The notes under the pieces: generated by a model
What the model saw: the letters and a program-made list of their open reading frames with translations, nothing else
What the model was told of the DNA's origin: nothing
Database searches by the model: none
Translations under genes and position numbers: made by a program
Origin: Magallana gigas
Taxonomy: Eukaryota
Assembly (NCBI RefSeq): GCF_963853765.1
Contig: NC_088855.1
Coordinates: 48,918,001 to 48,982,000, forward strand
DNA length: 64,000 nt
Reading direction: 5' to 3'
Shown: positions 1 to 64,000 of the stretch, piece by piece
How positions within the stretch are numbered: the first letter of the stretch is position 1
Layout: each line of letters opens with the position of its first letter

Positions 1-3000
1 CATTCCCCAACGTGGCCTTAGCTAAAGTAAGATCACATTTTCAATTATCATTTTAGCTCACCTGACCTGAGAATTCTAATATAGTCAAAATTTACCAGAA
101 AAAGCATGAAATAAAAATCATTTTTATTCGACATGAGAAGAAAGAGCTTGTATTTAGTGGCGCATTTTTTCAAAAATTTTCAAAAATAGTTTGATTTACA
201 ACAGAGGTATTAACTTACGCAAAACACAGTTGTTTGTTTGGAGTCCTACGCAATCGATGCTTGTACATCCTTGTTTTGGTATGAAGAAGATTTGCAATTA
301 TATTTGATATAAAATAACAACTTATAACATCACTACAGGTGTACGGAACAGACAAACAGGTACCCGAGTCTGCGCAGACAGCCACAGCATTGTTATGTGG
401 TGAAAAGACAAATTTCAATCTCTTAGGGTTAAAGGACTCTGTCGGGACCTCGGACTGCAGCGCTTATATAAGTCAAGGAGAGGAAGCGGAAATCGACTCA
501 ATCATAAGACAAGCCATAGAACAAGGTAATAATTGGTTTTTTTTCTTTTAAAGGGATTGGAAGAGAGTTTTAATTGATTGTTTTAACTGAAATTAGCGTT
601 GTTTAACAGGTAAATCTGCGGGAGTTGTGACGACTGCTAGGCTCACCCACGCCACTCCCGCCGCTACATACGCCCACTCGCCAGATAGGAACTGGGAATC
701 GGACGCCGACATTGGTCCGGCAAACGGAGCCTGCAAAGACATTGCACAGCAGCTTATTGACAATAACCATGATATACAGGTAGTGAAGTGGGATAATTAA
801 ACTAATGGCTGTCCGTTCTCTGGATAGAGGAGAGTAATTTAGTGGCGTAGGAAATTTTGAAAAGCTAAAATAAAGAAGATGGATGGATAAGGCGTGTAAA
901 ATGCCCATACGCGGTCGGACAGGCTACTGAAAAATTAAAATTTTAATAAATCTGATGGGTTTTTTTTAAATCATTGAAAACAATATATATTTAACGAATC
1001 ATTGATTTGTAACCTGTAGGTATGTTCAATACTTGGAATATGTTGACTCAAACAGGCGTGTACGTATCAAAACCTGCAAATACTGTCATTTTTTAGATTT
1101 TCAGGGCATTTTCTTTTATAGAGTGGGTCTGTGCTCCATATTTTTCTCATAGTCTAATTAAAGTCTGTTGGAAAACAAACCGATTTCAATCAACAAAAAT
1201 GTGGAGAGATGACCCACTATACATTAAAAATATCGTTTTGTATCCCAACAATTGAACGTTTTGAAAAAATAATACAAGTCCGGTAGTTCGTGGCCTTAGT
1301 CACACATAATATTTAAAAAGCCCACTTTGTTGTGCCTGAAATGGCTCAGTGGTTAGAGCACCTCGCATAAGCTAACCTTAAATATCTAGGGTTTTATGTT
1401 ACGGGTTCGATACCACCAAAATTTCAGACAATATTTTTTTTCTTATTTTTTGTTAAATACATTAAAAACTGACTATAGTTAAAAATTTTGCTTTTGCAAA
1501 GTTTTACTATAATATATTTGAATAGATTTAATTGGGGAAAAATAAATTCAAAATTGTATTTCACTACTAAACCGAATGGGCATTTGCGCCATCTTATTCC
1601 CCCATCTTCTTTCTATTACATCAAGGTTTTGCTTGGAGGGGGTCGCCGTGCCTTTCTACCAGTTTCCGAACCCGATCCTGAAACAAATGCCCCAGGCGTT
1701 AACAAGCGGATGGATGGTCGAAATCTAGTGGATGATTGGGAGTCAATACAACAAGGGAAAAACAATAATTACAGATATGTCTGGAAGAAGCAAGACTTTG
1801 ACGATGTAGACCCTGATGAAGTAGATTTTCTATTGGGTAGGAGGGACTCATGAACTTTTATTAAATTGTTCTATTGACCATGTTCATTTCTTTTCTTTTT
1901 TCTTTTTCTTTTTTTTTTAGGGGGGGGGGGTTACAATGATTAATTATCATTGTGACATTTTTAAGGGACTATACGGTTTTCTTCACAGGACTATTTAGTC
2001 CATCGCACATGCAATATGAACTGGAGCGAGACACCAGCGGCGACGGGGAACCTTCTTTGGCGGAGATGACAGACAAGGCCATCAAGATACTGAGGCGCAA
2101 CAAAAACGGATTCGCACTTATGGTGGAAGGTAATAAGTTGTGTATCTTATATTTTGATTAAAGACGGTTCGTTTGTAATTTATATATCTGCTCTACAACC
2201 ACCCAACATGTTAAAGGTGGGAATATCTTTTATCTTTAAACCGATACATCTCAATCTCGAAAGGAACGTGTATGAAAGTCAATCAATACGTAACAAAAAA
2301 CCACAGCACGATATACGATTAACGTATTAAACTCATAAATCCCAAGAAATTATAATCTTCTTAAGATAACTTATAAATCATTATGAACAGCAGTACAGAG
2401 AGAACAGTAAGTACCATTACCGCCATTTTATTTTTGATAAACGCAATAACCATGATAACCAACCAAACGTGCACATAAAATACAACCATTAGGAAGTATT
2501 GAAAAGGGATTTAAAATCTGATTAAGAATAACCTGTGGTTTTATCACTATTCATGGACATCATCCACTTCCTTTAATATTGTAAACCATCAAATCAACGA
2601 AATATCAAATATGAAATTTTGTTAATCCCACCACCACATTTTTTTTTTGCTTTATTTCCTAATTCAGTTAGAGTGTGATTTCCAAACTCCGCCCAAGGAA
2701 CTGCACGATACTTGGTGCAGTACTCGGAATATATTTGATGAAACCACAGTACAATGATATAGACAAAAGCCATTAAAACATTCTATACCATATAAAACTA
2801 ACAAAACAAAATGTCTTGCTTTGTTGTAGGTGGTAGAATAGACCATGCCCACCATGAAAACAAGGCGAAGAAATCTTTAGAAGAGGCGGTACAATTTGAG
2901 GAGGCAATCAAAATGGCGATGTCATTAATAGATCAGAAGGACACTCTGGTAGTCGTGACGGCAGACCACTCTCATCCCTTCTCCTTGACTGGGTACACAA

Positions 3001-3665
3001 ACAGGGGAAACCCTATTCTTGGTAAACATAACTTTTATATTATNNNNNNNNNNNNNNNNNNNNNNNNNNNNNNNNNNNNNNNNNNNNNNNNNNNNNNNNN
3101 NNNNNNNNNNNNNNNNNNNNNNNNNNNNNNNNNNNNNNNNNNNNNNNNNNNNNNNNNNNNNNNNNNNNNNNNNNNNNNNNNNNNNNNNNNTTGTAGGTTT
3201 GGTTGATCCATTGGGGATTAATATTGAGCCCACCTTAGATGGTTTGCCATACACCTCACTTCTGTACGGCAATGGTCCTGGTTACACATCTCCACGTCAG
3301 GATCTAACTGGAGTAGATACAGGTAATTCACCCCCCCCCCCCCCTCTGGTTCTACATCTGTCACTCAGACTGTCATCATCTCGCTCATGCACATGGCTTT
3401 CTTTAACATTTCACATATTGTGATTTTAGAAACAACAGACTTCATACAGCAGTCTGCCGTACCACTTGAATTCGACACACACAGCGGAGAGGATGTCGGG
3501 ATATACGCGCTGGGTCCCATGTCGCATCTGTTTCATGGCGTCCACGAGCAGCATTACGTCGCCCACGTGATTCAGTACGCTGCTTGTATTGGAGAGTATG
3601 CCAAAAATTGTCGCAAGAAATCTGGAACATTGAGAAGCGTTATTCACGGAAACCCAGAGGTTTAA
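1..3665 (+). CDS. ALPL: Alkaline phosphatase, tissue-nonspecific-like (ALP-1), multi-exon, 5' end outside the window; no hydrophobic C-terminal GPI signal
   Basis: Exons <1-26, 339-525, 610-779, 1626-1836, 1989-2129, 2830-3021, 3197-3322, 3430-3665, all GT-AG with matching phases. Motifs [19 protein letters not shown] (catalytic Ser 369-371), [54 protein letters not shown]. Symbol is family-level only. Confidence 0.95.
1335..1420 (+). mobile_element. tRNA-derived SINE-like / pseudo-tRNA head in an ALP-1 intron
   Basis: A-box-like TGGCTCAGTGG (1342-1352, continuing TTAGAGCA) and B-box GGTTCGATACC (1404-1414). The spacing is too long and no clean acceptor stem is visible for a functional tRNA. 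Confidence 0.6.
3044..3190. other. Assembly gap (147 N) inside an ALP-1 intron
   Basis: Run of N between the donor at 3022 and the acceptor at 3195-3196. The paralogous ALP-2 intron has no exon at this position. Confidence 0.99.
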
Positions 3666-3750
3666 AAAATTCATGATACTAGTAATGAGGACTGTACTGT
3701 CATTGATTTTCAAAAAAGTTTTCAACAGCAGATTTATGTAAATTTTATGC

Positions 3751-3756
3751 AATAAA
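3751..3756 (+). terminator. Candidate polyadenylation signal of ALP-1
   Basis: AATAAA about 85 nt after the TAA stop at 3663-3665. Confidence 0.5.
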
Positions 3757-4811
3757 CAGAGTTCCACAATGCATTTAAGTTAATCTGGTGTGCAGTAAGG
3801 TCTACTTCTCTTGATATCTTGCAGATCTAAAACCCTTATTGTAACCCTTTACTACAAGCTAACTTTTACATTCCATGTACAAATCATGCAATCTAATATT
3901 CATGAACAGAACTTCAACAAATGTAAGATTTAAACCCGGTACTTTATGTTACACGTTTTTAACCACTCGTGATCGTTATTGTATGAATGAATTTGAAACA
4001 CCAAACTTTCTTTCATCTTTCAAGTTTCAATTTTTAAATGAAGAGTGACTCAATTTTATTCAGAGGTTTTACCTATAGAATTTATCACTTGATTTAAACA
4101 TTACTAGATGATATCCCGGGAATTAACACTTTACACAATAATATGATACAATGCTTAATATGCTGGACCATATATTTTTCATTTTTGTATATACTGTATC
4201 CGAAAATTTTCTTAACTTAAAATTGAAATAAAAAGCGAACTGCATGGCCGGATACTTAGAGGAGCGAACAATCTAAACTGAAATGGATGATATAATTATA
4301 CACGTACGTGACCTTAATTCTTTTTGTCGCAGCTAACTGGAATATAACCCCCAAAAAACCCTTTTTTCTCAAACCAGTGAGTGGTCACTTAGTGAATCGT
4401 ATTTCTAAGTTTGAAAAATATCAAATTTATTAAGCTAAAATCTATTAATTTTTTCTTAACTAAATAATAGTTAACAGCTTAAAACATAATATCTGAAAAT
4501 TTAGCATTGATCTGATGCCTTATTTTTTTACCATCCAACTTCCATAACTTCGATAGTATTTTGTACTGAATGGCAAAAAGGATAATGTTTAGAAACATTA
4601 TCAAATAAAGTTTACTACAAGTATTTACTTAAAATTTCTGAATGATAATAGAGTACGTGTATATCCTTCAGATTTCAAACCCATAGAGTTATCTGACGAT
4701 TGGCCATGGAATGCATACACCGTTATTAAATAACGAATTGTTTTTAATTTCATACTATTATATCATGTTACTATAGTAATTTGAATCAAGGAATTCGTTT
4801 TGATAATATAT

Positions 4812-5134
4812 AAATAGTGCCTGTTTGGGAGGGTAAGCGCGAAGCGGAGGTTGACAATGGTTTTCGAGGGGTGTTAATTTCAACTGTTATCCTACCAAAC
4901 ATGCACTATTTATTTTGTTATACTGAATGTCTTAATTTTAAAGAAAACTTAACTGCTTTTACATAGGAATAACGTGAATTCTACGGCGAACCGTATGCGC
5001 ATAATTTTCGCGCATGTAACAATTTTTTATGTTACCCGTTGCTAAGTGCGTTGCTAACGCTGAGGGTAATAGAACAGATTATGAACTGCGTCTAAACCAA
5101 TCAGATTTCAGTATTTAACATAAAAGTATAACAA
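4812..5134 (+). mobile_element. Non-autonomous palindromic (long-hairpin) element, copy 1; left hairpin arm partly deleted
   Basis: High similarity to the reverse complement of 30738-31091; hairpin apex CGCGAAGCG at 4838-4846; tail containing AAACCAATCAGATTTCAG. Confidence 0.85.
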
Positions 5135-5326
5135 AAACATATGTTGACCAGCAAAACTTTTTATCGGCATATATAGAGGCTGCTTTCTAAAAAAGTTTAA
5201 TTTTGATATGCTAGTATATAATATGTTCTTGCATTCAAATTTATATAAACATTTTAGCCTAAATAAGCCATACACATGTATATACATTTTATATGAATGA
5301 AAAAAGAACACAAATTGAAAAGTCAC

Positions 5327-5332
5327 TTTATT
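5327..5332 (-). terminator. Polyadenylation signal overlapping the Kazal gene stop codon (TGAATAAA)
   Basis: Minus strand reads CCA TGA ATAAA. Confidence 0.6.
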
Positions 5333-6981
5333 CATGGGTGGAAGGGGTTTCCACTGCAGTTACCATAGTGAACAATATGTATGGAGCGGTGCGTACACCG
5401 GGCTTTCTCAAACTCGCACCTGTAAATTTAACACATTTTACAAATTACATTTTTTTTCTCAATAAGATGGTACATGTAAAACTGAAAAAAAAAGTTATAA
5501 TCATGAATAACATTATAATCATGTCAAAAAAGAAAAGAATAAGAAACGTTGATAAAGTGCGACCGTTAGATTTGGACGACTTTTGTTCGACTGATAACTA
5601 CATTATCGTAGCATTCTGATACTCTCTATTTTTGGAAGACGGAATCATTCATTCAGTATTATGGGGTGATCAAATACAGTCGGGAATTATCAAATCTATC
5701 GAAAAGCATTAGATTTTATCACCCAGATTGTCTTTGATCATCTCATAATATTCAAAGAATGATTTCTTTATTACTATTTCCAATTTTAACACTTTAAAAC
5801 AACATTATTTAAAAACCACTTTTTTATGTAGCACATGCTATGTATTACATGTACTACGCGGTGCAGCCAATACCGTTTTCGGTTATGCTATAAGACACGC
5901 CCATTTTGTGGCACTCATGTTTTAAGAAGTTATCGGATTTTAGGGTTCAACATTAATTCGTAATGTTATCACTGACAGAGACAGTTGAAAATGTAAATAT
6001 ATGGTATTCGAGGAAAGAATCAGAGAGATTTCTGTAGATATAATTTTTATCCGCTCAATCAAAGTATTTGTACATGTAATAAGGTACATGTATACCATGA
6101 TATATTTAATACTTACGGATTAGTGTAGGTTATCGTATCATTGCCACATACGGGGTTTGATGCAGCATCACATGCTTTAAAGGCAAGATTAAAACAGAAA
6201 AAGTCCAGCACAGCCTCGCTTCCGTGCAAGATAGGGGCAAGAGTGCTCGGAAGAGGGTGGCTCGTCACAACACCGCCAGGTGGCGCGGTGGTAGGCGGTG
6301 GGACGGTGGTCGTTGGACAAGCTGAGTGCGATGCTACGTGGATAGATTTGTCATCACAGTGAGCCTTGGAAAAATCACACCTTGATTGAAAAAAGATTAA
6401 ATTCATTATGTTTTTTGGGAGAAATTTTAAATATGAAAACCAGAATTGAGATTTGTTGCAATAACAAGACAAATGCATTAATTCCCCCGGGAATTTCACA
6501 CTTTTTCGCTGCAAAAAGTTACTTAAAGGCCTTGAACGCCTGACTCCTCCACCCCTCTAGCAAACAAAACTAAACTAAAACACAAACCCCCCTTTGAAAA
6601 AAATAAATTCTTGATCTACGTTCGGAAACTCTTTTTTTTAAAATCGTCTATTCCCATACACAGTGTAACATAAATTGTTTTACTATCAAAATGAAATACG
6701 TGTAAATATTGATGGGATATTTTATTATTGACCTGTTCCTGTAGGTGACGCCATTTGAGCCACACTCAGGGTTACTGCCATATTGATAACAATCCTCTTT
6801 AAGAATACTGGCACACGTGTTGAAATTAAAGAACTGGGCACTCGCCACTGTAAATAAATTCCATAATATATATACTAGTTTGTTGCATAACCTCATATTG
6901 AAAATGTACATTCGATAGGTTTTTTAAAAGTTACAAACCTGAAATTAGTAGAACTGGAGCCAGAAATATCAAAAGAGCCAT
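5332..6981 (-). CDS. Secreted two-domain Kazal-type serine protease inhibitor-like protein, 169 aa
   Basis: Exons 6981-6939, 6847-6733, 6380-6117, 5419-5332 (510 nt, GT-AG, phases 1/2/2). Signal peptide MALLIFLAPVLLISVASA; two six-Cys Kazal patterns (C-x7-C-x8/7-CG-x9-C-x6-C-x12-C) separated by a Thr/Pro-rich linker. Confidence 0.9.
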
Positions 6982-7339
6982 GTTGGTCAATGCAGTGTAC
7001 TGTATTGTTGTGAAACAAAGATAAGAAAATTATGTCGGGAGATCACGAAGTTTGATTATACTCATGGTGATAATCAAAGGTTATGAAACGTGTGAGGATA
7101 GAGAAATTTTCTAACTTAACCATGATTTAAAAAAATAACTTTATGATCAATTACTATAACGAAACTTATGCAAAAAATATAAGCATGCAAAGTTTGAAAT
7201 CTCATGCTAAAATTGAAATCTAGATAAAACTTCGTTATTTAAATTCGGACAGAGAGGGGGGGGGGTGCAGGATTCGTTTTTTTTTTTTTTTTTACTTTTG
7301 ACAGTTTTCAATTTCCCCCTATTATCAAGTGTCTCCTGC

Positions 7340-7346
7340 TTTTATA
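7340..7346 (-). promoter_or_regulatory. Candidate TATA box of the Kazal gene
   Basis: TATAAAA on the minus strand, followed by a possible short non-coding exon ending at a GTAAAA donor (7295) and an acceptor (7000-7001) just before the ATG. Confidence 0.45.
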
Positions 7347-7539
7347 CCAGTCGGTAATCAAGAGTTTGGGGTATTAATATTGCAGTGTTGCATTGCTTTA
7401 TGATGAATCATTTAAAAAAACTTTTATACATGTAATTTGATTTTTTTAACGCAACTTTACAGAACATCCTCAAATCCAAAGGGCATGTTTAAAAACTGTC
7501 TGTATAACATATACACATAGAAATAAGATACCGTGGAAA

Positions 7540-8130
7540 TCTCGTTGATGGGCTCATACCAGGCTTGGTAAAATTGCATCATATTTTTCTTGATTCATTT
7601 GGCAACATCCGCAAGTGTAGACAACATGCCTTCACAAGCTGCATTACATTATGGGTAAACTATCATCTTATAACAACATGCAATACGCTTTAGTTGATCT
7701 TTGTATTTTCATTGCATTGGTAAGACTCCTGACCATTATACGATACTGAATCTGTAACCAATATTATATATTGGTAATCTTCCTTTGGTTTGGCACCCAT
7801 GCCAAACTGGCCATATGGTATCTTTAAAAAGAACCTTGTACTGTTAATGGATGCATTGGCGCATGTCGAGCTGATGTATCTCTCTAGAATAATCCTTTAT
7901 AAGTTTTCGAGCCACAGAAACTGAGAAATGTCGTTATTCATATAGCTAACGTGATAAATATTGCAGCGTTTGAATTATTTTTCTATGGATTCCTTTAATT
8001 TTATTCCGTTATGAGATATAATGTGTCCTAAATAAGTAACTTCTGGTTTTGTAAATGAACAAAAATTACTACATTTGATTCTCGTAGACAATGAAATGTT
8101 CTCTCGTGTCAAACACAATTTTTAATTAAA
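7540..8130 (-). mobile_element. Decayed Ty3/Gypsy-type pol (reverse transcriptase C-terminal) fragment
   Basis: Minus strand around 8011-8070 translates CSFTKPEVTYLGHIISHNGIK, matching the Gypsy RT motif KCxFxxxEVxYLGHxIS. Surrounding frames are broken by stops. Confidence 0.55.
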
Positions 8131-9979
8131 CGATTCGCTGGAAAGTCTCCAGAAATCCGAGAAACAGTGATTAATTTTCTATTAGGATTTGCAAATTTGT
8201 AAATTTCATTCGGCTAATTATGACATCCGGTAAAGCCAAAATTCATTTAATTCATATTATAACATTTGTTGACTTTGTTCAATTTTTTTCATTTTTTTTT
8301 TATTTTCTAGCTTTACATTATATACTTTGTAAATGATTTCGCTTTTCATCTTTTGTTCTGTTACATTTTCCGGTTCCGGCAAGTTATACCGGTATATCCA
8401 AGGGAACGTGTATTTATTTTGACAAACCAACCGTATACCTCAATCCAAAGAATACCGACCTCGTGATAAGTCCTTATTTACTGAAGCTTCCGGCGGTCAA
8501 TTGAATGTTATTGTTAGAAGCATTCGCGACATGCATAAACAATCGCTTACTAGATTTATTTCTGTTTTGATGAGATATCTTCGTGTATTTCCGGTTGGTT
8601 CTTACAAAATAGGTTTATGTCTATACAAGACAATTTGGTTCGATGATCTTTGTTATGAAATTCAAGATAGTAAATGAAACACATTAATGAAATTAAAACA
8701 CTGTTTCGATTTTTTTATTAGCTCAATATGACTTTACCCCCCCCCCCCCAATATGTAATTTAAAGTTATTTTTCATTTTCATTCATTTAATTTTCTCAAA
8801 CTGATTTTATTTTTAACAATATTCAAGTAGAGACAAGATGGTTATGCCGTAATAATGAGATATTTTTCGTAGTTAATTAAAAGTAATTTTTTATGGCGTT
8901 ATTCGACTTTCGTGTTCAATATCAGTCATCACAATGTCAAATAATGTACATATAAATTGTTGTCATTGTCACAGCAGGAGTATATATTTTATGTGAAGAG
9001 ATACTAGTTCCGTTGCCTCAGAATAATCGCCAGAATATTAAAAAGTTGAAGTAAAATGTTGAATCTAATATATAGCTTATTTCAGATATAAAGAATAATG
9101 TTCTTATAAAACCGGGTTGAGATTGAAATATGAATTAGCGGAAAGTTAAACGAATTTGCAATGTGAATTATGTTCTATCATAATTTCTTTTGGGATTTTA
9201 CGACCATGTCAGACACAACCGAATAAGCAGACAAAACACTCAATAATATTTAAGGATTTTCAAATAAAAAAGACTTGTTTGATTTTTAGAGTGTGGCTTT
9301 TTCTTGCATATATTGAAGTAAACTGGTTTCTCATGACAAGATGGTAAATCCTCAACACCTACTCGCAGAATGATGTACTCATTGTGGTAAAATCAGACAT
9401 TAGAAATAAATATTTAAGTCTGTGGTACAGTTTGAATAGCACACCGGTGATGCCTTTTACTAGTATTCAGTTTTCAAAACGGGTTATTAACTATGTTGAC
9501 TTTAGATATCATTGAGTATTCCGTAAAATCAAACAGAAATTCATTCGGGGGGGGGGGGGGGGGGTTATCAATGGTGCGTACGTACATGTATATATACATT
9601 CATAAAACAAAGAAATAAAATACTGTCTATACCAAATATCTGTTACAAATTCATAAGAAGCTGGATTTCGAAAAAAATCGACCCTTGTATATACTAGTAT
9701 ATATATGCCATTTTCTAAAATTTTTGGCTGGACGCATTTAGACATTATCGCTACCCATAGAACCCATCTTCATTGTATACATAGCCATGGGCGATGATCC
9801 GCATTAAAGACTACGAGAGGAAGTGAGCGGATATTAACCTTGGCTATTGAAGATGTTAAGAAATTCATGGTGTTCCAAGCAAATGAACTTATAGTACGGA
9901 GAACGTTTTGAATTCTGCTCCGTGTGTTCGTTTAAACCATTTAAATACATTTGGTTTGTGGACCGCCGTAGTAAGCAAA

Positions 9980-12900
9980 ATGTGGCGAAGGGTGTTTGTT
10001 GTGTTGCTGCCTATTTTCGGTAAGTTATTTTTTTATGTAATGAAAACTATATTTCGGGAATGTTAGGAACATGTAATTTATGAACTTAAAGAAAACATAT
10101 GCAATATGCATATAGGCATTGTTCTAGGGTTGTCCCGACGATTTTCAAGCCAGGCATTTGCAAGAGATTGTAAATGCATTGGTTGAGCAGCATAGTAGAT
10201 GGAAGCTGTAATACCTACGTTCTTGTACATTTGCCAGGACTGTAACGATCATAAGTTGAATCTCTGATTATTGTTCTTTTAGAACCTTTCATTTAGAGTT
10301 GCTCTATCAGGATCGTTCACCTATTACCTGTTTCTCAATTCAACATCAATGTTTGTTAAATAGCATAAAATTTGTGTGTTTTCATGCCTAGGCATGCGCT
10401 TTATACGGATTAAATGATGGGTGTATGAGCAGGACATCTAGTGTCTGGGCCGATAGAATTTACATTTCCAATCTAAATAGCATACATTTAAACCTGCTTC
10501 TATAGTGCAAACAAAAAAACCCCAATGAATATGAACTTTAAAAAGTAGACGATGTCAATGTTGGCACGACTTTTTTATAACGAGTTTTAAAGTTGTAATA
10601 AAATGGGCATGCAGTGTTCAATGCACTCATAGTGTACAACGCAGTTTGAAAAACTACGCAATTGAATTTTTCTTTCAAAGTATGTTAATTTTGAGCCCAA
10701 GTCAGCCCATTTTGAAAAAAAATAATAATTTCATTTCAAAGTGCATTATATATCGTGGATAGTTTAGTAATACTTTTACTTACATGTACAATAAATAATT
10801 GTTTAACCTTGTTTAGTTCAATATATAAACTTGTCATTCGTTATTAGGATTTCCATGTAACAATTACTTTTAAAAATGTAAAATCAATTTGTTTAAAAGT
10901 TTATTAGATTTGTTTTCTTTTAAAGTACAGTCAATAAAGCGCTTTTGTAAAATTATTATTCTTGATATTGTTTGTTGTCAGATGTATATGTAACTACTTT
11001 TTGTGTATATAGAACCAAACTGACTGTAAGGTGCCGTGGCTTGGGGTGCATATGGCTATGTTCACAAGTCTCTTGTCGTTGTCTTGACTTTAGGGCCGAG
11101 AGTCCGATACCCGCTGGTGGTGCATTTAGATTTTCCTTAAAACATCCGCCGTGTTCTATCTCGACATAGTATGGTTATGCTGTATAAATCTTCTGTATAT
11201 CATACAAATAGAGGAGCAGTGTGTATATAGAGAAAACGTGACAGAAGTCATGATAAATAATGATAATACCCCATCATATACATTTGACATTGTGAAGCTA
11301 TTTTTGTAGTCGGAGACGGTTTCCGTCTTGCCAAACCCACCATACTCTTCAGATCTAGGTTATATCACCTGTTCAAATAGATGATTAGTGATATCACCTA
11401 TTTCAATAAATGATATCACTAAATGATAATAAATACTAAAACTACGCCTAATACCATCGTTTGGTCAACTCTTTTTTTCAAAATCATCTTTATTTACAGC
11501 AAAGTTTATCCCTTTTCCAGTTTTTAACATATACTTAAATTTGTTTGCTGAATACAAGATGTTTAGGAGGTAAAGATGGGGGTGAGGGATTCTTTCAGTG
11601 ATCAATTTGAATTACGTACTGATGATTGAACTTTATCTTGGTTGTCCTCTCTCCGTTTTCAAAGATGGTTAATCATATTTCCATTGCTGTTTACAAGTTA
11701 TCACACTGTTAATGCGTTTGATTTAAACTGTATAATTTGCACAAAGTTTATAACTTTTGTAGCTTAACGGAAAATGCAGACATTTCTTTCTTTAACTACA
11801 TGCTTCCTATGCAGTTTTCTCGAAGTTCTTATCGGAAAAGTCCGAGAATTCATATAAAAAATGTGCGTATTTCAAATACATAAAAGAAACTACTTGTTAT
11901 GCAGAATAACATATCGTTGATTTAAAAGAAATAATAATCGATAAATCAACTCCCTTCAGTACCTCAGTACTTTGATTGTAGATGTATTTACATAAAATCA
12001 AGGTATGGAAGCATATTCGTAGTCTAGACAACCAAACATTATGGATATTGATCACTATTAATACTGCACGTTAATTTGTATAAAGATAGTTTTCTGATCT
12101 AAAGCAAACTAGATTTACACAAGCGTCAAAAGAATGTCCACAATTCATTTGTTTCCCTTTTATAAAATACGTATGCCTTAAAATGTTGAGTTGAAATGAT
12201 TGCATTACATTGTAACAATTTTCACAGATATACAAACAAAGCGAATTTTTTTTTTTACTGATTACTGAACAAAACATAAGAGACAAAGACAAACACACAA
12301 ACATACACTCATTCACTCACACACACATTCAAAGTGTACAAAGTCAAATCAAAGTACTGAAGAACTGATGGGAGCTGATTTTGTCGATGTTTATTTATTT
12401 TAAAATCACTAATATGTTATTTTGCATGACAAGTACATGTAGTTTCTAATTTGAATTACGCACATTTTTATAATTGAATTTTTGTACTTTTTCGACAAGA
12501 GTGTCGAGAAACCCCCATATGAATCATGTTAAATAATATTTAAAGATAAAATTAATTCAATCAAACTATGTATCAGTAATAGAAATATTTCTCGAAAATT
12601 GCATGGATCCAAGCAATATTGAACTCTAGTCTCGTTCAACCAAACGCTCGACTGACACCGTAAAACTCCGACAAGGATTTACGGAGACAGCCGAGCGTCG
12701 AGTTGAACGAGACCATTTTGAACTCTGGCTTAGGAATACATACGAGTCGTAAAAAAAATCATATGCTAGTAATCATCATTTTGAAGAAAAAAAAATCCAT
12801 TCTTAGTTATGCATACATGTAATTAAATTGTGTTTGGGTGATGAATTAAGGAGAGAGAGAGAAAAAAAAATACAAACCAATGTTATGCCAAAGTTATACA

Positions 12901-15900
12901 TGTAGACGCTTTAATAATTTAATAACATGTCGTAACTCCAAAACTATAAGCCTGCAATTCAATTCATTGTATGCTTAGCTGCTTCTTTCTAAATTTACAC
13001 CACTAAAGTATTATGGGGTGAAATTTCGATAAACTACTACCAATGACATTTTTTTAATGAATCTTCAATATTACATTCTTTGATTTGTTCTCAATTTACT
13101 TTATGTTTATATAATATTTATCTTGGAAAATATCAGTTCAAAAACATTTGTTAATGTAAGGCATACTTTCTTAATCGTCTTAAATGAACTTTTACTCCGT
13201 GGAGTTGATGTACTTGACTCTCTTAAATAGAATTTTTCACCGTGTCTTATGTCAGTTTATGCTTATAGTGCAAATTTCTGTTTTCAGTCTTATTTATATT
13301 GTGGTATACACCCTTGTCATCGGTCAAGAATTAAGCTTTGGCTTGTTTGGGTGCAGTTTTTGGATTTTCAAAATTCATCCTGCCGGCATAAGTTCATATT
13401 AAGTGCTTTTTACTGGAGCAATTTAGTCTTATTATCGCCATATACAAACAAACATTATTTTAAAGGGTTAAAAACAAGTAGTGCACGTTAAAATGTACCT
13501 TTAGAATAAAATTTGTTGTGATTGACATGCAGAGCGTGACGGTGTCAAGTAAAACACGTTCTTATCATTCTCGTCTACTGGAAAGGTCGAAATATTCTTG
13601 TCTTTTGGAACGATAATCAGATTAGAAATACATTTTATTTAGCATAATAAAAATAAATTCTTCTAAAACATTCTTATTAAACATGATATAACATTAATAG
13701 TAACGATCGTTTTTTAAATATTTTTTGTTATAATGCAAAATTATGCAAATTATGCAAAATACCAAACATTATATAATCCAGAGACACTTTTTGGGTGTTT
13801 TTAAATGGTATTGGAAATATATGAAACGCTAGCCACTTTAATGTATATGCATATTGTCTTAAAAGATTGTAATGGGTTCTTGTAACTTTTAATTTAAATA
13901 TTTCTTGAGCAAGTTTTAATCCCTGAAAAAATTTAAAGGAGAGTCCCTTATCCCAACGTGTCATATTCTGCATATGAGCTGCAATTTCTATTTGCATTTT
14001 TTATTTGAAAATTGAAATTTACCATTTCAGTGACAAAGCAATTACAAGTATGGTTGAAAAACTTGTATTGTGAATTGTTTCCTGAGAAAAGCCATAAAAA
14101 GACTGAAATTGAAGTAAAGTTACATTAATGCCATCCTGCACAAAAAATGAGGTAGCTAAATATACTCCATTATCATGCACGGATCCAGAGGGGGGGGGGG
14201 GGGGTCCGGGGGTCCGGACCCCCCCCCCCCCCCCTCGAATTTTGCCCAAAAAGGGGTTATCAGATTCGATTGTATAAACAAAATTGAAAAACCACCACTA
14301 TCCAGTATAGATCTGACAAGATGCCTATTAGGCTTGTCATTCCAAAAATTTGTGATGCAAAACAAAAGAAGAATGTTCAAGTCCTGCATCTTGAACTACT
14401 AGACCTGATAAGTCGGTTTGAAAGATTTTCACTACTGTTCTACAGTAACTTGCATGCAGTTGCATGTTCATCCACACTGGCCACAAAGAACTTATATCCA
14501 CCGTAAAAAAATATTTATATCCACTGTAGCAGGCGTTACATGTAAGTGCTTGTGTGGCGGCCATAAAATTACCCCCTTACTTCACTCTTAACAGTTATAC
14601 TTACTTTCTGGTCTTTCGAGATCATAAGTCTGTTGAAATTCAATGATTTTGAAAACAGAATGCCGCTTAAGCCGGTGCTCTGGGGGCCCTGGCAGAGTGG
14701 CATATTTCAGTACTGTCAATCAAACATGTACTAAATAAAAAAAAAAAAAATTAAAAAAATAAATATAATAGAAAAAATAGAAATGTCCTATTGTGGAGGC
14801 CTCCACGGGGCTAGAACTGGAAACACTTATATTTAATTAGCGGCTGACATCCACATTTCCTTGAAATAAGGTTGTATCTTTTACAATGCATCAATATGTT
14901 GGTAGGCTCTATCGGACCCCCCCCCCCCCCCTGGGAAAAATGTCTGGATCCGCGCCTGATTATGCTGATTTTTATATTCCTAAAAAAATATTAATATACA
15001 GAATCCATAAGTGCAATGTTCAGCATTGATTCACAAGAGTTGTCAAATATGTCAAAAAATATGTTGTGTTCCACGCAAAAGACTTTATGGCACAGTAAAC
15101 CTCTAGCTTTCAATCATTTTAAAAAATCAAGAAAAATGAACCTTTGGTTTGATGGCCGCATACGTAAGGGGTGTTTGTTGCATTGCTGCCTATTTTTACT
15201 CAGTGATATTTTGGTGTAATGAATATTCATATTGTGGGAATTTTAAACATATGTATTTTGATGTAAAAAAAAAAATAAAACCATACTATTTAGAAAAAAA
15301 TAATGTATGAGTTAGTTCTTACAATAATAATAAATTCATTAATGTCAATATTGTTGAGATTTACATAAGATAAAGCCGTGAAAATTTCATATTTTAAATG
15401 TTATTATAAAATCAAATTAAAAATTACTATGACAGATTGACTGAAAATACTGTATGACCTACTTCTACATCAATAACGACGGGGTCATCTCTCTGTGGTC
15501 CGTTTGTTTAGATGACTTTTCTCTGCCTCTGCTCTTATTGTCCAAAAGCTTTCAATAAGGCCTATGTGAGATATTGTTAATATTTGTTGAGCCATTGATA
15601 AAGATACGCAGTGAAACGGATTAAGATGGAAACTGTAATACCTACATCTGCTAGGACTTCAACTGTAAAACCTACAGTATTGTACATCTGCTAGGACTTT
15701 AACTGTAATACCTATATGTACATCTGTTAGGACTTTAACTGTAATACCTATATGTACATCTGCTAGGACTTTAACTGTAATACCTATATGTACATCTGCT
15801 AGGACTTTAACTGTAATACCTATATGTACATCTGCTAGGACTTTAACTGTAATACCTACATGTACATCTGCTAGGACTTTAACTGTAATACCTATATGTA

Positions 15901-18900
15901 CATCTGCTAGGACTTTAACTGTAATACCTACATGTACATCTGCTAGGACTTTAACTGTAATACCTATATGTACATCTGCTAGGACTTTAACTGTAATACC
16001 TACATGTACATCTGCTAGGACTTTAACTGTTATACCTACATGTACATCTGCTAGGACTTTAACTGTTATACCTACATGTACATCTGCTAGGACTTTAACT
16101 GTTATACCTACATGTACATCTGCTAGGACTTTAACTGTTATACCTACATGTACATCTGCTAGGACTTTAACTGTAATACCTATATGTACATCTGCTAGGA
16201 CTTTAACTGTAATACCTACATGTACATCTGCTAGGACTTTAACTGTTATACCTACATGTACATCTGCTAGGACTTTAACTGTTATACCTACATGTACATC
16301 TGCTAGGACTTTAACTGTTATACCTACATGTACATCTGCTAGGACTTTAACTGTAATACCTACATGTACATCTGCTAGGACTTTAACTGTAATACCTACA
16401 TGTACATCTGCTAGGACTTTAACTGTTATACCTACATGTACATCTGCTAGGACTTTAACTGTTATACCTACATGTACATCTGCTAGGACTTTAACTGTTA
16501 TACCTACATGTACATCTGCTAGGACTTTAACTGTTATACCTACATGTACATCTGCTAGGACTTTAACTGTAATACCTATATGTACATCTGCTAGGACTTT
16601 AACTGTTATACCTACATGTACATCTGCTAGGACTTTAACTGTAATACCTACATGTACATCTGCTAGGACTTTAACTGTTATACCTACATGTACATCTGCT
16701 AGGACTTTAACTGTAATACCTATATGTACATCTGCTAGGACTTTAACTGTTATACCTACATGTACATCTGCTAGGACTTTAACTGTTATACCTACATGTA
16801 CATCTGCTAGGACTTTAACTGTAATACCTATATGTACATCTGCTAGGACTTTAACTGTAATACCTACATGTACATCTGCTAGGACTTTAACTGTAATACC
16901 TATATGTACATCTGCTAGGACTTTAACTGTAATACCTACATGTACATCTGCTAGGACTTTAACTGCAATACCTACATTATTGTACATTTGCCACGACTTT
17001 AAGTGCGATACATACATTATTGATAATTCATCAAATAAATGAATGACATTCTTAATTTTGATACATAATTATAAGTCATAAACATATAAATTTCTGTTTC
17101 AAATAATATTTGTCAATTAATCAAACACTGAAAACTCATGAATTGTTGATTCATGTTATATATGACACTTACTTATAACTTAAATTGTTAAATTGTAAGT
17201 AAAAATTTAAATTGTTAATTTTTAAACTTTTAATGTACAGGTAACACATAATTTATATCATTATTTTTATGCATTTTATATGGTTGAGTATGGTATGAAG
17301 TCATATAAATCATCTAAAGTAGTTTCAAAATCATTTTTGAATCAGCAAAGAACAGGTAAAGATAAAAAAAAAATTGACCCTTCAATAAATCTGAGTATCT
17401 TTTTTGTTTACTTATAGTTTGGGTGTGAGTTGGGTCTTTATATACAAGTTGTATCATTTTACTTTGATGCTCTTTTAAATAAGGTATACATACAGTACAT
17501 GTACAGCATTGAAATAACAAAAACACGTAACAAATTGTTTAAAAATGCAGGGCTTTGTTCTGAGGATTGGAACAGGATGGCCAAAGAGACGCTCACTTCT
17601 GCAATCAAGATGAAACCAAACACCGGAGTGGCAAAAAACGTCATCCTCTTCATCGGAGATGGACTGGGGGTATCCACGCTCAATGCTGCAAGGATATACC
17701 GGGGACAGAAAAACAACAAGACTGGAGAAGAAACTGTGCTAGAGTGGGAAAAGTTTCCTTATGCCGCTTTCTCCAAAGTGAGGCTTTTAAAGAAGAGATT
17801 CTACCAAGTTACATAATGAAGTTGTTTCATTTCAGTTTCAACTTATGTCCTTAATATTGAGTTTTACAGTAAAAAGGACTATTAATTGTATGATACATAA
17901 TATTTGTTACAAGTATCTGAAAACTGTAATAAAAGCAAAGAGTAAAGATAAGTAACACTGCATATGGCACGTAAGACAAATGCTTATGTTTTATTTGTTT
18001 AGATTTATGGTGCGGACAAACAGATTCCCGATTCGGCGCAAACGGCGACCGCCATTCTAGGCGGGGTCAAGGTCAATTACAAAACTGTTGGGGTCACGGA
18101 CGCTGTCCCGGGTGAAGGCTGTGATAAACTGTTAGAACTCGGAGAAGCAGGGAAAGTGGTATCTGTTCTCAGGAAAGCCCTCAGTGAAGGTGAGTTAACA
18201 TATTCTTTCGATGATACACGAACAGAAACATGCAGCTTTTTCTATCAATTATTGCCATCGCTGATAATGGTTTGACATATGAAGGTAAGTCCACTGGAGT
18301 GGTCACCTCTACGAGGCTGACTCACGCGACTCCGGCCGCCACCTACGCCCACTCAGCTCACAGGAACTGGGAGTCGGATGTTGACGTCATTGATGAGGCA
18401 CGCGGGAAGTGTCGCGATATCGCCTACCAGCTGATCCACAACAACAGCGACATCCAAGTACGTTAAGGATTGTTTCTTTTTATAGCGTTTGTTGTTGTAT
18501 TTACGCCTTATAAAAATTCAAAAGGACAGTATTTGTAGTAGTTACCCCATATAATATTGTTGGTTATGTGCAGATACCCGATGGGCGTGGTCATAATGAC
18601 ACGAGGGAGCGTAGCTCCCGAGTGTCGTTATGACCACGCCCATCGGGTATCTGCACATAAACAACAATATCATATGGGGTAAGTTACTTGTACCATAGTT
18701 TACAATTATTCATTATATCTTATTATCATGGTAATATCGGGAGTGCACCTGCCTCTAAACAATACGGTGCCAATGCGTTGGTCTTTATATATGTAATTGT
18801 ACTTTGTGAATTTCCCAAATGACTTTCTATCCCCGACAAAGATTAATTATTCTTCCTTTTTTTTAAATCATAGCCCTAATGCATAGATCGACTTCTCATT

Positions 18901-21886
18901 GTTTTGATTTTATTTCATATTCATTCATTTTCCGACTTATAGTATCGATATTTGCTTCAAAGAATTAAACGTATTAACACAATTTCAAATGTACGAACCC
19001 TAAATTGTGCAATGCTTCTGTTTAAACAATTGAAATTAAATCTAAATTGATGAAGGTAATTATTTTTTTTAAATCTTATTTGATACTCTGTATCAAATTA
19101 TGTTTTTTAAAAGTGGCTGAAAAAATATGTACATATATATTTTGAACAAAATCAATCAATTTAAGCAAAAAAAAATTTATTTGAGAAATGCATGTCGCGA
19201 AACCGTGAATGGTTAATGTCAATTTCGATTGGCTACAGCTATTCACTCTGTCCACAAAACAAGTTTTCTATTCAAACGCTTTCCTATCACGTGATTGACT
19301 TTCTATAACACCTTTAAACAGGATACCCCTATTTCATTTAACACACGTTTCTCTACTTGTCCGCACACATGGAGAGGAATATTAAAATAGAGTCTTTCTG
19401 ACAAAGCCATTGCCGATATTGTTTTGTCTCGAGCTAAAAATGAGATTTATTCGACGAACTCAGTTAGTCGAGTCATTTATCCGTGTTGAGTTTTGGCAAT
19501 TTTGATCTGGAGGAAACTCTTACTGTTGTATACTATGGACGCGCTAAAACAACCTTGTTGATGTTGTTTTTACTCGAGATAGTGGGCGGAGTTTTAAAAA
19601 AGTGTGGGGTTTGCACAAATAACCCACACTTTTAACAATAGAAAACTCGCCAAGCTATGGTACAAAGGACTGTATCGTGCTGGAATCAATTACAGTGTCA
19701 CCACTTACAAAACGGAAAGACGATCTTAACTCAGTATAAAATAAACATTTTTACTGTGCATATATATATGGAAAACAAATGCAACTACGCCTTTCAAACT
19801 TTATTTGAATTGTTCGTAATTCTGACAAGAATTTATTCTTATATAACAAGTATACATATTCACGCGAAGTTTCACATCTATATACATGTATATTGAACTT
19901 AAGAAATATGAGCTGGTTTCATTAGTCACATATTGGCAATGCGATCATCGTTATTTTGCTGTCATTTACAGCACTGATCGAACTAACTCTGCATTCTCAC
20001 TGGTATAAAAGTAAACATGATAATGTAATTTACAATATGACACTTCGTGATGATCTATCATCTATCACGGTATGAGGGGTTTAAAAACGGACATTTCCTC
20101 TATCATTGCTTTGATAATCATTTCGAAATTCAGAACAGCGTATGCTTGCATATAGTGTACTGTATATGGTTTGTTTCTTGTCATTGAAGTTCTTAAGGTG
20201 CTTGTTTCAACTAGATTTTCCAAATATCGATAGAGTTCCTCCAATCAGTCCTTAAAGAATACGTTTGAAACAACTGTATGTTTATTGTTAAAAGTGGTTT
20301 CTAATAAGTAATCCCTTTGTTTTACCAAAGGTGATAATGTTGAAACAACCAATTTCTGTTTTGTTATTTTTATTTATTTTCACCTGTTAGGTACTTTTAG
20401 GTGGGGGGAGGAGAGCCTTCTATCCAACCAACTATTCTGACCCGGAAACAGGAAGAACGGACGTAAATAAAAGAAACGATACCTATAATCTTGTAGAAGA
20501 CTGGCTAAATATACAGAGAGAAAAGAACAGGAAGCACAAGTTTGTGTGGAAAAAAGACGACTTTGATAACATTGACGTAAACAACGTCGATTATGTCCTA
20601 GGTGAGCGAATGATGTGGAATCGGAGGAAAACCAGTAGCGAAAAATACGTTTAGGATCTTAGGCGAAACACAATTAGTTCATTATGTATTGTGTGTCCAT
20701 TGAAATCTAGTCTTAGTATACCAATAAAGAGTGGAAACTTTCTTTTAAATTTTCATCTATATATTTTCTAGGACTATTTAGTCCGTCACACATGGCGTAT
20801 GAAATAGAGCGCGACAAGACCGGAAATGGAGAACCTTCATTATCGGAAATGACGTCAAAAGCAATAAACATTCTTAAAAGAAACAAAGATAAAGGATTCT
20901 TCTTACTAGTTGAAGGTAATGATTATAGTCAAATATTGCAGTATGCAAGCGTCCGATAGTATGCTATATAATATAGCTTTTTCTAATAATCGACCGCATA
21001 ATTATATTTTATTTTCTTCTTTTAATGAAAGGCGGATTGATAGATATAGCTCACCATGACAGCCTCGCTAAGAAAGCACTAGAAGAAACTTTACAGTTTG
21101 AGGAGGCTGTGAAAGTAGCTGCATCAATGACCAATCAAGAAGATACTCTTCTGATTGTAACTGCAGATCACTCGCATCCATTTTCATTGGCTGGTTACAC
21201 TAAGCGCGGAAATCCTGTTTTGGGTTTGAAAACCTTTTTTATAAGTTGATATAAGAATCGACTGGAGATGAATGCAAATATGTTTATTGATCTTGTATAA
21301 CATTATCAATTCTTAGACGCAAGAAGTGCAATTGTTTCAAAACTAAAGACATGTTCGGTAACATATTTATGAGTGTATTTTATTCTGTAGGCTTGGTTGA
21401 TGAAGAATCTGCCAGAATTGAACCTCCTTTAGACAAGAAACCATATACGGCCCTTGTGTATGGCAATGGTCCTGGATATAAAGCCGATAGAGAAAATTTG
21501 ACGGGCGTAGACACTGGTAAAGGTCTTCTTGTAAAACCTCTTGCAGAAAAAATTCTATCGAAAATGATTTGCCATGCTCACATAAATGCATATTGATTCT
21601 ATTTTAAGCTGCTGACAACTACATACAACAGTCGGCAGTTCCTTTAGAATACGAAACGCACAGCGCGGAGGATGTCGGGATATTTTCTCAGGGTCCCATG
21701 TCGCACCTGTTTCATGGCGTCCACGAACAACACTACATAGCGCACGTGATCCAGTATGCGGCCTGTATCGGGGACTACAGAGAGAATTGTGATAGAGAGG
21801 AGAGAAGCACCAGCGGCTCTACAGTCCCGGAAGTACTCTGCTGGCTTCTACTCGCATCGTTCTTGGCTTCCAGAATAGGGACTTAA
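9980..21886 (+). CDS. ALPL: Alkaline phosphatase, tissue-nonspecific-like (ALP-2), complete, with signal peptide and hydrophobic GPI-type C-terminus
   Basis: Exons 9980-10019, 17551-17777, 18003-18189, 18285-18457, 20391-20601, 20772-20915, 21032-21223, 21391-21516, 21609-21886, GT-AG with consistent phases. N-terminus [17 protein letters not shown]; motifs [48 protein letters not shown]; tail [20 protein letters not shown]. Four internal exon sizes (187, 211, 192, 126) equal those of ALP-1. Exon 1 assignment is inferred from phase and signal-peptide character. Symbol is family-level only. Confidence 0.93.
11791..12533. mobile_element. MITE-like element with ~187-bp degenerate inverted arms
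   Basis: 11791-11977 aligns to the reverse complement of 12347-12533 (for example AATCAACTCCCTTCAGTACCTCAGTACTTTGATT vs AATCAAAGTACTGAAGAACTGATGGGAGCTGATT). Confidence 0.75.
12629..12713. mobile_element. 85-bp fold-back mini-element
   Basis: GTCTCGTTCAAC..ACGCTCG..CCGTAAA pairs with TTTACGG..CGAGCGT..GTTGAACGAGAC around a ~13-nt loop. Confidence 0.7.
14174..14958. mobile_element. G-tract MITE, 16-bp TIR, 5-bp TSD ATTAT (hAT5-like)
   Basis: TIRs CATGCACGGATCCAGA / TCTGGATCCGCGCCTG (2 mismatches); ATTAT on both sides (14169-14173, 14959-14963); subterminal poly-G/poly-C. Superfamily assignment is inferred. Confidence 0.8.
15060..15660 (+). pseudogene. Decayed duplicate of the ALP-2 first (signal-peptide) exon and flanks
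   Basis: GTGTTCCACGCAAA, TTTGGTTTG, GGGTGTTTGTTGCATTGCTGCCTATTTT and AGATGGAAACTGTAATACCTAC match 9870-10220 in the same order. The ATG and the GTAAG donor are lost. Confidence 0.75.
15633..17002. repeat. Minisatellite: 35 x 36-bp units (15703-16962) flanked by two 40-bp units and one 30-bp unit
   Basis: Unit CTGT(A/T)ATACCTA(C/T)ATGTACATCTGCTAGGACTTTAA; 1260 nt = 35 x 36; no spacers. Confidence 0.98.
18542..18682. repeat. Long near-perfect inverted repeat (~65-bp arms) with apex GGGAGC-GTA-GCTCCC, in an ALP-2 intron
   Basis: TATGTGCAGATACCCGATGGGCGTGGTCATAATGACAC pairs with GTGTCGTTATGACCACGCCCATCGGGTATCTGCACATA. Confidence 0.9.
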
Positions 21887-22869
21887 AATCTGCTTAGAAA
21901 ACGATATAAAAACCAAGTGTCTTCATTGCGATGGACAGAATGGACATTGTTCTTCATTTTTTGTTAAATATTAAACACATGTAAATTTATATCCAATTTA
22001 TACACAGAAAATCATTACGGTCTATGTAAACCTTTAAACTTTACTATAATCTTAGTTTACTTTGTGTTTTTAATAGGAATGATCTGATTCGATAAAACTA
22101 ACCAATGGGAATAACGGCCAATGAGAGAGTAAAGGAAATTGTTCACCAACCTCATCCATATGCACACAAGAACTAGCGTAACTTAATTCTTAAGTAGATA
22201 TAGTAACTATATGCATTTGAAAAAAAAAAACAAATTGTGTTGTATAAACATTTAATAATAATGACTGTTTAATTACAAATTTTCCAACATTAAGACACTG
22301 AAGAAATTAAAAGAAAGTAACTTGAAGGAAGCTTGAAGGTAACTGACCACCCCAAACGTAACATGTAGTTATCAAAATGTAAAGATGAACAAAAATCGAA
22401 TTGTTTATCACCTGAACACGTGCAATATTATTTTTTATTGCTTCATATACAATTTTAAACACTTTTATGCATATTGTTACTTACATTTTAACTTTTCTTT
22501 TAGGACAAATGAGCATACGTCACGTTATTTTCATAAAATCATCATGTTGTTTTAATAATAGACATGTCTTCCTTCAATGGCAAACCTACGTCTATTCTAC
22601 ATCGTAAACATGTGTATACATACGTTTTTATTTTTATGTTATTCAATAAAAATTGATAATACCGTGTATATTGTGCCTTTCCCCTTTTTCGTGTATTCTG
22701 ATTAACATACCCTGATCATATTTTCTAACCGGGGGTAAAACTATACTTTAAATTGATTTCGACCATCAAGACTCGATAAGGATGGGTTAAGGTCATATAT
22801 GTAATACATCTTCAGGTCGTGATAATATTTTAGTAAAGAAGATATATAAAATAATTAACAACAACAGGA

Positions 22870-25800
22870 AGATGGCCCAACTCTTTCTTGCTAGCCGTGT
22901 GATCGTAAACCTTTGGCTAGAGAAGGTAGGCCAACCCAAGATTGCAAGAACAGACGACGGACGGCGTGGTTAGTTAAGAGACTAAGGATAGCATGGCCGG
23001 AAGGAGAAGATGTAGCAGTGTAGAGGTACTTCGATCACGATGACAGCAAGATCCCTGAGTTAACATTGCAAGGGACTGTTTTGAGGAAGATTTTTAAAAA
23101 TTACCAACATTGTGTACAACATAGGGAAAAAGAGATTTGTGACAAAAGGAAACCAGAGGAGCGAGCGTAAAGAGCAGACCCCAAATAAACGTGAGATCAG
23201 AGAATGTCGCCAAGAACCTAAAGCGTTGAACAAACTGTTTAGAAGAGCGACTGGGAACTACTGTGAAAGCATTGATGACAAATGATATCAGATCAGAGCT
23301 ATCAAGACTACGAAGAGCAAAGCTACTGAGGCAGAAGAAAAGGAAAAGAGAGAAGAGCTCTGCAAGATTTGTCAAGAACCTATTCAAATTTACCAAGGAG
23401 CTCCTACGAAAAGAAAGGTCAGGAACACTTTACTGTTCAAAGGAAGAAGTTGAGGAGTATCTACATGAAACACACTCTGACCCGATGAAAGAGGAGCAAT
23501 TATAAGATGTGTCAAACGTTATTTGGGAAATTGTGGGAACTTTTCCGAGTGATCTGGAGAAAAGAAACAATACCAGCATGCTGGAGAGAGGCAGATATGG
23601 CACGCCAAATTCACAAAAGTGGGCTAATCGAAGTTTCACAGTCGATAAACTAAGTTTAATGGTTGTAAACTATAGTTTTCGAACAGAAAAACTATGGTTA
23701 ACGACGATGATCTATACTTTACATCCGTATACCACAGTTAACGCGATCATCTGTTTCAGAAATGTAAAACTATAATTAACACTGAAAACAACAATTTGCG
23801 ATTGAAAGACATAGTTTATCTAATAAATATAAGTTCATGATTAACAACTCTTAACTATAGTTAACGAAGGTAAATAATAATTTTCAGATGGGACTCTATA
23901 TAACAGTATATCAGCAAAATTTATCGTTAATGTTCTTTGCAGACATATCATCTTAGATTATCGTACGTAAACTAGTTTACAACCGTGAAACATAGTTTTA
24001 TAGATAGATGAAACCTATAGTTAACGAATTGTTAACTATAGTTTGCGGTTCGTAAACTATAGTTAACAGTCGGTAAACCTGAATAATCAAATGTGAAACT
24101 TCGTTTAGCTCATTTTTGTGAATTTGGCGTGTCATAGGCAGAGAGGTGTTAGAACTCTAGACAATCAACGATATCTAATACAACTTTGCTAAATGTGTTA
24201 AAAGAATATTCAGGACAGTACTAGCAAAGCTGATAAATACAGAAGGCTGACATAGCAGTGTTCTCCGGATGCATGGAACACACAAGTGTTGAAATCCAGC
24301 TCATTATGGAGAAAAGAATTTTGCAGCAGTAAGAATGGACCTAGTCAACGCCTAAAGATGTGTCCCCAACATGCTGACCGAGTCAGCAATAGAGCTATAC
24401 CATGTACCTGGAGATGTGCAGGAGATTGTCAAGAGTTATTTCGGATGAATACAGATCCGGGTCACTGTTGACGATTTCACCCCATCCAGGCAGAGAATAG
24501 AAAAAGAGATTGTCACCACAGGGTGTACAACCTCCAGTTCTCCAATATCCTGTTTGTAATGGGAATGTGGATACTGACCAGATCTACCAAAAGGGAGACA
24601 AGAGGGCCAAGGATTAAGTCAGGGATCTATCAACCACCAATAAGGACCTTCATGGATAACCTCACAACAACAACTTATATAGTCGTATATAACTCATATA
24701 CAAGCAGGGTGTATTCTGTCAGCTTTGGGAGGTAGCGTTCCGTAAGTACGTTTGAAGTTCAAGCCAAAGAAATCTAAATGTATTAAGGAAGGGCTGTTTC
24801 AACAGACCTGTCAATATGCAAGATCAAGGAAAGGAAATCCAATTAAATGCTTGGGAAGACACAAAGAAGAGGTTAAAAACATGGCTGAAAATAGTTGACG
24901 GCAGTTGGTTACCAGGAAAGTATTAGGCGTGGGTATACCAGCATGGAATCTTGCCAAGACTTATGTGGCTGCTCCTTATATATTAAGTAACCATACTGCT
25001 ACAGTTGAGGCCATGGAAAGGAAAGCGAGTGGGTATCTGAGGAAATGGCTTTGATTCCCATCATCGATTGGAATTTACGGCATCTCAACCAAATGAGGCA
25101 TACCAGTATCCACAGTGGTGGAGGAGTTCAAGGTTACAAATGTCCATTTGGTAATGGTTTAAGAGACTCGGCAAATGACAGGGCTGCTTGAGCAGGGATC
25201 CAGACAAGGACAGGAGGAAAGTGGTCAGCAAAAACATCAGTGGACCAAGCAGAGATTATGCGTCACTTACGATATATCATCGGAAACACAAGACTTGCAA
25301 GACGAGGCTTGGGACTGTCACATTTCCAGCAGTGGTCTAAAATATCAGCAGCAGAGAGGCGCACTATGGATCAGGCAGAAGTAAGGCGCACAGAGGATGA
25401 TCAAAGGAAAGCATGAGCTATTGAACTTGGAAAACAAGGGGTCTGGATAAAGTGGAACATGTGAGAGCGGGAGTTAACCCGGGCGGAACTGTGGAGGAAA
25501 GACCAGTTCAGGATATCGTTCCTCGTGTGGTCAGTATATGACGCACTAAAATCTTCGGTAAACTTGCAACAGTGGGGACTAAGTGAAGACTCAAACTGTA
25601 AGCTGTGTGGAAAGAGAAGGACCATGGCGCATGTTCTATCAGGGTGCCAAGTAGTCTGACTCAGGGGAGATATAGATGGCGATATGATAAACTCCTGCGG
25701 GAGTTGGTTGATATGCTGGAAGTGGAGAGGAAACGGTAACGACCATCAGACTCGAAGCAAAGACAGGTACAATTTGGGAGACGGTGAATCTACAGCTGAC

Positions 25801-25965
25801 ACAAGTGGCATAACCGTACATCATTGCTGGACAGAGGAAATGACAGGGACTCAGAGTGGATCTAAATAAAAAGTTAGCTTTCTCTAACTTCGTAGAAACT
25901 AACCTAAGACCAGATACAGTGGTAGTCTCCCAGAAGTCGAAGACACTAGTCGGAATTGACTTCTA
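22870..25965 (+). mobile_element. Decayed non-LTR retrotransposon with restriction-like endonuclease (Hero-like clade)
   Basis: Frame-broken motifs ELSRLRRA..F..N.FKFTKELL..ERSG.L.CSKEEVEEYL, FSGCMEHTS, MDLVNA, PPIRTFMDNL (24649-24660, decayed FMDD), YQHGILPRLMW, CKLCG..TMAHVLSGC (CCHC, ~25597), GRYRWRYD, LRPDTVVVS (PD at 25910-25915). Clade assignment is from motif recall. Confidence 0.85.
23596..24136. mobile_element. 541-bp non-autonomous DNA transposon nested in the LINE; 45-bp TIRs, 6-bp TSD GGCAGA, TAT..ATA termini (IS3EU-like)
   Basis: TIRs 23596-23640 and 24092-24136 differ at 4 of 45 positions; GGCAGA at 23590-23595 and 24137-24142; removing the element plus one TSD restores LINE codons TGG AGA GAG GCA GAG (WREAE). 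Confidence 0.88.
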
Positions 25966-26559
25966 CGGCTTCAATATACAAGTTAATCAATTCTTTGTAA
26001 AATTTAATTTTATTCCTTTTTCAAAAATGTAAATCTTTCCTTTAATTTACTCAAAGCAGGAAAACCTGGGTATCGCAAATTTTGATCCTTTCAGAACCCG
26101 TAAATTTCAACAGTGTTTCTTCGACCTTTGAGCAATTTAGTTTATCGATCATTAAGAAAATATAACTTGTGGGGTTTTTTAGGAAAGGGACTGAAATTTG
26201 AACATAATCGGCACAAGTTTTCGGACGTTTTGTACATCGAATTTCAAAGTCACGTGAAAAGGTCAACAGTCGTATATTATGAGTTTTTTTAGGATTTTTA
26301 TTAATTTCACTTATGTAGAATACATAATCTTTAAAGCTTAATTTAAATTCGCAGTCAAATTTTCATTATTTTGGTATCTACACCTGAATCAATAACGTAG
26401 GTAGTTATGATCATAATGATCTTCTTCATTTTTTAAACTTCTTTTTAGTGACCTATTAAACGTAGTGTTGGAAAATTTTGCAGAAGCAATATTTCAACTT
26501 TACGTTACATCCGAATTTACGGTAATATACCAGTTAGAATATATTTATAGAATATGTTT

Positions 26560-27140
26560 ATAATTAAATTCGAGATCATCGCACACCCTTTGCCTCGGTA
26601 TGGCAAATGGGAAAACATAAGGTCCAGACAAGGATTATACGCAGTATGTTATGACCTTGACATTGACGAAGAAACTTGGTACAGGGTCACTGCAGGCAAT
26701 CATTTGGTAAAGTGTGGTCCATGGAGAGAAAATATTGTTCGACAGGGATTTTTCTCAGATATCTCTATTACCTTGTACCTAGAAGCTGTATTCAAGCTTA
26801 TCTACAAGCAGTCCTTGGTAATGTTCAAGCAATACATGTATTAGGTTAAGATAAATAAATTTTAGTCAAAAACTTGATTTCAAATGTGTTTTGATCTTTT
26901 TTCTAAAACAAATTCAATGGCATTACACACCCTAATACAAAGACAATCTCTAAGTGAACTATAATCCACACTGGGTCAAGGTGAGAGATATGGCCCAACA
27001 ATTATTTTGCACTGTACTACGACCTTAACCTTTGATCTAGAAACTTGATTCAGTGTTTCTTCATTAAAAGGCACTCTGTGGTTGAAGTAGGATCCAGATT
27101 GGGAAAAGGAAAATTTATATGCTGCTCCAGACAAGTGAAG
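26560..27140 (+). repeat. Degenerate monomers of a second satellite-like (HINE-borne type) repeat
   Basis: Recurring GACCTT(G/A)AC(A/C)TT..AGAAACTTG and GGCACTCTGTGGTTGAAGTA..CCAGATTGGG motifs, also present at 35690-35945. Confidence 0.5.
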
Positions 27141-27639
27141 CCAAACTGATACAGCACTGGGTCCTTTATGGTAAGATGTTTGTGTGAAGTTCTAGTCTTT
27201 AGTGATGGTATGCGTTGTGTCAAAGCGAAACAATCTAGAAGTATCGAAAATAGAAAACTACTTTTGACAACCCACATCGAGAGGCATCAAGGGATAGTAT
27301 TTCGCGTTGGATTATATTACCTTTATCATCTAAAGCTGGCATTAAAACTAGCAAGTTTTCTGGCCATAGCGCTGCAGCAAGTGCATTTTCGCGTTATACG
27401 GGTTTATAAGTTGACAATATCTTCCTTTCTGATTTAATTTATTTTTAACAAATTAACTTTACATGACTATTATAAATATCAAACATAGGTAATCACAGAT
27501 TACAAAGCTCAGCGAGACGAGGCATCACCCTTATGAGACTTCACCTTTATGAGACCACCTTTATCATATTAAATGAAAATCATACTTTATGATCTTGGAT
27601 ATTCATGGATTCTGTTTTGACACAATATCGTATATCATC

Positions 27640-28630
27640 TGTTAAAAAATTGTATGATAATCATATGTTCATATGTTAATCAATACAATAATTTAAAATT
27701 AGATATTGCATCCTATCATATTTACAACATATATCATATAATACAATAAAATACCATAATAAACAATGATGAGATATGATATTGTTAACGTATGATATGA
27801 CATTGTATTGTGTTATACGTTATTGTATTTGATCAAATAATACAATATCATAATATAATAAACAATATAGTATTATATTACAATATCATATTACATAATA
27901 CATCATAACATTGAAACATATGATATTATATTGTATAATATAGTATGATATTGTATGATACTGTATCATTTTTGTTACATAATATGATATTGTATCATAT
28001 TATACAATGTTATTTGATACAACATTGTATCATATCAAATGATACAATATTATGTGATAAAGTAAAATATTATATAATACAATATTATATTATACATATT
28101 ATATCATATGATACAATAATATATTTAACAATATCATACAATACAATTTCATGTGAATCAGATGTGATAATAAATCATATTTTAAACCAATATCATATTA
28201 TACAATATCGTATGATACGATATTATATAATATAACAGTATCATATTATACAATTTCATGTGATATAATTCTATATTTCAGAAACTAATATCATATTATA
28301 CAAAATCGTATGATACAATATTATAGAAAATACAATATAGTATCATAGGATACAATATTATATTTGCAATATCTTATGTAATAGTATCATGTGATTAAAT
28401 AGTAAATTAATAATACAATATAATATTATACAATATTGTATCATAATATACAATACTATACATAACGATATCATGATACAATATCATAACATATCAAAAA
28501 AATTTATACAATATCATATCGTATCATATAACTTTTTATATTACATATGATATTATATTGTATCATATTAAACAATATTGTTTCATACCATACAAAACTA
28601 TATCATAGGAATCATGTTATATCATTTATC
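27640..28630. repeat. AT-rich low-complexity tract with ~5-bp periodic motifs (ATATC/TACAA/TATTA)
   Basis: Directly visible; accounts for the spurious I/Y-rich ORF 27945-28235. Confidence 0.85.
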
Positions 28631-28681
28631 AACAAACACATCTATCTATCGGGCAGGTTTGAGTGAGGTAGGAGATTTCTT

Positions 28682-30085
28682 TAGCATCCTTGATAATGGA
28701 GATCAGGCTCTGCATCTGAAGCAACCTCTGCGTTTCATTTATAATATAGTTAAATCAACTATGCAAGCTATCATCTATAAAACATGTGACATGTTCCAAA
28801 AAAATTAAACCTCATTCAGCATCCGAAACCTATGGCTCAGATTCAGCATTCAAGCCTGTCAGGTGCATCAGTATACATAAGACGCATCTCCATGCAAGTT
28901 TGGTGAAGTTCAGACCAGTAATAACTAAGATATCATCATCAGAGGGCACTAGCAATTAAAACCTTAACCTGCTCCAGCATCTGCAACCTTTGGCTCAGAT
29001 TCAACATCCATGCCTGTCAGGTGTATCTGTATCATAAGACACACCACCCATTCAAGTTTGGTGAAGTTAGGACCTGTAATAACTAAGATATATTTTATAG
29101 CATCCTTGATAATGGAGATCAAGCTCTGCATCTGAACCTTCCTCTGTGATTCATTCATACTACAGTTTAATCAACTATGCAAGTTTGAAAAAGTACTATT
29201 ATCTATTAAACATGTGACCTGTTCCAAAAAACTTAACCATATCCAGCATCTGAAACCTATTGCTCAGACTCAGCATTCAAACCTGTCAGGTGCATCAGTA
29301 TCATAAGACGCACCATCCATGGAAGTCTGGTGAAGTTAGGACAAGTAATAACTAAGATATAATCATCAGAGGGCACCTGTTTAAAAAACTTTAACCAGCT
29401 CTAAAAACCTTAACCTCCTTCAGCATCCGAAACCTATGGCTCAGATTCAGCATTTAAGCCTGTCTGGTGCATCAGTATCATAAGACGCGCCATCCATGCA
29501 AGTCTGGTGAAGTTAGGACAAGTAGTAACTAAGATATAATCATCAGAGGGCACCTGCAACAAAAACTTTAACCAGCTCTATAAACCTTAACCTTGTCCAG
29601 CATCCGAAACCTATAGCTCAGATTCAGCATTCAAGCCTGCCTGGTGCATCAGTATCATAAGACACACCATCCATGCAAGTTTGGTGAAGTACGGACCAGC
29701 AGTAACTTAGATATTGCTATCAAAGGGCACCTGCAACAAAAACTTTAACCAGCTCCAAAAACCTTAACCTCCTCCAGCATCCGCAACCTATAGCTAAGAT
29801 TCAGCACTCAAGCCTGTCTGGTGCATCAGTATCATAAGACACACCATCCATGCAAGTTTGGTGAAGTACAGACCTGCAGTAACTTAGATATTGCTATCAA
29901 AGGGCACCTGCAACAAAAACTTTAACCTGGTCTAACAATCTTAACCTCCTCCAGCATCTGAAATTTAGGACTCAGATTCAGCATCCAAGTCTTTCAAGTC
30001 CATAAGTAGGTCCAGATGCATCATCCATGCAAGTTTGGTGAAGATAGGACAAGTAATAGCTTAGATACAGGACCTGCAACAAAAA
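28682..30085. repeat. Satellite-like tandem array, 177-bp monomer
   Basis: The (C/T)CAGCATC anchor recurs at 29243, 29420, 29597, 29774, 29951 (177-bp steps). The left part is irregular, with a variant block at 28682 and 29098. Confidence 0.93.
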
Positions 30086-30182
30086 CTTTAACCAGGTCCG
30101 GACGCCGACGCCGAGGGTATAGCATAAGCTCCCCCTGACTTCGTCTCGGTGAGCTAAAAAAGGACAATATCATAGCACATGT

Positions 30183-30604
30183 CAGGCACGTAGCATCGTT
30201 TTTGAAAGTGGGGGGGCCAGACCCATCCAAAAAATCTTGACAAGCAAAAAAAAAAAAAAAAAAAAAAAAGGGAATTTAAAGTTTCCAAAAATCTTCAAAA
30301 TCCTAATCCGTGGGGGGGGGGACTCAACTATACTTCAAAAAACAAAATTCTTCCCTCCAAATCATGAAATTCCTAATCCGTGGGGGGGGGGGTTATTCAA
30401 TTTGACTACTCATTTCCTTATTTTCATCTCAATTTTTTACTAACTTCCAAAAAAGTGGGGGGGGGGGGGGGCCCAACTCCATTATAGTTCATTTTTTTAT
30501 ATGTAAATTTTAAAAAATTTGTTGCTGCGAGAAAAAGTGGGGGGGCCAGGCCCCCCCCCCCTGGCCCCCCCCCCCCCCCCCCCCCCCCCGATGCTACGTG
30601 CCTG
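30183..30604. mobile_element. G-tract MITE, perfect 16-bp TIR, 5-bp TSD CATGT (hAT5-like)
   Basis: CAGGCACGTAGCATCG / CGATGCTACGTGCCTG; CATGT at 30178-30182 and 30605-30609. Superfamily assignment is inferred. Confidence 0.88.
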
Positions 30605-30737
30605 CATGTAGGATGGTCAAATGATAATACCTTTGCCAAATTTTATGATAAAAAACGCTTTCGATGAGACGATCTTTTAATCTGCAGTGAGAGAGAAAGA
30701 GTGTGTGTGTGTGTGTGCGCGTGTGTTTTAACATTAC

Positions 30738-31091
30738 TTTTTGTTATACTTTCATGTTAAATACTGAAATCTGATTGGTTAAGGCGCAGTTCATAATACT
30801 TTCTATTACCCTCAGCGTAAGCAACGCACTTAGCAACGGGTAACATTAAAAATTGTTACATGCGCGAAAATTATGCGCGTACGGTTCGCTGTAGAATTCA
30901 CGTTATTCCTATATAAAAGCAGTAAAATTTTCTTTAAAATTAAGACATTCAGTATAACAAAATAAATAGTGCCTGTTTGGGAGAATAACAGTTGAAATTG
31001 ACACCCCGAGAAAACCATTGTCAACCGACGCGAAGCGGAGGTTGACAATGGTTTTCTCTGGGTGTCAATTTCAACTATTACCCTCCCAAAC
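30738..31091 (-). mobile_element. Non-autonomous palindromic (long-hairpin) element, copy 2, with intact ~52-bp hairpin arms
   Basis: Reverse-complement match to 4812-5134; arms GTTTGGGAG..AACCATTGTCAACC / GGTTGACAATGGTT..CTCCCAAAC; apex CGCGAAGCG at 31029-31037. Confidence 0.85.
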
Positions 31092-32102
31092 CGTAATACC
31101 CAACGTTCTTTGGTGCTTCAGTTGTCCATTTCTTAATCTGCGACTTTATCAATCAGTGAACAAGAGGTGGGGGGGGGGGGGGGGGGGTTAAAACATTCCA
31201 ACACTTTTCTCTACCAGTGCTTTTTTTTAATACATTCGATATAGAACACAAACATCTAAAATTGCCATATTATACAAGAAAGTAAAGTCTATTGATGTTT
31301 ATCTGCCAATAAGGAAAGATGGCTAAACTTCAAATCACAAAAATAAAAGAAAATATCCTTATGAAAATCAAAAATTAAAAACGGCTAAATATAGATAATT
31401 CACAAGTGAAAATGAGGCAGAGTATACATAGATTTTACTTAATGAAAACATCTTGGAAAATGATATGTAAAAAATCAGGAAAATAAATACAAACTTGAAA
31501 TGAACAAAATAATGCATAGGTTCTCCAAGGGTGAGCAATAACCTATTTGTTTGCTGTAAAGTTTACATATACATAAGTTTAAATCTTCCACAGTGTTTAC
31601 AAGCATTACAGTAATTATAGATATATACTGTGCCCCTGTACAAGAGCTGTCTTCTATATAAACTTCTCTGTGAGCAGGTACTAGTCATTCTATGTATTAC
31701 CTGTATATCACACTTCAAGTAATAGGTATGCAACAGTTAATTTTTGCAAGCAGGGGCCTTTCGTATTTAAATAATATTTGCTTTATATTTATCATAATGA
31801 ACAAATTTGATTGTTGATTGTGCAATTAACTATATCTTATGAAAGGAAAGATCTCAAATGTAGTTTCTGTAAATGTCCAGTATAGAAGTCTACAAATGCA
31901 AAAAATCTCCCTGTACATAATAGATATGTGAAAACATGTAAAATAAATAAAACAATACGAAAAACAACAAATACATACAATGCAGTAGTAACAGTCTTAA
32001 CAACAAATACTCTTAATTAAAGACTTCTGAGTGTGGCCTTTCAGTAGTTTCCATGCCAAAATACTCTATATCAAAAAATGATAAATGAAATATGACATAT
32101 AA

Positions 32103-32264
32103 CAGTCAAACTTCGTTATCTCAAACTAGATGGGACTGTTTATGTTTATAAAATTCGAGATATTTAGGGAAAAACACTTAAAAAGTAAGTGGTTGGGACT
32201 TACAAATCACTTTGACACATCTTTTGTATTCGAGATATCATTGTTTGAGATATCAGTCAAACTG
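32103..32264. mobile_element. Degenerate Tc1/mariner-pogo-type MITE (CAGT termini)
   Basis: Left end CAGTCAAACTTCGTTATCTCAAAC; degenerate right end GTTTGAGATAT..ACTG followed by TA. Confidence 0.5.
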
Positions 32265-34490
32265 TAATATGAATGATGACTATTTTTAAGCTGAAGAAGA
32301 ATAACCCAAACTTTGATATAGAGCATATGCATTGTGAAATAGTATGATCCTGCATAGAAAGCTAATTTCATAGCCGTTCTCTAACAAAAGGCTGGGTAAT
32401 AAATTTAATAACTTTATCCTGAAATGTTTTTTTTCCCACATTCAGATATAATTGGTTAATGCTTTAGACTTTCTCCTAAACAACTTGTTGTCCTTTTCAT
32501 ATAAAAACTGTGTCCATTTCAATTAAAAGGTAAGATAATATACTTCCTTGCTCTTTTTTTTAAATTCAACATACCTCTATCTCATATATATTAAACAAAG
32601 AATCATAATGATAACTTGGTTACAGAGATTTTGTCGGTAAATGAAGCATTTCGTATAGAGTATGGCATCTAAAAAAATTGCAATAGCCCTCAACTGCAAT
32701 TATTCAACTCGCTCACAAACAAACGCTATGTATTCTGATAAGCATAGGAGTACTTGACCAAATAGGCAATTGTCAAAGACCTTATGATCACATGTGATAC
32801 ATCAGATCCATTGTACTAAACCACCACAGAACTAGACTGCATTTTATAAAGAGAACTTAGGACAAATTAATTCATTAATCAAATTAATTAATGCTAATTA
32901 ATCACAAAATAATGTTTTAATCTAATGCCTGTAAAATATAATTTCAGACATGAAAATAAGTTGTAAATAAATGTTTTCATGTTAATTCAGTTTGTTTAAA
33001 GTGATTCCAGGAGACTGAAAATATTAACAACTTTGCCGTAAGTTCTTTAGTAATATGAACCCTGGATTATATGTGTGTACTAGAACAGAAATGTACTAAA
33101 CCAATTGGTAAGTACTAGATCAAATATATGTATCAGATGAGAGACTAGAAATCTGAGACAGTAATTAAATTTTTTTTACAAAACTCAGTAAGGGAATTTA
33201 TCTGTAAACCATCTCCCATCACCTAAATTCTTGTTTTAATTTACCACAGGAAAACTTGGATCACAATTAAAACCCCATTCCAAAATTCTGATTGAAACAT
33301 GCTGTATCTATCTTGTGATTTGTAAACTGTCATGGATAAAAACTACGTCAGCCAAGATTAACTCAAGATTTATAAATTCAGAGGCAATTCTTTTCAACAA
33401 CAAAACAAATATTACTTTGTCATGATCCATGAATAAACAACAAAGGTCAATTATATAATGCACAAGTGAAAAATTCATCACCAAACAGGAAATAAGGTAG
33501 GGAGGGGGCGAATCCTTAAAGAGGTTTATCTTGTTAGGATTTTTTCTATTTAGAGACACTCACACTCTCAAATATACAAATACAATAAATTGTATTTCTT
33601 AATAAAATCCAACCAGCTATAGATGAAAACTTCTATGGCATGATGAAGTGTGCAAAGACCAATTTTCATCAGAAAATCATTGCTATCAAATAACAAGGTT
33701 CTTGCAGTGGCAAGTAAGGGTAACATAAACAAAATACAATCTAAATGTAATGGGTATAACACGTAATGAATATCACTTCATCTGGAATGGATGTCAACAG
33801 ATACACAAAACTAGTCTAATTCTAATTACAAGGTGGGCAAATATATTAATCAATGTTCAATTCACCTTCAAACAGCACTGATAATTGCAGATGAATAAAT
33901 AAATATAAACAAGCATGAACAAACAAACAAAAAATTTTAAGCACTGGGCACAGTATACTAGTAATTTCCTAAAAAAACAAAGTCATATATTATTGTAATG
34001 TACATGTTTCATATTTTAATCTAATAACTTTTGAAAAGTCAATGCATACTATTTCAATAAAATAATCACATCTATAATGCATGCACTCTTATAAGAAGGA
34101 GCAATAATAATACTATTGATAGTATCATAATAACAGAGTAGTGGTCATTTCAAACATACCTTTTCGTGACCTTATTAACACAGCAGTTTAAAATATAGAC
34201 GTAGCAGAAGTTACAGTTACAAAAGAATTTGAAATAAATGTAATAGTTAATACAATATCAAGAAATGTATCAGTTTTATCAAAGTTTTTAGTTTCAAATG
34301 AATCTTTTCTATCGAACCTTTATGTTGAAATCTATGTCTTATATATTTGCTTTCTGAATAGTAGGAAATCTTCTTTCAATTTTTTATGTAGAATTATTTT
34401 GGTAAAAATGGATTTCTTTGTAACATACAAAAATGGAAACATTATGCTTGCTTGCTTACAGTGTTTTTCAAGAACTGTACAATGTAGAGC

Positions 34491-61966: not shown

Positions 61967-64000
61967 CTGAAAGACAGACATGTTCTAGCTAACCTTTGAA
62001 TGCAAAATCCAAATGTCTGGATATCTTCTTCATAGGGGGCATGATGAGAATTTTTTCAAGTAAGAGTCTAATTGCACCTGCATAAAACGATTTATTTCTG
62101 GTTCCGCATTAGTTTTTTTACACGGTGCCAATTTGTGAATGGGTGATCAATTGTCTGAGAGCCAGGAATCAGTGACAGACTTTGATTTCTGATTCAGGTA
62201 AAGATTATCCCAGTCAATGGCAGAAATCAATGGCAGTGCAGGCAGAGATTAGGTCTGCCAGACTTCAGGGGCAGATCAATGCCTAATTAATGCAGATTTC
62301 ATGGAAAATAAAGCATTTGTTATCAGATTCACCCACAGGATGAACTCTGGATGTGGCTTCCAAACAGAGAGGGATTATCTGAAGCTGGATTCTATGATCA
62401 TAATTTTTCGTCTCTTGGATCTTCAACAGTTTGTATCTAGAGATCTGGCAATGAGACCCATCACTGACGTGCAAAACATATAGAGAACACAGCCAAATAG
62501 ACTGGTGGGGTTGGAAGTTCAAAAAACAAAAGTCTTGCTCGATTTGTATCTTGCCAGCATAATATTTTGATTGAAAACAGGTATCTGTACCAAGTCATGA
62601 AAATCCCTGTTGGCACAGATGATTAATGAGTTACAAGGGACCTTAAAAAAACTCTACAGTAAAATGTAATTAACTCTAGTGCACAGAAGATTTACAGAAT
62701 GTATGTAACAGTAAAAAAGTATTTGACATTACCATGATTACCTCAATGCATTTCAGAGACATAAATTATGAGAACTGTTAGTGTAAAACATCAAACCAAC
62801 CACAGAAACAGATATATTAGATGACCAGGCATGAATAAGGGATATATCTCAGCCCAGCAGGTTGGAAAATTGTATGTTGGTCCCATTTTTTTAAACAAAG
62901 GGTTAAGCTCTCATTACAGTATGGACCAAGACCTGCCTGGCATGACATCAACATCTGTCAATTCATGACACTTCAGAAATCTTCTCCTAACTACTCCTCC
63001 AGAAAACAATGTAAACACTGCTCGTCACTTAAAGATGTTTTCATCAAACAGAAGCACTGAATAAAAATCCGGAGCTTATAAAGAATTGGATAGATACAGG
63101 TTATCTAGTTCTACGTGATAAAATACATCATACCACATAAACATCCAGATAAATGCAGAATTTGAAACCGTGCGGGATATCCACATGAAAAAAGCCAACC
63201 CACAAAGCAATGCGTGGTCCATAAAGCACGCATCAGTTTATGAGGTGTTTTGCTGTATGATTTTTTTATCTACAGAGAAATAACTTGGTTATGTTGACAC
63301 TTGGATGATGGACGATGCCTCACTGCTTCACCTTGTAGTGTAAAAACCATTCCGGTGTCCGATACCACAACAGGTTAAGATGGCAATCCTTGTCTAGTCC
63401 ACCAGTCAGAAATCCCTCCCGAACAAAACATCCAGCAGGTTGTTTAACAACGATATAAATGTATTGATCCCGCAAACTCTTTACTGATTACAATGACAAT
63501 CTGTTACATGGGTGTGACAATAAATATTTGATCCACATATCTCTTTAACGATAGCCTTGACATTTCATTGATTTTTACAAGATTTACTGAACTGGAAGTG
63601 TCAAGCACAGTGCAAAGATTATGAATACTATACATACATCCTTATACTGACCTCATAAAGTTATGAATTATTACACTGAGATTGATTGAGACTTACCTTA
63701 ATCAGCAGAATGTCACAAACACACAGTGTACATAATGGGACAGCGATCAGCCTCTACAAAAAACAAAGTTTGATATAGTTCTGATTGGTCTCACAAGCTG
63801 TGTGTCTCATTGAGGACTGACTTAGCTACAGCAATGTCTGATTGAGGAACAGACTCAGTTTTATGTCATAGGTTCTACTACCAAATAACCAATACATTTC
63901 CTTATTGGTAGCCCATGTAGTCAAATGTTAATCCCACTGATATTTTGGGGTCAAGTGTTATAGTCAACCCATGGTCGTAGATTGGAAAAGTTTAAATATT

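What the first reader, a model, noticed from the sequence alone, without database searches (positions are those of the whole stretch)
10206..17002. Birth of a minisatellite caught in place: the single-copy 40-bp ancestor is 5.4 kb upstream of the 35 x 36-bp array
Seen: 10206-10245 CTGTAATACCTACGTTCTTGTACATTTGCCAGGACTGTAA is single-copy. The array's outer units (15663-15702, 16963-17002) are also 40 bp and closely match it, and both loci share the left flank AGATGGAA(G/A). The 35 inner units carry a 4-bp deletion giving 36 bp and creating the palindrome TACATGTA. Inference: segmental duplication, then monomer duplication, a 4-bp deletion and rapid recent expansion, so the full ancestry is readable at one locus.
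Basis: seen in the sequence. Interest (0 to 1): 0.72.

Follow-up and report, generated by a model that had tools for sequence, protein, structure and literature searches.

The report
Oyster intron minisatellite with unexpanded paralog
A 36-base repeat copied 35 times in the first intron of an oyster alkaline phosphatase gene has one unexpanded sister copy 5.4 kb upstream, left by an old duplication of exon 1 and its surroundings; it is a clear example of ordinary minisatellite growth, not a new kind of element.

Summary
There are 35 units of 36 bp at 15703-16962. They are bracketed by diverged 40-bp units at 15663-15702 and 16963-17002, a 30-bp unit at 15633-15662, and a half unit at 17003-17022. 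A single 40-mer at 10206-10245 is 82.5-87.5% identical to the outer units.

In the 564-Mb assembly the unit, its core and the flank/unit junction occur only at these two places. It is therefore not a mobile element.

The two sites belong to a wider collinear duplication: 9850-10245 matches 15046-15277 plus 15538-15662. Copy A carries what I infer to be exon 1 of the second alkaline phosphatase gene (ATG 9980, donor 10020, in phase with exon 2 at 17551). Copy B is a decayed pseudo-exon 1. Everything lies in intron 1.

"Ancestor" and "birth caught in place" overstate the case. The solo copy is a sister, not a parent. The two outer units differ from each other as much as each differs from the solo copy, so the first tandem duplication is about as old as the segmental duplication. 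Only the spread of the 36-bp variant looks recent, and the palindrome is present in only 24 of the 35 units.

Copy-number polymorphism and sister species could not be tested. This is an ordinary, probably neutral, intronic minisatellite.

The parts
9850..10019 (+). Copy A of the duplicated segment, upstream part. It holds the inferred 5' UTR and exon 1 of the second alkaline phosphatase gene: ATG at 9980, 13 codons plus 1 base, hydrophobic signal-peptide start.
   Evidence: GTAAGT donor at 10020. Phase 1 fits exon 2 at 17551. An RNA contig of run X15 at depth 47.6 covers 9975.
10020..17550 (+). Inferred intron 1 of ALP-2. It contains the solo 40-mer, copy B, the array and several dispersed repeats.
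   Evidence: GT at 10020-10021 and AG at 17549-17550, with matching phase. No spliced read was seen, so this is inferred.
10130..10205 (+). Copy A, middle block and shared left flank (AGATGGAAG at 10197-10205).
   Evidence: Aligns to 15538-15632, z = 7 against 300 shuffles, none reaching the observed score.
10206..10245 (+). Solo, unexpanded 40-bp unit.
   Evidence: 33/40 and 35/40 identity to the outer units. It is the only other genomic site of the core and of the junction. It lies within a contig of another individual that shows only 4 differing letters, none listed in the 40-mer (run X10).
15046..15277 (+). Copy B, a pseudo-exon 1. The start codon is lost in a 10-bp gap, the GTAAGT donor is lost, and a stop lies in the corresponding frame.
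   Evidence: 64% identity over 253 bp, E = 2e-18. 75% over 110 bp, and the only other genomic match. Sequence read. No RNA depth.
15538..15632 (+). Copy B, middle block and left flank (AGATGGAAA at 15624-15632).
15633..15662 (+). First array unit, 30 bp, with an internal 10-bp gap between two TACA.
15663..15702 (+). Outer-left 40-bp unit, closest to the inner units (35/36).
15703..16962 (+). 35 inner units of 36 bp in four sequence variants (15, 10, 9 and 1 copies), interspersed.
16963..17002 (+). Outer-right 40-bp unit.
17003..17022 (+). Terminal partial unit: the first 20 bases of a unit, 17/20 matching the outer-right unit.
   Evidence: Read.
14342..14959 (.). Dispersed repeat (transposon copy) that ends just left of copy B. 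Not part of the duplication.
   Evidence: Copies of 88-93% identity on other chromosomes.
17054..17281 (.). Dispersed short repeats directly right of the array. They probably explain why paralogy with copy A ends there.
   Evidence: Many copies genome-wide on both strands. The right flanks are no more alike than shuffles.
17551..17780 (+). Exon 2 of ALP-2, the start of the alkaline phosphatase domain.
   Evidence: Pfam PF00245, E = 6e-14. Sequence.

Best explanation
This is a locus-specific, AT-rich (36% G+C) minisatellite in intron 1 of the second of at least three tandem alkaline phosphatase genes of an oyster. An old intragenic duplication copied about 400 bp, comprising exon 1, its upstream 130 bp and the first 225 bp or so of intron 1, to a site further down the same intron. 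The copied intron piece contained a 40-bp sequence. In copy A it stayed single. In copy B, which decayed to a pseudo-exon, it became tandem early, reaching at least three to four 40-bp units that are now 15% apart. Later one outer-left-type unit lost 4 bases in its centre. That 36-bp variant spread to 35 copies by replication slippage and/or unequal exchange, partly in multi-unit steps, leaving the older diverged units at the array edges. The array is most likely neutral intronic DNA. Shown: the array, its uniqueness in the genome, the collinear paralogy and the descent of the inner units from the outer-left type. Inferred: the intron assignment, the order and mechanism of events, and neutrality.
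For: Array and unit structure. Genome-wide uniqueness of the 36-mer (35 hits, all here), of the 19-nt core (array plus solo only) and of the 22-nt junction (2 hits). Collinear paralogy 9850-10099 to 15046-15277 (E = 2e-18; z = 30) and 10130-10196 to 15538-15612 (z = 7). These are the only two genomic copies. Exon 1 reading: ATG 9980, GTAAGT at 10020, phase fits the acceptor at 17550 and gives a hydrophobic signal-peptide-like N-terminus; Pfam PF00245 on the downstream exons. Copy B lacks the ATG and the donor. Unit distances: solo to outer-left 33/40, solo to outer-right 35/40, outer-left to outer-right 34/40, inner to outer-left 35/36, inner to outer-right and to solo 32/36. Degenerate edges and a truncated terminal unit are what a homogenised core with older edges predicts. 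Four unit variants are interspersed irregularly, and a six-unit block occurs twice, which points to multi-unit exchange. In another individual's assembly, copy A and copy B are both present and a contig stops inside the outer-left unit, as expected where a repeat begins (run X10). No Rfam family, no unusual fold and no credible protein family for the unit.
Against: No spliced RNA read joins 10019 to 17551. The polyA raw-read sample gave zero depth on exon 1, so the intron assignment rests on sequence logic and one RNA contig. The 40-mer (12.5-17.5% different) is less diverged than the neighbouring paralogous DNA (25-36% different). The binomial tail for 5 or fewer differences in 40 is 0.04 to 0.001, before correcting for choosing the best of several units. 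This could mean gene conversion or constraint rather than simple neutral descent. Copy number and array integrity were not checked with reads, because the reads tool turns away long repeats and I did not send the array. No sister-species locus was seen.
Confidence: 0.78

Rival explanations
1. The direction is reversed. Copy B, nearer exon 2, is the original exon 1 region, and copy A is the later duplicate that took over as the working first exon. Alternatively, the ancestor already had two or more tandem units and copy A collapsed to one. On either reading the solo copy is not an ancestor, and may even be a reduced descendant.
For: The outer-left and outer-right units are as far apart (6/40) as either is from the solo copy (5-7/40), so tandem status is as old as the A/B split. 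At the six sites where the outer units differ, the solo copy agrees with outer-right at four and outer-left at two, so it looks like a sister, not a parent.
Against: Nothing in one genome polarises the duplication. Copy A shows no significant trace of a second unit to its right (right-flank score below the shuffle mean).
Confidence: 0.35
2. The 40-bp motif is a functional intron-1 cis-element. It contains a CANNTG box in every unit. It was kept in both duplicates by selection, and the 37-copy array acts as an expression-modifying VNTR of the phosphatase gene.
For: The motif plus its 9-bp left flank is better conserved between A and B than the adjoining paralogous DNA. It lies in a first intron about 550 bp before exon 2.
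Against: The excess conservation is marginal once the choice among several units is allowed for. No comparative or expression data exist. Copy B is otherwise decaying. Intronic minisatellites are reported as very common in this genome by earlier notes of this scan, which I did not check.
Confidence: 0.07
3. The repeat unit derives from a transposable element, and the array is a transposon-internal or transposon-end tandem repeat.
For: Dispersed repeats abut copy B on both sides, at 14342-14959 and 17054-17281. Transposon-derived tandem repeats are common (PMC3389668).
Against: The 36-mer with up to 3 mismatches, the 19-nt core with up to 1 and the junction 22-mer with up to 2 occur nowhere else in 564 Mb. 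15000-15632 matches only itself and copy A. Other genomic copies of the neighbouring repeat match no further than 14959-14965, short of copy B.
Confidence: 0.03
4. The array length or the array itself is an assembly artefact.
Against: Four unit variants are interspersed in an irregular order with diverged edge units, which is unlike a collapsed or padded repeat. An independent individual's contig breaks exactly at the array's left edge.
Confidence: 0.03

Closest known systems
[quoted passage not shown]
   Same: A locus-specific minisatellite whose unexpanded form can be compared with the array. The array ends in an incomplete terminal unit (17003-17022), the key feature that model predicts.
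   Different: There the single-copy state is the orthologous allele or locus. Here it is a paralog inside the same intron. The solo copy's only short direct repeat (CTGTAA, 6 bp) is spaced 34 bp apart. That predicts a 34-bp period, not the observed 40.
Haber and Louis 1998 model: a unit flanked by 5-10 bp direct repeats is duplicated by slippage or unequal crossing-over (as summarised in PMC3389668)
   Same: The solo 40-mer begins and ends with the same hexamer.
   Different: The hexamers lie inside the 40-bp unit, not around it, so the expected period does not fit. The initiating event cannot be reconstructed.
Intronic minisatellite VNTRs of animal genes (for example the human VNTR survey, PMC8096271)
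   Same: Unit of tens of bases, tens of copies, in an intron, with interspersed unit variants and degenerate edges.
   Different: Polymorphism and expression effects were not tested here. The unit is AT-rich, not the GC-rich type of classical hypervariable human loci.
Transposon-derived tandem repeats (PMC3389668; PMC6947457)
   Same: Lies among transposon copies in an intron.
   Different: The unit has no dispersed copies in the genome.
Splice-junction minisatellites of oyster introns
   Same: Same genome, same habit of filling introns with tandem copies of local sequence.
   Different: This unit contains no exon/intron boundary. It starts about 186 bp (copy A) or 350 bp or more (copy B) beyond the real or former donor site.

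Membership tests
Minisatellite (locus-specific tandem repeat) | Unit of roughly 10-100 bp in a head-to-tail array | tested here: met
   Period 36, 37 copies, 97% matches. 35 in-register units.
Minisatellite (locus-specific tandem repeat) | Confined to one locus, not dispersed | tested here: met
   All 35 genome-wide hits of the unit are in this array. The core and junction occur only here and at the solo site.
Minisatellite (VNTR in the strict sense) | Copy number varies between individuals | not testable with these tools
   The reads tool turns away long repeats, so the array was not sent. Short-read contigs cannot count units. One foreign contig ends at the array edge.
Taylor-Breden birth model | Incomplete terminal repeat unit | tested here: met
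   17003-17022 is the first half of a unit, 17/20 matches.
Taylor-Breden / Haber-Louis birth models | Short direct repeats in the progenitor at a spacing equal to the repeat period | tested here: not met
   The only direct repeat of 5 bp or more around the solo copy is CTGTAA at 34-bp spacing. None occurs at 40 or 36.
Transposon-derived tandem repeat | Unit homologous to part of a dispersed element | tested here: not met
Splice-junction minisatellite | Unit spans an exon/intron boundary | tested here: not met
   The unit lies well inside the intron in both copies.
Coding tandem repeat | Open frame with relatives or expression | tested here: not met
   The 452-codon minus-strand frame over 15659-17017 is open because the period is a multiple of three. 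Pfam gives only composition-type hits with no accepted stretch.

The most novel reading that the evidence does not exclude
The 40-bp motif is a selectively kept intron-1 regulatory element of the alkaline phosphatase gene. It survived in both duplicates at 82-88% identity while neighbouring paralogous DNA fell to 64-75%. Its amplification to about 37 copies makes the array a natural dosage series of that element, tuning ALP-2 expression between individuals.
Probability: 0.07. Interest if true: 0.5.

Novelty: new member of a known kind. Interest (0 to 1): 0.22.

Why it matters
It is a clear worked example. Within one intron, an unexpanded paralog serves as an outgroup for a minisatellite. Three layers can be told apart: old 40-bp units at the edges, a 4-bp loss, and a young homogenised 36-bp core. 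A transposon origin can be excluded genome-wide. It also reveals a decayed duplicate of exon 1 inside intron 1 of an oyster alkaline phosphatase gene. It does not change what is known about how minisatellites arise, and the initiating event remains unreadable.

Tried and rejected
- **Transposon origin:** rejected by three genome-wide pattern searches and two DNA searches.
- **Structured RNA or hairpin-driven instability:** no Rfam family at 9000-18000. DNA folds of the units are no better than shuffles, so the palindrome gives no notable hairpin.
- **Coding repeat:** rejected.
- **Paralogy beyond the 40-mer to the right (10246+ against 17003+) and upstream of 9850:** no better than shuffles.
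- **Homology of copy A to the two upstream alkaline phosphatase genes:** none at DNA level.
- **Orthologous loci:**
  - The word search with the exon 2 frame found only unspliced genomic fragments, 76-99% identical.
  - Two metagenome scans with the unit core and with the junction found nothing.
- **Bacterial-type promoter scan:** irrelevant for this animal gene and ignored.
- **Joined protein model:** Exons were searched singly by reference.
Full report
**Observation**

The window carries one strong minisatellite. Tandem Repeats Finder gives 15643-16977, period 36, 37.0 copies, 97% matches.

- A search with the unit finds 35 in-register copies from 15703 to 16962, each with at most two mismatches, against none in 100 shuffles.
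- Reading the edges and aligning them shows older, longer units:
  - 40 bp at 15663-15702 and at 16963-17002;
  - a 30-bp unit at 15633-15662 with an internal 10-bp gap;
  - the first half of a further unit at 17003-17022.
- The 40-mer at 10206-10245 matches the two outer units at 33/40 and 35/40.
- Both sites are preceded by AGATGGAA plus a purine.
- The inner units lack four central bases.

**Is it a mobile element?**

No. The window is C3:48918001-48982000 of a 564-Mb, 29-contig assembly. Sequencing-run labels identify it as oyster.

| Pattern searched genome-wide | Result |
|---|---|
| 36-mer, up to 3 mismatches | 35 hits, all in this array |
| 19-nt core, up to 1 mismatch | array plus solo site only |
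| 22-nt flank/unit junction, up to 2 mismatches | exactly these two places |

The reversed-pattern controls gave at most one hit.

**The two sites are parts of a larger duplication**

- A relaxed local alignment shows that 9850-10099 matches 15046-15277 (64% over 253 bp, E = 2e-18).
- The best 110 bp are 75% identical and are each other's only genomic match.
- 10130-10196 also matches 15538-15612, directly before the shared flank.
- Against 300 shuffles the two blocks score z = 30 and z = 7, with no shuffle reaching either.
- Sequence to the right of the 40-mer and upstream of 9850 is no more alike than chance.
- Copy B is bounded by dispersed repeats: a transposon copy ending at about 14959, and short repeats from about 17054. 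This probably explains the loss of right-hand paralogy.
- About 260 bp (15278-15537) are present only in copy B.

**Gene context**

Pfam places alkaline phosphatase (PF00245) on the frames at 17430-17816, 18230-18466 and 1488-1853.

- A six-frame comparison maps one gene ending at 3662 and a second from 17553 to 21835.
- A third lies upstream of the window (loci L048 and L049).
- A Kazal-type frame lies on the other strand at 6113-6514.

Copy A contains an ATG at 9980, followed by 13 mostly hydrophobic codons and one base, then GTAAGT at 10020. The exon that begins after the AG at 17549-17550 starts with two bases that complete that codon and continues in the phosphatase frame.

I therefore infer that 9980-10019 is the coding part of exon 1 and that 10020-17550 is intron 1. 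Support from RNA is thin:

- An RNA contig of run X15 at depth 47.6 covers 9975, where the surrounding bins have depth about 2.
- The sampled polyA raw reads of X24 gave no depth there, and no junction read was seen.

Copy B lacks the ATG (a 10-bp gap), lacks the donor, and runs into a stop in the corresponding frame. It shows no RNA depth. It is a pseudo-exon 1.

**History read from the units**

| Comparison | Matches |
|---|---|
| Inner consensus vs outer-left | 35/36 |
| Inner consensus vs outer-right | 32/36 |
| Inner consensus vs solo | 32/36 |
| Outer-left vs outer-right | 34/40 |
| Solo vs outer-left | 33/40 |
| Solo vs outer-right | 35/40 |

- The 36-bp form descends from an outer-left-type 40-mer by a 4-bp loss.
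- At the six sites where the outer units differ, the solo copy sides twice with outer-left and four times with outer-right. It has three changes of its own.
- The tree is therefore star-like. The first tandem duplication in copy B is about as old as the A/B split, and the ancestor may already have been tandem.
- Only the inner 35 units, with three variable sites in all, look young.
- Their four variants (15, 10, 9 and 1 copies) are interspersed irregularly, and a six-unit block occurs twice. This fits slippage or unequal exchange in steps of one to several units, with old units stranded at the edges.

The solo copy is thus an unexpanded sister and a useful outgroup, not the ancestor. The direction of the segmental duplication is open.

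**An oddity**

The 40-mer differs by 12.5-17.5% between copies, while the adjoining paralogous DNA differs by 25-36%.

- The binomial tail for five or fewer differences in 40 is 0.04 to 0.001, depending on the flank rate used.
- The best of several units was chosen for the comparison, so this is marginal.
- Gene conversion between the copies or weak constraint could explain it.
- I give the regulatory-element reading about 7%.

**Birth models**

The two published models are summarised in PMC3389668.

- One predicts an incomplete terminal unit. This is met at 17003-17022.
- Both require short direct repeats at the spacing of the period. The only such repeat at the solo site is a hexamer spaced 34 bp, not 40, so this is not met.
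- The initiating event cannot be reconstructed.

**Other checks**

- No Rfam family.
- No fold beyond shuffles.
- The long minus-strand frame across the array is open only because the period is a multiple of three.

In another individual's contigs (run X10), copy A with the solo unit is present with few differences. Copy B is also present, and that contig stops inside the outer-left unit, as expected at the edge of a repeat.

**Limits**

Copy number and assembly accuracy are therefore unchecked.
No sister-species locus was examined.

**Verdict**

This is an ordinary, probably neutral, locus-specific intronic minisatellite with an unusually readable local history, and a new member of a known kind.

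Noticed in passing
window 15046-15277: A decayed duplicate of exon 1 (pseudo-exon: start codon and splice donor lost) of the alkaline phosphatase gene lies inside that gene's own intron 1. Genome-wide, its only match is the real exon 1 region at 9850-10099.
   Followed up: yes
L048/L049 and window 1-21835: At least three alkaline phosphatase genes lie in tandem on the + strand. One ends at L049:604 (position 10604 of the joined L048+L049 stretch). One runs from near the end of L049 to window 3662. One runs from 9980 to 21835. A Kazal-type inhibitor frame lies on the - strand at 6113-6911, between the last two.
   Followed up: partly
whole window outside 15633-17025: The octamer TACATGTA occurs 22 times where a third-order Markov model expects 3.2. 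ATGTACAT occurs 11 times against 3.4 expected. The palindrome that the 4-bp loss created is therefore a generally over-represented word here. This is the subject of another first-stage note, at 11891-12441.
   Followed up: partly
window 11740-12137 and 12337-12933: Very high-copy dispersed repeats inside intron 1. DNA word depth reaches 175,000 against about 25 for single-copy sequence, and they are also abundant in RNA libraries.
   Followed up: no
window 14187-14236: Facing poly-G and poly-C runs attract many RNA reads with opposite-strand joints. This is probably a low-complexity mapping effect.
   Followed up: no
window 29226-30067: A tandem repeat of period 177 bp, 4.8 copies, 87% matches. 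Nearby are a 39-base C run at 30551-30589 and a long AT-rich compound microsatellite at 27837-28607.
   Followed up: no
window 3044-3190: A run of 147 N inside an exon region of the first alkaline phosphatase gene.
   Followed up: no
window 12934-13132 and 13262-13798: In the DNA contigs of another individual (run X10), the first stretch has no depth and a contig skips 535 bases across the second. These are likely indel polymorphisms in intron 1.
   Followed up: no
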